From Clostridia bacterium (GTDB lineage: Bacteria > Bacillota > Clostridia > Christensenellales > Aristaeellaceae): 64,000 nucleotides of DNA. Every line of letters starts with the position of its first letter. Position 1 is the first letter of the stretch. The stretch lies in contig JAFRNK010000026.1 in the NCBI GenBank assembly GCA_017430225.1, positions 11,956 to 75,955 of the forward strand, read 5' to 3'. The position numbers and the translations under genes are program-made. This document shows positions 1 through 64,000 of this stretch, piece after piece. The notes beneath the pieces were generated by a model. The model made no database searches, had not been told where the DNA came from, and saw only the letters and a program-made list of their open reading frames with translations.

Positions 1-174
1 GACGACCCGGTCATCAATATGAAACAGATCGAAAAGCTGGCTCCCGGTACGCCGGTCAATTTCCTGGCATGGGTAGACAACGGACATCGCTGGGCGCTCA
101 TCGAATATGTAAGATCTTCCGGTGAGACAATCCGCGCGTTTGTCAAAGGCAAAAACCTGGCCTGCATGCAATAA
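1..174 (+). CDS. 3' fragment of a CDS entering from upstream of the window (unknown product)
   Basis: Frame 1 is open from base 1 to TAA at 172-174 (...NFLAWVDNGHRWALIEYVRSSGETIRAFVKGKNLACMQ*). The beta-rich tail resembles the SH3b-like modules of other secreted proteins in this window. Confidence 0.4.
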   Translation, partial: DDPVINMKQIEKLAPGTPVNFLAWVDNGHRWALIEYVRSSGETIRAFVKGKNLACMQ

Positions 175-179
175 CCAGT

Positions 180-1775
180 ATGCTCCGAATCAACAACCTG
201 CGCCTCAGCCTGGACGGACAGGATCAGGAACTCCGCCGCCAGGCACTCAGAGCGTTAAAAGCCCGGCCTGAGGACATCACGTCCTGCAAACTGGCAAAAA
301 TCTCAGTGGACGCCCGCGATCAGCGGGACGTCCACTTTGTCGTCTCCGCCGACGTGACAGTCCGGGGCGACGAAGCGGCGATCATCAGCCGCCTGAAGCC
401 CGGGATCGTCATTCCCACCCCGGTCGATACCCCACTGACGCCTCCCGAAGCTTCAAAGCGGCCTCATTCCCCGGTGGTGGTCGGCCTCGGGCCTGCGGGC
501 CTCTTTGCCGCGCTGTACCTGGCACGGGCCGGCCTTGCCCCCGTCGTGATCGAGCGCGGCGACGATGTCGACCGGCGCGCTCAGTGCGTGCAGGCTTTCA
601 CGGAACACCGGATTCTCGACGAAGAAAGCAATATCCAGTACGGAGAAGGCGGCGCCGGCGCGTTTTCAGACGGCAAGCTGACCACCGGTATCAAAGACCC
701 GCTCTGCCGCACCGTCCTGTATGAGCTGGCTGCACACGGCGCGCCGGAGGACATCCTGAAGCTGCCACACCCGCATATCGGCACGGACCGGCTGCCCGCG
801 ACCGTTAGGGCTATCCGCGAAGAGATCACCGCCCTCGGCGGGCGCGTGTTGTTCAGGACGCGCCTGACCGGGCTCGTCCTCGAACAGGGCCGCCTGCGCG
901 GCGTCCGCGTCACCGACGGCAGCGGTGAAACCGTCATCCGCACTGACCAAGCACTGCTGGCCATTGGACACAGCGCGCGGGATACGCATGAAATCCTGAT
1001 CGGCGCAGATGTCAATGCAGGGCAGAAACCGTTCAGTGTCGGTTTCCGGATCGAACACCTGCAGCGGGAGATCGACCGCGCGCAGTACGGCAACTTTGCC
1101 GGGCACCCGCGCCTGCCAGCAGCGGAGTATAAACTGAGCACGCACCTGAAAGACGGTCGCGGCGTTTATACCTTCTGCATGTGCCCCGGAGGCGTCGTCG
1201 CACCGGCTGCCAGCGAGCGAGGGGCTGTCTGCGTGAACGGTATGAGCCCTTTCAAACGCGACGGCGTGAATGCCAACAGCGCGGTCCTGGTGGACGTACG
1301 CACCGAAGATTTTCCGGGACCCGGGCTGCTGGCCGGTTTTGATCTGCAGCGCAGGCTCGAACAGCGCGCTTATGATCTCGGAGGGCGGAACTATTCCGCG
1401 CCTGTCCAGCGGCTGGGCGACTTCCTGCGCGGCACTGCCTCCACCGGCTTCGGCGCAGTTCAGCCCACTTATCTGCCGGGTGTCACTCCCACAGACCTGA
1501 ATCACCTCCTGCCGGAGCCGTTTACTGCCGATCTCAAAGCAGGCCTCGCCATCTTCGGACAGCGCCTGAAAGGCTTTGATCATCCGGACGCTGTGCTGAC
1601 CGGCGTCGAGACGCGCTCCTCCTGCCCCATCCGGTATGCCAGGGACGAGAACTATATGTCCTCGCTGCCGGGATTATGGCTGGCCGGTGAAGGCGCGGGC
1701 TGCGCAGGCGGCATCATGTCCGCTGCGGTCGACGGCCTGCGCTGTGCGATCAAAATCGCGGAGGACGAAGCATAA
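180..1775 (+). CDS. FAD-dependent oxidoreductase (COG2509-type NAD(FAD)-utilizing dehydrogenase)
   Basis: 531-aa ORF with Rossmann motif VVVGLGPAGLFAALYLARAGL..VIERG and C-terminal GEGAGCAGGIMSAAVDG, typical of this family. Confidence 0.8.
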   Translation: MLRINNLRLSLDGQDQELRRQALRALKARPEDITSCKLAKISVDARDQRDVHFVVSADVTVRGDEAAIISRLKPGIVIPTPVDTPLTPPEASKRPHSPVVVGLGPAGLFAALYLARAGLAPVVIERGDDVDRRAQCVQAFTEHRILDEESNIQYGEGGAGAFSDGKLTTGIKDPLCRTVLYELAAHGAPEDILKLPHPHIGTDRLPATVRAIREEITALGGRVLFRTRLTGLVLEQGRLRGVRVTDGSGETVIRTDQALLAIGHSARDTHEILIGADVNAGQKPFSVGFRIEHLQREIDRAQYGNFAGHPRLPAAEYKLSTHLKDGRGVYTFCMCPGGVVAPAASERGAVCVNGMSPFKRDGVNANSAVLVDVRTEDFPGPGLLAGFDLQRRLEQRAYDLGGRNYSAPVQRLGDFLRGTASTGFGAVQPTYLPGVTPTDLNHLLPEPFTADLKAGLAIFGQRLKGFDHPDAVLTGVETRSSCPIRYARDENYMSSLPGLWLAGEGAGCAGGIMSAAVDGLRCAIKIAEDEA

Positions 1776-1861
1776 GTTTCAAAGCTTTTCACACCATGCA
1801 AGTGCACGGCGTCATACTGATCATAGACACTGTAGCAGTCCGATCGCCGAGTGCTGTTGAA

Positions 1862-1947
1862 TAAGAAACAAACAAAAAGACCCGATGACATTTGGAGACG
1901 CAAATTCGTATCGCGTCTGTGACCAAGACGGTCACTGTCATCGGGTC
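1862..1947 (-). terminator. intrinsic terminator of the aminotransferase gene (branched hairpin + T-run)
   Basis: 14-bp outer stem (GACCCGATGACA 1879-1890 / TGTCATCGGGTC 1936-1947, extended by 2 A-T pairs) encloses two small hairpins. Followed on the minus strand by TTTTTGTTTGTTTCTT. Confidence 0.7.
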
Positions 1948-1954
1948 TTATGCG

Positions 1955-2002
1955 GCTGTGGGAGGTCGGGCTTTCGACCTAGCCACGGCGCTTTTATTAT
2001 TT
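1955..2002 (+). terminator. intrinsic terminator of the FAD-oxidoreductase gene
   Basis: GCTGTGG (1955-1961) pairs with CCACGGC (1983-1989, one G-U). Inner hairpin AGGTCG/CGACCT. Followed by CTTTTATTATTT. Confidence 0.65.
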
Positions 2003-2020
2003 AGCCGAATGGAATAAGGA

Positions 2021-3463
2021 TCAGTATTCCGGTCTGAAGGTGAATTCTTCCTCTTCCATGCCGGTTTCTTCCAACATGGCCAAAAGCTCAGCCCTCGCCG
2101 CTTTCTTCGCTTCGGTGAGGATGCTCAGAAACTCATCGACTTCTTCTTCCGTATTATAGATTCCAAAGCTGACGCGGATCATACCGGGCGTTCCGCCATC
2201 TCCACAGTCGACAAATTCCTCCAGCGCGTCTTGCGGAACATTCATCAGGCGCCATACGTACGGATGCGCACAGAACGCGCCTCTGCGCGTCGCTGCGCCC
2301 ATCTCGGCCAGTTTCAGCGCAACCATATAAGAATTCGTATCGCTGAAATTGAAGGTGACGACGCCTACGCGATCGCTGATGTTATCAGCATCACCGTAGA
2401 TGATCACATTTTCCATCTGTTTAAGTCCGTCGATCAGGCGCCGGATCAGTACCTGTTCGTGCGCTTCGATCTTGTCGAAACCGACACCCTTCAGGGTTTT
2501 CATCGCCTCGCTCATGCCAATGACGCCGGGATAATTGGGAGATCCCGCTTCATAGGCCGCCGGCGCGTCCTTGTAGCGAACCCAGTCGTCTGCGACGATA
2601 TCCACCGTGCCGCCGCCATAAAACTTGGGCATATGGTCGTTCAATACCTGGGTCAGGCCTACGACCGCGCCGCCGCCATACGGGGAGTACATTTTGTGCG
2701 CCGAGAACACGAAATAGTCGATGTTTTCTTCAGGCGTATTCCCCATCATGGAAAACGCACGATGAGAAACGATCTGTGCGCCGTCCACGATGATCTGCGC
2801 GCCGTACTGATGCGCCAATTTCGCCACGCGGTGCACGTCCGTCACATAACCGGTCACATTGGAGGCCGCGGTGACGGCCACGTACTTGACCTTGTTTTCT
2901 TTCAGGCAGCGTTCGATTTCATCGTATATGATCCTGCCCTGTTCGTCCACTTCGGCATAAATCGTCTTGCAGCGCTCCCGCCATGCAAGATCGTTCGCGT
3001 GATGCTCCATGCGCGTGCAAAGGACCACATCGTCCGGACTGGTAATCAGGGCGGATGCCAGCTTGTTCAGCCCGTCCGTGGTATTATTCACGTAAAAGCA
3101 GGTATAAACATACTGCTCAGCGCCGACAAAAGCCAGTACCTCGTCCCGAATGTCAACGTACAGATCGGTGGAATGATTGGACTTCAGGGAAAAGCCGCGC
3201 CCGATAGAACCGTACATGAGCAGTTCCCGATCAACCCTTTCCATGACCGGCTTCAGTGCCGGGGTGGTAGCCGCATTATCGAAATTGATCAGCGGCCGTT
3301 TAGTACCGTCCGCCAGGGTGACCGGTTCGTCGATACCTACGACATACTCCCGGATATTGTCCAGAGTAATCGCTTTCACCGCTGCAGATTCTTCCGCCAT
3401 AGACACATGGAGGATTCCAAACAGCATCATGACTGTCATCAGGATACAAATGCACTTTTTCAT
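2021..3463 (-). CDS. class V aminotransferase / cysteine desulfurase-like PLP enzyme with signal-like N-terminus
   Basis: 480-aa ORF with PLP-lysine context FVFSAHKMYSPYGGG and class V layout. N-terminus MKKCICILMTVMMLFGILHVSMA is hydrophobic. GGGAG lies about 11 nt upstream of the ATG. Confidence 0.75.
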   Translation of the reverse strand: MKKCICILMTVMMLFGILHVSMAEESAAVKAITLDNIREYVVGIDEPVTLADGTKRPLINFDNAATTPALKPVMERVDRELLMYGSIGRGFSLKSNHSTDLYVDIRDEVLAFVGAEQYVYTCFYVNNTTDGLNKLASALITSPDDVVLCTRMEHHANDLAWRERCKTIYAEVDEQGRIIYDEIERCLKENKVKYVAVTAASNVTGYVTDVHRVAKLAHQYGAQIIVDGAQIVSHRAFSMMGNTPEENIDYFVFSAHKMYSPYGGGAVVGLTQVLNDHMPKFYGGGTVDIVADDWVRYKDAPAAYEAGSPNYPGVIGMSEAMKTLKGVGFDKIEAHEQVLIRRLIDGLKQMENVIIYGDADNISDRVGVVTFNFSDTNSYMVALKLAEMGAATRRGAFCAHPYVWRLMNVPQDALEEFVDCGDGGTPGMIRVSFGIYNTEEEVDEFLSILTEAKKAARAELLAMLEETGMEEEEFTFRPEY

Positions 3464-3492
3464 TATTCTTCCGCTCCCTTTGGCTTGATTCT

Positions 3493-3530
3493 ATAAAACA
3501 GCACGCTATCCGTTCAGGGACAGCGTGCCG
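3493..3530 (-). terminator. intrinsic terminator ending the S10-spc-alpha cluster after rplQ
   Basis: The minus strand reads CGGCACGCT..loop..AGCGTGCTG (9 bp, one G-U) followed by TTTTAT. Confidence 0.7.
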
Positions 3531-3547
3531 TTTTTAATTCAATTCAA

Positions 3548-4042
3548 TCACACCAGCTCAAGAATGACCATCTCAGCCGCGTCACCGCGACGGGGACCCA
3601 TCTTCACGATGCGGGTATAACCGCCGTTACGGCCGCGATATTTGGGGCCGTACTCACGGAAGAGCTTCTCGACCAGAGGATGACGGTTGTCCTTGGTACG
3701 TTCTTTGTACTCGGACTTGCTCTCGTCGTCCTTCTTGGCTTCCGGAATATCGTACAGATAGGACATCATGATACGACGGGCAGCCAGTTTGCTGGGAGCG
3801 TCGTTCGTGGTGGTCACTTTGACGATCTGCTTCTTATCGTTGGTCGTTTCCTTCTCGACTTCGACGCTCTTGTCGTACTCGCGGGCGGCCAGCGTGATCA
3901 TTTTTTCGGCGATGCTGCGAACTTCTTTCGCGCGGGATACGGTGGTCTCGATCCGACCGAACCACAAAAGCTGCGTGGTCAGTCCGCGGAGCATGGCTTT
4001 GCGCTGGCTCGCCGTGCGGCCCAGCTTGCGCTCAGTTGCCAT
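3548..4042 (-). CDS. rplQ: 50S ribosomal protein L17 (with internal insertions)
   Basis: [21 protein letters not shown]... and ...[25 protein letters not shown] are canonical L17 ends. Last gene of the alpha operon. Confidence 0.95.
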
Positions 4043-4058
4043 AGTAGTTTCCTCCTCT

Positions 4059-5015
4059 TTACTCTTCTGTGGCGCGCAGGCTCAGGCCGAGACCTTCAAG
4101 CTTCTGCTCCACTTCTTCCAAACTCTTTTTGCCCAGGTTGCGGACTTTCATCATGTCCTCCTGGTTGCGCTGAACAAGCTCATTGACGGTATTGATCCCC
4201 GCGCGCTTCAGGCAGTTGTAAGCGCGGACGGAGAGATCCAGTTCCTCAATGGTCATCTCCAACAGACGTTCGACCTTGTTATCTTCAGGTTCAACGACCG
4301 TCGGCGGGATGATCTGGTCAGTCAGGCGGCAGAACAGCGAGAGCTGTTCGGTCAGGATCCGCGCAGCCGTGGAAATTGCTTCGTCAGGCTGGACGGTACC
4401 GTCCGTGGTGACCTCGAGCGTCAGGCGGTCATAGTCCGTGATCTGCCCGACACGCGTATCATCGACCGTGTAATTGACCTTGCGGATAGGCGTATAGATC
4501 GAATCGATCGGAATCACGCCGATGGGCGTCTGATTGTCCTTGTTCTTTTCAGCCTGGACATAGCCGCGGCCATGATCCATGGTGATGAACATATGCAGGT
4601 GAGCGCTTTCATCCAGAGTGGCGATGTGCAGGTCGGGATTCACGATCTCGACCTCGTCATCCACATGGATATCGCCCGCCGTGAACTCACACGGCCCCTT
4701 GACATCGATTTCGATCCGTTTTACTTCGTCAGAGAAGAGCTTGAGCGCCAGTTCCTTAAAGTTCAGGATAATTTCGGTAACATCTTCCTTCACGCCAGGA
4801 ATTGTGGAAAACTCATGCTGTACCCCGTCAATCTGTACGGAGGTCACAGCAGCGCCGGTCAGGGAGCTCAGCAGCACTCTGCGCAGCGCGTTGCCCAGCG
4901 TATGTCCGAAACCGCGCTCAAGCGGCTCGATGACAAAACGGCCGAACTGATTGTTGTCCAGAATCTCGGTGCATTCGATGTGGGCCTTTTCGATTTCTGC
5001 GAACACTGGTTCCAA
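4059..5015 (-). CDS. rpoA: DNA-directed RNA polymerase subunit alpha
   Basis: 318 aa with [28 protein letters not shown] and C-terminal domain [19 protein letters not shown]. Confidence 0.97.
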
Positions 5016-5068
5016 CCCTCCCTATCAGGTAGCACCGCAAACAGCGGTAAAAAGCGGTAAGATGGACA

Positions 5069-5665
5069 TCAGCGGCTGTAGAATTCGACGATCATGTTTT
5101 CCTGCACTTCGTAATCGATATCGTCACGGGACGGCAGGGCAATCACTTTGCCGGTCAAATTCTGGGCGTCAAATGTCAGCCACTTGGGCGTAAGCACGGA
5201 AGTGCCTTCACGCAGAGACTTGAACATCTCAGATTCCTGAGAACGCTGACGCAGGGTGATGACGTCACCGACCTTAACCTGGTAGGACGGGATATCCACC
5301 TTGTTGCCGTTGACGCGGATGTGGCCGTGGCCGACAACCTGGCGCGCCATGCGGCGGGTCTTGGCGAGACCCAGACGGTACACTACGTTATCCAGACGCA
5401 GCTCCAGCAGAGACAGCATGTTCTCGCCGGTAACGCCCTTCATGTTGGAAGCTTTTTCAAAGTAATGATGGAACTGCTTTTCCAGTACGCCGTAGATGAA
5501 ACGCACCTTCTGCTTTTCCTTCAGCTGGGCACCGTATTCAGATACCTTCTTGCGGCGCTGGCCGTTGGGGTTCCTCTTGGATTTTTTATTCGCGTAGCCC
5601 ATAGCGGCCGGAGAAATATCCAGCGCACGGCATCTCCGGGCAATCGGCTGTTTATTGTTTGCCAT
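5069..5665 (-). CDS. rpsD: 30S ribosomal protein S4
   Basis: 198 aa with [24 protein letters not shown] and [23 protein letters not shown]. Confidence 0.97.
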
Positions 5666-5685
5666 TCGAATCCTCCTCCTTCAAA

Positions 5686-6087
5686 TCAGACGCGGCGGCG
5701 CTTCGGCGGACGGCAGCCGTTGTGCGGGATCGGGGTAACGTCCTTGATCATGGTGACCTCCAGACCGGCGGTCTGCAGCGCACGGATCGCGGCTTCACGG
5801 CCGGAACCGGGGCCTTTGACCAGCACGTCAACGTACTTGAGGCCATATTCGAGGGACGCCTTCGCAGCCGTCTCAGCTGCCATCTGCGCGGCGAAAGGAG
5901 TAGACTTCTTGTTGCCGCGGAAACCCATACCGCCCGCGCTGGCCCAGGACAGTGCTGCGCCGGTGGGATCGGTGATGGTAACGATCGTGTTATTGAAAGA
6001 AGACCTGATATGGGCAACACCGCGCTCTACGAGCTTCTTTTCACGGCGCTTGCGGGTCGTCTTCTTCAGCTTAGTTTTGGGTGCCAT
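5686..6087 (-). CDS. rpsK: 30S ribosomal protein S11
   Basis: 133 aa with [30 protein letters not shown]. Confidence 0.97.
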
Positions 6088-6160
6088 TTTTCTCCCTCCG
6101 TATTCCCTCTTTGGGGAATTTGCTTGAGAATGTCTGACGGACCGTCAGACCAGATTCATG

Positions 6161-6529
6161 TTACTTCTTCTTGTTGCCGACGGTGCGCTTCGGGCCCTTG
6201 CGCGTACGCGCATTGGTCTTGGAACGCTGGCCGCGTACCGGAAGATTCCGGCGATGACGAACGCCGCGGTAGGAGCCGATTTCGACCAGACGCTTGATGT
6301 TCAGGGACACCTCACGCCTGAGATCGCCTTCGACCTTCAGGTGATGCTCGATGTAGTCGCGCAGTTTGCTGATTTCGTTCTCCGAAAGATCCTTCACACG
6401 GATGTCAGGATTGATTTCCGTATCCGCAAGAATCTTTTTGGAGATGCTCGGGCCGATGCCGTAGATGTAAGTCAGACCGGCTTCGACGCGCTTGTCTCTG
6501 GGCAGATCAACGCCCGCAATACGTGCCAT
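6161..6529 (-). CDS. rpsM: 30S ribosomal protein S13
   Basis: 122 aa starting [26 protein letters not shown]. Confidence 0.97.
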
Positions 6530-6750
6530 GGATAGGATACACCTCCATTAGTTTGGTTGCCTTCGCCGCTCTCTTCCGTCCCAATGATGCGCGTAGATCA
6601 CATCCGGAACAGCGGGGGCGAAATGCGCCTGCAATGCGTACCTTTCGGCCGGCAGGCTTTGTATATATGGTAAGCTCAAACGTGGTCTCATCGGCAGACA
6701 ACCCCTGCCTCCGAGCAGCCGCCCACGCCGCTGACCATGACGTAAGTGAT

Positions 6751-6849
6751 GAAATGCTGACTGAATCAGCATTTCTGCAGCGCGTCTTCCGGCGCGCAGC
6801 CTCCGCCGTCGGATTCCGGCGGCGGAGGCTGCGCTCCCAAAGGGAGCGC
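6751..6849 (-). other. three strong hairpins inside the unusually long (330 nt) rpmJ-rpsM spacer
   Basis: Perfect stems: GCGCTCCC/GGGAGCGC (6831-6849); 15 bp GCGCAGCCTCCGCCG/CGGCGGAGGCTGCGC (6794-6834); 10 bp GAAATGCTGA/TCAGCATTTC (6751-6775). None is followed by a T-run on the minus strand. Confidence 0.6.
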
Positions 6850-6859
6850 TATCAGATGC

Positions 6860-6973
6860 TCAGCCCTGGCGCTGCTTGTGCTTGGGGTTCTCGCAAATGA
6901 TCATGACGCGACCCTTGCGCTTAATCACCTTGCACTTTTCGCACATCGGCTTCACAGACGGACGTACTTTCAT
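6860..6973 (-). CDS. rpmJ: 50S ribosomal protein L36 (not in the ORF track, found by hand)
   Basis: Minus-strand ATG at 6973 through TGA at 6862-6860 translates to [42 protein letters not shown]-type RBS upstream. Sits between infA and rpsM as expected. Confidence 0.93.
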
Positions 6974-7036
6974 GGGTATTCCTCCTTTGCGGGATATTCA
7001 TGCTCCTCCGGAACGCCCCGGATAAGCCTGACAGCG

Positions 7037-7258
7037 TCAGCTTTTGCTGCGCCAGGTAATCCTACCGCGGGACAGGTCGTAGGGCGAAAGCTCTACCGTG
7101 ACCTTGTCACCGGGATAGATGCGGATAAAGTTCATGCGCATTTTGCCGCTGATGTGGGCCATGATCCGGTGGCCGTTAGCCAACTCCACCTGGAACACGG
7201 CATTCGGCAGCGCATCGACCACCTTGCCATCCATTTCGATTACATCATCTTTGGACAA
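7037..7258 (-). CDS. infA: translation initiation factor IF-1
   Basis: 73 aa with [41 protein letters not shown]. Confidence 0.97.
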
Positions 7259-7586
7259 ATGTACGACCCTCCTCGGAGACTATCGTTTCGTGAACCGGCC
7301 CTTTCGTCGCGTATGGCATCTGTTGCCGTACCATATCGAGCGCTTTTCGGACATCGCTGTCCTTGAGCAGACCTTTGTCTGCAAGCGCCGTCAGTTCGGG
7401 CAGCATTACAGGCAGGGAAGACAGGTGTAGACGCTTTTTCTTCTTCGGATGATCCAGCTTGCGAAGGTCGCCGTCGCAGATCATCACATAATCAGCGCCT
7501 AAAATATATAATACCACAAACACCCTGCCTTTGTCACGTCCTTTTTTTGAAAGAACGACACTTCCGCGAAAAATTTCTGCTTTCAC
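7245..7586 (-). CDS. KOW-domain RNA-binding protein (L14E/YbzG-like) between map and infA
   Basis: 113 aa with [19 protein letters not shown], a KOW-like motif. Position map-KOW-infA matches Firmicutes. Overlaps map by 4 nt and infA by 14 nt. Confidence 0.75.
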
Positions 7587-8362
7587 GCGCGTCCCCCCCT
7601 GGCACCGCCGTCAGGCAGGGTCAAAATTTCCGGGCAGCCATCCTTCCGGATGACCATCGTGTGCTCGTAATGCGCTGCAGGCGAATGATCGTTGGTAACG
7701 ACCGTCCAGCCGTTCGCCAGTTCGTGACATTGGTAGTGACCCCAGGTGATCATCGGCTCGATCGTCAGCGTCATTCCAGGACGGAGACGCTGGCCGCGAC
7801 CCGCGATGCCCGTATTCGGGACACTCGGGTCCTCGTGCATTTCTCTGCCGATACCGTGGCCGGTGTACTCACGCAGAACCCCGCAGTGACGGCTTTCCGC
7901 GTACATCTGGACCGCTGAGCTGATATCGCCGACCCGGTTTCCATTCAGTGCCCGCTTCCAGCCTTCCCAGAAGGCCTGTTCGGTCACTTCGATCAGGGTC
8001 CGCTTTTCATCGCTGATCTGACCGACCGGAACCGTCAGGCAGCTGTCAGCCTGCCATCCGTCCTTTACCAGGGTCAGGTCCATCGAAATGATCTGTCCTT
8101 CTTCCAGACGGATATCCGGCGAAGGAATGCCGTGGATGACTTCGTCGTCGACTGAGGTACAGATAGACTTCGGAAAGCCCATGTAACCCAGTTCTGACGG
8201 GATCGCACCGTTCTTGCGGATCATTTCATCCGCCATGCGGTTAATGTCTTCGGTCGTAATTCCGGGGCTGACATTGGAGGCCAGGTACTGCAGTACGTCG
8301 TACAGCAGATGTCCCGCGGAACGCATGTGTTCGATCTGGATGGGATTCTTGATAATGATCAT
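7583..8362 (-). CDS. map: type I methionine aminopeptidase
   Basis: Metal-ligand context GHGIGREMHEDPSVPN and LTIEPMIT. Start trimmed to the ATG at 8362 (MIIIKNPIQIEHMR), because the ORF-track start would overlap adk. Confidence 0.93.
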   Translation of the reverse strand: MIIIKNPIQIEHMRSAGHLLYDVLQYLASNVSPGITTEDINRMADEMIRKNGAIPSELGYMGFPKSICTSVDDEVIHGIPSPDIRLEEGQIISMDLTLVKDGWQADSCLTVPVGQISDEKRTLIEVTEQAFWEGWKRALNGNRVGDISSAVQMYAESRHCGVLREYTGHGIGREMHEDPSVPNTGIAGRGQRLRPGMTLTIEPMITWGHYQCHELANGWTVVTNDHSPAAHYEHTMVIRKDGCPEILTLPDGGARGGRA

Positions 8363-8372
8363 TACGCGCCTC

Positions 8373-8999
8373 TCAGCCGTTGACCGCCTCAAGAACCTTC
8401 GCAAAGTTCTGCTCGACGGTGCCTTCGCAGTTGACCGCCTTGAGGAGGCCGCGCTCCTTGTAGTAGCTGATCAGCGGAGCCGTCTGGTCCTGATAGACAC
8501 GCAGACGGTTGCGGATCGTCGCTTCGGAGTCGTCAGGACGCTGAACCAGCTTTTCGCCGTCGTTCTCACACACTTCGCCGTTTTTCAGGTGGGAGATGTG
8601 ATAGGTCGCGCCGCACTTCGGGCAGATCCGGCGGCCGGACAGCCGCTCGATGATGATGTCATCCGCGAGCTGCAGTTCGATCGCAACGTCGATCTTCGCG
8701 AACTTGGCAAGTTCATCAGCCTGATAAACAGTACGCGGGAAGCCGTCCAGCATATAGCCGTTCGCACAATCCGGTTCCTGAAGGCGCTCACGGACAATCG
8801 CAATCACTACGTCATCGGGCACGAGCGCGCCGGATTCGACGTAGCGCTTGGCTTCGAGACCGGTTTTGGTGCCTTCGCGCATCGCTTTGCGGAGGATTTC
8901 ACCGGTGGAGATCTGCGGAATGCCCAGTTCTTTGGCCAGGAGCTGCGCCTGGGTACCCTTGCCGGCACCCGGAGGGCCCAGGAAAATAATATTACTCAT
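8373..8999 (-). CDS. adk: adenylate kinase (zinc-lid type)
   Basis: MSNIIFLGPPGAGKGTQ P-loop; lid CPKCGATYH...C. Start set at the ATG at 8999, 7 nt after GGAGG. Confidence 0.95.
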   Translation of the reverse strand: MSNIIFLGPPGAGKGTQAQLLAKELGIPQISTGEILRKAMREGTKTGLEAKRYVESGALVPDDVVIAIVRERLQEPDCANGYMLDGFPRTVYQADELAKFAKIDVAIELQLADDIIIERLSGRRICPKCGATYHISHLKNGEVCENDGEKLVQRPDDSEATIRNRLRVYQDQTAPLISYYKERGLLKAVNCEGTVEQNFAKVLEAVNG

Positions 9000-9108
9000 A
9001 TTCGTACCTCCTGTTCGTGGAGAATGGGAGGAGGACAAAGTCCCCCTCCCAGAGATTTGTCAAAGGTTGCAGCCATGATCATTGGCGTGCGTCATGCCGT
9101 TTCAAAGA

Positions 9109-10401
9109 TCAAAGGAAGCCTTTGTAGTGGCGCATGGTCATCTGGCCTTCGATCTGGCGCAGCGTCTCCAGCGCGACCTGTACGGCGATCAGGATGGACG
9201 AGGCACCGAAGGGCACCGTCACGTTCACGGTCGTCCACAGGAAGGTGGGCAGCGTCGCCAGCAGTGCGAGGAAGAGCGCCGCAAACAGCGTGAGCCGCTT
9301 GGAGGTGCGATCCAGGTACATGGTGGTCGCAGTGCCCGGACGTACGCCGGGGATGTGGCCGCCCTGCTGCTGGATATTCTTCGAAATATCCTCCGGATTG
9401 AAGGAAATCGCAGAATAGAAGTAGCTGAAGGCAATGATCAGCAGGGCGCAGACAACAGCGTAGAGCCAGGAATGCTGGTTCATGTTCGCCTGCCACCACT
9501 GATAAGCGCCGGAGTTCTGGTTGATCATGGCCATGATCGTTCCGGGGAAAGCCATGAACGAGTAGGCGAAAATCAGCGGCAGTACGCCGACAGCCAGAAG
9601 CTTCATCGGGATGTGGGTGGACTGGCCACCGTACATCTTGCGGCCCACTACGCGCTTTGCGTACTGAACCTGGATGCGGCGTTCCGCCAGGTCAACGAAG
9701 GTGACCAGCAGGACGATGACCGCAGTCGTCAGGATGATGATAATCACGTCATCCAGATACTGGCCGTTGCCGCCGAACAGGTTCGCGACAGCGGTGATGA
9801 TGCCATTGAACAGGTTGGAGACGATACCAACGAAGATCAGCAGGGACACGCCGTTGCCGATACCCTTCGCAGTGATCCGCTCACCGATCCAAACAGCCAG
9901 GCAGGTGCCGGCCGCCATGACGATCGAGATGAGGGCGTAGCCCCAGAAACTGTTATAGCCTTCCTTCAGGACCTTCAGACCCTCGCTGTCAGTCATGCGC
10001 TGCAGCGTCATGATGATGCCGATGGACTGCAGGATCGCCAGAGCAACGGTGACATACCGGGTGATCTGATTGATCTTCTTGCGGCCTTCTTCGCCACCAT
10101 CTTTGCTCAGCCGCTCGAGCGCCGGAATCGCGACGCAGAGCAGCTGGATGATAATGGAAGCGTTGATGTACGGGGTAATACCCATGGCCATGATAGTGGC
10201 CTGAGAGAGGTTACCACCGGTCATCATGTTGACCAGGTTCAGCACGTCGACGCCCGCAACCGCTTTCGATACGGCTTCAGGGTTGACGCCGGGGGTCGGG
10301 ATCACGCCGACCAGACGGAAGAGAAGGAGCATACCGAAGGTATAAAGCAGCTTATTGCGGATGTCCTTGATGCGCCAGGCATTTCTCAGGGTCTCCCACA
10401 T
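9109..10401 (-). CDS. secY: preprotein translocase subunit SecY
   Basis: 430 aa, multi-TM, with GITPYINASIIIQLL and GGHIPGVRPG. Confidence 0.97.
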   Translation of the reverse strand: MWETLRNAWRIKDIRNKLLYTFGMLLLFRLVGVIPTPGVNPEAVSKAVAGVDVLNLVNMMTGGNLSQATIMAMGITPYINASIIIQLLCVAIPALERLSKDGGEEGRKKINQITRYVTVALAILQSIGIIMTLQRMTDSEGLKVLKEGYNSFWGYALISIVMAAGTCLAVWIGERITAKGIGNGVSLLIFVGIVSNLFNGIITAVANLFGGNGQYLDDVIIIILTTAVIVLLVTFVDLAERRIQVQYAKRVVGRKMYGGQSTHIPMKLLAVGVLPLIFAYSFMAFPGTIMAMINQNSGAYQWWQANMNQHSWLYAVVCALLIIAFSYFYSAISFNPEDISKNIQQQGGHIPGVRPGTATTMYLDRTSKRLTLFAALFLALLATLPTFLWTTVNVTVPFGASSILIAVQVALETLRQIEGQMTMRHYKGFL

Positions 10402-10404
10402 CGC

Positions 10405-10845
10405 TTACTTCACCTCCACCTTCCCACCGGCAGCCTCGATCTTCTCTTTGGCGGAGGCCGTGACTTTTTCGACCTTAACAGTCAGTTTTTTGGTCAGCTC
10501 ACCGCCGCCAAGGATTTTCACGCCAGCCTGGACCTTATTGACCAGACCCGCATCCATCAGCATTTCGGAAGTGACTTCAGTGCCGTCTTCGAACACGTTC
10601 AGAGCGCTCACGTTGACACCCGCGTATTCCTTACGATAGATGTTGGTGAAGCCGCGCTTCGGCAGGCGGCGGGTCAGAGGCATCTGACCGCCTTCGAATC
10701 CGGGACGCTTACCGCCGCCGGAACGGGCTTTCGCGCCCTTGTGGCCCTTGCCGGACGTCTTACCGAGTCCGGATCCTACGCCTCGGCCGAGGCGCTTCGG
10801 GGCAGTCGTCGAGCCGATAGCCGGCTTCAACTCATGCAGTTTCAT
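10405..10845 (-). CDS. rplO: 50S ribosomal protein L15
   Basis: 146 aa starting [37 protein letters not shown]. Confidence 0.97.
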
Positions 10846-10869
10846 GAGGGGGCCCTCCCTTTCAATTAC

Positions 10870-11052
10870 TTATTCGTTGATTTCTTCGACCTTGACCATA
10901 TGCTTTACAGCAAAGATCTGGCCTTTGATCTGCGGCGTGTCGTCGTGAATGACGGACTGACCGACCTTTTTGAGGCCGAGCGCCTTTACATTCGCCTTGT
11001 GCTTGGGCAGCGTGGCGATGGGGGACTTGACCAGAGTAATCTTCAGTTTCAT
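10870..11052 (-). CDS. rpmD: 50S ribosomal protein L30
   Basis: MKLKITLVKSPIATLPKHKANVKALGLKK. Start trimmed to the ATG at 11052, 8 nt after GGAGG. Confidence 0.93.
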   Translation of the reverse strand: MKLKITLVKSPIATLPKHKANVKALGLKKVGQSVIHDDTPQIKGQIFAVKHMVKVEEINE

Positions 11053-11065
11053 CTTCCAGTCCTCC

Positions 11066-11566
11066 TCAGCCGATGATTTCTTCAACGGACTTGCCGCGCA
11101 TCTGGGCAACAGTCTCCGCGTTGCGCAGGAGCTTCAGGCCTTCGATGGTCGCCTTGACGGTGTTGATGCGGTTGCTGGTGCCGAAAGTCTTGGTGCGGAT
11201 ATCCTTGATGCCCGCCAGTTCCAGCACGGCACGCGCGCCGCCGCCGGCGATAACGCCAGCACCCTCTTCAGCGGGGAGCAGCACGACTTTCGCGGTGCTG
11301 AACCAGCCGTCGACGGGATGCGGAATGGTCGTTCCGACGATCGGAACATTCACCAGATGCTTCTTGGCGGCTTCAGTCGCCTTGCGGATGGCTTCGGGAA
11401 CTTCCATGGCCTTGCCGATGGCGCAGCCTACACGGCCCTTTTCATCGCCGACGACGACCAGCGCCGCAAAACGGAAGTTCTTACCGCCCTTAACAACCTT
11501 CGTGACGCGGTTCAGCGAAACGAGGCGTTCTTTGAATTCGCTAACGGGTTCTTCTCTGCGATACAT
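11066..11566 (-). CDS. rpsE: 30S ribosomal protein S5
   Basis: 166 aa with [24 protein letters not shown]. Confidence 0.97.
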
Positions 11567-11581
11567 CTGCGTTGACCTCCC

Positions 11582-11950
11582 TTAGAAGTTCAGCCCGGCT
11601 TCACGAGCACCGGCAGCCAGTTCGGCCACACGACCGGTATAGATATAACCGCCGCGGTCAAACACCACGGTCTTGATACCGGCGTTCAGCGCGCGCTCGG
11701 CGACCAGCTTGCCAACCAGCTTGGCTGCGCCCTTCTTGTCCACGTCATCCAGCTGACCCTTGATCTGGGGATCGAGCGTGGAAGCGGAAACCAGGGTCAC
11801 ACGCTTCGTGTCGTCAATGATCTGAGCATAGATGGACTTGTTGCTGCGGTAGACACTCAGACGCGGCATATCGGGGGTGCCGCTGATCTTTTTGCGAACG
11901 CGGGCGTGACGGATCACGCGCACTTCATTGCGGTCGCGCTTTTTGAACAT
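11582..11950 (-). CDS. rplR: 50S ribosomal protein L18
   Basis: 122 aa with [18 protein letters not shown] and [12 protein letters not shown]. Confidence 0.97.
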
Positions 11951-11968
11951 ATGCGTTCACTCCCTTCC

Positions 11969-12514
11969 TTACTTCTTGCCGGCCTTGCCTTCCTTGCGCA
12001 GGATCCGCTCGCCCTGATACTTGATGCCTTTGCCCAGATAGGGTTCCGGAGGACGAATGGCGCGGATGTCAGCCGCAAGGCCGCCGACCACTTGCTTGTT
12101 GATGCCCTTGACCACGATGGTGGTCTGGTTGGGCGTTTCGAAGGACACGTTTTCGGGCGCGTCCAGGATCACCGGGTGCGAGAAACCGATCGCGATGTCC
12201 AGCTTCTTGCCGGAATCCTTCGCCTCGGCATGATAGCCGGTGCCGACCATTTCCAGCGTCTTGGAGAAGCCTTCGGTCACGCCGACGACCATGTTGTGCA
12301 CGAGCGCCCTGTAGAGGCCGTGCATCGCACGATGTTCCTTGTCGTCAGAGGGGCGTGACAGTACGAGCTGGCCGTCCTTCTGCTCGATCTTGATATCAGG
12401 GTTGACCTGCTGGCTCAGGGTGCCTTTCGGGCCCTTGACGGTGACGAGATTGTTCTCCACATTAATCGTCACGCCGGCAGGGACGGTGATCGGCATTCTT
12501 CCGATACGAGACAT
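11969..12514 (-). CDS. rplF: 50S ribosomal protein L6
   Basis: 181 aa starting MSRIGRMPITVPAGVTINVENNLVTVKGPKG. Confidence 0.97.
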   Translation of the reverse strand: MSRIGRMPITVPAGVTINVENNLVTVKGPKGTLSQQVNPDIKIEQKDGQLVLSRPSDDKEHRAMHGLYRALVHNMVVGVTEGFSKTLEMVGTGYHAEAKDSGKKLDIAIGFSHPVILDAPENVSFETPNQTTIVVKGINKQVVGGLAADIRAIRPPEPYLGKGIKYQGERILRKEGKAGKK

Positions 12515-12547
12515 AATGTTTTCCTCCCTTAATTCAAAGCGTGATGA

Positions 12548-12946
12548 TTACCACACGTAGCAAAGCACTTCGCCGCCCAGGTTTTCCTTACGGGCTTCCT
12601 TGTCGGTCATAACGCCTTTGCTGGTGGAGATGATCGCAATTCCGAGGCCGCCCAGAACCTTGGGCAGGTCTTCGCAAGCCGCGTACACACGCAGGCCGGG
12701 CTTGCTGATGCGCTTGAGGCCAACGATGACGGGCTGCTTTTTGTCAAGATACTTGAGGTTGATCTTGATGCTTCCCTGCAGGCCATCGTCGATGAACTCG
12801 TAGGACTTGATGTAACCTTCCTCATGGAGGAGCTTCGCGATGCTCTTCTTCATGTTGGAAGCAGGCATCGTGACGCTGTCATGCTTCGCAATCTGCGCGT
12901 TGCGGATGCGGGTCAGCATATCAGCAATGGGATCATTGACTACCAT
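12548..12946 (-). CDS. rpsH: 30S ribosomal protein S8
   Basis: 132 aa with [14 protein letters not shown] and GGEVLCYVW. Confidence 0.97.
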
Positions 12947-12961
12947 TGTAAAACCTCCTCC

Positions 12962-13147
12962 TTACCAGCTCGCCTTGCGGACGCCGGGAATCTGGCCCTT
13001 GTAAGCCAGTTCTCTGAAGCAAATGCGGCAGATGCCGTAGCGGCGAAGCACCGAGTGCGGACGGCCGCACAGGTTGCAGCGCGTATAGGCACGGGTGGAG
13101 AACTTGGCCGGACGGGCCTGACGGATCTTCATAGATGTCTTTGCCAT
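12962..13147 (-). CDS. rpsZ: 30S ribosomal protein S14 type Z (zinc-binding)
   Basis: 61 aa with [23 protein letters not shown], a C4 motif. Confidence 0.96.
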
Positions 13148-13161
13148 AACGTACTCCTCCC

Positions 13162-13704
13162 TTACTGCGCGAACGGCATTCCGAGCAGACGCAGCAGCTC
13201 TTTGGCTTCTTCGTCCGTCTTGGCGGTCGTTACGAAAATCATTTCCAGGCCGCGGATCTTCTCAACCTTATCGTAGTCGATTTCGGGGAAGATCAGCTGT
13301 TCCTTGATGCCCAGGGCATAGTTGCCGCGGCCGTCAAACGCCTTGTTGGATACGCCGCGGAAGTCGCGGACGCGGGGCAGCGCGATGGAGACAAGCTTGT
13401 CAGTGAACTCTTCCATGCGGGCGCCGCGCAGGGTGACCTTCGCGCCGATGTTCTGGCCCTCACGGACCTTGAAGTTCGCGACGGATTTCTTCGCCTTGGT
13501 GACCTGCGGCTTCTGGCCGGAGATCAGGGTCAGCTCAGCCACGGCGGATTCGAGCGCCTTGGCGTTGTCCTTGCAGTCGCCCAGGCCCATGTTGATGATG
13601 ACCTTGACGAGCTTCGGGATTTCCATCACATTCTTGTAGCCGAATTTCTGCTGAAGCGCAGGCACGGCTTCATTGACATAACGATCATGCAATCTTGTTG
13701 CCAT
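13162..13704 (-). CDS. rplE: 50S ribosomal protein L5
   Basis: 180 aa with [14 protein letters not shown] and [17 protein letters not shown]. Confidence 0.97.
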
Positions 13705-13719
13705 TTCCCCACGCCTCCT

Positions 13720-14052
13720 TTACTCTAATTCTGTGCCGCACTTTTTGCAGACGCGGATCACATTGCGGACCTTCTTGCCATCCTTTTCGGTGACGGTCAC
13801 TTTGTTGCCGAACCGACGGCCGGCGTTGCACTTCGGGCAGAACAGCATGACGTTGCTCGCGTCGATAGCGGCTTCCTTTTCGATGATGCCGCCGGGCTGG
13901 CCTTGCATGCGGGATTTCTGATGCTTCTTGACCATGGCGACGCCTTCGACGACGACACGGTTCTTCTTGGGTTCAGCGACCAGGACTTTGCCCTGCTTGC
14001 CCTTGTCCTGACCAGTGATGACAACCACAGTGTCCTTAGCTTTTACGAACAT
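13720..14052 (-). CDS. rplX: 50S ribosomal protein L24 (C4 zinc-ribbon-like C-terminus)
   Basis: [27 protein letters not shown] motif; CPKC...CKKC in the C-terminal part. Start trimmed to the ATG at 14052, 8 nt after GGAGG. Confidence 0.95.
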
Positions 14053-14065
14053 GCCATTGTCCTCC

Positions 14066-14434
14066 TTACAGTACTTCAGGCGCAAGGGAGACGATCTTCA
14101 TGAAGTCCTTCTCGCGCAGTTCACGGGCCACAGGCCCAAAGATGCGGGTACCGGTCGGCATCTTGTCGTCGTTGACCAGTACGGCAGCATTGTCGTCAAA
14201 GCGGATGTAGGTGCCGTCGGGGCGGCGCTGAGGCTGGTGGCAACGCACGATAACGGCTTTGACCACATCGCCCTTCTTCACCGCGCCACCGGGCTGGGCG
14301 CTCTTGACGGAAGCAACAATGATGTCGCCAATGGAGGCATAACGACGGTAGGAACCACCCAGCACGCGGATGCACATGATTTCCTTGGCGCCGGAGTTAT
14401 CGGCAACCTTGAGACGCGTTTGCGGCTGAATCAT
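14066..14434 (-). CDS. rplN: 50S ribosomal protein L14
   Basis: 122 aa starting [27 protein letters not shown]. Confidence 0.97.
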
Positions 14435-14504
14435 AGGGATTTCCTCCTTTATAGTTTCCTCTTCATGCGGCCCTCAGACCCATGAGAGGCAGAAAGCGCG
14501 GCGA

Positions 14505-14774
14505 TTATTTCGCCTTTTCGATGATCTCGACGAGGCGCCAGCGCTTTTCACGGGACAGCGGACGGGTTTCCATGACTCGCACGGTGTCGCCGATGCCGCA
14601 TTCGTTGTTTTCGTCATGCGCCTTGATCTTAGTGGTCTTGTTGATGTATTTGCTGTACAGGGGATGCTTGACGCGGGTGGACAGCTTGACGACGATGGTC
14701 TTGTCCATCTTGTCGCTGACGACGATACCCGTACGGGTCTTGCGCATGCCCCGGTTCTCAGTCATTTCAGACAT
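14505..14774 (-). CDS. rpsQ: 30S ribosomal protein S17
   Basis: 89 aa with [25 protein letters not shown] 8 nt upstream of the ATG. Confidence 0.96.
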
Positions 14775-14797
14775 GAAACTTTCCTCCTTCTAACGGC

Positions 14798-14998
14798 TCA
14801 CTGGTCGGCCTTCAGCTGCTTCTGCCGCTGGACGGTCAACGCGCGCGCGATGTCCTTACGGACAGCAGACAGCTGCATAACATTTTCCAGCTGACCGGTG
14901 GCAAGCCGGAAACGAAGGTTGAAGAGCTCCGTTTTGAGATCGGCGATCTTAGCGGTCAACTCTTCGTTGGACATGGATTCGAAATTGCTGGCCTTCAT
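14798..14998 (-). CDS. rpmC: 50S ribosomal protein L29
   Basis: 66 aa with [27 protein letters not shown]. Confidence 0.96.
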
Positions 14999-15438
14999 TT
15001 GCTTTCACCACCCGCTTCATTAGGTTTCACATCGTCCTTGGAGACGATCTTTGTTTTGAGCGGCAGCTTTCCGGACGCCAGACGCAGCGCTTCCTTCGCG
15101 ATCGCCTCGTCGATTCCGCCAATCTCGAACAGGACACGGCCCGGCTTCACCACGGCGACCCAGTATTCGGGAGCGCCCTTACCGGAACCCATTCGGGTTT
15201 CAGCAGGCTTGGCTGTAACAGGCTTGTCCGGGAAAATCTTGATCCAGACCTGACCGCCGCGCTTCGTGTAACGCGTGAGCGCGATACGGGCTGCCTCGAT
15301 CTGCTGGGAGGTGACCCAGCTCGGCTCTGTCGCCGCGAGGCCCCAGTCGCCGTAGGCAACAAAGTTACCGCGATGAGCCGCGCCCTTCATCCGGCCGCGG
15401 AACTGCTTGCGGTGCTTTACTCTCTTAGGCATCAGCAT
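14995..15438 (-). CDS. rplP: 50S ribosomal protein L16
   Basis: 147 aa starting [23 protein letters not shown] overlap with rpmC. Confidence 0.97.
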
Positions 15439-15440
15439 AA

Positions 15441-16112
15441 TTATTTGCCTCCTTCAATGGCGGCCTTGGGCTGCTTTTTGGCGGCCGGCAGAACCTGGCC
15501 CTTGTAGATCCAGACCTTGATGCCCAGCCGACCGTAGGTCGTCTTCGCTTCGGCAAAGCCGTAATCGATGTTGGCGCGCAGGGTCTGCAGCGGGATGGAA
15601 CCCTCGTGATACTGTTCGGTGCGGGCGATGTCTGCGCCGCCCAGACGACCGGAGATAGCGGTCTTGATGCCCTTGGCGCCGGCTTTGGTCGCGCGCTGGA
15701 TGCTCTGCTTCATCGCGCGGCGGAAAGAAATGCGCTTTTCGAGCTGCTGAGCGATATTCTCGGCAACCAGCTGGGCGTCCGTATCCGGGGACTTGACGGG
15801 CATCACGTCTACGTGAACCGCGTGGCCGACGGATTTTTCGATCTCATTCTTGAGATCATCGATGCCCTTGCCGCCGTGGCCGATGATCATGCCGGGCTTG
15901 CCGGTGAAGATGGTCACGTTCATGCGCTGGGCGCTGCGTTCGATATCAATGCGGCTGATGCCGGTCTGATAGAACTTTTCCTTGAGCATTTTGCGCAGCT
16001 CATAATCTTCCTTGATCTGAGCGGCGAAAACTTTCTTGTCGCTGTACCACCGCGTGCTCCAGTCGAAGATAACGCCGACGCGCTCGCCGTGGGGATTGAC
16101 TTTCTGACCCAT
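15441..16112 (-). CDS. rpsC: 30S ribosomal protein S3
   Basis: [13 protein letters not shown]. Start trimmed to the ATG at 16112, just after GGAGG and 1 nt after the rplV stop. Confidence 0.96.
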
Positions 16113-16113
16113 A

Positions 16114-16515
16114 TTAATCCTCCTTCGCCTGTTTGCTGTCCAGCACCACGCTGATGTGGCAGGTGCGCCTGAGCATCGGGGAGGCACTGCCGCGGCTGCG
16201 GGCTACATAGCGCTTCAGGGTCGGGCCCGGATTCGCGTAGCACTCGGCGACGTACAGCGTGCTTTCGTCCATGGACTTGTTGTTGACCGCATTCGCAACG
16301 GCGCTGTTCAGCACCTTGAGGATGACGGGAGAGGCGGCCTTGGGGGTGAACTCCAGGATACCGCGTGCCTGCTCAACATCCTTGCCGCGGATCAGGTCCA
16401 GGACGATGCCAGCCTTGCGGGAGGAGATGCGGATATAGCGGGCATGTGCCTGCGGAAGGGCATTTGCGCGCTTTTCGGCGCGTGCCTGGCCCTTTTTCTT
16501 AGTATTGCTTGCCAT
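16114..16515 (-). CDS. rplV: 50S ribosomal protein L22
   Basis: 133 aa with [21 protein letters not shown]. Confidence 0.96.
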
Positions 16516-16533
16516 CTTTCTTCTCCTTCCCTT

Positions 16534-16812
16534 TTATTTACCGGACGAGGACTTCTCGCCGGCATGGCCTCTGAAGGTACGGGTCGGGGCGAACTCACCC
16601 AGCTTGTGGCCGACCATGTCTTCCGTCACATAGACCGGCACATGCTTGCGCCCGTCATGCACAGCGATGGTATGGCCGACAAACTCGGGGAAAATGGTGG
16701 ATGCACGGCTCCAGGTCTTCAAGACCGTCTTGTTGCCGCTTTCATTCATAGCGATAATGCGCTTCAAGAGCGCTTCCTGAACATAAGGTCCCTTTTTAAC
16801 GGAACGGCTCAT
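16534..16812 (-). CDS. rpsS: 30S ribosomal protein S19
   Basis: 92 aa starting [11 protein letters not shown], with [17 protein letters not shown]. Confidence 0.97.
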
Positions 16813-16839
16813 GCATGATCCTCCTTCCTTGCCGCAGGA

Positions 16840-17670
16840 TTACTTGCCCGCGCGCTTGACAATCAGACGATTGGAATACTTCTTGTGCTTGCGGGTCTTG
16901 TAACCGAGCGCAGGCTTGCCCCACGGGGTCACAGGCGCAGGCATACCGACGGGCGATTTGCCTTCGCCGCCGCCGTGCGGGTGATCGTTCGGGTTCATGA
17001 CGACGCCGCGGACGGTCGGGCGTATGCCCATGTGGCGGGTACGGCCGGCCTTGCCGATGCGGACGTTCTCGTGATCGGTGTTACCCACAGTACCGATGGT
17101 CGCGCAGGCATCGATCGGGATCTTGCGGACTTCACCGGAGGGCAGACGCACCTGAGCGAAAGCGCCTTCCTTGGCCATCAGCTGAGCGCTCATACCGGCG
17201 GAGCGGACCAGCTGGCCGCCTTTGCCGGGCTTGATCTCCACATTGTGGATCAGCGTACCGACGGGGATGGAGCGCAGGGGCAGCGCGTTGCCGGGCTTGA
17301 TATCGACGTTCTCGCCAGCCACGACCTTGTCGCCGACCTTCAGGTCGAGCGGGGCCAGGATGTAGCGCTTCTCGCCATCCGCGTAGGTCAGCAGGGCGAT
17401 GAACGCGCTGCGGTTCGGATCGTATTCGATCGCGGTGACCTTGGCCGGGATGTCTTTCTTGTTGCGCTTGAAGTCGATGATGCGGTAGGTCTTCTTGTTG
17501 CCGCCGCCCTGATGACGGACGGTGATCTTACCCTGGCTGTTGCGGCCGGAGTGCTTCTTGATGTGTTCCGTCAGGGATTTTTCGGGCTTCTTCTTGGTGA
17601 TTTCCTCGAAGGTCAGCACCGACATGAAACGGCGGGCGGACGACGTCGGCTTATATACTCTGATTCCCAT
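16840..17670 (-). CDS. rplB: 50S ribosomal protein L2
   Basis: 276 aa with [16 protein letters not shown] and [18 protein letters not shown]. Confidence 0.97.
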
Positions 17671-17688
17671 AATCCTTGTCCTCCCCTA

Positions 17689-17985
17689 TTAGACCATGCC
17701 TTCGAAGAACTCGATGGGCTTGGAATCTTCAGTCAGAATCACGTAGGCTTTCTTGACTTCGGCAGTGCGGCCCTGGGTGCGGCCCTGGCGCTTCATCTTG
17801 CCGATGGTCCTCAGCGTGTTCACGCGGGCCACTTTGACCGGCGGGAAGCAAGCTTCGACAGCCTTTTTGATCTCCGTCTTGTTGGCGTTGATCGCGACTT
17901 CAAAAATGTACCGCTTGTCCGCGATGCCATCGTAACCTTTTTCGGTCAGGACAGGACGCAGGATGATATCATGCGGGTCTTTCAT
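17689..17985 (-). CDS. rplW: 50S ribosomal protein L23
   Basis: 98 aa with ILRPVLTEKGY and FEVAINANKTEIKKAVE. Confidence 0.96.
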   Translation of the reverse strand: MKDPHDIILRPVLTEKGYDGIADKRYIFEVAINANKTEIKKAVEACFPPVKVARVNTLRTIGKMKRQGRTQGRTAEVKKAYVILTEDSKPIEFFEGMV

Positions 17986-18605
17986 GCGTACACCTCCTGA
18001 ATCGCCTGCATTGCCGCTTTGACCACAACGATCTTATCGGCGTTGAGCAGGTCGTACACGTTGATGGTGTTGACGTAAGCGTCTTTCACACCGGGGATGT
18101 TCTTGCTCGCGCGGACCACGTCTTTCTGGTCCTGCTCGACCACCAGCAGGGTCTTCTTCTCAGACTCGAGAGCCTTGAGCATCTGGGCCACGTACTTGGT
18201 CTTCGCTTCGGCAAGCTTGATCTCGTTGACCACGATGATTTCATTGGCGGCGAGCTTGGTGCTCAGGGCGCTCTTCATCGCGAGGCGTTTGATCTTGCGG
18301 GGCACGTTGATCACGTAATCCCGGGGCTGGGGCGCGAATACGACGCCGCCATGACGGAACTGCGGAGCACGGTTGCCATGATGGCGAGCGTTGCCGGTGC
18401 CCTTCTGACGATAAATCTTACGGCCGCCGCCGCGGACCATTCCGCGGGACAGGGCGCTCTGCGTGCCCTGGCGCTGTGCGGCCAGATAGGAGCGGACCAT
18501 CAGGTGCATCGCGGCGACGTTGGGCTCAACGGCGAAGATCTCGTCGTTCAGTTCCATCGTACCAACTTTCTTGCCCTGCATGTCCACCACTTGAATATTC
18601 GGCAT
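17982..18605 (-). CDS. rplD: 50S ribosomal protein L4
   Basis: 207 aa with RQKGTGNARHHGNRAPQFRHGGVVF. ATGA overlap with rplW. Confidence 0.97.
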   Translation of the reverse strand: MPNIQVVDMQGKKVGTMELNDEIFAVEPNVAAMHLMVRSYLAAQRQGTQSALSRGMVRGGGRKIYRQKGTGNARHHGNRAPQFRHGGVVFAPQPRDYVINVPRKIKRLAMKSALSTKLAANEIIVVNEIKLAEAKTKYVAQMLKALESEKKTLLVVEQDQKDVVRASKNIPGVKDAYVNTINVYDLLNADKIVVVKAAMQAIQEVYA

Positions 18606-18622
18606 GACTTTCTTCCTCCTTG

Positions 18623-19267
18623 TCAGGCTTTCACGGAATCACGGATCAGCAGCAGGCCTTCGTTGGGGCCGGGCACTGCGCCGTGAACCAGCAGCAGGCT
18701 GCGTTCCGCGTCAACCTTGACGATCTCAAGATGCTGGATGGTCACACGCTCTACGCCGTAATGGCCGGGCATGTGCTTGTTCTTGAACACGCGGGACGGG
18801 TCGGAGTTCGCGCTCATGGAGCCGACGCCGCGATGATACTTGGAGCCGTGGGCCATGGGGCCGGTGTGCTGGTTCCAGCGGTAGATCGCGCCGGTGAAGC
18901 CGCGGCCCTTGGTGGTGCCGGTGATGTCCACAGTCTCGCCTTCGGCGAAGACGTCAGCCTTTACGACCTGACCGACTTCGTAGCTGTCAGAATCGTCCAG
19001 CCGGAACTCACGCAGCGTGCGTGCAGGCTTGACGCCCGCTTTCTTGTAGTGGCCGTTGACCGGCTTGGTCAGCAGCTTTTCCGCGCGCTTTTCAGACAGC
19101 TCTTCGAAGCTGAACTGAACGGCGTCGTAACCATCCTTGCCGGACGCAGACTTCTTGGTCACGACCGTGCAGGGACCCGCCTGGATGACGGTCACCGGAA
19201 CGAGGCGGCCGTCCGGCAGGAAAATCTGGGTCATCCCCAGCTTTTTGCCAATAATTGCCTTCTTCAT
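18623..19267 (-). CDS. rplC: 50S ribosomal protein L3
   Basis: 214 aa starting MKKAIIGKKLGMTQIF, with TKGRGFTGAIYRWN. Confidence 0.97.
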   Translation of the reverse strand: MKKAIIGKKLGMTQIFLPDGRLVPVTVIQAGPCTVVTKKSASGKDGYDAVQFSFEELSEKRAEKLLTKPVNGHYKKAGVKPARTLREFRLDDSDSYEVGQVVKADVFAEGETVDITGTTKGRGFTGAIYRWNQHTGPMAHGSKYHRGVGSMSANSDPSRVFKNKHMPGHYGVERVTIQHLEIVKVDAERSLLLVHGAVPGPNEGLLLIRDSVKA

Positions 19268-19281
19268 GATAGCCTCCTGCC

Positions 19282-19590
19282 TTACAGTTTGATCTCGATA
19301 TCGACGCCTGCCGGCAAATCAAGCTTCATCATGGCATCGACGGTGCGCTGGTTGACGTTGTACACGTCGATCAGGCGCTTGTGCGTACGGCGCTCAAACT
19401 GCTCGCGGCTGTCCTTATACTTGTGCGGAGAACGGAGAATCGTGACGATTTCCTTCTCGGTCGGCAGCGGGATAGGTCCCGATACACGCGCGTTGGTACG
19501 CTTTGCTGTTTCCACAATACGCTCAGCGGACTGGTCCACGAGATTGTGCTCATAGCCCTTGAGCTTGATGCGGATCTTCTGGTTGGCCAT
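19282..19590 (-). CDS. rpsJ: 30S ribosomal protein S10
   Basis: 102 aa starting [32 protein letters not shown]. First gene of the cluster. Confidence 0.97.
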
Positions 19591-19811
19591 AGGTTTTCCT
19601 CCTTAGTTCGTAACTCTCTGTCGTCGGGGGGAGATATTGCTGCGTCCGCCTCTGGAAGACTCGCAGGTGACTTCCGCTCGCTGACGCGCAAACCCGGCGA
19701 TGTCGGCTTTGCCGACTTCGAGTCCGTTCGCCCGATTTCCAGGCCTGGTCCACGATAATTACCCGTTCCGGCCAGAACGGCAACTTACCGCTTCTACCCA
19801 TAAACAGACAA
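19591..19811 (-). promoter_or_regulatory. about 220-nt 5' leader of the S10 operon with several hairpins
   Basis: Lies between the predicted TSS (about 19811) and the rpsJ ATG. Hairpins CCGTTC..GAACGG, GTCGGC-AAA-GCCGAC and GGAAG..CTTCC. No ORF. Confidence 0.5.
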
Positions 19812-19818
19812 CAGGCCT

Positions 19819-19847
19819 ATTATATCCACAAAAATAAAAAAATGCAA
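19819..19847 (-). promoter_or_regulatory. sigma-A type promoter of the ribosomal protein cluster
   Basis: The minus strand reads TTGCAT (19847-19842), a 17-nt spacer, then TATAAT (19824-19819). Confidence 0.8.
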
Positions 19848-19850
19848 GTG

Positions 19851-19888
19851 TTTTTGATATGTTTTTTGAAATTTTTTTGAGTTTTTTT
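19851..19888 (-). promoter_or_regulatory. UP-element-like phased A-tracts upstream of the S10 promoter
   Basis: Four T5-7 runs on the plus strand (A-tracts on the minus strand) start at 19851, 19862, 19872 and 19882. The spacing is 11, 10 and 10 bp, one helical turn. Confidence 0.7.
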
Positions 19889-19964
19889 GTCGAAAATGCG
19901 CTCTGTTGCGATGTTTTTGTTCGCGGCTATATGCGTTGCTCCGGGCGTTTAATAGCAAGAGCGG

Positions 19965-20199
19965 AGTGCGGAATTCGGAGTGCGGAGTTTAACTAATGTT
20001 CAAAGAATCACAGGATTGAATCAGGAAACAGCAGCAAAATATAAAAAGTAGAAAGTGAGAAGTACGAAGTAGGAAGTATTTCTACTTTTGATTGTGATCA
20101 TGCTTTGCGCCCCGCAAAACATAATCGACTTCCCACTATCTACCTCCAGCTTTCTACTTAATGAAACATTCTTTAACTCCGCACTCCAAATTCCGCACT
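19965..20199. repeat. about 27-bp inverted repeats flanking a 180-bp AT-rich segment, directly 3' of the recombinase gene
   Basis: IRL AGTGCGGAATTCGGAGTGCGGAGTTTAA (19965-19992) versus the reverse complement of IRR (20173-19199 region, i.e. 20173-20199): 26 of 27 match plus 1 indel. The interior has an 11-bp perfect hairpin (AAAAGTAGAAA/TTTCTACTTTT). The same arm sequence recurs at 47985-48038. Confidence 0.8.
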
Positions 20200-20205
20200 T
20201 CGTAC

Positions 20206-21303
20206 TCACTCGTCTTCCGTTTCTTCATTATTATTCGTCTGCGTCTTCGGAAGCACCGCTCTCCTCGCGGCCTGGCGCTTGTGCTCTTCGCTCATGGCGG
20301 CATAATGGCGGCGGGTCGTGTTGACGTCCGAGTGCCCGAGTACGTCCGCCACCAGGTAGATGTCCCCCGTCTCCTGATAGAGGTTCGTGCCGAATGTGCT
20401 GCGCAGCTTGTGCGGGCTCAGCCGCTTTTTGAGCGGCGCTGCGACCAGCGCGTATTTCTTGACCAGGTTTTCGACCGCGCGCTGGGTGATTCGCCGCTTC
20501 TGCAGTGATAAAAACAGCGCGTCCTCATGGCCGGGCAGAGGTTCGATTTCCGAACGCTCCTCCAGATACCGGCGCAGCGCGTCCCCCACCTGATCCGGGA
20601 AATACAGTATCGTTTGGTTTCCGCCTTTGCGGGTGACCTGGAAAGCGTTCTCCTCAAAATCGACGTCACTCAGGTTGATGCCCACTAGTTCGCTCACGCG
20701 GATACCCGTACCCAGGAACATGAGCAGGATCGCGACATCGCGGCTCGCCGTTTTTCGGTTGAGCTTCTGCTGATGCTCGGTCAGACCGTCACCGGACGAG
20801 GCTGCCTCCAGCATCTTTTCCATTTCCTCGTAATCCAGTCGCAGGATCGGCTTTTCATGCAGCTTGGGCAGGCTGACCAGGGTCGCGATATTCGCTGGGA
20901 TATGCCCATTTTTAAAGAGGTATTCAAACAGTGACCGGAGCGAGCACAGCTTGCGCATGATCCCCAGCTCGTGGTTCTGCATCAGGCTTTCGTCCCGCGT
21001 AAAGTACTGCCCCAGATAGTCCTGAAAACCCTCGATGTCCCGGGCCGTCAGGCTGCTCAGTTCACGGTCCCCGATCAGGGAAATGTCCACGTCCGCAAAA
21101 TCGGGGTTTTCTTTCTGCAGATAATCAAAAAACAGCCGGTAATCATAGGCGTACGCCAGCCGCGTCAGCGTACTGGTGGTATGTCCGATCGAACGGAAAA
21201 AGTCCGTGCACACCGCGGGCAGTTCCCGCTGAAGCTGCCGCAGCCTTCCTGTACGGCGAATGTCCTGTTGAGTTTTATAATCTGCTTTCTGCTGGTAAGG
21301 CAT
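20206..21303 (-). CDS. tyrosine-type site-specific recombinase/integrase (XerC/D family)
   Basis: 365 aa. The C-terminal catalytic region has GIRVSEL, HKLRSTFGT and LGHSDVNTTRRHY (R..HxxR..Y pattern). Confidence 0.88.
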   Translation of the reverse strand: MPYQQKADYKTQQDIRRTGRLRQLQRELPAVCTDFFRSIGHTTSTLTRLAYAYDYRLFFDYLQKENPDFADVDISLIGDRELSSLTARDIEGFQDYLGQYFTRDESLMQNHELGIMRKLCSLRSLFEYLFKNGHIPANIATLVSLPKLHEKPILRLDYEEMEKMLEAASSGDGLTEHQQKLNRKTASRDVAILLMFLGTGIRVSELVGINLSDVDFEENAFQVTRKGGNQTILYFPDQVGDALRRYLEERSEIEPLPGHEDALFLSLQKRRITQRAVENLVKKYALVAAPLKKRLSPHKLRSTFGTNLYQETGDIYLVADVLGHSDVNTTRRHYAAMSEEHKRQAARRAVLPKTQTNNNEETEDE

Positions 21304-21383
21304 TGCTTATCTCCCGTCATTCACGCCGGATAACTGCCCTGACAAAGGCAGACGAACAGGTATACGGCGTGATGATTTTTTCA

Positions 21384-22727
21384 TTAATGAAAAACGAATT
21401 TCTTCAGCCGTCCCTCGACGACCGCCTGGAGGCCCTCCACCATGCCCTGCGCGATCTTTTCCTGGTAGTCGTCAGTGGTCAGGATCCAGTCGTTGGCCGG
21501 CGTGGAGAGGAATCCGCACTCGATCAGGAAAGTCGTCATTTTCGACCAGTTGTTCCCGACAAACTGGTCGGACATCCGCACGACGCCGCCCTTGACGCCG
21601 GTCGACTCCTTCATCGCGTCCAGGATCGTCTGTGCGACGTCCCGGTACTGTTCGATCGGCATAACCGCTTTCGCATAGGGCGAGTTCGACGGCCCATAGA
21701 CGTAGATCGCGTTGTTGTTGCCCTCGGAAGACATGTTCAGGTGAATTCGCAGGAAATAATCAGCGCCCTGTTCGTTCGCGTACTCGGCGCGCTCCATGTT
21801 CGTGACCGACACTTCCTCGACCCACCGGGTCATGGTCACTTCGGCGCCGAGTTCTCGCAGCCTGCGGCAGATACGGTATGAGATCTCCAGAACCGCGATG
21901 GATTCCTTGCGCAGGGTCACCGCGCCTTGTCCCATCGTGGAATTGCCGCCCGACACGAGTTTTTCAGACCCGGGATACTGGTGCACCCTTCCCCCATGCA
22001 CTTCAAGCCCCTGATGACCCGGATCAAGGCACACCTTGACGCCTTTGAGCGGACCTTCTTCCGCGACATAACTGACATCAGGCGGCACGAAAAGGAGCCG
22101 GACCTTATCTGAGGCCAGTTTCCTGTTATTCAACCCGCTGACGGTCACCGTGACCGAATCCTTCGCGTTTGCGCACGGGAGCAGCAGTCTCCCGGAAAAC
22201 CGGCCGTCTCCCTGTTCGTCGACGATCAGCTGGCCCTTCTGCATGACCGACGAAAACTGGACAATCGCCTGATGGTGTCCGGGAGCGGTGAACGAATAAT
22301 CGACATATTTGTCGCCCGGCGTCAGCGTCAGATCCTTTACCTTCGCCGCCGCCCCGGATGAGACCTTTCTCGTTTCCGGCGCTTTCACGTCATTCAGATC
22401 AAAAGTGGCTTTGTCCAGCAATCTCTCGGAAGGCGTTTTGATCTCTATTTTCAGGTTTTTTGCCTTCTGTTTGCACGGAAGCGGTATCTCGCCCTCAAAC
22501 TGCCCGTTCCGGCCCGTCAGTACAAGGATTCCCGATTCATCCGCTGTCTTGTATTTGACAAGCAGATACGGATAATCCGGGCAGGCAAATGAACAGCTCA
22601 CTCCCGTTCCGGTTTCCGATAAGCGGATCCCGGTCACAGACTTAGCCGCGACCGCGCTTCCGAGCGAAGAGACGCAGCATAGCAAAACCGCAAATAGTAT
22701 GATTTGCATTAAGCGTTTATGCAGCAT
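21384..22727 (-). CDS. secreted N-acetylmuramoyl-L-alanine amidase (Amidase_3) with N-terminal unknown domain
   Basis: 447 aa with a signal peptide. CLDPGHQG, ADYFLRIHLN and ECGFLSTPAND are typical of Amidase_3. Confidence 0.85.
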   Translation of the reverse strand: MLHKRLMQIILFAVLLCCVSSLGSAVAAKSVTGIRLSETGTGVSCSFACPDYPYLLVKYKTADESGILVLTGRNGQFEGEIPLPCKQKAKNLKIEIKTPSERLLDKATFDLNDVKAPETRKVSSGAAAKVKDLTLTPGDKYVDYSFTAPGHHQAIVQFSSVMQKGQLIVDEQGDGRFSGRLLLPCANAKDSVTVTVSGLNNRKLASDKVRLLFVPPDVSYVAEEGPLKGVKVCLDPGHQGLEVHGGRVHQYPGSEKLVSGGNSTMGQGAVTLRKESIAVLEISYRICRRLRELGAEVTMTRWVEEVSVTNMERAEYANEQGADYFLRIHLNMSSEGNNNAIYVYGPSNSPYAKAVMPIEQYRDVAQTILDAMKESTGVKGGVVRMSDQFVGNNWSKMTTFLIECGFLSTPANDWILTTDDYQEKIAQGMVEGLQAVVEGRLKKFVFH

Positions 22728-22747
22728 ACAGACTCCTTGTTGATTGC

Positions 22748-22773
22748 GAAAAGCCGCTTAAGCGCGGCTTTTC
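22748..22773 (-). terminator. terminator hairpin after gyrA
   Basis: GAAAAGCCGC (22748-22757) / GCGGCTTTTC (22764-22773), a 10-bp stem with A/T-run shoulders on both sides (bidirectional shape). Confidence 0.7.
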
Positions 22774-22782
22774 GTCAGTTCA

Positions 22783-25311
22783 TTATATTTCGTCCGTCGG
22801 TTCAAGGCTCGAAAGCTCATCGGCCGGCATATCAGGCGTTTCCTGGTCCTGCTCTGTTTCGGGGGGCAAGGTTTCCTCCGCTTCCTCCTCCGGATCGGCG
22901 CGGCAGACGGAGATGATCCGGCGCTCGTCGCCGACGCGCATCAGGCGCACGCCCTGGGCGACGCGGCCGCAGACGCGGATGGAGCTGACCGGCATACGGA
23001 TAATCGTGCCGTCGTCCGTGATCAGCAGGATGTCCTCGTCCTCATGCACGACCAGCTGCGCGGTCAGCGGGCCGGTCTTATCCGTCAGCGCCATGGCTTT
23101 CACGCCCATGCCGCCGCGGCTCTGCTCACGGTAGAGCTCGGGATCCGTCCGCTTGCCGTAGCCGTTTTCGGTGATGTTCAGCACCAGGGAGCCTTCCTCG
23201 ATCACGCAGAGGTCGATTACCTGATCGCCCGCGTTCAGGCGCATGGAGCGCACGCCGCGCGCCATACGGCCCATCGAGCGTACGTCGCCCGTGCTGAAGC
23301 GGATCGCGCGGCCGTCCCTTGTGCCCATCAGCAGCGTATCGCCGTCGCGGCACAGGCGCACGCCGACCAGCTCGTCGCCTTCCATCAGCGTGACCGCGTA
23401 AAGGCCCATCCTGCGCAGGTTCCGGAATTCGTCCAGGTCGGTCTTCTTGATATAGCCGCCCTTGGTGGCCATGATCAGGCTGTAGTTGTCGCCCTCCTTG
23501 GGCAGCGGCAACATGGTCGTGACCTTTTCGCCGGTGGTCAGCTGCAGCAGGTTGATGATCGCCGTGCCGCGCGCCGTACGCCCGGCTTCGGGGATCTGGT
23601 AGCAGCGCAGCATGTACACGCGGCCCAGATTGGTGAAGAACATCACGTCCTGATGCGTGTTCACGATGCAGATCTGCTCCGCGAAGTCCTCGTCGCGCGT
23701 CGTCATGCCGCTCACGCCCTTGCCGCCGCGGTTCTGCGCGCGGTACACGGACTTGGAAATGCGCTTGACATAGCCGAAGTGCGTCAGGGTGACCACCATA
23801 TCGTCCACTGCGATCAGGTCTTCGACGTCGATCTCGCCCTCGACCGGAGAGAGCTCCGTGCGGCGGTCGTCGCCGAACTTGTCGCGGATCACGCTCAGTT
23901 CGTCCTTGATGACGGCCATCAGCTTGGTCTTGTCCGCCAGCAGGCCTTCGAGGTAGGCGATGTCGGCCTCGATCTCGTCGTATTCGGCCTGGAGCTTGTC
24001 GCTTTCGAGGTTGGTCAGGCGGGCCAGGCGCATGTCCAGGATCGCCTGGGCCTGCTTGTCCGAGAAATCGAAGCGTGCCATCAGGGCTTCCTTGGCGGAA
24101 GGCGTATCCTTGCTGGTGCGGATGATGTGCACGACCTCGTCGATATTGTCCAGCGCCTTGAGCAGGCCTTCGAGGATGTGCGCGCGTGCGCGGTCTTTCT
24201 CGAGGTTGTACTGCGTGCGGCGGGTGACCACGTCGTCCTGGTGGCGGATGTAGTAATACAGCACGTCGCGCAGGCTCAGTACACGCGGATGGCCGTCCAC
24301 CAAGGCCAGCATGTTCACACCGAAAGTATCCTGCAGCTGCGTATGCTTGTACAGGTAGTTCATCACCACCGCAGGCTGCACATCCTTCTTGAGCTCGATG
24401 ACGATGCGCATGCCGTTGCGGTCGGACTCGTCGCGCAGGTCGCTGATGCCTTCGACCTGCTTGTCGCGTACCAGCTCACCGATCTTTTCCACCAGGCGCG
24501 CCTTGTTGACCATGTACGGGATCTCAGTGACCACGATGCGCGCGCGGTCGTGGCCCATATCCTCGATCTCGCTCTTGGCGCGGACGGTGATATGCCCCTT
24601 GCCGGTGTAATAGGCTTCGCGGATGCCGGAAAGACCCAGGATCACGCCGCCGGTGGGGAAATCCGGACCTTTGATGTGCTCCATCAGGTCGTCCAGCGTC
24701 GCGTCCGGATTGTCGATCAGACAGATCGCGCCGTTGATGACTTCGCGCAGGTTATGCGGCGGGATATTGGTCGCCATGCCGACCGCAATGCCCTGGGAAC
24801 CGTTGACCAGCAGGTTCGGAAAGCGCGCAGGCAGCACCGTGGGCTGCATCAGCGTTTCGTCGAAGTTGGGCATGAAATCGACGGTATCCTTGTCGATATC
24901 CTGCATCATATAGGTGCAGATCTTGCTCATGCGTGCTTCGGTGTAACGCATGGCCGCCGCGCCGTCGCCATCCACGGAACCAAAGTTGCCCTGGCCCTCC
25001 ACCAGCGGGTAGCGGATGGAGAAATCCTGCGCCAGGCGGACCATGGCATCGTAAACGGACGCGTCGCCGTGGGGATGGAACTTACCGAGCACATCGCCCA
25101 CCAGACGCGCGGACTTGCGGAAGGGCTTGTCCGGCGTCATGCCGAGCTCGTTCATATCGAACAGGATGCGCCGGTGTACCGGCTTCAGACCGTCGCGCAC
25201 ATCCGGCAGCGCGCGATTGATGATGACCGCCATCGCGTACGCGATGAACGAGGTTTTCATCTCCGTTTCAAGATCGGCAGGCAATAAACGGTCATTGATT
25301 TCACTGGGCAT
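22783..25311 (-). CDS. gyrA: DNA gyrase subunit A
   Basis: 842 aa with [26 protein letters not shown], the active-site AAMRYTE, and C-terminal beta-pinwheel repeats. Confidence 0.98.
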
Positions 25312-25334
25312 GGTTGCTTTCCTTTCATTGGTTA

Positions 25335-25387
25335 TGCAGGGAGAGACGGAAACTCTTCTGGAGAAGAGCTTTTCTCCTCTCCCTGCA
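25335..25387 (-). other. long composite hairpin between the lipoprotein gene and the gyrA start
   Basis: TGCAGGGAGAG (25335-25345) / CTCTCCCTGCA (25377-25387) with nested CTCTTC-TGGA-GAAGAG. There is no T-run, so it is not a canonical terminator. Confidence 0.55.
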
Positions 25388-25409
25388 CCCTTTCCTCTTT
25401 CAGAAGACT

Positions 25410-26072
25410 TTAATTCAAAGGGTATTCTTCAAAATAATCATTATTGCGCGCAAACAGGCTCCTGAGCCCCAGTACCCGTTTCAGCGTTTTTTCGCAGTCC
25501 GCAGGAGCCGGAATCAAGCTGGCGGACACGATGTCTTCATCGTTTTTGACAAAGGAACAGAGAACTCCGTAATCACGGTTGTATTTGAGAAAAACCAGGG
25601 CACATTCCGGAAAAGCCTCATCAGCCTGGAACACACAGCCCGTACGCAGTACAGATACTGCTGCCATAAACGCTGCTCCCGCCTGGCTCGCTACTGCTGA
25701 GGGGACCGATCCGCCCACCGACTGCCGCACCTTGTCGGCAACATCAGGGGAAAAATCCTTCAGCGATACACCGGACGCAGAGAGGAAAGCCTCGATCGCG
25801 CCTTCCTTGAGCACATAAACCGTACCTTCCGAATACTGATTCCATGCGGCTTTGGCAATTTTATCAATCAGCGCCTTGGCTTCACCGTTTGAGCCCAGGT
25901 ACAGCCTCACATATGCTTCATCCCCCGCGCATTCCGCCATCAGAGCCGTCAGCGCTTCTGCCTGTTCACGCATGGTTTCCCGGGCGTCATCGTTGAGTTC
26001 CGCACATGCCGCGAGGGACAAAAAGACGGACAATATCAGAGCAATCGCAGTTATGCGCCGCATCCTTTTCAT
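25410..26072 (-). CDS. hypothetical lipoprotein inserted between gyrB and gyrA
   Basis: Lipobox LSLAAC after a hydrophobic N-terminus. Start chosen at the second ATG (26072), 6 nt after GGAGGG. No recognisable domain. Confidence 0.6.
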
Positions 26073-26102
26073 CAGCATCCCTCCAGCACATCAGGAGTAG
26101 AA

Positions 26103-26139
26103 TTAACTCCTGATTCCTCACTCCTAACTCCTCACTCAC
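26103..26139. repeat. degenerate single arm of the GGAGT-word repeat family, downstream of gyrB
   Basis: TTAACTCCTGATTCCTCACTCCTAACTCCTCACTCAC. Its reverse complement is built of GGAGT/GAGGA words ending in AGGAGTTAA, like the arms at 19965 and 47985. Confidence 0.4.
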
Positions 26140-26165
26140 AGGCGGCACAATGTGCTGTCCCTACA

Positions 26166-28136
<1,971 letters not shown>

Positions 28137-28227
28137 TCATTCCCCTGCGGCCGGCCGTTATGCCGGACACGCTGCTGCTGCAAAGGCTTTCGCGGCACCG
28201 CAGCAGGCTGCCCAGAGGCAACAATTT

Positions 28228-28256
28228 ATTATATCACAAAAATCATTATAATGGAA
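28228..28256 (-). promoter_or_regulatory. candidate gyrB promoter (extended -10)
   Basis: The minus strand reads TTCCAT (28256-28251), a 17-nt spacer, then TG-A-TATAAT (TATAAT at 28233-28228). Confidence 0.5.
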
Positions 28257-28368
28257 GCTTTTGGTTGAAGTTTTCCGCAATTTTCCTTCCAAAAACTGAT
28301 CCGTTTTCCTGAATCCGCCAGCCTTTCCGGCATCCCTTACCTTCAGAATATGGTAACCGGTTTTGACA

Positions 28369-28397
28369 TTGACTTTTCATGCGGAAATGCCTATACT
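28369..28397 (+). promoter_or_regulatory. promoter of the leader + five-gene operon
   Basis: TTGACT (28369-28374), a 17-nt spacer, TATACT (28392-28397). An overlapping TTGACA sits at 28363-28368. Confidence 0.65.
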
Positions 28398-28403
28398 ATC
28401 AAA

Positions 28404-28629
28404 CACAGGGATATCCTGGGGTGTTCGCCAGTTCTCTGTTGTTCCCCACATTTCAAATAACGGAACTCGGGTCGTTTTCAGGTTCGGCTGTCATGCCCCC
28501 GCACCTCACGGCGCGCCAGGGGACGGCAAAAGACCGCGCAGAGTTCCGGCCTGTTCTTAGGAGCGGGTGAAATATACAGGGAACAGCGGCATCTTGGGTT
28601 TCCTGTCTGCGGTCGGCTGGCCGCAGTCA
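28404..28629 (+). promoter_or_regulatory. long structured 5' leader, riboswitch-like, class not identified
   Basis: No ORF. Nested helices: TGTTCCC (28440-46) / GGGAACA (28579-85); GGAACT (28462-67) / AGTTCC (28542-47); GCGCG (28511-15) / CGCGC (28535-39); CTGCGG..CCGCAG (28608-28626). Followed by an intrinsic terminator, then the RBS. Confidence 0.55.
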
Positions 28630-28668
28630 TCCGACATAACGGGTCATCCCTTATGACGGATTTTTTTT
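28630..28668 (+). terminator. intrinsic terminator (expression-platform-like) between the leader and the aldo/keto reductase gene
   Basis: TCCGACATAA (28630-39) / TTATGACGGA (28651-60), 10 bp with 1 mismatch, followed by TTTTTTTT (28661-68). The CDS starts 52 nt later. Confidence 0.75.
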
Positions 28669-28719
28669 ATCAGTGTTTTCCGGCACCCTTGCGCAATTAT
28701 TGGTTACAGGAGTGTGGAT

Positions 28720-29929
28720 TATGCAATACAGAAAGGACAGATACGGCCGAGACATTTCCCTCCTCGGATTCGGCTGCATGAGGCTCACGCACAGCGGCCC
28801 GGGCATCGACATCGACAAGAGCGCCCGGGAAATCAAACGCGCCTTCGAGCTCGGCGTCAATTATTTCGACACAGCCTACACCTATCCCGGCAGCGAGGAA
28901 GCCCTCGGCACGATCCTGGAGCGCAAACAGCTGCGCGATAAGGTCTATATCGCGACCAAGCTGCCGCAGTACCTGGTCAACAGTTCTTCCGCGATCGAGC
29001 GTTTCTTTCAGGAAGAGCTGCGCCGGCTGCGCACCGATAGGATCGATTATTACCTCATGCACATGCTGACCGACCTGGCAGCGTGGCAGAAACTGGAGAG
29101 GTTTGGCATCCGCGAATGGATCGCGCAAAAAAAGGCCGCGGGCCAGATCGTCAACATCGGCTTCTCCTTCCACGGGAACACCGACCAGTTTCTGGCTATC
29201 CTGGCTGCTTACGACTGGGATTTCTGCCAAATCCAGTACAACTACCTGGACGAGCACACCCAGGCCGGCCGCAAGGGACTGGAAGCGGCGCAGAAGCGCG
29301 GGATCCCGGTCATCATCATGGAGCCGCTCCGGGGCGGCAAGCTCGTGAACGCGCTGCCCGTGGACGCGCAGGAACTCATCGCCCGCGAAGCCCCGGGCCG
29401 GAAGCCTGCCGAACTGGCTTTCCGCTGGCTGTACGACCAGCCCGGCGTGACCTGCGTGCTTTCGGGCATGAACAGCCTTGAAATGGTCGAAGAGAACTGC
29501 CGCTGGGCTACAGAAACAGGCCCCGGCACCCTGACTGAAGCCGATTTTGCCTTCTATGACAAGCTGCGCGCCATCATCAACGCTCACCTGCGCGTGGGCT
29601 GCACCGCCTGCGGCTATTGCATGCCCTGCCCGCAGGGCGTGGATATCCCCGGCACGTTCCGCTGCTGGAACCGCATGTACTCCGAAAACAAATGGTCCGG
29701 CCGCTTCGAATATTTCCAGACAATCAGTTTGCAGAAAGAACAGCCTTTCGCGACAAGGTGCGTCGCCTGCGGACGGTGTGAGAAGCGCTGCCCGCAGCAT
29801 ATTTCCATCATTGAGGAATTAAAGCAGGCCGACCGCGCGCTCCGTCCGCCTTACATCCGCGTCGCCAACAAGGTCGCGCACGCCTGGCTTTTCAGGCGCG
29901 GACAAAACCATCAGGATACGCATCAATGA
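28720..29929 (+). CDS. aldo/keto reductase with C-terminal Cys-rich (4Fe-4S-type) domain
   Basis: MQYRKDRYGRDISLLGFGCMRL and FDTAYTYPGSEE AKR motifs. C-terminal CTACGYCMPCP and CVACGRCEKRCP clusters. AGGAG 8 nt upstream of the ATG at 28720. Confidence 0.85.
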
Positions 29930-30975
29930 GCCATATTCCCGAAGAAAGCAATACGTTTGCTGACTGCCTGCTCGGCTGGTATGACGAAAACGGCCGCAGT
30001 TTTGTGTTCCGCGGGACGAAAGACCCCTACCGGGTCTGGCTGAGCGAGATCATGCTGCAGCAGACGCGCACGGAGAGCGCAGGCCCGTATTACGAGCGCT
30101 TTCTCAGCCGTTTCCCCGACGTCGCCGCGCTCGCCGCGGCGGATGAGGAATCCGTGCTGTGCTGCTGGCAGGGGCTCGGCTATTACACGCGCGCCAGAAA
30201 CCTGCACAAAGCCGCGAAGATGGTCGTTTCCGATTTTGGCGGCGCTTTCCCCCGCACCGCAGAAGCGCTGCGCACGCTGCCGGGCGTCGGCGCCTATACT
30301 GCCGCTGCCGTCGCCTCCATCGCGTTCGGTGAATGCGTCCCGTCCATGGACGGCAACCTGATCCGCGTCTTCTCCCGCCTGACGGACGAAGCGGAGGACG
30401 CCTCGCAGCCAGCGACCGTACAGCGGCTCGCCGAAGAGGCGAAGCGCCTGATGCCCCAGGACCGCCCGGGAGACTACAACCAGGCGCTCATGGACCTCGG
30501 GGCGACTGTCTGTACCCCCGGTACGCCGGACTGCTCTGCCTGCCCCATACAGGCGTACTGCCTGGCCGCACAGGCCGGTCACCCGGAAACGCGGCCTGTC
30601 CTGCCGCGCAAAGCCCCTCCGATATGCGTTCCGCTCAATCTGCTGATGATCTTCGGGCACGGCCGGGTATATCTCCGGCAGCGGCGGGAAGCCCTCCTCA
30701 AGGGCATGTACGTATTCGCCCTGAGCGAAGACCCGCCTGAACAGGCGCTGAACGCCCTCGGCCTCACCGGCGCAGAAATCGTGCCCGCAGGCGAGGCGAG
30801 GCACGTTTTCACCCACCGTGTATGGGAAATGACGCTGTGGGCGGTGCACATCGATCACATCCCGCCGGCGTTGGAACCGAATTTCTATACGCCGGAGCAG
30901 ATGGACGCCCTGCCTGTACCCACAGCCATGCGCGCCGCCTGCGCCTATGTCCGAAAGGAGCTCCATCAATCATGA
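29926..30975 (+). CDS. mutY: A/G-specific adenine DNA glycosylase
   Basis: 349 aa with PYRVWLSEIMLQQTR, GLGYYTRARNLHKAA and Fe-S loop CTPGTPDCSACPIQAYC. ATGA overlap with the upstream gene. Confidence 0.93.
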   Translation: MSHIPEESNTFADCLLGWYDENGRSFVFRGTKDPYRVWLSEIMLQQTRTESAGPYYERFLSRFPDVAALAAADEESVLCCWQGLGYYTRARNLHKAAKMVVSDFGGAFPRTAEALRTLPGVGAYTAAAVASIAFGECVPSMDGNLIRVFSRLTDEAEDASQPATVQRLAEEAKRLMPQDRPGDYNQALMDLGATVCTPGTPDCSACPIQAYCLAAQAGHPETRPVLPRKAPPICVPLNLLMIFGHGRVYLRQRREALLKGMYVFALSEDPPEQALNALGLTGAEIVPAGEARHVFTHRVWEMTLWAVHIDHIPPALEPNFYTPEQMDALPVPTAMRAACAYVRKELHQS

Positions 30976-31940
30976 AACAAAAGCCGAAAGCGTCCGAACC
31001 GCTGCGCCGTGTGCGGCATGCCAGGGCCCTGATGCGCCTAGCGCAGTTCATGGCACTGGCTTTGTTCGGCGTGGCGGTATACTGCTTTTATATCCGCGAT
31101 TACCGGGAAGGATGGGCGCTGGTCGCCGCTTCATTCCTGGCTGTCGTGCTGCTGGCCCTGCCGGCCGCGAACGCCTGGCGCAGGCAATGGAAACGCCAGA
31201 GCATCATCGCCGGTTACGGTACGTACGCAGAGCAGACGGAGCTGGACGAACGCCCGCACATGGCGCCGGAACAGTTTGAGCTGCTCTGCCTGTTTCCCTT
31301 CGATTTCAACGCCACCGGCGATTTTGACGTCCACCGGGAAATCAGGCTCACCTGCCGCGAACGGACGGTCAGCCTCACAGAAATGACTGTGCCCGCGCGC
31401 ATCCGCGGGCTGGAAGCCCTGGTGGACGGCGTGCTGATCCGGATGGACATGCCCCGCGCGCCGGTCTCCCGCCTGATGCTGACCGGCACATCCTTCGGCG
31501 ATCTGGACATTCTGACGGCGTGGTACCGCAAAAACCTGCGCCTGCTGCCCGCGATGTTCAGCGTCCAGCAGCAGATGCAGGCTTTCAGCGACGGCTCTGA
31601 ACCCGGACTTCGCACGATCTCCCAGCTGCACCGCATCACCGAAAAGCGCGCCAGGAATATCGTATTGAGCCTCGCCGGACGGGAACTGAACGTTTTCATC
31701 CGCAACGCAGTGATCCTGACCAATCCGCCGATGGGCTTCGGTCAAATCACCCAGCAGCGCCTTGAGCAGCTCGGCATTCCCGAACTGCCTGCCATTCTGG
31801 ATTTCGCCTTTGATACCGAAGCCCTGCGCGCCGGCGCGGACATCCCCTTCGATGAAGAGGAAGACCGCAAACAGGCGGGACTACAGACGGTCATCCATGA
31901 AGCGGACGAAGATTTCCGCCGTCCGGAGGAACACGAATGA
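30972..31940 (+). CDS. hypothetical membrane protein (two N-terminal TM helices)
   Basis: Start trimmed to the ATG at 30972 (MKQKPKASEPL...), which forms an ATGA overlap with the mutY stop. Hydrophobic segments FMALALFGVAVYCFY and LVAASFLAVVLLAL. Confidence 0.6.
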   Translation: MKQKPKASEPLRRVRHARALMRLAQFMALALFGVAVYCFYIRDYREGWALVAASFLAVVLLALPAANAWRRQWKRQSIIAGYGTYAEQTELDERPHMAPEQFELLCLFPFDFNATGDFDVHREIRLTCRERTVSLTEMTVPARIRGLEALVDGVLIRMDMPRAPVSRLMLTGTSFGDLDILTAWYRKNLRLLPAMFSVQQQMQAFSDGSEPGLRTISQLHRITEKRARNIVLSLAGRELNVFIRNAVILTNPPMGFGQITQQRLEQLGIPELPAILDFAFDTEALRAGADIPFDEEEDRKQAGLQTVIHEADEDFRRPEEHE

Positions 31941-32593
31941 GCCCCGCCGTTCCGCTCGCTGTCTATGATTTCGACGGCACGGTCATCAAAGGCGACAGCA
32001 TCGTCGCCTACCTGCGCTTCGCTCATGCCCGCGGGTATATCACCCCTGCCGCGCTGCTCGGCGCCGCTATGAACGGCCTGTACAGCCGCCTGCATCTGCT
32101 GAGCGCCGGGGAGGCGAAATACCGCGCCTTGCGCTTCCGCGAGTGCATGACCGCCGAAGCGCGAAAAGAGCTCGACCTCGCGTTTGCAGAGGAACTCTTC
32201 ACTCGTGTCAGGCCTGGCGCCCTTGCGCAGATCGCCCGGGACCGCGCCGAGGGACGGCTGATCATCCTCCTTTCCGCGTCCACGGACAATTATATGCAGC
32301 TCCTGGCAGACCGGCTCGGCGTTGACAAACTTATCTGCACGCGCCTGGACGAACTGCCGGACGGCAATTGCCGCGGCGCAGCCAAGGTCGGACGCTTGCA
32401 GACGTGGCTCTCCGAAAACGGCATCACCCCGGATTTTCCGGCCTCCGCCGCCTATGGCGATTCCCTCAGCGACGAACCGGTACTGGCCCTCGTGGGACAC
32501 CCGGCCGTCGTCAATCCGACCGCGAGAGTACAAAAGCGGTTTCAGAACCGCTTTCCCGTACTGCGCTGGCCAGACAGGCAGGATAAAGCATGA
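31937..32593 (+). CDS. HAD-IB family hydrolase (SerB-like phosphatase fold)
   Basis: 218 aa with the DxD nucleophile motif AVYDFDGTVIKGDS and the C-terminal AYGDSLSDEP motif. ATGA overlap upstream. Confidence 0.8.
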   Translation: MSPAVPLAVYDFDGTVIKGDSIVAYLRFAHARGYITPAALLGAAMNGLYSRLHLLSAGEAKYRALRFRECMTAEARKELDLAFAEELFTRVRPGALAQIARDRAEGRLIILLSASTDNYMQLLADRLGVDKLICTRLDELPDGNCRGAAKVGRLQTWLSENGITPDFPASAAYGDSLSDEPVLALVGHPAVVNPTARVQKRFQNRFPVLRWPDRQDKA

Positions 32594-33555
32594 TCAGACG
32601 AATTGCCCTTCTCCTGGTTTTTTGCCTGCTCATTCCCTATGCGGCAGTCACGGCAGAGGAATCCGAGCCCGCCGCGCGATACACCGCCATCACCCTGCAG
32701 GCCGTCACGCCTCAGGAAGGTATGGGCACGGGCAAAAAGCTGCAAAAGATCCGTACCGATGCGACTGTGGAAGTCCTCGAATACGGCGACACCTGGTGCC
32801 TCGTTCATTACCGCAATAGGACCGGCTACGTGAAGACGCGCTACCTCTACGGTTTCGTGTCCCTCGACGCACAGCAGTGGCCTTCGCCGCAGTATAAACC
32901 CTGTAAAGGGTACGTTATCCTGGATACGGAGGCGCTCATCAAGGGCGGCAAGTTTTCCGGCCTGAACGCCGCGCCGGGTACCCTCGTCGCTGTCTGCGAC
33001 GAAAGCCTTTCCCTGCCCGTATGGCGCGGCAGCGCCGAACTGCCCGCCGAAGCTGGATCCTATACGCTTTTTGTCGACTGGCAGACTGCTGAACCCGGGG
33101 ACAGGATCGCCGGTTTTACGACCTACTACAACGAGAGAACGGGCCGCCCGCTGCAGGCAGCCCGCCAGAACAATATCGCTTTAGGCTGTGAACGCATCAC
33201 CGGCCAGATCGTCCAGCCCGGCGATACCTTCTCTTTCAACGCACTCTGCGCGCCGTACAAGCTCAAAAACGGCTACAAAACCGCCAAGAACATCAGCCAT
33301 GCCGGCAAAGGTCCCGGCGGCGGCATCTGCCAGGTCAGCACCACCCTGTACAACGCCGTGCTCGCGCTGCCGCTGCAGATCACTGCCTGGGCGGCGCACC
33401 GCCCGACCGGCGTCTCGTACATTCCGCGCTCCTTCGACGCGGCCGTTGGCAGCACGACTGACCTCGCCTTCCGCAACGACCTTCCCTACCCAATCCGCAT
33501 CGAAGCGATGCCGCAGGACGGAGCAGTCACAGTCATTATCAGAAGAGAACAGTAA
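32590..33555 (+). CDS. VanW-family protein with signal peptide and SH3b-like N-domain
   Basis: 321 aa with GGGICQVSTTLYNAVL (VanW signature region). N-terminal signal, then ATVEVLEYGDTWCLVHYRNRTGYVKTRYL (SH3b-like). ATGA overlap upstream. Confidence 0.82.
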   Translation: MIRRIALLLVFCLLIPYAAVTAEESEPAARYTAITLQAVTPQEGMGTGKKLQKIRTDATVEVLEYGDTWCLVHYRNRTGYVKTRYLYGFVSLDAQQWPSPQYKPCKGYVILDTEALIKGGKFSGLNAAPGTLVAVCDESLSLPVWRGSAELPAEAGSYTLFVDWQTAEPGDRIAGFTTYYNERTGRPLQAARQNNIALGCERITGQIVQPGDTFSFNALCAPYKLKNGYKTAKNISHAGKGPGGGICQVSTTLYNAVLALPLQITAWAAHRPTGVSYIPRSFDAAVGSTTDLAFRNDLPYPIRIEAMPQDGAVTVIIRREQ

Positions 33556-33585
33556 ACCAGACACAAGGCAGAAAGCAAAAACATA

Positions 33586-33632
33586 AGGCACAAGGAACAG
33601 CGAATATTCGCGATGCTTTGTGCCTCTTTTTG
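33586..33632 (+). terminator. intrinsic terminator after the VanW gene
   Basis: AGGCACAA (33586-93) / TTGTGCCT (33618-25) with an inner palindrome GCGAATATTCGC, followed by CTCTTTTT. Confidence 0.75.
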
Positions 33633-33686
33633 TGGATGTGAGTGGTAATTACCAAAACCGAAATAATAGTATACAGGGTATAAGAA

Positions 33687-34006
33687 GATGTTGCAGAAGA
33701 TCATCTGCAACATCCTCTCTATTTCCAGGTATATCGTTTTTCTAAATAGATTGTGCAACAAAGAGTGTCATGCAATCAGAAAACTCTGGGAGGTTTGGAG
33801 GGGCCGCAGCCCCTCCAAGTATAATCCGCAGCAGCGACATGTGCGGTGCGAGGAGCATTTTTGCGAAGCAGAGCTTGCCCTGCGAGAGCAAAAATGCTTT
33901 CTTTGCGCCTTTTCCGCCCGGGAGGCCCGAAGGGACGAGAGGAAAAGGCGTTTTGTCGATCAAATGGAGTTATCCATTTGATCGTAGGGGTTGTATAACA
34001 ACCCCT
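33687..34006. other. ORF-poor field of six consecutive perfect palindromes
   Basis: Stems at 33687-97/33704-14 (11 bp), 33795-803/33810-18 (9 bp), 33854-64/33888-98 (11 bp), 33906-15/33941-50 (10 bp, then TTTTG), 33958-68/33973-83 (11 bp) and 33986-94/33998-34006 (9 bp). Confidence 0.7.
33826..33955 (+). ncRNA. speculative small RNA (TATAAT at 33820-25 to a hairpin + T-run at 33906-33955)
   Basis: A -10-like TATAAT without a good -35. Three hairpins, the last (CGCCTTTTCC..GGAAAAGGCG) followed by TTTTG on the plus strand. No coding potential. Confidence 0.25.
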
Positions 34007-34013
34007 TATTCCT

Positions 34014-34589
34014 TCATTCCTCGTACTGGTATCCCAGTTCAAACGCCTTCATGTTGATGTCCAGGAATTTGGGCGGGACAGTCGTGCGCAGGGTTTCTTC
34101 CCACTGCTCGCGGGGGATTGACGTATTGCGGGCCAGCAGGCCGATCAGCACGACGTTCACAGCCTTGATGCTGCCCGCTTCCCGGGCCAGCACCAGAGCG
34201 TCCACCGCGGTCAGCTTCGCGCGCTCCCGCAGCGCCTCCTCGATCCCCTTCGGATACTCCGCCGCGCCGGTGATGACCGGCATCGGGTCGATCTGCTGGG
34301 CGTTGACGATGATCTGGCCGTCACGCTTCAGGTATGGCAGAGCGCGCAGGGCCTCCAGCAGTTCGAAGGACAGGATGATGTCCGCGCCGCCTTTTTCGAT
34401 GATCGGAGACCAGACCTTTTCGCCGAAACGGACATAGGTGGTCACACTGCCGCCGCGCTGGCTCATGCCGTGCACTTCGGAGACCTTGACGTCATAGCCC
34501 GCGCCGATCAGCGTGTTACCCAGGATGCGGCTGGCCAGCAAAGTGCCCTGGCCGCCGACGCCGACGATCATGATGCTCGTAATGCTCAT
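34014..34589 (-). CDS. iorB: indolepyruvate:ferredoxin oxidoreductase subunit beta
   Basis: 191 aa starting IMIVGVGGQGTLLASRILG, followed by SEVHGMSQRGGSV. ATGA overlap with iorA. Confidence 0.9.
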   Translation of the reverse strand: MSITSIMIVGVGGQGTLLASRILGNTLIGAGYDVKVSEVHGMSQRGGSVTTYVRFGEKVWSPIIEKGGADIILSFELLEALRALPYLKRDGQIIVNAQQIDPMPVITGAAEYPKGIEEALRERAKLTAVDALVLAREAGSIKAVNVVLIGLLARNTSIPREQWEETLRTTVPPKFLDINMKAFELGYQYEE

Positions 34590-36334
34590 ACCGGCTCAGC
34601 CTCCTTTTCGATGGCGTGGAATGGGCAGACGTTGACGCACAGCCCGCAGCCGTTGCACTGGGTCGCGTCGATCACGACACGCCCGTCGTGCACGGTCAGC
34701 GCCGGACAGCCCAGCTTCATGCACATGCGGCAGTCGCGGCAGGTGTCCTGATTGACATGGCAGTGCCCCGCGTATTTGACATATTTGAGCAGCGCGCAGG
34801 GCCGCTGCGCGATGATCACAGAAGGCTCGTCAGCTGCGATCTCTTCTTTGACAGCGGCTTCCATCGCCTTGACGTCGAAGGGATCCACCACGCGCACGCG
34901 GTCGATGCCCACGGCTTTCGCCAGTAGCTCCAGATCCACCTGTTTGGTGGCTTCGCCGCGGATGGTTTTTCCGGTGGTCGGGTTGTCCTGATGGCCGGTC
35001 ATACCAGTGATGGAGTTGTCCAGGATGATCACCGTGTTGATGCCTTTGTTGTAGACTACGTCGATGAGTCCCGTGATGCCGGAATGGATGAAAGTGGAAT
35101 CGCCGATGACGCTGACCAGCTTCTTCGCGAATTCCGGGCCGCGGGCTTTCGCCATGCCCAGGGCCGCGCCGATGGACGCGCCCATGCAGATCGTCGTGTC
35201 GATAGAACCCAGCGGAGGCATCGCGCCGAGCGTGTAGCAGCCGATATCGCCGCACACGGTCAGGCCGAGTTTCTTCAAAACGTAGAAAGTGCCGCGGTGC
35301 GGGCAGCCCGCGCACATGACCGGCGGACGCACCGGCACCGGCAGTCCGGCGTCAGTTACGGGTTCATCGTCCGTGTTCAGCACCGCCTGCCTGATCATCG
35401 CGGCGCTGTATTCGCCCAGCATGGTAAAGGCTTCCTTGCCGATGACGCCGAGGCCCAAGGAACGGACGTAGGTCTCGATAAAGGGATCCAGCTCCTCGAT
35501 GACAAACACGACCTCGTGGGCGGCCACGAATTCACAGAGCTTGCGCTCCGGCAGCGGCCAGACCATGCCCAGCTTCAGGTAGTCCGCCCGCTCGTCCAGC
35601 GCTTCCTGCGCATACAGATAAGAGATACCTCCGCAGATGACGCCGATGGCCGAACCGTTGTCGATCACCTGGTTAAGCGGCGTTTCCTCGGCAAAAGCGC
35701 GCAGGGCTTCCGTACGCTTTTCCACGTCCACGTGCCGGCGGATGGCGTTGGCGGGAGCCATGACGAACTTCGCGGGATTCTTCACATAATCCTTGAGCGG
35801 CACCTGGTCGGGCTCGCCCAGCTGCGCCATGCTCTGGGAATGCGCGACACGCGTGGTCAGGCGCAGGAAGACCGGAACGTCGAACTTTTCGCTCATTTCA
35901 TAGGCAGCCTTGGTATAGGCCAGGCACTCGTCGGAGTCCGAGGGCTCCAGCATCGGGCACTTGGACGCTTCCGCGTAGTGGCGGGAGTCCTGCTCGTTCT
36001 GGCTCGAATGCATGCCCGGGTCGTCCGCCACAGCGATCACCAACCCGCCGTTGACGCCGGTATAGGAAGCGGTGAACACGGGATCGGCCATCACGTTCAG
36101 ACCCACATGCTTGCAGCAGGTCATCGCGCGGGCGCCGCCGATGGACGCGCCGATCGCCACTTCACAGGCTACTTTTTCGTTCGGCGCCCACTCACAGTAG
36201 ATTTCCGGATACTTGACGATGCTCTCGGTGATTTCCGTGCTCGGCGTGCCGGGATAGGATGCCACGACACGGACGCCGGCCTCATACGCGCCGCGCGCGA
36301 CGGCCGCGTTACCGATCAGCAGTTGTGATTTCAT
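34586..36334 (-). CDS. iorA: indolepyruvate:ferredoxin oxidoreductase subunit alpha
   Basis: Has a TPP-binding region and double ferredoxin motifs (CRDCRMCMKLGCP, CNGCGLCVNVCP). Start set to the ATG at 36334 (MKSQLLIGNAAVARG), which forms an ATGA overlap with the ligase stop. Confidence 0.9.
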   Translation of the reverse strand: MKSQLLIGNAAVARGAYEAGVRVVASYPGTPSTEITESIVKYPEIYCEWAPNEKVACEVAIGASIGGARAMTCCKHVGLNVMADPVFTASYTGVNGGLVIAVADDPGMHSSQNEQDSRHYAEASKCPMLEPSDSDECLAYTKAAYEMSEKFDVPVFLRLTTRVAHSQSMAQLGEPDQVPLKDYVKNPAKFVMAPANAIRRHVDVEKRTEALRAFAEETPLNQVIDNGSAIGVICGGISYLYAQEALDERADYLKLGMVWPLPERKLCEFVAAHEVVFVIEELDPFIETYVRSLGLGVIGKEAFTMLGEYSAAMIRQAVLNTDDEPVTDAGLPVPVRPPVMCAGCPHRGTFYVLKKLGLTVCGDIGCYTLGAMPPLGSIDTTICMGASIGAALGMAKARGPEFAKKLVSVIGDSTFIHSGITGLIDVVYNKGINTVIILDNSITGMTGHQDNPTTGKTIRGEATKQVDLELLAKAVGIDRVRVVDPFDVKAMEAAVKEEIAADEPSVIIAQRPCALLKYVKYAGHCHVNQDTCRDCRMCMKLGCPALTVHDGRVVIDATQCNGCGLCVNVCPFHAIEKEAEPV

Positions 36335-37977
36335 AGCTGTACCTCGATTTCGTTCTGTTTCGCGACGACGCTCTCGCCGCAATAGATTTCACGCAGTTTG
36401 GGCTTTTCGATCTTGCCGGTGGCGTTGCGCGGCACATGCGCGAAGATGATCTTGCGCGGGCGCTTGTAACGCGGCATACCGGCACAGAACTCGTTGATTT
36501 CTTCCTCGGTCGCGGTCATGCCTTCCTTGATCTCGATGATCGCCGCCGCGATCTCGCCCAGGCGCGGATCGGGCAGGCCGATGACCGCCACGTCCTTCAC
36601 CGCGTTGTGCGCGCGGATGAAGTCTTCGATCTGCACCGGATACAGGTTTTCGCCGCCGGTAATGATGACGTCCTTCTTGCGGTCTACCAGGTAGATGAAC
36701 CCGTCGGCGTCCCGCATGGCCATGTCGCCTGTAAAGAGCCAGCCGTCCTTCAGCACCTCGTTGGTCGCCTGTTCGTCCTTATAGTAGCAGGTCATGACGC
36801 CGGGGCCTTTCACACAGAGTTCGCCCACGCTGCCCTGTTCGACCGGCTGTCCCTGCGGATCGACGATCTTGACCTCCCAGCCGTAGCCCGGGATGCCGAT
36901 CGCGCCGACCTTGTGCACGTTTTCAACGCCCAGGTGCACGCAGCCGGGTCCGATGGATTCAGACAGGCCGTAATTGGTATCGTACTGGTGATGCGGGAAA
37001 ACGTTCAGCCAGCGCTTGATCAGGGACGGCGGCACCGGCTGCGCACCGATGTGCATTAGACGCCACTGGTCAAGTTGATAGTCGTCCAGCTTCACGTCAC
37101 CGCGGTCGATCGCGTCCAGGATATCCTGCGCCCATGGCACCAGCAGCCAGACGATGGTGCAGTGCTCGTCGCTGACCGCCTTCAGCACCCACTCCGGACG
37201 CGTGCCCTTAAGCAGTACAGCTTTGCCGCCGACCAGGAAGCTGCCGAACCAGTGCATTTTCGCGCCGGTGTGATACAGCGGCGGGATGCAGAGAAACACG
37301 TCGTCGTGCGTCTGGCCGTGGTGATTCTGCTCAACCATCGCTGCGTGCATGAGCGAGCGATGCTTGTGCAGGATCGCCTTGGGGAAACCGGTCGTGCCCG
37401 AGGAATAGTAAACCGCGCCGTAATCGTCGTCCGTCAGCGGGATGTTCGGGTTATCGGTGGAGCAGAAACCGATCATTTCATTATAGCTGTCCGCGAAGGT
37501 CGGGCACTCCTCACCGACATAGAAGAGGTGACGCACCTTGGGAATGCGGTCGCAGATCTCCTCCATGCGGCCGATGAACTCGGGACCGAAAGCGAGCATG
37601 GTGCAGTCAGCCTTCTCAAGGCAGTAGCGGATCTCTTCCGCAGTATAGCGGTAATTGAGCGGCACCGCAACTGCGCCGGCGCGTAGGATGCCGAAATACA
37701 CGGGGAGCCATTCCAGCGAGTTCATCATCAGGATGGCGACCTTGTCGCCCTTATGGCAGCCGCGGGTGAGCAGCAGGTTGGCAAAACGGTTGGCCTTCAG
37801 GTCAAAATCCTTCCAGGTCAGTTCGCGGCGGAAAGGCTGGCCGGGCTCCGGCTGCATCAGCGAATACTCGCGCCAGGTAATACGGCTTTCCGGTTCAAAC
37901 TTCGGGTTGATTTCGACCAGAGCGGTTTCCTGCCCGTAAAGCTCAGCGTTACGGCTCAGGATTTCAGTGATGGGCAT
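36331..37977 (-). CDS. AMP-dependent acyl-CoA synthetase/ligase (ANL superfamily)
   Basis: 548 aa with AMP-binding motif YSSGTTGFPKAILHKHRS, and later GWLFTGDMAMRDADGFIYLVDRKKD. AAGGAGG 9 nt upstream of the ATG. Confidence 0.88.
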   Translation of the reverse strand: MPITEILSRNAELYGQETALVEINPKFEPESRITWREYSLMQPEPGQPFRRELTWKDFDLKANRFANLLLTRGCHKGDKVAILMMNSLEWLPVYFGILRAGAVAVPLNYRYTAEEIRYCLEKADCTMLAFGPEFIGRMEEICDRIPKVRHLFYVGEECPTFADSYNEMIGFCSTDNPNIPLTDDDYGAVYYSSGTTGFPKAILHKHRSLMHAAMVEQNHHGQTHDDVFLCIPPLYHTGAKMHWFGSFLVGGKAVLLKGTRPEWVLKAVSDEHCTIVWLLVPWAQDILDAIDRGDVKLDDYQLDQWRLMHIGAQPVPPSLIKRWLNVFPHHQYDTNYGLSESIGPGCVHLGVENVHKVGAIGIPGYGWEVKIVDPQGQPVEQGSVGELCVKGPGVMTCYYKDEQATNEVLKDGWLFTGDMAMRDADGFIYLVDRKKDVIITGGENLYPVQIEDFIRAHNAVKDVAVIGLPDPRLGEIAAAIIEIKEGMTATEEEINEFCAGMPRYKRPRKIIFAHVPRNATGKIEKPKLREIYCGESVVAKQNEIEVQL

Positions 37978-38030
37978 AGGGTTGAGCCTCCTTTTTGTGT
38001 TTGGAGAGCAAATGAAAACGCCCTCCGCAT

Positions 38031-38284
38031 CTCAAAATGAAGAGGACGATAATAAATTACCGCGGTACCACCTCTTTTGCCGCCGGCCATTGCCGGACAG
38101 CCGCTCACAAGGGTTGCCCCTTTCGCGCGCTGACGGGCGCACCCGGCGCAGCCTACACAGGATATATCCCTTCGGTGCGCGACTCGCGGGCTGTATTCGG
38201 TCGGGCCGCTCATCCTGCCTTGCACCAGCCGGCAGGTCTCTGCCATGGGCGCGTCCGCCTACTTGTTCCCGGTCACTGTCTTTC
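38031..38284 (-). promoter_or_regulatory. T-box riboswitch leader (candidate specifier UAC = Tyr)
   Basis: On the minus strand: AG bulge AGAGA (38241-37), distal loop GGTGCAA (38226-20), GAA-UAC-A (38198-92), CCCGTCA (38137-31), T-box AAAAGAGGTGGTACCGCGG (38078-60), and terminator AAGAGG..CCTCTT + CATTTTG (38076-38034). Confidence 0.85.
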
Positions 38285-38290
38285 AGGCGC

Positions 38291-38319
38291 ATTATACCCG
38301 CATTTTCACGAAGCGTCAA
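38291..38319 (-). promoter_or_regulatory. promoter of the T-box / ligase-iorAB operon
   Basis: The minus strand reads TTGACG (38319-14), a 17-nt spacer, then TATAAT (38296-91). Confidence 0.8.
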
Positions 38320-38471
38320 GACAGCAGAATGTTTTATTACGGTTCCGGCTGAAAAATTAACGAAAACGTTAACAGAATTGTAAGCAAATCAACATCAAAT
38401 GTAATTGACTTTGATTGCACGATTATGCTACCATTTCCACGATGACTCACTTGAATGGAGGTCGATTCACG

Positions 38472-39326
38472 ATGTTTAAACGTATTCTGGCTGTTGTGAT
38501 GCTTTCAATCCTGCTGGTCGGCGGTCTGGTGCCCGCCGCGTCAGCGGTTACTTGGAAAGAGCCCTGGGATTTCTCCGGCGGTTACTACACCGAGGACTGG
38601 GCAAAGCATTTTGCCACCAAGAAGGTCACTACCAACACCAAAACCACCATGTACCGTGTGCGTAAGCATGCATACAACACCGAATCCAAGAAATTCGAAA
38701 CGGTGTCCAGCCTGCGCGTCCGCTGGGAGCCCCGCGCCTACGTCCTGAACAGCCAGGGCAAGCAGATCAAGCGCTGGTTCACCCGCGAAAACCGCCTGAC
38801 CTACACCACGGCCCATTACAGCTATCTGTATTACAAGGCCGGAGACGAGTTGGCCATCGTCGGCAAGACCAACGTCAACAAGCTCTGGTATCTGGTCAAT
38901 ATCGAACAGACGCCGGTCAATCCCTACAACAAGAATTCCAAGAAGCGCATTTCCGATAAGCAGCTGTATGACATCATTGACAACTATGAAGGTCACTTCG
39001 GCTGGGTGTTCGGGCGCTACATGGTCGCGGACAACAAGAGCGGCGACTATACCGTCAAGGTCAAGTCCAAGAACGCCACGCTGTACGCCAACCACTCCAT
39101 CTCCTCCAAGGTCGTAGCGACCGTCGGCAAGGGAACCAAGCTCACTCCCACCTATTCGAGCTGGCCGAAACCGTCCGCCCAGGACGGCATCGCCGCGGAA
39201 GAGAAGTATGAGCTGAACGGTTCTCTGACCACCAACAAGAAGGGCTATGTCTGGCACCAGGTCTACTACAACGGCAAGAAGTGCTGGATCCGCAACGACC
39301 ACGTCACGGTGACGGAAAACAAGTAA
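38472..39326 (+). CDS. secreted hypothetical protein, SH3b-like, Lys/Asn/Tyr/Thr-rich
   Basis: Start trimmed to the ATG at 38472 (MFKRILAVVMLSILLVGGLVPAASA signal) after GGAGG. C-terminus GYVWHQVYYNGKKCWIRNDHV is SH3b-like. Confidence 0.6.
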   Translation: MFKRILAVVMLSILLVGGLVPAASAVTWKEPWDFSGGYYTEDWAKHFATKKVTTNTKTTMYRVRKHAYNTESKKFETVSSLRVRWEPRAYVLNSQGKQIKRWFTRENRLTYTTAHYSYLYYKAGDELAIVGKTNVNKLWYLVNIEQTPVNPYNKNSKKRISDKQLYDIIDNYEGHFGWVFGRYMVADNKSGDYTVKVKSKNATLYANHSISSKVVATVGKGTKLTPTYSSWPKPSAQDGIAAEEKYELNGSLTTNKKGYVWHQVYYNGKKCWIRNDHVTVTENK

Positions 39327-39350
39327 CACCATCTGTCCGGGATGGTACAT

Positions 39351-39389
39351 ACAGGGCAGTCCGAGCAGGAATCGGGTTGCCCTGTTTTC
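39351..39389 (+). terminator. intrinsic terminator after the 38472..39326 gene
   Basis: ACAGGGCA (39351-58) / TGCCCTGT (39378-85) followed by TTTTC. Confidence 0.7.
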
Positions 39390-39405
39390 ATTAGCGGAGG
39401 GAATC

Positions 39406-40149
39406 ATGACCGAACAGTTTTCAAGAACTGCCCTGCTCCTGGGTGAAGACGCGCTGCGCCGCCTGGCTTCCTGCCGGGTCGCCGTGTTCGGCGTCGGCGG
39501 AGTAGGCGGGTACTGTGTGGAAGCGCTTGCCCGCTCGGGCGTCGGCGCGCTGGATCTGATCGACAGCGATACGGTCAGCGAATCAAACCTGAACCGGCAG
39601 ATCATCGCCCTGCATTCCACGGTCGGACGCAGCAAGGTCGAGGTCGCCAAAGAACGCGTCCTCGACATCAATCCGGATTGCCGTGTCACCATTCATCCGG
39701 TCTTCTATCTGCCTGAAACCAGGGACCGGTTCAATTTCAGCGATTACGACTATGTGGCGGACTGCATCGACACCGTCAAGGGCAAGCTTGCCCTCATCGA
39801 GCAGGCGCAGGAAGCCGGCACGCCCGTCATCAGTGCCATGGGCGCGGGGAACAAACTGGATCCAGCCCGCTTTGAGGTCGCGGATATCTACGAGACCTCC
39901 GTCTGTCCCCTGGCCCGCGTGATGCGCACGGAATGCCACCGGCGCGGAATCGAAAGACTGAAGGTCGTTTATTCAAAAGAGCCGCCCCTGCGTCCGCAGG
40001 GAGCGGCCCCAATGAAAGGCACAGCCGTCGGGCACCCCGCTCTGGGCTCCGTCGCTTTTGTGCCCTCAGTCGCCGGCCTGATCATGGCCGGTGAGATCAT
40101 TCGCGATCTGATCAGTTCTGCGCTCCCTGACGCGCCGTCCGGTTCCTGA
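39406..40149 (+). CDS. tcdA: tRNA threonylcarbamoyladenosine dehydratase (ThiF/E1-like)
   Basis: 247 aa with RVAVFGVGGVGGYCVEALARSGVGALDLIDSDTVSESNLNRQ. Confidence 0.88.
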   Translation: MTEQFSRTALLLGEDALRRLASCRVAVFGVGGVGGYCVEALARSGVGALDLIDSDTVSESNLNRQIIALHSTVGRSKVEVAKERVLDINPDCRVTIHPVFYLPETRDRFNFSDYDYVADCIDTVKGKLALIEQAQEAGTPVISAMGAGNKLDPARFEVADIYETSVCPLARVMRTECHRRGIERLKVVYSKEPPLRPQGAAPMKGTAVGHPALGSVAFVPSVAGLIMAGEIIRDLISSALPDAPSGS

Positions 40150-40765
40150 ACCATATCCCGGCGCCAATGCCGATGAGCGCGATCAGGATGCCGATCGGCA
40201 GCTTGACGAAGTCCGGCCACACGATGGTCTTCATAATCGTATCTTCCGAGGCGATGTACGCCGTATAACCCGACATGGCATACATCAGGCCGAACAGCGG
40301 CACCGCGAGCCATTTCAGCTTTCCGAACCAGCCCCTGTTCCCGATCAGGAACGCCGATACGAAGAACGTGACCGGCAGGACTGCCCACGTGACCGCCGCC
40401 ATATAGCCGCGGCTGTCCACATTCGTGTGCACCAGCCCAAACGCGATCAGCGACAGCGCCCAGATGCCCAGCGTCACCAGCACGAGCATGAGTTTGGACT
40501 TCTTCTCGTTGCTCCTGACGACGTCGGTGCTCTCTTCGAGATACTCTTTGTAAGTCTGTTTCATGGATGTTTCCTCCTTCAGCAGGTGATCCAGGCTCAC
40601 GGAATACAGGTCGCTCATCCTGATGACGCTAATGATGTCCGGGTAAGTCTTCCCCGTTTCCCAGTTGGACACGGTCTGCCGGCTGACGCCCAGCGCTTCA
40701 GCCGCCTGTTCCTGAGAGAGTTTGGCTTCATTCCTCGCGTTCCTGATGATCAACCCGATTTCCAT
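40112..40765 (-). CDS. XRE-family HTH regulator fused to a multi-TM C-terminal domain
   Basis: 217 aa. HTH LSQEQAAEALGVSRQTVSNWETGKTYPD, then about 4 hydrophobic helices. 3' end overlaps the tcdA 3' end by 38 nt (convergent). Confidence 0.82.
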   Translation of the reverse strand: MEIGLIIRNARNEAKLSQEQAAEALGVSRQTVSNWETGKTYPDIISVIRMSDLYSVSLDHLLKEETSMKQTYKEYLEESTDVVRSNEKKSKLMLVLVTLGIWALSLIAFGLVHTNVDSRGYMAAVTWAVLPVTFFVSAFLIGNRGWFGKLKWLAVPLFGLMYAMSGYTAYIASEDTIMKTIVWPDFVKLPIGILIALIGIGAGIWFRNRTARQGAQN

Positions 40766-40892
40766 AATCTGTCACCCCGTTTCATTTTTGTCCGTTCCGG
40801 AACAGCCTAAGGATGCACCCATCCGGAGGAAAAATCAATCCAACGTGTTTTACAAACGCCGTTTTTGGCTGCAAAAATGCTTTGACACTACT

Positions 40893-40927
40893 AAAGGGGC
40901 TATTGCTTTGACCGCAATAGCCCCTTT
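40893..40927 (-). terminator. 14-bp perfect hairpin after the 40942..41823 gene
   Basis: AAAGGGGCTATTGC (40893-906) / GCAATAGCCCCTTT (40914-27). The A/T shoulders are part of the stem. Confidence 0.6.
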
Positions 40928-40941
40928 GGAAACTACCTGGG

Positions 40942-41823
40942 TTACTCTTGTGCCAGCCGGCTCAGCAGCCATTCGGCGTTATAGAAGCAGCTGCTCTGCG
41001 CCCAGACGTACTGCGCGCCGTTTCCGTCAAAGATCCGGCACAGCACCCACCAGCTGCCGCTCGAATAATCGTAATGCTTAGCCAGGCAGTAGATCGCCTG
41101 GTTCTGCATGAAATACGTGCCCGTGTTGGTATAATAGCTGGCAGGACCCGAATAGGTCATCATCTGCGTGCTGCAGGTCGCCCAGGTGCCGTACCCGTAG
41201 AAGCCGCTGTCACCGCTCGGGCTGGGTACCGGCGTCGGCGTCGGGAAATAATACGGCACGGCAGTCGGCACGGGAACAGGAGACGAGAACGTAACATTGT
41301 TCATTGGCACGAAGCCGCGCGCCTTGCGGTTGTCCGCATTCAGCGTGACCTCGATGTATGCCCAGCTGTCGTCATAGCTGGCCAGGTAGGTGCACTGATG
41401 CCCTGTCTCCAGCAGCCCGAAGGGATCATGCTTGATGACCGGGTCGTCCGTAATGTTGCACTCGGTATTGATCCATGCGTTCCGGTATTCGAAGTTCAGC
41501 TTCCTCAGCTGAGCTCCTTCCGGCGCTTTCATATTGGCGATGAAGGTATCCTGGAAATAGCCGATGCGGTAGTTGCCAGAACCGGTCTGGTAGCCCAGCA
41601 TCAGCCATTTGCCCTCGTAGCCGAACACACGGGCCTCGCCGCCGCCGCCGTACTGCGCCTTGCCGTTGTTCGCGCGCAGATAGTTGGTGCCGGGGCCGGT
41701 ATAGAACTTCGGGGATGTGTTGAAAGTCGCGACGAAGTAATAGTTCAGGTTCTCAGCTTCCACCACGACGTACAGTGAGCACAGAAGAACCAGCAGCAGT
41801 GAGAAGACCAGCAGCTTTTTCAT
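40942..41823 (-). CDS. secreted hypothetical protein with SH3b-like modules and a Pro-rich linker
   Basis: 293 aa with signal peptide MKKLLVFSLLLVLLCSLYVVVEA, linker PVPVPTAVPYYFPTPTPVPSPSG and Trp/Tyr/Gly-rich repeats. Confidence 0.6.
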   Translation of the reverse strand: MKKLLVFSLLLVLLCSLYVVVEAENLNYYFVATFNTSPKFYTGPGTNYLRANNGKAQYGGGGEARVFGYEGKWLMLGYQTGSGNYRIGYFQDTFIANMKAPEGAQLRKLNFEYRNAWINTECNITDDPVIKHDPFGLLETGHQCTYLASYDDSWAYIEVTLNADNRKARGFVPMNNVTFSSPVPVPTAVPYYFPTPTPVPSPSGDSGFYGYGTWATCSTQMMTYSGPASYYTNTGTYFMQNQAIYCLAKHYDYSSGSWWVLCRIFDGNGAQYVWAQSSCFYNAEWLLSRLAQE

Positions 41824-41981
41824 AAACGTTCCTCCTGTTCATATATGCTATTGCCGGATCAGGCAAACAACATTTCTTGTTTCGGCAGCGAAATACAGCC
41901 GGACAACGGATGAGTTGTTCTCAAGTGGCAGGCGATGCCGCAGCATCAATGAATGATGAGAAAGATGTCTGATGCCTTCAA

Positions 41982-44003
41982 TCAGCCCACTTCGCTGCCT
42001 GGCGCCACGTCATCCGCCTGGTCGACGGTCAGCAGTCTCAGGGTGCCTGTGCCCTCATCCAAAGCAGAGAGGAGCATGCCCTGAGAAAGTTCGCCCATCA
42101 TCTTGCGGGGCTTCAGGTTGGAGAGCAGGATCAGCGTCCTGCCCACCAGCTTTTCAGGCTCGGTATAAGCCTTCGCGATACCGGAGAAAACGGTGCGCGT
42201 CTCTCCATTGCCCAGGTCGAGGGTGAAGCGCAGCAGCTTGTCGCTCTTCTGCACCTTTTCACAGGCGACGACCTTCGCGGTGCGCAGCTGGATCTTCGCG
42301 AAATCGTCGATGGTGATTTCGCCGGCCGGCTGGGCCTCCTCCGCTTTCTGTTCGGCCTTCTTCGCTTCAGGCTTCTTTTCTTCCTTCTTCGGCGCCGGCG
42401 CAGATTCCGCCTTTCCGCCGCTCAGGATCTCCAGGTCTTTCTTGATGTCGATGCGCGGGAAGAGGGCATCGCCTTTGTGCACCTTGATGCCGTCCGGCAG
42501 CCGGCCGAAGCAGTCCAGGCTCTCCCAGGTCTTGAGGCTATCGTCCGTGAGGCCCAGCTGTTCAAAGATACGGGCGGGCGTCTTCGGCATGAAGGGGCCG
42601 ATCAGCACGGCGACAAAGCGCACACATTCCGCCAGGTTCAGCAACACGTCGGTCAGGCGTGCCTTCTTTTCCGGATCCTTGCCCAGGATCCAGGGCTGGG
42701 TCAGATCGATGTACTTGTTACACTCGCCGATGACCTTCCAGATCTCAGTCAGCGCCTGGCTGAACTGCAGCTTGTCCATTTGGGCCTCTACCAGTGCAGG
42801 CAGCTGGGCGCAGTGATCCTGCAGGGGCTTGTCTTCCTCAGCGACGAAGCCGGCCGGATCCCAAGCGGGCATCACGCCGTCGAAGTATTTCTCGATCATC
42901 GCCACCGTACGGCTGACCAGGTTCCCCAGGTCGTTAGCCAGGTCGGCGTTGGTGCGGGTCAGGAAGGACTCATTGGTGTAGTTGCCGTCCGCACCGAAGG
43001 GCATCTCGCGCATGAGGTAGTAGCGCAGCGCGTCCACGCCGTAGCGCTCCACGATGGGGCCGGGATAGACGATGTTGCCCTTGGATTTACTCATCTTGTC
43101 GGTACCGAACAGCAGCCAGCCGTGGCCGAACACCTGCTTGGGCAGGGGCAGACCCAGCGCGTGCAGCATGATGGGCCAGTAGATGGTATGGAAGCGCACG
43201 ATCTCCTTGCCGACCAGGTGCACGTCCGCGGGCCAGTACTTCCTGAACAATTCGTCGTGGTCGGTACCGTAGCCCAGGGCGGTGATGTAGTTGGAGAGGG
43301 CATCGATCCATACATAAACAGTATGCTTGGGGTCGAAATCCACCGGCACGCCCCACTTGACGCTGGTGCGGCTGACGCACAGGTCCTGCAGGCCGGGCTT
43401 CAGGAAATTGTTGATCATCTCGTTGGCGCGGGCAGCCGGCTGGATGAACTCGGGATGGCTCTCGATGTATTCAATCATCCAGTCCTGATATTTGCTCATG
43501 CGGAAGAAATAGCTCTCTTCCTTCATGGGCTGGCAGGGGCGGCCGCAGTCCGGGCAAACCTTCACGCCATCCTTTTCCACCAGCTGGGTGGAGGTCCAGA
43601 AGCTCTCGCAGGGCGTGCAGTACATGCCTTCGTATTCAGCCTTGTAGATATCGCCCTGGTCGTAGAACTGCCTGAAGATCTTCTGCACGATCTTCATATG
43701 CCGGTCTTCAGTGGTGCGGATGAAGTCGTCGTACTCGATATCCATCAGCTTCCAGAGTTCTTTGGTCTCGGCAACGATTTTATCGACATACTGAATGGGC
43801 GTGACGCCAGCTTCCAGGGCTTTCTTTTCGATCTTCTGGCCATGCTCGTCCGTACCGGTCAGGAAATAGGTGTCATAGCCCGTCAGCCTCTTGAACCGGG
43901 TCATGGTGTCCGCCGCGACGGTGGTATATGTATGCCCGACGTGCATGTTGCCGCTCGGGTAGTAAATCGGCGTGGTAATGTAAAAAGTCTTTTTCTCCTG
44001 CAT
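41982..44003 (-). CDS. metG: methionine--tRNA ligase with C-terminal tRNA-binding domain
   Basis: Class I HIGH motif (NMHVGH), KMSKS motif, zinc knuckle CPDCGRPC. Start trimmed to the ATG at 44003 ([18 protein letters not shown]). Confidence 0.96.
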
Positions 44004-44110
44004 GGTGATCAGCGTCCTTTCTGCGTCCGGGCATCTATATGATTTGCTTGGATTCCGAACAAAAATCGATTTGGCAGCCTTTGCACGCAAAAACCGCCTC
44101 TCCGTCCTGT

Positions 44111-44139
44111 ATTTTACATGATTTCATGTGATTTGGCAA
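44111..44139 (-). promoter_or_regulatory. metG promoter
   Basis: The minus strand reads TTGCCA (44139-34), a 17-nt spacer, then TAAAAT (44116-11). The leader is about 100 nt and has no T-box signature. Confidence 0.7.
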
Positions 44140-44200
44140 GATGGAGAGACGGTTTCCCTGGAAGAACATACAGATTTACATTTTCAGATGCAAGCCCTGT

Positions 44201-44229
44201 TTGACATCATTCCCCCGTCATGATAAAAT
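44201..44229 (+). promoter_or_regulatory. promoter of the triple-SH3b gene
   Basis: TTGACA (44201-06), a 17-nt spacer, TAAAAT (44224-29). Confidence 0.75.
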
Positions 44230-44309
44230 ATCATCAGCATAACCGGGGCGGAAGAACGCCGCCTCTTTACGGCAAAACGATACATTCCATGATACAAGGA
44301 GGTTCCCCC

Positions 44310-45773
44310 ATGAAGCGAATGCTGAGCATCCTGATCTGCTTGTCCCTGCTATACGTATTGCTGCCCGTCGTTCCGGCCATGGCGCTGTCTGACGTCATGT
44401 GCGTGACCAACTGCAGCGAATGGGTTTCCCTGCGTGAAGACATGAGCACGTCTTCCAAGCGGCTGGCGAAGGTGTACCTGGGCGAGCTGGTGACCGACTG
44501 CAAAATGGCCTATGACGGCTTTATCGAGTGCCAGTTCGGCGGCAAGACCGGCTATATCCAGAGTAAATACCTGAAGGACACCGACTATTCTTCCGGGGAG
44601 AGCTTCCCGGGCAACCAGATGGTAGTCAACGTCGAGGAATGGGCATCGATGTGGGACAGCCCCAGCACCAAGTCCACCCGCGTGACCAAGGTACCGGTGG
44701 GCAGCATCGTGACGTCCTGCGTGGGCACGACCGGAGGCTTCATCCTCTGCGAGTACAAGAACGGCAGGAAAACCTACAAGGGCTATATCTCGACCTCCTA
44801 CCTCAAGAAGGCGAATTACAGCGCTTCCACGCAGAACTCGAAAGCCACCCCGATCGAAGGCAGCAGCGTCGACGGCATCACCATGACCGTGACCAACTGC
44901 AACGACTGGGTCTCCCTGCGCGAGAAAGCCTCCGCGTCCTCCGCAAGGCTCGCCAAGGTTCCGCTCGGCGCTACGGTGGACCAGTGCATCCAGACGTCCG
45001 ACAGCTTTATCTACTGCCACTACCGCGGAATATATGGCTATATCCAGTCGCAGTACCTGACCGCGCCCGGCATCAACGAGCCGGTGATCGATTATCCGGA
45101 GATCGTTCCGCAGACGGATCCGCAAACAGATACGGCCGTCAATAGCTTCAACAATATCCCCATCCTGCCCGATTACGCGAGCTTCCAGCAGGTCGGCCGG
45201 AACGTCGTGATGGAGACCTACCAGGGCTACACCATCATCGTGCAGCACGTGGACAACCAGTTTGAGGAAATGCTCGCCGTCTGTTACGACCTGCAGAACC
45301 AGCCGCTGTGGCGTCTGTACGCGCAAAGCCTCGAAGAGCTCTCCGACGTGGTCCAGCTGGACGCTTTCGTCGCGGGTACCATCGAGGATCCGCAGCTGAT
45401 CTGGTACATCAACGGCCTCGGCTTCTACTCCTACAGCTACGGCCCCGCACTGCAGCTGCGCTGGTTCCTGCCAAACGAGGTCGGCCTGAATATCACGGAT
45501 TCCATCACCCACACCGAGGACTATGATGGATCCTTCTTCGTCGCGTTCTCCAACGTGCTGATGCACATCTCGCCGGAAGGCCAGCTCCTGTGGCGGACCG
45601 AATGCGAGGACAGCACCCTCTACTGGCCTGTCAGCATCGATATCGACGAGAACGGCATCAGCGTGTTCTACGACAACGTCGTCGACGTGAGCAACACGTA
45701 TACCGAAGCGAGATTCACCTTTGAAGGCGCGTTCCAGTACACCACGCGCCGGATCATCGCAGAAGGCGAATAA
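44310..45773 (+). CDS. secreted protein with three SH3b-like repeats plus an unknown C-terminal domain
   Basis: Start at the ATG at 44310 after AAGGAGG; signal MKRMLSILICLSLLYVLLPVVPAMA. Three repeats of the pattern VTNC.EWVSLRE...RLAKV.LG..V..C....GFI.C.....GYIQS.YL. Confidence 0.7.
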   Translation: MKRMLSILICLSLLYVLLPVVPAMALSDVMCVTNCSEWVSLREDMSTSSKRLAKVYLGELVTDCKMAYDGFIECQFGGKTGYIQSKYLKDTDYSSGESFPGNQMVVNVEEWASMWDSPSTKSTRVTKVPVGSIVTSCVGTTGGFILCEYKNGRKTYKGYISTSYLKKANYSASTQNSKATPIEGSSVDGITMTVTNCNDWVSLREKASASSARLAKVPLGATVDQCIQTSDSFIYCHYRGIYGYIQSQYLTAPGINEPVIDYPEIVPQTDPQTDTAVNSFNNIPILPDYASFQQVGRNVVMETYQGYTIIVQHVDNQFEEMLAVCYDLQNQPLWRLYAQSLEELSDVVQLDAFVAGTIEDPQLIWYINGLGFYSYSYGPALQLRWFLPNEVGLNITDSITHTEDYDGSFFVAFSNVLMHISPEGQLLWRTECEDSTLYWPVSIDIDENGISVFYDNVVDVSNTYTEARFTFEGAFQYTTRRIIAEGE

Positions 45774-45776
45774 CGC

Positions 45777-47252
45777 TTAATCGGCGTTTTCCCGCGGCAT
45801 CAGCCTGATCAGTTCGGAATACGCCTCATAGAGGTCTCCCCCGATTTCCGTCTCCACACGGATCCGATAAAACCCCGCCGGCGCAGGCTGACCGCCGGCA
45901 AGCGAGCCGTCCCAGTACAGGCAGGTGCCCTCGGGCACCAGGTGCTGCGGGCGGCTTTGCTGTTGATAGGCCAGGTAACGCACCGTTGCGCCGCGCATAT
46001 TCTGAATGGATACGTTGAGTACGCACGGGATGTCGTGGCGCACGGTCACAGGCGCCTCAGCCCCGCCTTCCGCCCTGAACACGCGCGGGCTTTCCACGCT
46101 CAGCGCGATATCGCCACCGAGCGGCAGCACGCTGACCAGGCGGCTTTCGCACAGCACCGGGCGTTCGTCGTTCAGTGAAAAGATCTGCACCATCAGATAG
46201 CCGGACACGTCCTCGTCTTCGTCGGCCAGATGCAGGTTCAGCGCGCGCTCGTACATACCGGGTTCGAGGGCTTCCGGTTCGGCAAACTGCACGGCGTTCT
46301 GGAAATCCCAGGCGCCGCGCCGCATATAAACCAATTGGTAGCCGACCCGCATGGGCGAGCCCAATTCGAAGGAAAAACGCAGCCTGTCCGTCTCGCCGGA
46401 GAACACCGTCTCTTCGAACTCAACATCGGTCAGCCCTTCTGTCTCCCCTCCAGCGCCGCAGCAAAAGAGCGCGAAACCGCCGTCCTGCTCAGGATAGACC
46501 TGCGCGGTCGACACCGCGTAATGCCCGCGCAGCCACTCAAAGGCTTCACGCAGGGTGATCGCTCCGTCCTCATCCTCGTCGGCGGGAAAGCCTGATTCCG
46601 CGTCACAGCCGTGGGACAGGATCGAGGTAAAATAGCCCGCCCCGTGCAGCGCACCGGACTCTTCCGAGCGCCAGTACCAGCTGTCCTCGCTGCCGCCGGC
46701 GCTGCAGAGCACTTTGTTCCCTCCGGCCAGCGGCACCGCGTCCGGCCAGTTGCTCAGGCCCTTTCCGATGAACGCGCCGGAATGGCAGGCGTCCATCAGC
46801 ACTACGTGGGTACCCGGGATCTCGTTGAGGATGGCCTCCAGCATCCGCGGGTACATCTTCTCCTCCGTTTCGCCGTCCGAGAGCAGCAGCGCGGCGCTGA
46901 TATTGGTGTGCGCCGGATTGTATACCCCGTGCGTGCTGATATACAACAGGGAAACATCGCCGTCCGCGGCACCTGAAAACGTTTCCGCAACCGTCGTGCG
47001 GAACGCATCCACCGTGCCGATCGTATCACATTCCGTGCGGATGAGTTCATACCCCCGGGCGTCCTGTGCTAGCAGTTCCGCCATCAGGCGCGCGTTTTCC
47101 TGCGCGGCGGGCGTCGTCTCCTCCTGGCTCAAGAAGCGGTCGCAGGTCACGATCAGCGCGCGCAGCACCGGACTCTCCTCGCACAAAGCCGGACAGCAAA
47201 TGAAGAAAAGCAAAAACGCCTGCAGAACCAGGCTTGCGGCGTGCTTCTTCAC
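45777..47252 (-). CDS. secreted caspase-like peptidase (family C14) with Ig-like C-terminal domain
   Basis: 491 aa, GTG start, signal peptide. His-Cys dyad contexts LLYISTHG and VVLMDACHSGAFIG. C-terminal GGQPAPAGFYRIRVE resembles FlgD-Ig type domains. Confidence 0.75.
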   Translation of the reverse strand: MKKHAASLVLQAFLLFFICCPALCEESPVLRALIVTCDRFLSQEETTPAAQENARLMAELLAQDARGYELIRTECDTIGTVDAFRTTVAETFSGAADGDVSLLYISTHGVYNPAHTNISAALLLSDGETEEKMYPRMLEAILNEIPGTHVVLMDACHSGAFIGKGLSNWPDAVPLAGGNKVLCSAGGSEDSWYWRSEESGALHGAGYFTSILSHGCDAESGFPADEDEDGAITLREAFEWLRGHYAVSTAQVYPEQDGGFALFCCGAGGETEGLTDVEFEETVFSGETDRLRFSFELGSPMRVGYQLVYMRRGAWDFQNAVQFAEPEALEPGMYERALNLHLADEDEDVSGYLMVQIFSLNDERPVLCESRLVSVLPLGGDIALSVESPRVFRAEGGAEAPVTVRHDIPCVLNVSIQNMRGATVRYLAYQQQSRPQHLVPEGTCLYWDGSLAGGQPAPAGFYRIRVETEIGGDLYEAYSELIRLMPRENAD

Positions 47253-47287
47253 AGGCGTTCACTCCCTTCCAAAATGTGTTAACTTAT

Positions 47288-47316
47288 ATTATACCTTGTT
47301 TTGGGAAGGAATGCAA
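47288..47316 (-). promoter_or_regulatory. promoter of the caspase-like peptidase gene
   Basis: The minus strand reads TTGCAT (47316-11), a 17-nt spacer, then TATAAT (47293-88). An imperfect inverted repeat CTTCCAAAA..TTTTGGGAAG brackets the -10. Confidence 0.75.
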
Positions 47317-47364
47317 ATCGGCAGTTCGGTAGCTATTGGCTTAGAAAAATCACCCGGATAACGA

Positions 47365-47463
47365 AAAAAGGCAGAAAGCATAAGGCATAGGGCAATTCTG
47401 ATACCATACGGTTCTTTGATTGCATCATCGCCTTTACTTATGCCTTTTTGCTTATGCCTTTGC
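47365..47463 (-). repeat. GCATAAGG-word palindromic element, copy A (acts as the GNAT gene terminator)
   Basis: Arms AAAAAGGCAGAAAGCATAAGGCATAGGGC / GCCTTTACTTATGCCTTTTTGCTTATGCCTTTGC. The minus-strand 3' side ends in GCCTTTTTTCG. Confidence 0.7.
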
Positions 47464-47487
47464 TCTCTAACACTTCGAATTAATGAT

Positions 47488-47952
47488 TCAACTGAACCTG
47501 ATCATCCGTCCGTAGGCTGTGTTTTCCGGTTCGCTGCCCGGGATCGGGATTGCGCCGACGGCGTGCTCGTAGAACCGGGCGGCTTCGTCGCACCAGCCGA
47601 TGACCGCGTAGCCGTAACCCGCTTCGCGCATGGCAAGCAGGCTGGCCATCAGCAGCGCGCGCCCGACGCCGGTGCCGCGCTCTTCCTTCGCGACGCCGAT
47701 CGGTCCGAACAGCCCGCGTGCGGTCGCGTCATAGCAGGAAAAGCCGATACAAGCGCCGTCCCGCTCGGCGATGAAACAGGTATTGGGCTGTGCGGACAGC
47801 GCCACCGCACATTCCGACTCCCAGCCCTCGCCAAACTGTTCGCGGACCCACTTGAGCACACGGTGCCGGTCCGGCGGCATCACCCGAGCGATTTTGACGT
47901 TCTCAGGCGCTTTGTATTCGGGCAGGCGGTAGAGATTGACGAGCATATCCAT
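47488..47952 (-). CDS. GNAT-family N-acetyltransferase
   Basis: 154 aa with acetyl-CoA-binding region IGVAKEERGTGVGRALLMASLLAMREAGY. Confidence 0.8.
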   Translation of the reverse strand: MDMLVNLYRLPEYKAPENVKIARVMPPDRHRVLKWVREQFGEGWESECAVALSAQPNTCFIAERDGACIGFSCYDATARGLFGPIGVAKEERGTGVGRALLMASLLAMREAGYGYAVIGWCDEAARFYEHAVGAIPIPGSEPENTAYGRMIRFS

Positions 47953-47984
47953 AGGCAGATCTCCTTTAGTGCGAAATGCGGAAT

Positions 47985-48038
47985 TCGGAGTGCGGAGTTA
48001 AAGAATGCTCATGAACATTCCTTAACTCCGCACTCCGA
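47985..48038 (-). repeat. short palindromic copy of the GGAGTGCGGAGT-word element, 10 nt after the zinc-ribbon gene stop codon
   Basis: TCGGAGTGCGGAGTTAAAGAATG (47985-48007) / CATTCCTTAACTCCGCACTCCGA (48016-48038), 22 of 23 paired, 8-nt loop. Shares the arm sequence with 19965-20199. Confidence 0.8.
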
Positions 48039-48047
48039 ACTCAGAAT

Positions 48048-49166
48048 TCAATAATCTCGCGTAAGCGTAATGATCGGGTTCCCTTTCTCGTCTGAGATAC
48101 AGGGTTCGTCGCCCGAGCGTTTGACCGTGAAATAGATGCTATCCCCGGCTTTCAGCTGATCCCAGTCCGTCTGCCTGACACGGTAGCGCGCACTTTCGCC
48201 GGTCTTGGAATTGGTGATGGTCACCCGGTAGACCTCCGCGCGCTGGCCTTCGCGCTCGTCCTCCGCCAGGTTCGTGTCCGGCCAGTAAGGATCGTGGTCA
48301 TCCGCGCCGGCGGTTGCCTGGCGGTTTGGCGTCCAGCGCCAGATATCGTAATAATACTTGGTCGCGTACCGCGGCACCTGCACGTACACCGGGCGCTGCT
48401 CCGTTTCCGTATAGTACTCCGTCTTATAGACCGGCCTCTCGTGCTCCACCTGGTCGAACATGCCGTTGCCCAGGTCGGTATAGGTGTAATACGTTTCGTA
48501 ATGGTCGACGACCTGGCGGGAGCGCTGGACCTGATAACTCTCATAATGGTCCAGCACGCTGTCGTAATGGTGGATCTCGGTGCGCTCCGACGTCACGGTG
48601 CCGCCGGACGGGACTGACCAGCCCGATTCGCTGAACATCCGGTTCTGTTCGATCTGGATGGCGCGCTGCCAGCTGACGCTGCTGATCGAATAATCCTTGC
48701 TGGTTGTCCGGCCGTTCATGAACATGAAAAGGCCCACGATGACCAGCACGAGGGCGATCAAGACCATCGGCATGCGGCTGCGCTTCTGCGGCTGCTGCTG
48801 GACCGGCTGCTGGTGCGCCGCTTCGCGCTCGCGCTTCTTTTCGAGCATCTGGAAGTAATTCGCCTCGGAATCTGCGCGGGAAGCGCCGCAGCTGCGGCAG
48901 GTGTCGGCGTTGTCGCTGTTCAGCGTTTCACAGAAGGAGCAGTACCAGTCCGGGTTGCGGTTGACGTGCTTCGCTGTTTCCTCGTCCACGTATTCGATGT
49001 CGGAAACGTCGTCCTCGCGCCTCTCCTCGTCCTGCGCCTGGTTCTTCATATAGAATTTGACTTCCCCGCGGGGGCGCCCGCAGCTCGGGCAGACCGCGGA
49101 GTCGCCGCGTATTCCCTTGTTTTCACAATAGGGGCAATCCCAGTACCCCATGACGAGCTTACCCAT
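48048..49166 (-). CDS. double zinc-ribbon, single-pass membrane protein of unknown function
   Basis: Start trimmed to the ATG at 49166 (MGKLVMGYWDCPYCENKG..CPSCGRP; second ribbon CSFCETLN..CRSCGAS). TM segment MPMVLIALVLVIVGLFMFM. Tyr/Glu-rich C-terminal domain. Confidence 0.65.
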   Translation of the reverse strand: MGKLVMGYWDCPYCENKGIRGDSAVCPSCGRPRGEVKFYMKNQAQDEERREDDVSDIEYVDEETAKHVNRNPDWYCSFCETLNSDNADTCRSCGASRADSEANYFQMLEKKREREAAHQQPVQQQPQKRSRMPMVLIALVLVIVGLFMFMNGRTTSKDYSISSVSWQRAIQIEQNRMFSESGWSVPSGGTVTSERTEIHHYDSVLDHYESYQVQRSRQVVDHYETYYTYTDLGNGMFDQVEHERPVYKTEYYTETEQRPVYVQVPRYATKYYYDIWRWTPNRQATAGADDHDPYWPDTNLAEDEREGQRAEVYRVTITNSKTGESARYRVRQTDWDQLKAGDSIYFTVKRSGDEPCISDEKGNPIITLTRDY

Positions 49167-49290
49167 ATGGAATGTCCTTTCTCTGATTTCACACCGGCGC
49201 TGGCGCCGCGGACTGTCTGCCGTACTGATTTCCTGTCTATTGTACAGCAAAACCAGCAAAGCTGCAAGAGGCGCAAATACCATTTATTTC

Positions 49291-49319
49291 TTGACAAAAA
49301 TACGGTTCGAGCATATCAT
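49291..49319 (+). promoter_or_regulatory. promoter of the 49365..50630 gene
   Basis: TTGACA (49291-96), a 17-nt spacer, TATCAT (49314-19). Confidence 0.7.
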
Positions 49320-49364
49320 TTTCATGAAGACCCGGTTTTATCAGCATATAAGGAGGATACGCAT

Positions 49365-50630
49365 ATGAAACGGTTGTTGGTATTGGTTTTGTGTCTAGTA
49401 CTGGCCCTGACCGCCGTATCCGCACAGGCGGTATCCCTGGCCCAGATCGTCGGCCGCTGGTATTTTGTCAGCATGGACGGCAGAGGGCTGGGCGGAGAGA
49501 ATTATATCGAGTTCAACCGCAACAAAAGCGTGACGCTGATCATCAACGGACAGCCCCAGGATTTGTCCGCGTACGAATGGAAGCTTTATAACGAGGATAC
49601 CGTGGAAGTCCTCCCCGGAGGCGACAAATACGCGCCGGCCTATCTGCGTTTCGACGTCACGGACGCCGGCCTCTCCCTGACCACGGACAATCTGGCCGCG
49701 CTGAGCGGGAATGCTTTCTATCCGACTTTCACCCTCTCACGGGAAAAGGCCGAATACCATACCCCAGCCGCTGTGAGCGCCGCCGTGGAAGAGGAATTCT
49801 TCGGTGATTACATGGCCTACCTGGCGATTTCAAACGGCCAGTACGTCCCGCTGGATTCCAGCGACTACGGCATTGAGATCGTGGAATTCGTCGCGAACGT
49901 AACGGGCGACGGCCAGACGACCGAATACCTGACCAACTTCGAAGACGGCAAGCTGATCGTCTATGCCGACGAGGACACCATCGTCTCCCGGACCGAGGAC
50001 CCGGACGTGCTGCTCATGTACGCCGCGGCGACGCCGGACAGCCGGGTCTACGCCCGCCGCAAAGGTGCCGCAGAACCCGAACCTGTGCCCCAGGCGACCG
50101 CTGAACCGGCTGCGCCTGCCGTGACGGAAGAGCCGGCTGCCCCCACGCCGGCGCCCATTGCACAGCCCATACTGCCAACACTGATCCCTGCAGCGCCTGC
50201 TCCCGTACTGCCGACAGCGGCCCCTGTTGCTCCGGCGCCTCAGCCTGCCGAGCCCGCGAAGCCGGTCTTCCCCGGCCTGATCATGCCCGGCGCCTCAGCG
50301 CCTGCGGCGGAAAGCGCGCCTGTATCCGCGTTCTTCGGCAGCTATATCGTATATCAGGATAAGCTGGCCAACGGCCGTGTGCTCGACATGACCGCCTATG
50401 GCCTCAAGGCGTCCATCGATGCCGACGGCGTGCACGCCACTGTTTACGGCCGCAGCGTGACCGTGCCCTTCAACTACGAAGGCGGCAAAATGACCGCTGA
50501 CATCAGCGCGGTATCGCCGGATTACGGCTTCGCCACCGCCACGCTCGGCGATAACGGCGAACTGGTCGTGACCCTCGCCGATGCGACGGGCTATGTAGCG
50601 GAGACGCTTTACCTCAGGCAAGAGAATTAA
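49365..50630 (+). CDS. secreted hypothetical protein with a long Pro/Ala-rich linker
   Basis: ATG at 49365 after AAGGAGGA; signal MKRLLVLVLCLVLALTAVSAQA. Linker of about 90 aa rich in PA/PV separates two globular parts. Confidence 0.65.
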   Translation: MKRLLVLVLCLVLALTAVSAQAVSLAQIVGRWYFVSMDGRGLGGENYIEFNRNKSVTLIINGQPQDLSAYEWKLYNEDTVEVLPGGDKYAPAYLRFDVTDAGLSLTTDNLAALSGNAFYPTFTLSREKAEYHTPAAVSAAVEEEFFGDYMAYLAISNGQYVPLDSSDYGIEIVEFVANVTGDGQTTEYLTNFEDGKLIVYADEDTIVSRTEDPDVLLMYAAATPDSRVYARRKGAAEPEPVPQATAEPAAPAVTEEPAAPTPAPIAQPILPTLIPAAPAPVLPTAAPVAPAPQPAEPAKPVFPGLIMPGASAPAAESAPVSAFFGSYIVYQDKLANGRVLDMTAYGLKASIDADGVHATVYGRSVTVPFNYEGGKMTADISAVSPDYGFATATLGDNGELVVTLADATGYVAETLYLRQEN

Positions 50631-50647
50631 AGAAAGGAATAGAGCAC

Positions 50648-50734
50648 AAAGCATAAGGCATAAGTATTAGTCAGTCATCCGGCCCAATCATGAATATCAT
50701 CAACCAAAATTGACCTATGCATTATGCCTTCTGC
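50648..50734 (+). repeat. GCATAAGG-word palindromic element, copy B (terminator position)
   Basis: AAAGCATAAGGCATAAG (50648-64) versus CTATGCATTATGCCTTCTGCC (50714-34), followed by a T-rich tract TTCAGATTTCTTCCTTTTTC. Confidence 0.65.
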
Positions 50735-50812
50735 CTTCAGATTTCTTCCTTTTTCTCCCTTATGTTTGTCTGTTTTGTTTGCTTTCCTTTTGTTTTTTCA
50801 TCCTGGCGATTA

Positions 50813-50841
50813 TTTACGGCAGGTGCCCCCTGTGATATATT
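50813..50841 (+). promoter_or_regulatory. candidate paaK promoter (extended -10)
   Basis: TTTACG (50813-18), a 17-nt spacer, TG-A-TATATT (TATATT at 50836-41). Inverted repeat CCCCTGTG..CACAGGGG spans the -10 and the TSS. Confidence 0.45.
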
Positions 50842-50911
50842 AGCGTAACGCGATTGTGTACACAGGGGAAAACTTCCCCGCGTTATCGCTGAAAGAAAGG
50901 GATGATTGCGC

Positions 50912-52213
50912 ATGGAACGTTATTATCAGCCGGAAATCGAAACGGCTTCCAGAGAACAGATCAAAGCCTGGCAGGATGAGCGCCTGGTCAAGCAGGTGCG
51001 GCACGTATGGGACAATGTGCCCTACTATCGCAAAAAAATGGAAGAAAAGGACCTGACGCCCGACGACATCAAGGGCAGGGACGACCTGAAGAAACTGCCT
51101 TTCCTGAGCAAGGCCGACCTGCGCGATGCTTATCCCTACGGCCTCCTGGGCATGCCGCTCAAGGAGTGCGTGCGCATCCAGTCCACTTCCGGCACCACCG
51201 GCAAACGCGTGGTCGCTTTCTACACCCAGCACGACATCGACCTGTGGGAAGACTGCTGTGCCCGCGCCATCACCGCTGCCGGCGGCACGAACGAGGACGT
51301 CTGCCAGATTTCCTACGGCTACGGCCTCTTCACCGGCGGCCCGGGCCTGAACGGCGGCAGCCATAAGGTCGGTTGCCTGACCGTGCCGACCTCTTCCGGC
51401 AACACCGAGCGCCAGATCATGTTCATCCGCGACCTGAGCGCGACCATCCTGTGCTGCACGCCTTCCTACGCCGCCTATCTCGGCGAGACGATGAAGGAAA
51501 TGGGCATGACCCCTGACCAGATCCCGCTGAAGGCCGGCATTTTCGGCGCGGAAGCCTGGTCTGAGGAGATGCGGCAGGACATCCAGAACACGCTGGGCAT
51601 CAAAGCCTACGATATTTACGGCCTGACCGAGGTTTCCGGCCCTGGTGTAGCCTTCGAGTGCTCCGCGCAGAACGGCATGCACATCAACGAGGACCATTTC
51701 ATCGCCGAGGTCATCGATCCCGAGACCGGCGAACCGCTGCCTGACGGCGAGCAGGGCGAACTGGTTTTCTCTTCCATCACAAAGGAAGCATTCCCGCTGC
51801 TGCGCTACCGCACGCGTGACATCTGCGTGCTGAGCCACGAAAAATGCAGCTGCGGCCGCACGCACGTGAAGATGAGCAAGCCGCGCGGACGCACGGACGA
51901 TATGCTCATCATCCGCGGCGTGAACGTGTTCCCGTCCCAGATCGAGACCGTGCTCATCAACCAGGGCTATCCGGCCAACTACCAGATCATCGTGGACCGC
52001 GTGCGCAACACCGACACGCTGGACATCCAGGTAGAGATGACGCCCGAAATGTTCACCGACAACATGGGCGAGATCACCAGCCGCCAGAAGGCGCTGGTCG
52101 ACGGCCTGCGCGCGATGCTGGGCCTGACCGCCAAGGTCACGCTCGTCGCGCCCAAGACCATCGTCCGCAGCGAAGGCAAGGCTGTGCGCGTGATCGACAA
52201 ACGTAAGATTTAA
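50912..52213 (+). CDS. paaK: phenylacetate--CoA ligase
   Basis: MERYYQPEIETASREQIKAWQDERLVKQV, VRIQSTSGTTGKRVV and GRTDDMLIIRGVNVFPSQIE are typical of PaaK. ATG at 50912 preferred over the TTG at 50906. Confidence 0.9.
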   Translation: MERYYQPEIETASREQIKAWQDERLVKQVRHVWDNVPYYRKKMEEKDLTPDDIKGRDDLKKLPFLSKADLRDAYPYGLLGMPLKECVRIQSTSGTTGKRVVAFYTQHDIDLWEDCCARAITAAGGTNEDVCQISYGYGLFTGGPGLNGGSHKVGCLTVPTSSGNTERQIMFIRDLSATILCCTPSYAAYLGETMKEMGMTPDQIPLKAGIFGAEAWSEEMRQDIQNTLGIKAYDIYGLTEVSGPGVAFECSAQNGMHINEDHFIAEVIDPETGEPLPDGEQGELVFSSITKEAFPLLRYRTRDICVLSHEKCSCGRTHVKMSKPRGRTDDMLIIRGVNVFPSQIETVLINQGYPANYQIIVDRVRNTDTLDIQVEMTPEMFTDNMGEITSRQKALVDGLRAMLGLTAKVTLVAPKTIVRSEGKAVRVIDKRKI

Positions 52214-52229
52214 TAAAGGAGGGCAAGGC

Positions 52230-52655
52230 ATGAGCGTCAAACAGATTTCCGTATTCCTTGAGAACAAGCCCGGCGCCCTGTGCGAGCTGACCAGCGTCCT
52301 GGCGGAGAATAATATCGACATGCGCGCCTTCTCCGTGGCAGAAGCCAGCGATTTCGGCATCGCTCGCATCATCGTGGACGACGTCTACAAGACGACCACC
52401 GTCCTGCGCGAGAAGGGCTTTGTTCACAGCGTCTCCCCCGTCCTGGCCGTGGCGCTGTCCGATACCCCCGGCGGCCTGAACGAGATCCTGAAATCCCTTT
52501 CCGCCGAAAAAGTCAATGTGGAATACATGTATGCTTTCCTGGGCAATACCCCCGGAAAAGCCTACATGGTCTTCAAAGTACATGAACCCGTCGCTGCCGC
52601 CGCCGCGCTTTCCAAGCACGGCATCATGCCGCTCGATGAGCTGAACGTCGAATAA
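52230..52655 (+). CDS. ACT domain-containing protein (PaaK-associated type)
   Basis: 141 aa starting MSVKQISVFLENKPGALCELTSVLAENNIDMRAF, with a second ACT-like half. Immediately downstream of paaK. Confidence 0.8.
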   Translation: MSVKQISVFLENKPGALCELTSVLAENNIDMRAFSVAEASDFGIARIIVDDVYKTTTVLREKGFVHSVSPVLAVALSDTPGGLNEILKSLSAEKVNVEYMYAFLGNTPGKAYMVFKVHEPVAAAAALSKHGIMPLDELNVE

Positions 52656-52657
52656 CC

Positions 52658-53578
52658 ATGCGCAGAAAACGTTCAGGATACAGCAAAATCGTAAAACCGA
52701 CCGTGCGATTCGGGGAGCGTCTGATTCAGGCGCTCCTGATCGCTCTTTTGGTTTCTGTCCTGAATACGTCGGCCTGCGCCAGCTACGATCTTCCCATTAA
52801 CCTGAGCGGCGGGCGCCCGCTGAGCGCCTCCGGCTTCGGCAAAGGCTGGGAGTATGAGGATCCCACCATTCACGTGACCGTCACACAGGACCGCGCCGGC
52901 GAATGCGATTACTGGGTCGCGGACATCGTCATCCAGGACGCGTCCCAGCTGCGGACAGCACCCGCGGATTCCTTCGATTCCGATATGAGGACCAGCGGCG
53001 AGCAGATGGCGCGCCGCGTCAACGCCGTCCTCGCGATCAACGGCGATTACTACTGCTATACCGGCATCGGCTTCATCATCCGGCAGGGCAGGGTGTACCT
53101 GAACACCCTCTGGGGCAACCGCGACGTGCTGGCCATCGACGAAGACGGGGATTTCCATACCTTCCCGCTGGCGAAAAAGGGCAGCCTGACGCCCAACCTC
53201 AACGGCAAGCGGATCATCAATACCTTCTTTTTCGGGCCGATCCTGGTCGAGAACGGCCGCAGGGTCGTCTACATCGACGGCGACGGCATGGCGCAGGACG
53301 AGCCGCGCCAGCGCATGGCTATCGCTCAGGTGGGGCCGCTGCATTACAAGTGCATCTGCTGCGCCACCCACGCCCGGGGCTCCATGGGCATGACGCTCAA
53401 GCAGTTCGCGAACCTGGTCGCGAAGCAGGGCGTACAGACCGCCTATAACCTGGACGGCGGCAATTCCTGCATGATGATGTTCGCCGGCGAGAAGATCAAC
53501 GACCCGAAGAACCCTGATACGCGGGACATCTGCGATATCATCTACTTCGCCTCCGCCTGGCCAGGAGAGGGCTCATGA
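52658..53578 (+). CDS. phosphodiester glycosidase family protein (DUF2233-like), signal-anchored
   Basis: 306 aa with AINGDYYCYTG and AYNLDGGNSCMMMF, signatures of this family. Confidence 0.75.
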   Translation: MRRKRSGYSKIVKPTVRFGERLIQALLIALLVSVLNTSACASYDLPINLSGGRPLSASGFGKGWEYEDPTIHVTVTQDRAGECDYWVADIVIQDASQLRTAPADSFDSDMRTSGEQMARRVNAVLAINGDYYCYTGIGFIIRQGRVYLNTLWGNRDVLAIDEDGDFHTFPLAKKGSLTPNLNGKRIINTFFFGPILVENGRRVVYIDGDGMAQDEPRQRMAIAQVGPLHYKCICCATHARGSMGMTLKQFANLVAKQGVQTAYNLDGGNSCMMMFAGEKINDPKNPDTRDICDIIYFASAWPGEGS

Positions 53579-54534
53579 GTTTTCCGGCTTCTTACTGTAT
53601 TTTCGTCTGCCTGTGCCTGATCGGCGCGGGCGGGCTTTTTGCGTTTTCCGCCGTCCGCCGGGGTCAACTGAAGGCCGCGCTCACCGGGTTTATGCTCGCG
53701 CTGCCGCTTGGATACGCCGCGGCAAAAGCCGGTTATTTATGTTTCCGGTTTCTGCCGCAGCTCGCCCGCTGGGGCGCTTCTGCCCTGGTATTGCCGCGGG
53801 TAGACAGCTTCTCCTTCGTATGCGGCTGCGCCGGTGTGACACTGGCCCTGACGCTCGGCGCACGGATGAACCGCGTCAAGGCCGGAGATATCCTGAATGC
53901 CTTCGCGCCGTACGGAGCTGCGCTGATCGCCTGTTTCCGAATGGCCGAACTCTGGCTCGGTACGCTCGGCGCAGGTGCACTGCTGCCGAACGGGCATTGG
54001 GCTGCCGGCACGTTTCTGGCGCTCCCCAACAGCTGGGGCGAATGGCACTGGGCCGTCTGTGTCCCGGAAGCAGCGTTCGCGCTCTTTTGCGCCGCGCTGG
54101 CGATGACGGTCTGGAAACGGCGGGATGACCGCTTTGCCCGGATGGTCCTGTGTCTTTGCTGCGGACAAATGCTTTTCGAACTCCTGCGCACCAACACGGC
54201 AAGCTGGCACTTTATCCGGACCGAACAGCTCTGGTGCACCGTGATGCTGGCCGCTTTTTCCGTCACCGCCCTGGTGCACAGCCGGCGCTGGCTGCCGCTG
54301 TGCCTGACGGTACTGCTGCTCGCTCTCAACGCTTATCTGCAGTTCGCCCTCGACAAGCCGGAACTGCTCACAGCCGTCCTGCCCGCATCCCTGCATCCGT
54401 GGACAGAGCAAAATATAAAGCCGGTCTGTTATACCGGCTTTATACTCACGTCCGTCGGGCTCTGGCTCGCGGCCCGTCAGTCGCTGAAAGGGATATACTC
54501 CCCAAGTTTGAACATCCGTACGATCACATCATAG
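53575..54534 (+). CDS. polytopic integral membrane protein, unknown function
   Basis: 319 aa with 7 or more hydrophobic helices. ATGA overlap with the upstream gene. Confidence 0.55.
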   Translation: MSFPASYCIFVCLCLIGAGGLFAFSAVRRGQLKAALTGFMLALPLGYAAAKAGYLCFRFLPQLARWGASALVLPRVDSFSFVCGCAGVTLALTLGARMNRVKAGDILNAFAPYGAALIACFRMAELWLGTLGAGALLPNGHWAAGTFLALPNSWGEWHWAVCVPEAAFALFCAALAMTVWKRRDDRFARMVLCLCCGQMLFELLRTNTASWHFIRTEQLWCTVMLAAFSVTALVHSRRWLPLCLTVLLLALNAYLQFALDKPELLTAVLPASLHPWTEQNIKPVCYTGFILTSVGLWLAARQSLKGIYSPSLNIRTITS

Positions 54535-55376
54535 CGCGGGTGCTCCCGCCAGCCGCCCGCTGTCGGGGACGCGCTGTCATTGATCAGCGTGTCCGGCAGC
54601 GCCCTTTGCAGCGCCGTGATTTTTACTTTGGGCAGGTCCGCGGCGACGCCCTGCTGATAGTACTGCGCGTGATTCAGCCACAGGCGTTCCAGGCCTTTCA
54701 GCCTGTACAGCGGCTGCACGTTTTCAATACAGTTATAGCAGATATTCAGGTCCTTCAGCGCGGTCAGACCGCGCAGGGGGCTCAAGTCGTGCACGCGGTT
54801 GCGGAACATTTCCAGGTACTCCAGGTGCTTGAGCGAGGCTACCGGCGATATGTCCGTGATCTGGTTCAGCGCGATGATCAATACCCGGAGTTCCGGCAGA
54901 TCATACAGGAAGTCGACCTTCGTGGCCGCGTTGTGCCCAATATCAAGCGCCCGCAGTTCCGTACAGAAGCGCAGTACTGACAGTTCCTCGTCCGTATGCT
55001 CGGTCGTGCGGTTGTTGTGCAGCGTCGAGAAGGCCGTCGCATCTGTACGTACGCGGTGCTCGTGATGGTCGTGCGAGGTGATGCGCAGCGTCCACCCGAA
55101 TTTGATGTCCGGGCAGGCGTCGTGCAGCGCGTTGGCCCGGCGCGCGGCAATCGGGGACTCGAACATGTCCACCCGCTTCAGGTTCGGGAACCGCCTGAGG
55201 AAGGCCGGCAGCCCGTCCCAGTCCGTGATGCGGACTTTTCCGAAATCGATGTATTCCGCGTCGGCGGGAAAGCTGGCGCGGCCTTCATAGCTGATCTGCG
55301 TGCCGGCAAACGCCAGCGGCGCCGCCAGGAGCAGCGCCGCCAGGACAATCGCCAGACGCCGGACAGAAATAGTCAT
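54477..55376 (-). CDS. secreted leucine-rich repeat (LRR) protein
   Basis: 299 aa with a signal peptide and about 22-residue LRRs (LRALDIGHN, LPELRVLIIALNQITDISPV, LKHLEYLEMFRNRVHDLSPL, LTALKDLNICYNCIENVQPL). Confidence 0.8.
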   Translation of the reverse strand: MTISVRRLAIVLAALLLAAPLAFAGTQISYEGRASFPADAEYIDFGKVRITDWDGLPAFLRRFPNLKRVDMFESPIAARRANALHDACPDIKFGWTLRITSHDHHEHRVRTDATAFSTLHNNRTTEHTDEELSVLRFCTELRALDIGHNAATKVDFLYDLPELRVLIIALNQITDISPVASLKHLEYLEMFRNRVHDLSPLRGLTALKDLNICYNCIENVQPLYRLKGLERLWLNHAQYYQQGVAADLPKVKITALQRALPDTLINDSASPTAGGWREHPRYDVIVRMFKLGEYIPFSD

Positions 55377-56308
55377 CAGTATTGGGACCTCTCCATTCTC
55401 AGGCCCGCTTCCTCAGGGTAGAAGAGCGGCACCAGGGTCGTGCCATAGGCGGAAGCCGTCACGTCAAAGGTCATTTCAAGCACGTGCGGGTTCACCTCGC
55501 CCTCCAGGCGGGATTCCTCGCCCAACACGAGCTCGGTCACGATGCTCCCGGAAGCGGCACGCAGATTCCCGTTCCCGTCCAGCGTGAAGGTCACGTCAGC
55601 GGTGCGCAGGTCGTAGCGGCTCGTCGTATTGGCGATCCCCAGCGCGATACTTCCGTGAGAATACAGGTTGCCGTTGATCCATGTACTGTCCGCGTCATAG
55701 TAGCCGTACGGGTTGATACCGCGCTTGATCGCCATCTGTACGCAGAGGTTGTACACCACGTTCATCAGGCCGGAAATATTCTCCCGGTTCAGGGTCAGCT
55801 TCACAGTTCTGCCCGTATGATTGTCGGTGACCACCGTGACCGCGTCCGCACCAAGGAGCCCCTCGGCCTGTCCGGCCATGATGCCCGCCAGTTCGACGAC
55901 CTGGTCCAGGAGCGGAGAACGCTGCACCAGCGTATTCTGCTCGCTGTCGTATCCCAGGCGGTAGGTGCCCGGTTTCAGCGTTTCCATGACGTAAAGCGTG
56001 TTCTCGTTCGCGATCACGGTAAAGCCGCTTTCGCGGTCCCCCGAGCCGTCCTTGCGGGGCGTAAAGAGCTGGTATTTCCAGCTGGAGTTATACCCGTCCT
56101 GCATGTATTCCGCCCGCACGCCTTTGAAACGCGTCCCATCCAGGGAGAACTCCGCCGTTCCCTTGAGCGTCACGTTGGACGTATCGAAGAGCAGCGTTTT
56201 CCCAGCGTCATAGATCGAACCGAGCACGCTGTCAGACATCGCCAGAGCGCTCACGGCCACCGCCAGGAGCGTCACCGCCGCCATGATCGCCAATCCGCGT
56301 TTTTTCAT
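55376..56308 (-). CDS. secreted hypothetical protein
   Basis: Start chosen at the ATG at 56308 (MKKRGLAIMAAVTLLAVAVSALA), 6 nt after AGGAGG; the ATG at 56311 is also possible. Its stop overlaps the LRR gene start by 1 nt. Confidence 0.6.
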   Translation of the reverse strand: MKKRGLAIMAAVTLLAVAVSALAMSDSVLGSIYDAGKTLLFDTSNVTLKGTAEFSLDGTRFKGVRAEYMQDGYNSSWKYQLFTPRKDGSGDRESGFTVIANENTLYVMETLKPGTYRLGYDSEQNTLVQRSPLLDQVVELAGIMAGQAEGLLGADAVTVVTDNHTGRTVKLTLNRENISGLMNVVYNLCVQMAIKRGINPYGYYDADSTWINGNLYSHGSIALGIANTTSRYDLRTADVTFTLDGNGNLRAASGSIVTELVLGEESRLEGEVNPHVLEMTFDVTASAYGTTLVPLFYPEEAGLRMERSQY

Positions 56309-56407
56309 CATATGCCTCCTGAAAAGAATGAATTGAGCCGTTTCAGCATTTCGTCTCACTGATTAAGACGGGACAGCCGGCCGTTTTATTCCCGCCGGCA
56401 GGAATTT

Positions 56408-57655
56408 TTACTGCCTTCCGGTAAAGTCGTACCGGTTCATGTCCCACAGCCCGTCCGTCACGGCGCCTTTCAGATAATAAGTAAAGACGGAGTTGGGCAG
56501 ATACTTTTCCCAGAACGCCATTCCACCCGCGTCCCCGAGTCCGCCGCGGGTCCCCGCGAAGTCCCGTACGCTGAGCTCGACGCCGAAATCAATCATCCGC
56601 TGCTTGTCCTCTTCCGGGATTTCAAGCCCTGCCACGGTTGCTGTCACCTTCCTGCGCACGACCTCTCGGTAGAACTCCTCGTCATACCGCCTGAAGTCCA
56701 GCAGGTCGGGGTTCGTTTCGCCCGTTTCCCTGGCCCAGCCTTCCACGTCCACCGGCACCGCCTCGTAAGTCTTCAGCTGGCCGCCGTCCAGTGTGATCAC
56801 CCCATAATAACAGGGCGACAGCACCATGGACGAGGTCACGATCTCCACGGTATCCTCCAGCGCCGTGATATGCTGCATGTGCGTATGCCCGCTCAGGTTC
56901 AGGCGCACGCCGTATTGCCGGTACAAAGCCTGGAGTTTCTGCGGCTGACTGATCATGACGCCCTGCGTGAAATACTTGTTGTGCGGCAGCAGGTTCTGGT
57001 GGCTCACACCGATCACGGTCACCCCGGCGGCCTGCGCCGCCTGCAGCTGTTCCTCAAGCCACGCGAGGGTTTCCGCCCGGACCAGCCCCGGCTTTCCGTT
57101 GGCGTTCACGTCCAGCATGACGGCCCAGACGTCTTCGCTGAGCTTCGAAACATAGCTGAGCGAGTTTACTTCCCGGCTGAGCGCACCGGCAAATCCGAAG
57201 GGTTCGTAGATTTCCAGGAATCCGCTGTTCGTCGCGGCAGGAAAGCCGATCACTCCGTTCGGGCCGAAGCTGTACGCCTGCCCGCCCACGTCGTGGTTGC
57301 CGGGCATCGTCAGCACCGGGATACTGGCGTCCGCCAGCTCTTTGAGCATCGCAGCGAACTCCTGATGGCTCACGGGCGCGCCGTTCAGCGTCAGGTCGCC
57401 GCTCAGGATCACCGCGTCCGGCCGCAGGCGCAGCATGTCCCGGACAAACGCCCTGCAGATCTGCGGTGAATAATGGATCGTCTTCCCGTCTGCCGCGTAC
57501 ACAGTGTTCATGAACCGCTCGCCGTAGTCCGTCAGCGACGGGGACAGATAGTGCATGTCCGTCGCCAGCACCACGGTCAGCCGCGCATCCTCCGCCACGG
57601 CGGCGCCGGCTGCCAGAAGAAGCAGCATGCAGGTCAATGCCAGGATCCTTTTCAT
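56408..57655 (-). CDS. secreted metallophosphoesterase (calcineurin-like)
   Basis: 415 aa with a signal peptide and the motifs TDMHY, SGDLTLNG, PGNHD, GHTHMQH. Confidence 0.85.
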   Translation of the reverse strand: MKRILALTCMLLLLAAGAAVAEDARLTVVLATDMHYLSPSLTDYGERFMNTVYAADGKTIHYSPQICRAFVRDMLRLRPDAVILSGDLTLNGAPVSHQEFAAMLKELADASIPVLTMPGNHDVGGQAYSFGPNGVIGFPAATNSGFLEIYEPFGFAGALSREVNSLSYVSKLSEDVWAVMLDVNANGKPGLVRAETLAWLEEQLQAAQAAGVTVIGVSHQNLLPHNKYFTQGVMISQPQKLQALYRQYGVRLNLSGHTHMQHITALEDTVEIVTSSMVLSPCYYGVITLDGGQLKTYEAVPVDVEGWARETGETNPDLLDFRRYDEEFYREVVRRKVTATVAGLEIPEEDKQRMIDFGVELSVRDFAGTRGGLGDAGGMAFWEKYLPNSVFTYYLKGAVTDGLWDMNRYDFTGRQ

Positions 57656-57678
57656 ACGTTCGCCCTCCTCACACTGGC

Positions 57679-57707
57679 ATTATACATTTGCCGCGACTGT
57701 CAGTCAA
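57679..57707 (-). promoter_or_regulatory. promoter of the metallophosphoesterase-secreted-LRR operon
   Basis: The minus strand reads TTGACT (57707-02), a 17-nt spacer, then TATAAT (57684-79). Confidence 0.75.
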
Positions 57708-57729
57708 TAAAGTTTGTTCGCCGATCACC

Positions 57730-57758
57730 TTGACATCGGCGGGACAAGCCGTTACAAT
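57730..57758 (+). promoter_or_regulatory. promoter of the GH88/105 gene (divergent from the previous one)
   Basis: TTGACA (57730-35), a 17-nt spacer, TACAAT (57753-58). Confidence 0.75.
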
Positions 57759-57788
57759 TCAATCAGCAACACAAAAGGAGTGAACAGT

Positions 57789-58880
57789 ATGGAACAGCTC
57801 AGGACGTTTGTAGACCAATATAAATCGCGCTGGCAGGACCATCAGGACCGCTGGGATTACGTGACCGGCTGCATGCTCAAGGGCCTCATCGACCTGTACC
57901 GCGCCGCCGGGAACCCCGCGGACAGGCAGTGGGTGCTCGATTACCTGGCGCGCTGTGTCACGGAAGACGGCACTATTTCCGGCTTCCCCACGGATAATTA
58001 CAATATCGACATGATCAACTGCGGCAAAGCGCTGTTTTTCGCCCTCGACGAGACAGGCGACGAGCGCTACCGCAAAGCCGCGGATTTCCTGCACGAACGG
58101 CTGCGCACGCACCCACGCTGCGCATCGGGCAATTACTGGCACAAAGATATCTACCCCGAGCAGATCTGGCTGGATGGCCTGTACATGGCCCAGCCTTTCC
58201 GCGCGGAGTACGACCGCCGCTTCCTCTCCGGCCTGGAAGCCGCCGACATCGCCAGGCAGTTCAAAAACGTGCGCGCTTACCTGTACGACAGCGATAAGCA
58301 CCTCTACCGCCACGCCTGCGACACGGCAAAAGCCCAGCCCTGGGCGGACAAAAAAACAGGCCAGTCAGCCAACTGCTGGCTGCGCGGAATGGGCTGGTAC
58401 CTGATGGCACTGGTCGACTGTGTGGACGCGATGGCCGAGCAGCTCTACGAGCACCGCCGCGCGCTGATGGATCTCTTCCTTGAAGCCGTCCGCGGCATCC
58501 TGCCCTACGCCGACCCGGAAACCGGACTGTTCTACCAGGTCATCGACCGTGCCGACGTGCCCGGCAACTATCTCGAAACCTCAGGCAGCGCGATGGTCGC
58601 CTACTCCGTCATGAAGGGCGTCCGCCTCGGCCTGCTGGATCCGGAACGTTACCTGGCGCCCGGCCTCAAGGCCTTCCGCAGCCTCGTCGGGCGAAAGCTC
58701 GTCTTGGGTCCAGACGGGCAGTGGCATCTGAACGACATCTGCATCACCGCAGGCCTAGGCCCCGGTGAAAAGCGCGACGGCAGCGTCGCCTATTACCTGG
58801 GCGAGCAGGTCGGTTCCGACGACGCGAAGGGCGTCGGCCCGCTCATGATGGCGTGGAGCGAATACATCAGACAAAAGTGA
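57789..58880 (+). CDS. glycoside hydrolase family 88/105 (unsaturated glucuronyl/rhamnogalacturonyl hydrolase-like)
   Basis: Start trimmed to the ATG at 57789 after AAAGGAG. RWDYVTGCMLKG and YWHKDIYPEQIWLDGLYMAQPF are typical of the YteR/UGL fold. Confidence 0.8.
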   Translation: MEQLRTFVDQYKSRWQDHQDRWDYVTGCMLKGLIDLYRAAGNPADRQWVLDYLARCVTEDGTISGFPTDNYNIDMINCGKALFFALDETGDERYRKAADFLHERLRTHPRCASGNYWHKDIYPEQIWLDGLYMAQPFRAEYDRRFLSGLEAADIARQFKNVRAYLYDSDKHLYRHACDTAKAQPWADKKTGQSANCWLRGMGWYLMALVDCVDAMAEQLYEHRRALMDLFLEAVRGILPYADPETGLFYQVIDRADVPGNYLETSGSAMVAYSVMKGVRLGLLDPERYLAPGLKAFRSLVGRKLVLGPDGQWHLNDICITAGLGPGEKRDGSVAYYLGEQVGSDDAKGVGPLMMAWSEYIRQK

Positions 58881-58913
58881 TCTGAACAGAAGCTTTCATA
58901 ATGGCATAATGTT

Positions 58914-58999
58914 AAAGCATAAGGCATAAGCAACAGTCAATGATTCAACCGGTAAAACCGTTGATATCAGAAAACTGCTTCACTTATGCCTTATGCTTT
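58914..58999. repeat. GCATAAGG-word palindromic element, copy C (between convergent genes)
   Basis: Perfect 17-bp arms AAAGCATAAGGCATAAG (58914-30) / CTTATGCCTTATGCTTT (58983-99) with a 52-nt loop carrying its own small hairpin. Further GCTTTATGCC words follow. Confidence 0.8.
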
Positions 59000-59059
59000 T
59001 TGCTTTATGCCTTTTTCTTTTGATATAAGAAGCGGGCGGATCCGTAGACCCGCCCCTGG

Positions 59060-60082
59060 TCAATTGAACCCAAATATCTTCCTGCTGATCCTGTACCCCG
59101 TGAGAGCGACGGAACGGCCGAATTTGCCCGGCAGGTGCAGGATGCGGCCCAGGATGCGCCTGCGCAGCGTCTGGTACAAACGCGGATTGGTTTTCTCAAT
59201 GAAAGCCCACAGGTCTTCCTTCTTCTGCAGGTGTTCCGGGGTACCCGCTTTCAGGAGCAGCACGGAGCTGACCGTGGTCACGATTTCCAGGAAATTGAGC
59301 ATATAGCGGCGTTGGTGGATATTCTCAATGGTGAAGGGGTCGAAGGCTTCCACGAGCATGCGGTTGACCCTGAGCGCCTGGTCGATGCGGCGGATCATGA
59401 CCTCTTCCTGAACCGACTGGTCGTCGCGGCCGATGAAATAGTGATAGAAATCCGCATCCAGGTAGTACATGCGTTTGACGTCCTTCAGCGGCACATACAC
59501 GTACAATTCGTCCACGTAGAAGGTATGCAGCGGCAGCTCCAGTCCGCAGCGGCGGAGCATTTCCGTATTGTAGATGACCGAGTGCATGAGGATATACTGC
59601 CCTTTGCGGAAGCGGCGGGCCTCGTCCCAGCCGAACACCTGCTCCTGCGGCAGCGCATGGTGGTATCGCATCACATGCTTGTGCTCGACGCCGACTTTAT
59701 CGTAGATATAGTTGCTGATCAGCATATCCAGCTGCTTTGCCGGCGCAGAGAATTTGCGCAGCGTCTCCAGTACGCGCGGATAAGCATCCGCGTCCGCCCA
59801 GTCGTCGGAATCGACCACCTTGAAATAGAGGCCGGTGGCGTTCCTGAGTCCGGCCATCACAGCACCGCCGTGGCCCGCGTTCTCCTGGTGGATCGCCCTC
59901 ACGATGCCAGGATACCGGCGCTCATAATCGTCAGCGATCTCAGCGGTGCGGTCCTTTGAGCCGTCGTCGACGATCAGGATCTCCACCTCGTCCCCGCCTG
60001 GCAGCAGCGATTCGATCGCATGCGCCATGTAGGCCTCTGAGTTATAGCTCGGTATCGCGATGGAAAGAAGTTTTCCGGTCAT
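59060..60082 (-). CDS. family 2 glycosyltransferase
   Basis: 340 aa with LSIAIPSYNSEAYMAHAIESLL, ILIVDDGSKDRT and VVDSDDW (DxD). Confidence 0.88.
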   Translation of the reverse strand: MTGKLLSIAIPSYNSEAYMAHAIESLLPGGDEVEILIVDDGSKDRTAEIADDYERRYPGIVRAIHQENAGHGGAVMAGLRNATGLYFKVVDSDDWADADAYPRVLETLRKFSAPAKQLDMLISNYIYDKVGVEHKHVMRYHHALPQEQVFGWDEARRFRKGQYILMHSVIYNTEMLRRCGLELPLHTFYVDELYVYVPLKDVKRMYYLDADFYHYFIGRDDQSVQEEVMIRRIDQALRVNRMLVEAFDPFTIENIHQRRYMLNFLEIVTTVSSVLLLKAGTPEHLQKKEDLWAFIEKTNPRLYQTLRRRILGRILHLPGKFGRSVALTGYRISRKIFGFN

Positions 60083-60118
60083 ATGATCCTCCTGACGGGC
60101 ATCATGTTCTTTTTCTGT

Positions 60119-60147
60119 ATTTTACCATCTCATTCCCCCATTGTCAA
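60119..60147 (-). promoter_or_regulatory. promoter of the GT2 gene
   Basis: The minus strand reads TTGACA (60147-42), a 17-nt spacer, then TAAAAT (60124-19). Confidence 0.75.
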
Positions 60148-60176
60148 ACAAAAGAACCCTGTCCATCCGGACAGGG
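60145..60176 (-). terminator. intrinsic terminator after the PrsA-like gene
   Basis: CCCTGTCC (60157-64) / GGACAGGG (60169-76). The minus strand continues TTCTTTTGTTTG. Confidence 0.75.
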
Positions 60177-60199
60177 CTCATCACCAACTAAGGTGTATT

Positions 60200-61597
60200 T
60201 CAGTTGCTCAGCCTCTCGATGTAGGTCTTGACGCTGGCATCCTTCGTCCACTGCTCAACAGCGGCGTCGTACGTGTCGTCCTGCTTTTTGCTGAGCAGTT
60301 CGGGCTCGATGACGCTGCGGACGTCGTCCAGCGCGATTTCGCCTTCCTCGACGTCAGACTGGTAGCGGATGATGTAGTAGCCGTAGCTGTCGCTGGCGAC
60401 CGGCTTGCTCACGTCGCCGATCTTTTCGAGCGCCATTGCGGCGTCGACAAAAGCGGTTTCGAAGGGCGTATAGCCTGCGCAGACCGCATAGCCGTTGGTC
60501 TTGCCGGGCTCACGCTGCATACCGGGGTCAGTGTTGTACTGTTCCATCAGCGCGTCGAAGTCCTCGCCGGCATCGATCTTCGCGACCACTTCGTCCACAG
60601 TGGGCTGGATGCTCGCGAAAGCGTCTGTCTTCGCCTGCTCCGCCGCGGCGGTCTTTTCGTTCAGGTCAGCCTGGGCCGCTTCCAGCGCGGCTTCCAGTTC
60701 GGCCACTTTGCCTTCCAGCTCGGCCTTCTCCTCAGCGGTGATGCCTTCGGCAGCAAGGGCTTCGGCATTGTCGCCGAGCGCTTTCTGCGCGTTGTTCAGG
60801 GCAGTCTGGGCGGTGGTCACAGCACTGTTCGCCGTGGTCAGGGCGCTCTTCACGTCATCCGCGAAGCCGACCAGGATCTGCTTCACATAGCGGTATCCAG
60901 CGGGACGGTAGTAAACCGTGTTGCCCGCGTTGACCGCAGAGCCGAAAGCGGTGATGTCGGAGCCGTAGCTTTCCTTGGCGTCTGCGACGCGCGTGTCATA
61001 TTCCGCCTTGACTTCGTCCTCGGTCACGGTCACGTCTTTGATCGCGTACTCGCGCAGCTTATCGGTGATCTTCTCCTCACGGGCGTGATCCTTGAAATAG
61101 TCCAGGGTATAGCGGCTGTCGAGGGTCAGGGCGTAAGCCTGAGCTTCCGCGGTCAGCTCGTCGCCTTCTTTTTCGGATTTGCTCAGGTACAGGGACTTGA
61201 CCTGCTCGATCATGGAGTCATACTCTTCCTGTCCATGAGCCGCGATGTCCGCCTCGTCCTCTTCGGTCATGGCGAGTTCGGGCAGGGCAGCGTACTTCTG
61301 CTTGAGTACCAGCTCCCGAACCTTGTTGTCGATAACATCCTGCGGATAGCCGGACGTGTCGATCGAGTTCGCGTTGAAGGACAGGCCGTACATCGAATAC
61401 ATCTGATAATAATAGTTCATCATGTTATTCGTGTAGTCGGCGATTTCCTGCGCCACGGTCTGCTTGTCGACCGTCTCGCCGTTCACGTCCACGATGACCT
61501 GCTGTGCGTCACGCACGGGGTCCTTGACCACGAGGGCGCAGCCGCTCAGCGCGATGCACACGACCAGCAGCAGGATCAGAAACAGTTTCTTGCGCAT
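60200..61597 (-). CDS. PrsA/SurA-like peptidyl-prolyl isomerase family lipoprotein
   Basis: 465 aa with lipobox IALSGC, an N-terminal SurA-like chaperone region, coiled-coil insert and C-terminal parvulin-like segment (GYTPFETAFVDAAMALEKIGDVSKPVASDSYGYYIIRY). Confidence 0.7.
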   Translation of the reverse strand: MRKKLFLILLLVVCIALSGCALVVKDPVRDAQQVIVDVNGETVDKQTVAQEIADYTNNMMNYYYQMYSMYGLSFNANSIDTSGYPQDVIDNKVRELVLKQKYAALPELAMTEEDEADIAAHGQEEYDSMIEQVKSLYLSKSEKEGDELTAEAQAYALTLDSRYTLDYFKDHAREEKITDKLREYAIKDVTVTEDEVKAEYDTRVADAKESYGSDITAFGSAVNAGNTVYYRPAGYRYVKQILVGFADDVKSALTTANSAVTTAQTALNNAQKALGDNAEALAAEGITAEEKAELEGKVAELEAALEAAQADLNEKTAAAEQAKTDAFASIQPTVDEVVAKIDAGEDFDALMEQYNTDPGMQREPGKTNGYAVCAGYTPFETAFVDAAMALEKIGDVSKPVASDSYGYYIIRYQSDVEEGEIALDDVRSVIEPELLSKKQDDTYDAAVEQWTKDASVKTYIERLSN

Positions 61598-61641
61598 AGT
61601 AAAAACATCTCCTTACGTCGTCAATCAATGACAGCCCGCCT

Positions 61642-61670
61642 ATTATACAGGAAAAATCCCAAAGTGGCAA
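61642..61670 (-). promoter_or_regulatory. promoter of the PrsA-like gene
   Basis: The minus strand reads TTGCCA (61670-65), a 17-nt spacer, then TATAAT (61647-42). Confidence 0.75.
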
Positions 61671-61678
61671 GCGGTATT

Positions 61679-62185
61679 TTAAAATCGGTGGGGATTCACG
61701 AGGGTGTTGAAGGTGTCGATCAATTTCGCCTCGTTGACGAAGCTCACGATCTTGTCAAAATACACCTTGAGGTTGTCGAGGATCCGGGATACGAACTCCC
61801 CGACTTCCTGGCCGAGATAGCCCTGTGAACCGAAGTAGATGACCGCCGCGATGGCGATCAGCACGAGGATCGACAATACCGGCCTGATGATCAGGACCAG
61901 GATCAGCAATAACAGTCCGAAGGCCGCCACCGCCGCGCTGATTGTCGTCACCTGCGTGATGTAGGGGTAAATGCGCAGCAGGAACGAGACGAGCCCGGAC
62001 ATTTTCAGGTTCTGGTACAGGGCGGCTTCACGCAGCTCGGTGCCGCGGTCCGGCGTGATCGGGATGCCCGTCACGGCGGAAATGGCCTGGACCTCTTCGT
62101 TGTCGCGCACGACGATGCCGATGCTGATGGCTGCCGCCGCGACGATGATCCCGATCAGAAAAAGGCATAACGCAAGTTTTTTCAT
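61679..62185 (-). CDS. small membrane protein, unknown function
   Basis: 168 aa with 3-4 hydrophobic helices and no recognisable motif. Confidence 0.5.
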   Translation of the reverse strand: MKKLALCLFLIGIIVAAAAISIGIVVRDNEEVQAISAVTGIPITPDRGTELREAALYQNLKMSGLVSFLLRIYPYITQVTTISAAVAAFGLLLLILVLIIRPVLSILVLIAIAAVIYFGSQGYLGQEVGEFVSRILDNLKVYFDKIVSFVNEAKLIDTFNTLVNPHRF

Positions 62186-62203
62186 ACAGTGTTCTCCTTT
62201 GCG

Positions 62204-62962
62204 TTATTCCAGATACTCGCACTTGAACAGCGGCAGTGTGACGGGCCCGCTCTCGCTCTGGTATTCAGTCAGGCCGATGTACACGCCCCAGACCTGGACG
62301 CTGTCGCCCACAGAGCGCTGCGCGGGGAAAGCCTGCACCGCGATGAGGCCGCTGTCCCGTTCCGCCTGCACCAGCCAGCGCGTACCGCCGTCCAGCATCG
62401 CCAGAACGGTTCCGCGGAACCTGTAGCGGCTGCCGTAATACTTGTCCGGCATCAGGCCTGTCAGGCGGTAATCGTAGACCGCGTAGTCCTTATCCTTCTG
62501 GGGCACCGGGCTGGGCCGGGGCGTATTGGTCGGTTTGGGCGTCGGGGAAGGCGTTGGCGTCGGCAGCGCGGGCGCGTTCGGCGCGAAGACCAGCTTCTGG
62601 ACGTCTGCTGTCGCCACGCCGTCACGCTTGAGCCCCATGGCCTTTTCAAACGCCTTTACCGCGTTGATGGTCGTCTGCCGATAGCGGCCGTCCGGTTCCT
62701 GGTTAAAGTAACCCAGTTCCCTGAGCCGCTTCTGCAGCGCCGTTACTTCATCGCCCTTGCTGCCCTCGCTGAGTTTGACGAAAGGATACTCGCCCAGCGC
62801 GCGCAGGCGCAGGTCGATCCGCTCCCTGAGCGCCATCAGCGCCGCAGCGTCCATCTGGTCGATCTCAGTTACGCTTTCCGCGTTCACCGGGCAGACGAGC
62901 AGGCAAAGGATCAGCACGCTCAGCACTGCCATCAGGCGGCTGAGCCCATAAATCCGTCTCAT
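62204..62962 (-). CDS. secreted protein with peptidoglycan-binding (PG_binding_1) domain
   Basis: Start trimmed to the ATG at 62962 (MRRIYGLSRLMAVLSVLILCLLVCPVNA). GSKGDEVTALQKRLRELGYF...DGRYRQTTINAVKAFEKAMGLKRDGVA. Pro/Thr linker. Confidence 0.78.
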   Translation of the reverse strand: MRRIYGLSRLMAVLSVLILCLLVCPVNAESVTEIDQMDAAALMALRERIDLRLRALGEYPFVKLSEGSKGDEVTALQKRLRELGYFNQEPDGRYRQTTINAVKAFEKAMGLKRDGVATADVQKLVFAPNAPALPTPTPSPTPKPTNTPRPSPVPQKDKDYAVYDYRLTGLMPDKYYGSRYRFRGTVLAMLDGGTRWLVQAERDSGLIAVQAFPAQRSVGDSVQVWGVYIGLTEYQSESGPVTLPLFKCEYLE

Positions 62963-62963
62963 T

Positions 62964-64000
62964 TCAGACGCCGATGTGCCAGATCTTCTCGTTGTACTCA
63001 CGGATCGTGCGGTCAGAGGAGAAGACGCCGGAGCAGGCGGTATTGGTGATTGCCATGCGCAGCCACTTTTCGCGGTCCTGATAGTCGCGGTCCACGCGGC
63101 GCTGTGCCATGGAGTAAGAGCCGAAGTCCTTGAGCACGTAGTACACGTCATGGAACAGCAGGTTGTGGTAGATCTCCTGCACCGCGGCGGCGTTCTCGGG
63201 GAAGAGCGTGCCGTCGATGATCTGCGTCAGGGCCTTGCGGAGCTCGCCGTTCGTCTCAAAGATATTGATCGGGCGGTAAGTGCCTTCGCGGTCCAGGTCA
63301 TGCACCGTATTGGCGCGCATGCCGAAGATGTAGATGTTGTCCAGGCCGACCTGGTCGCAGATCTCGATGTTCGCGCCGTCCATGGTGCCGATGGTCACCG
63401 CGCCGTTCATCATGAACTTCATGTTGCCGGTACCGGAGGCTTCCTTGCCCGCCAGCGAGAGCTGCTCGGACAGATCGGCGGCCGGCATCAGGCACTCGGC
63501 GCTGGAGACGTCGTAGTTCTCAAGGAAGACGACCTTGAGCATTTCCTTGGCGCGGGGGGACTTGTCGATCAGTTTGCTGATCGCCAGCAGCAGTCGGATG
63601 ATCTGCTTGGCCATGTAGTAAGCCGGGCTGGCCTTCGCGCCGAAGATGAAAGTACGCGGCTGCATGGTGAAATTCGGGTCATCCATGATGCGGTTGTAAA
63701 GCACTATGATATGCAGCGCGTTCAGCAGCTGACGCTTGTACTCGTGCAGGCGCTTCGCCTGGACGTCGAACATGAAGTCCGGGTCCACGGACATCTTCTG
63801 ACGCGCCTGCAGCATGTTGCTGAAAGCAACCTTGTTGTCGCGTTTGATGCGCTCGAAACGCTCGCGGAAAGCGGCGTCGTCCCGATAAGGCAGCAGTTCC
63901 TTCAGGCGTTCCGGTTCGCGGACCCAGCCGTCGCCGATGCACTCGGTGATCAGGTCGCGCAGGCCGGGGTTCGCGACCATCAGCCAGCGGCGGTGCGTGA
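62964..64000 (-). CDS. glgP: alpha-glucan (glycogen/maltodextrin) phosphorylase, C-terminal part; continues past the window end
   Basis: EASGTGNMKFMMNGAVTIGTMDGANIEI (PLP-lysine region) and RTIREYNEKIW. The reading frame is still open at base 64000. Confidence 0.92.
   Translation of the reverse strand, partial: THRRWLMVANPGLRDLITECIGDGWVREPERLKELLPYRDDAAFRERFERIKRDNKVAFSNMLQARQKMSVDPDFMFDVQAKRLHEYKRQLLNALHIIVLYNRIMDDPNFTMQPRTFIFGAKASPAYYMAKQIIRLLLAISKLIDKSPRAKEMLKVVFLENYDVSSAECLMPAADLSEQLSLAGKEASGTGNMKFMMNGAVTIGTMDGANIEICDQVGLDNIYIFGMRANTVHDLDREGTYRPINIFETNGELRKALTQIIDGTLFPENAAAVQEIYHNLLFHDVYYVLKDFGSYSMAQRRVDRDYQDREKWLRMAITNTACSGVFSSDRTIREYNEKIWHIGV

Follow-up and report, generated by a model that had tools for sequence, protein, structure and literature searches.

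A T-box leader with a tyrosine specifier precedes an acyl-CoA ligase and iorAB operon with a probable role in tyrosine salvage

Results and Discussion

The minus strand of the window (the whole 64,000-nucleotide stretch of Clostridia DNA analysed) carries a T-box leader with a tyrosine specifier directly ahead of genes for an AMP-forming acyl-CoA ligase and the two subunits of indolepyruvate:ferredoxin oxidoreductase (IOR) (Table 1). The T-box, its specifier and their conservation, the overlap of terminator and antiterminator, the gene identities and their synteny were obtained directly. On this basis we infer that tRNA binds, that tyrosine limitation induces the genes, what the ligase acts on and which way IOR runs; the locus is probably a tRNA-Tyr T-box governing a tyrosine salvage module. 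In the best reading, tyrosine starvation would induce uptake of 4-hydroxyphenylacetate, its activation with CoA and its reductive carboxylation, leading to tyrosine. The T-box itself is ordinary; its regulated genes appear to be an undescribed target.

Table 1. Features of the T-box operon and of the second ligase locus.
Feature	Position	Strand	Evidence
Promoter TTGACG-17-TATAAT, sigma-70-type	38319..38291	-	11/12 consensus matches
T-box leader RNA, RF00230, full length	38285..38039	-	100.9 bits, E 4.5e-21
Stem I (specifier-loop helix, AG bulge AGAGA, distal loop GGUGCAA)	38187..38271	-	covariation, orthologous leaders
Specifier codon UAC (Tyr), within GAA-UAC-A	38195-38193	-	sequence and Rfam alignment
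T-box sequence AGAGGUGGUACCGCGG	38076-38061	-	sequence and Rfam alignment
T-box sequence and antiterminator	38041..38076	-	aligned to model positions 186-216
Intrinsic terminator, stem CGUCCUCU..GGAGGGCG and UUUUCAUUU	38010..38048	-	sequence; hairpin in minimum-energy fold
Ribosome-binding site AAAGGAGG	37987..37994	-	read from sequence; 9 nt before ligase ATG
AMP-forming acyl-CoA ligase, FadD/4CL type, not PaaK type, 548 aa	37977-36331	-	PF00501 and PF13193
iorA, IOR alpha subunit, TPP and 4Fe-4S domains, 582 aa	34586..36334	-	TIGR03336
iorB, IOR beta subunit, 191 aa	34014..34589	-	NF005325, PF01558
GC-rich hairpin AGGGGTTGTTATACAACCCCT	33986..34006	.	8 nt past iorB stop
Second ligase, PaaK-like	50906-52213		TIGR02155 512 bits, under its 646 cutoff
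ACT-pair protein 3' of PaaK-like ligase	52230-52655		PF19571

Leader and switch elements

The leader is the sole Rfam match in the 64 kb; it exceeds the RF00230 gathering score of 93, and its alignment spans model positions 1-219 without truncation. Its first matched base lies 6 nt downstream of the end of the promoter's -10 box, placing the start of the match at the expected transcription start. Promoter, AG bulge, distal loop, specifier pattern, an F-box-like CCCGUCA and the T-box sequence were all found on the minus strand where the original prediction had read them. The UGGU bulge of the T-box sequence (38070-38067) would pair with the ACCA 3' end of the tRNA (discriminator A73).

The 3' strand of the antiterminator is also the 5' arm of the terminator, CGUCCUCU, and since this segment is common to both, the two structures are mutually exclusive. 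A terminator hairpin overlapping the T-box sequence had been anticipated. Its stem lies at 38048-38019, but the CATTTTG then taken for its tail sits in the terminator loop and the true tail is UUUUCAUUU (38018-38010). All 18 orthologous leaders contain an equivalent GC-rich hairpin and U-run, and the terminator overlaps the antiterminator in 19 out of 19 when the window is included. To judge from these elements, the leader is a canonical transcription-attenuating T-box riboswitch with predicted specificity for tRNA-Tyr.

Conservation of the specifier

Members of the ligase family, at identities of at least 70%, occur in at least 594 species genomes. A T-box was found at 18 of 77 scanned ligase loci and was absent from the other 59, including those of Ruminococcus albus and R. 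flavefaciens, which have short plain promoter regions; tyrosine-responsive control is therefore not intrinsic to the module, and T-box control looks from these loci to be an add-on in some lineages. Every T-box-bearing locus (18/18) reads UAC, as does the window, despite a mean column identity of only 66% among leaders. The string AAUAC is invariant in the 16 aligned leaders and present in three others (L009, L018 and L027), 19 leaders with the window.

A metagenome pattern search that left the specifier free yielded 27 leader clusters, among which 24 read UAC, two of the L083 type read GAAUUAC with an extra U, and one (L129) reads GAA-UUC-A, a phenylalanine specifier. The GAAUUAC leaders are ambiguous, being most simply read as UAC if anchored on the helix. 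No UGG (Trp) specifier was seen among the species-genome leaders or the 27 metagenome clusters. With UAC as the simplest reading throughout apart from the UUC of L129, the specifier stays within the aromatic amino acids, in line with the original prediction. The nearest relative of L129, L127, has a UAC specifier and carries the ligase with iorAB; the phenylalanine T-box on this one family member counts against strict 4-hydroxyphenylacetate specificity across the family.

Codon register

Across 16 orthologous leaders, 89.2% of Stem I cells are paired, versus 34-44% with slid partners; compensatory changes occur in 17 of 18 pairs, and none of 500 shuffles attained these values. Pairing reaches 96% in the helix formed by columns 16-20/100-104, whose covariation fixes the UAC register. 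Given this helix the specifier loop has a 7+7 nt geometry, laid out as GAA, codon, one nucleotide (mostly a purine) and helix, and the candidate tyrosine triplet occupies the canonical codon position. The Bacillus subtilis glyQS T-box has a loop of these dimensions as well.

It is extremely unlikely that a shifted register is used and a non-aromatic tRNA sensed (Thr through ACA in the window, Leu through UUA in L083-type leaders). Such a shift could draw on the closing pair at columns 20/100, an A-G mismatch in the window, on the base after UAC, which varies among A, C and G and would be synonymous in a threonine codon (ACA/ACC/ACG), on low posterior probability of the Rfam alignment at the specifier columns and on the extra U of the L083 type. 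However, 14 of 16 leaders have A-U at columns 20/100, next to a pair that covaries, giving the canonical loop geometry, and the homologous L129 leader is an unambiguous 7+7 with UUC-A, where a shift would give UCA (Ser). Only the UAC/UUC reading yields one coherent amino-acid class that matches IOR chemistry.

The regulated genes

Both IOR subunits pass their equivalog cutoffs (IorA, 719.5 bits against 650.9; IorB, 288.9 against 230). As first noted from the sequence, the three genes are joined by ATGA overlaps at the ligase/iorA junction, where the iorA ATG lies over the ligase stop codon, and at iorA/iorB. An upstream TTG start for iorA (36382) was rejected; the ATG at 36334 gives 582 aa, matching the calls on identical public contigs. 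The hairpin AGGGGTTGTTATACAACCCCT probably marks the operon end; since it has no U-run on the minus strand, a terminator role can only be proposed. The window operon contains neither a transporter nor an aminotransferase gene.

No NCBIfam model matched the ligase at cutoff and no characterised equivalog was matched; its nearest solved structures are FadD13, FadD5, feruloyl-CoA synthetase and 4CL. These best matches, to fatty-acyl, feruloyl and coumaroyl ligases, count against an arylacetate assignment. From the T-box specifier and synteny, the enzyme is predicted to be a 4-hydroxyphenylacetate (arylacetate)-CoA ligase. The second arylacetate ligase of the window, PaaK-like and followed by an ACT protein, had been described as lacking a T-box, and the Rfam scan of the 64 kb finds none at this locus (50906-52655).

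Among genome loci of the ligase, 44 of 80 have iorAB after it, and many ligase loci are solitary amid unrelated neighbours. A sodium:solute symporter (SSF) recurs in T-box units, and one T-box locus has instead an MFS transporter that best matches an L-lactate/monocarboxylate transporter. Three units (L015, L070 and L050) consist of ligase and transporter only, without iorAB, indicating that the ligase is the tyrosine-linked step. Carboxylate-type importers (SSF or MCT-like MFS) in these units would fit a scheme in which a tyrosine precursor is imported and activated, and together with the ligase/transporter-only units they extend the evidence beyond that of the original prediction. Among known families the SSF transporter most resembles PutP/PanF, at scores under the cutoffs, and its substrate could be tyrosine itself instead of an aryl acid.

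Proposed mechanism and function

RNA polymerase would start near 38284. With charged tRNA-Tyr (anticodon GUA), the terminator at 38048-38010 would form and transcription would halt ahead of the ligase. Uncharged tRNA-Tyr would bind at two sites, its anticodon pairing with the UAC of the specifier loop in Stem I and its free ACCA end with UGGU of the T-box bulge, stabilising the antiterminator and allowing transcription of ligase, iorA and iorB. The FadD/4CL-like ligase would then convert imported 4-hydroxyphenylacetate to its CoA thioester, IorAB with reduced ferredoxin and CO2 would carboxylate this reductively to 4-hydroxyphenylpyruvate, and a housekeeping aminotransferase encoded outside the operon would produce tyrosine.

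T-boxes switch genes on when the cognate tRNA is uncharged, which fits tyrosine supply, not breakdown, and AMP-forming ligases drive thioester formation. The interpretation originally proposed, with its biosynthetic direction, is supported, every computational check requested with it having turned out favourably; substrate, flux and induction are predicted properties. It is very unlikely that the module has no part in amino-acid supply, with the ligase acting on a fatty, cinnamic or phenylpropionic acid, IOR running oxidatively and the T-box serving another need or being incidental. That view would be in keeping with the ligase's top hits in NCBIfam and PDB, the usual annotation of IOR as catabolic and the solitary ligase loci. 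Several points speak against it: over 40 diverged leaders retain a tyrosine (once phenylalanine) T-box, translational coupling links the ligase to iorAB in the window, over half of the loci have iorAB after the ligase, an AMP-forming ligase is unable to conserve energy from an IOR-made thioester, and tyrosine breakdown induced by uncharged tRNA-Tyr would be counterproductive.

A more serious, still rather unlikely, alternative is a general arylacetate-CoA ligase (phenylacetate, 4-hydroxyphenylacetate, indoleacetate) supplying all three aromatic amino acids, with most lineages sensing tyrosine. Allison reportedly described in 1965 the synthesis of phenylalanine from phenylacetate in R. albus and R. 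flavefaciens, a point in its favour. The family is more than 70% identical with and without the T-box, these two species included, one member (L129) is under a phenylalanine specifier, and IOR enzymes take all three arylpyruvates (PMC13285125). Such a broad role is countered by the near-invariant tyrosine specifier (18/18 genome leaders, 24-26 of 27 metagenome clusters) and by the separate PaaK-type ligase with ACT protein, which could serve phenylacetate or indoleacetate, suggesting a division of labour. Tyrosine salvage remains the favoured reading; if so, numerous Clostridia of gut and rumen may use these enzymes to build tyrosine from scavenged 4-hydroxyphenylacetate, and not for amino-acid breakdown.

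Comparison with known systems

Like tyrosine T-boxes of the B. subtilis tyrS type (RF00230), the leader has a K-turn region, a specifier loop of AGUA/GAA plus UAC, AG bulge, distal loop, F-box-like element, T-box sequence with UGGN bulge and, for transcription-level control, an antiterminator that competes with a terminator. In contrast, its target is not an aminoacyl-tRNA synthetase, shikimate-pathway gene or known tyrosine transporter; it consists of a CoA ligase and a 2-oxoacid oxidoreductase that depends on ferredoxin, joined at related loci by a carboxylate importer. Neither of these two gene classes appears as a T-box target in the surveys of Wels 2008 and Sun 2013. Only the T-box link to the ligase/IOR module looks undescribed, the biosynthetic direction having been proposed before.

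As cited in PMC4162585 (Porat et al.), Methanococcus maripaludis has an IOR-dependent route from aryl acids to aromatic amino acids, and rumen cultures make phenylalanine from phenylacetate, as cited in PMC7356843. The chemistry proposed here is identical: arylacetate to arylacetyl-CoA, then with IOR, CO2 and reduced ferredoxin to arylpyruvate, and on to the amino acid. Unlike that M. maripaludis route, the window module is bacterial, with a FadD/4CL-like ligase and a putative tRNA-Tyr sensor as amino-acid-specific starvation signal; no tRNA-sensing regulation of archaeal or rumen arylacetate systems is described in the literature searched.

In Bacteroides, iorAB likewise clusters with an AMP-forming ligase, from which a possibly biosynthetic IOR has been argued (Jiang et al. 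2026, PMC13285125). The ligase there is of PaaK type, versus FadD/4CL in the window, and there is no T-box, so that direction was argued from enzyme type alone; in the window, regulatory logic adds an independent argument pointing to one amino acid. The HpdDEFG/HpdJ/HpdK pathway of Clostridium scatologenes shares 4-hydroxyphenylpyruvate, 4-hydroxyphenylacetyl-CoA and 4-hydroxyphenylacetate as intermediates, and runs oxidatively from tyrosine to 4-hydroxyphenylacetate through a VOR-like four-subunit oxidoreductase, a phosphotransacylase and a kinase, conserving ATP and being induced by growth on tyrosine (PMC13285125). The window module, in contrast, combines IorAB with an ATP-spending ligase and a predicted induction by lack of tyrosine, and would therefore run in the opposite direction.

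The T-box leader and its operon

The minus-strand leader upstream of the ligase-iorA-iorB operon begins directly after a near-consensus promoter and, as the original prediction had anticipated, exceeds the curated Rfam gathering score of the T-box family (see table). A scan of the whole 64 kb window matched no other Rfam family. The motifs on which the element had been recognized were all recovered, namely the AG bulge AGAGA, the distal loop GGUGCAA, the specifier segment GAA-UAC-A (UAC at 38195-38193), CCCGUCA and the T-box sequence AGAGGUGGUACCGCGG. The specifier loop carries AAGUA on its 5′ side and GAA-UAC-A on its 3′ side, with one nucleotide between the codon and the closing helix. Across the alignment of orthologous leaders the AG bulge is invariant, as are G60, U62 and G63 among the distal-loop columns matching GGUGCAA; these two motifs form the platform that contacts the tRNA elbow.

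The conserved T-box sequence, with its UGGN bulge, is part of an antiterminator competing with an intrinsic terminator. The segment CGUCCUCU serves both as the 3′ strand of the antiterminator and as the 5′ arm of the terminator, so that the two structures are mutually exclusive. The terminator hairpin thus overlaps the T-box as had been proposed; CAUUUUG, previously taken to be its tail, lies in the terminator loop. The bulge reads UGGU and would be predicted to pair with an A73 discriminator, the base found in bacterial tRNA-Tyr. No tRNA genes were found across the window. The switch itself is typical of T-boxes; what appears to be new is the set of genes it controls.

Downstream, the ligase-iorA and iorA-iorB junctions both read as the expected ATGA overlaps; synteny and translational coupling of ligase and IOR are observed. 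Both IOR subunits score above their equivalog cutoffs, and TPP, POR and 4Fe-4S domains are present. The ligase possesses the AMP-binding and C-terminal domains of the ANL superfamily, and all 25 NCBIfam models listed for it scored below their own cutoffs, the best being NF004837 (PRK06187 long-chain-fatty-acid-CoA ligase subfamily; 415.7 bits against a cutoff of 476). Among solved structures, those closest to it are FadD13, FadD5, a feruloyl-CoA synthetase and 4-coumarate ligases. Neither the PaaK signature TIGR02155 nor AMP-binding_C_2 (PF14535) matched it; it is not a PaaK.

Features of the operon, the second ligase and the phenylalanine-type leader (window positions unless a contig is named)
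Feature	Position	Strand	Evidence or remark
Promoter TTGACG-17 nt-TATAAT	38319-38291	-	11/12 consensus matches
T-box leader (RF00230)	38285-38039	-	100.9 bits vs gathering score 93; E 4.5e-21; full-length
Terminator stem CGUCCUCU...GGAGGGCG	38048-38019	-	Sequence and fold
Terminator tail UUUUCAUUU	38018-38010	-	Directly after stem
Ribosome-binding site AAAGGAGG	9 nt before ligase start	-	Sequence
AMP-forming ligase, 548 aa	37977-36331	-	PF00501 254.5 bits; PF13193 50.9 bits
iorA	36334-34586	-	TIGR03336 719.5 bits vs cutoff 650.9
iorB	34589-34014	-	NF005325 288.9 bits vs cutoff 230
Upstream neighbour gene	38415-39326	+	Divergent, unrelated to operon
Second ligase, PaaK-like	50906-52213	+	TIGR02155 and PF14535
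ACT-pair protein	52230-52655	+	PF19571; after PaaK-like ligase
Phe T-box leader, locus L129	184-419 (contig Ga0172378_10166725)	-	109 bits

The second ligase of the window is PaaK-like and is followed by an ACT-pair protein. No Rfam match was obtained for this unit (50906-52655), in line with its earlier description as lacking a T-box. About 250 nt of pyrimidine-rich non-coding sequence precede it (unit with leader at 50655-52655, plus strand), and this stretch matched no Rfam family either. The ligase-iorA-iorB operon is surrounded by housekeeping genes (gyrB, gyrA, mutY, metG, tcdA and a ribosomal protein cluster). Between the last of these and an amidase/gyrA region lies a gene for a phage-type integrase (PF00589; 20206-21303, minus strand). 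Two further minus-strand genes gave matches far below cutoff, a caspase-like protein (45777-47252) to an EACC1-associated model (48.8 bits) and a metallophosphoesterase (56408-57655) to an anti-phage phosphoesterase model.

Identity of the specifier codon

To evaluate the specifier, 16 orthologous leaders were aligned (mean column identity, 66%). Compensatory changes occur in 17 of the 18 predicted Stem I pairs, and 89.2% of the cells are paired, as compared with 34-44% after shifting the 3′ partners by 1-3 columns; none of 500 shuffles reached the observed values. AAUAC is invariant in all 16 leaders. Pairing reaches 96% in the covarying helix that closes the specifier loop (columns 16-20 with 100-104), and the loop comprises 7 nt on each side, the 3′ side consisting of GAA, UAC and A. 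The same arrangement is found in the glyQS leader of B. subtilis, which reads GAA-GGC-A.

Since the innermost pair of the closing helix is an A-G mismatch in the window, a shifted reading ACA (Thr) had to be considered. This threonine register, and likewise a shifted leucine one, was rejected in view of the loop geometry, of a homologous leader of unambiguous geometry (L129, a metagenome contig) that reads GAA-UUC-A, and of the fact that only a Tyr/Phe reading is coherent across all leaders. UAC, for tyrosine, is hence the reading retained for the window.

Occurrence of the ligase and its T-box in species genomes

The ligase belongs to a large family of tightly conserved sequences. A search of contigs representing one genome per species recovered relatives of the ligase in at least 594 genomes (594 of 599 candidate stretches among the matches listed). 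The best 80 of these are 70-81% identical to the ligase, and in 44 of the 80 loci the gene is followed by iorA-iorB. Among the matches listed, the hosts are mostly gut and rumen Clostridia (Oscillospiraceae, Acutalibacteraceae, Ruminococcus albus, R. flavefaciens, Lachnospiraceae), with a few members in MAGs labelled Thermoguttaceae (L023, L046), Lentisphaerae (L062), Victivallales (L068) and Bacteroidaceae (L066). Ligases of these last MAGs are about 72-74% identical to the Clostridia version, and the Bacteroidaceae MAG also carries iorAB; such occurrences are explained either by horizontal gene transfer between inhabitants of gut and rumen or by errors in contig binning.

A T-box upstream of the ligase and on its strand was present in 18 of the 77 loci scanned with Rfam (the best 80 except L077-L079). 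Nine of these T-boxes stand directly before the ligase, six before a sodium:solute symporter gene that precedes it, and three before a symporter, an Amidohydro_2 gene and the ligase. Two units consist of ligase and symporter and lack iorAB (L015, L070), and another joins the ligase to an MFS transporter (L050), for which an L-lactate/monocarboxylate transporter was the best match. All 18 genome-derived leaders read UAC, with neither UUC nor UGG among them, and in all 18 a terminator overlaps the antiterminator; in three (L009, L018, L027) the T-box core is GGUGGUAACACG or GGUGGUACAGCG. In the remaining 59 loci scanned, the promoter region is short and plain, with no T-box and no sign of another riboswitch. 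A tree of the ligases places most carriers of the T-box in a portion of the family, with non-carriers interspersed among them. Where the ligase gene stands alone, its neighbours (sortase, ABC-2 transporter, pyrimidine nucleoside phosphorylase, radical SAM and TPR proteins) are unrelated and give no functional clue.

Several of these loci harbor additional elements. The Amidohydro_2 gene (PF04909) between symporter and ligase in the Tyr T-box operon (L025:2183-2974, L026:2184-2999, L075:2202-2993, L063:2-736) matched no NCBIfam model; this Pfam family includes non-oxidative aromatic-acid decarboxylases. In a Clostridia MAG, lig-iorAB is immediately followed by an OLE RNA (RF01071, 188 bits) that is truncated by the end of the contig (L063:4842-5053, plus strand), and group II intron domains (RF02001, 132 bits; RF01998, 46 bits) precede a ligase gene that stands alone by about 2 kb (L037:688-980, plus strand). 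Divergent from the T-box-ligase-symporter unit of L015 is an NhaC-family transporter (PF03553; 682-2403, minus strand) with no T-box detected on its strand; an NhaC-family transporter under Tyr T-box control was described by Wels et al. 2008 (PMC2494555).

Specifier census in metagenomes

Metagenome contigs were surveyed with a pattern in which the specifier was left free, the T-box core and the N-terminus of the ligase alone being prescribed. The census yielded 61 stretches, 48 of them with a ligase homologue downstream; 46 of the 48 had enough upstream sequence to be read and fell into 27 leader clusters. GAAUAC is present in 24 clusters. Two clusters, accounting for 21 contigs, several of which are from human gut metagenomes, carry GAAUUACUC, in which the specifier loop is one nucleotide longer than usual. 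Taking the closing helix as anchor gives UAC with one extra U, and taking GAA gives UUA (Leu). The variant precedes lig-iorA-iorB at L083:4210-4455 and in some 20 further contigs (including L084, L086, L087, L089, L091, L106, L113, L115, L123, L124 and L134-L136), and looks like the leader of one recurrent species.

The remaining cluster, L129, reads GAA-UUC-A and is accordingly of the phenylalanine type. Its contig ends after 48 ligase residues, which unmistakably belong to the family (MPITEIL...VEINPK...); a search from this fragment for a full-length ligase returned only short fragments of at most 72% identity. L127, its closest relative and a contig of the same metagenome, is 81% identical over the 48 residues and has a similar leader, but its specifier is UAC and it carries lig-iorA-iorB. 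Of the specifier covariation sought among orthologous leaders, a switch between UAC and UUC that stays aromatic is therefore documented, while UGG (Trp) was seen neither in the census nor in the 18 genome leaders.

Proposed function

In the T-box family, uncharged tRNA promotes antitermination and read-through, turning genes on under amino-acid shortage. By this family logic, uncharged tRNA-Tyr would bind the specifier and the T-box bulge of the window leader and stabilise the antiterminator, allowing transcription into the operon, whereas charged tRNA could not, and the terminator would form. Expression is thus predicted to respond to tyrosine shortage.

The most coherent reading of the operon appears to be salvage of an aryl acid by ligase and IorAB. 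The ATP-spending ligase would activate the imported acid, IorAB would reductively carboxylate the product to an arylpyruvate, and an aminotransferase would convert this into the amino acid; with tyrosine as the amino acid sensed, the acid would have to be 4-hydroxyphenylacetate. This reading is favoured because T-box logic turns genes on under shortage, because the ligase rather than IOR is the constant partner of the T-box, because the T-box unit has recruited two unrelated importers of carboxylate type, and because both specifiers seen are aromatic (Tyr, and once Phe). The ligase may be dedicated to 4-hydroxyphenylacetate or act on arylacetates more broadly, and the symporter may import either the aryl acid or tyrosine. 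A catabolic role of the operon was considered and rejected, and the biosynthetic direction originally put forward is supported as far as sequence analysis reaches. Family membership and the literature point to arylpyruvate/arylacetyl-CoA specificity of IorAB and to its reversibility in vivo; arylacetate specificity of the ligase family is suggested by the Tyr/Phe specifiers only. One may speculate that the PaaK-type ligase with its ACT protein, which has no T-box, reflects a division of labour between ligases feeding one IOR.

A more inclusive reading, whose chances as a whole we consider evenly balanced, would hold that members of this widespread and uncharacterised family (at least 594 species genomes, mostly of gut and rumen Clostridia) are dedicated 4-hydroxyphenylacetate-CoA ligases which, with an importer and IorAB, carry out tyrosine-specific salvage by reductive carboxylation; that the specifier is a natural label of the substrate class, changing from UAC to UUC in a Phe-dedicated relative; and that carriers are sinks for 4-hydroxyphenylacetate, IOR in gut Firmicutes being primarily anabolic.

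Significance and relation to known systems

Whether IOR in gut and rumen anaerobes is catabolic or anabolic is an unsettled question. A catabolic IOR would make phenylacetate, 4-hydroxyphenylacetate and indoleacetate, compounds relevant to the health of the host; the present data suggest that many Clostridia consume 4-hydroxyphenylacetate, a p-cresol precursor. They also give a large unannotated ligase family, and the SSF and MFS transporters associated with it, a function that can be tested, and would widen the range of T-box control beyond de novo synthesis, charging and amino-acid uptake to the salvage of a fermentation end product. The predicted response to tyrosine limitation and an exchange of UAC for UUC in the specifier offer experimental handles.

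The chemistry of the arylacetate route is not new. An IOR-dependent route from aryl acids to aromatic amino acids in Methanococcus maripaludis (Porat et al., as cited in PMC4162585) and the formation of phenylalanine from phenylacetate in rumen cultures (as cited in PMC7356843) are on record. The T-box link to ligase and IOR seems undescribed: in the literature searched, no publication mentions both T-box and indolepyruvate, in keeping with the initial impression that no such regulatory logic had been described, and the sole match for T-box riboswitch with phenylacetate concerns inhibitors. Two large T-box regulon surveys and their supplements (Wels 2008; Sun 2013) contain no ferredoxin oxidoreductase or CoA ligase; a prior mention is possible in Vitreschak 2008, the 2009 MMBR T-box review or uncommented TBDB/RegPrecise records. 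The novelty implied by the leaders would then be a tyrosine-starvation-induced arylacetate salvage module, together with a functional prediction for a common unannotated ligase family.

A related case comes from Bacteroides, for whose IOR, encoded beside an arylacetate ligase of the AMP-forming type, a biosynthetic role has been suggested (Jiang et al. 2026; PMC13285125). There, the anabolic role was argued only from the type of the neighbouring ligase, whereas in the window operon the tRNA-Tyr-sensing switch constitutes independent regulatory evidence for the anabolic direction and names the amino acid.
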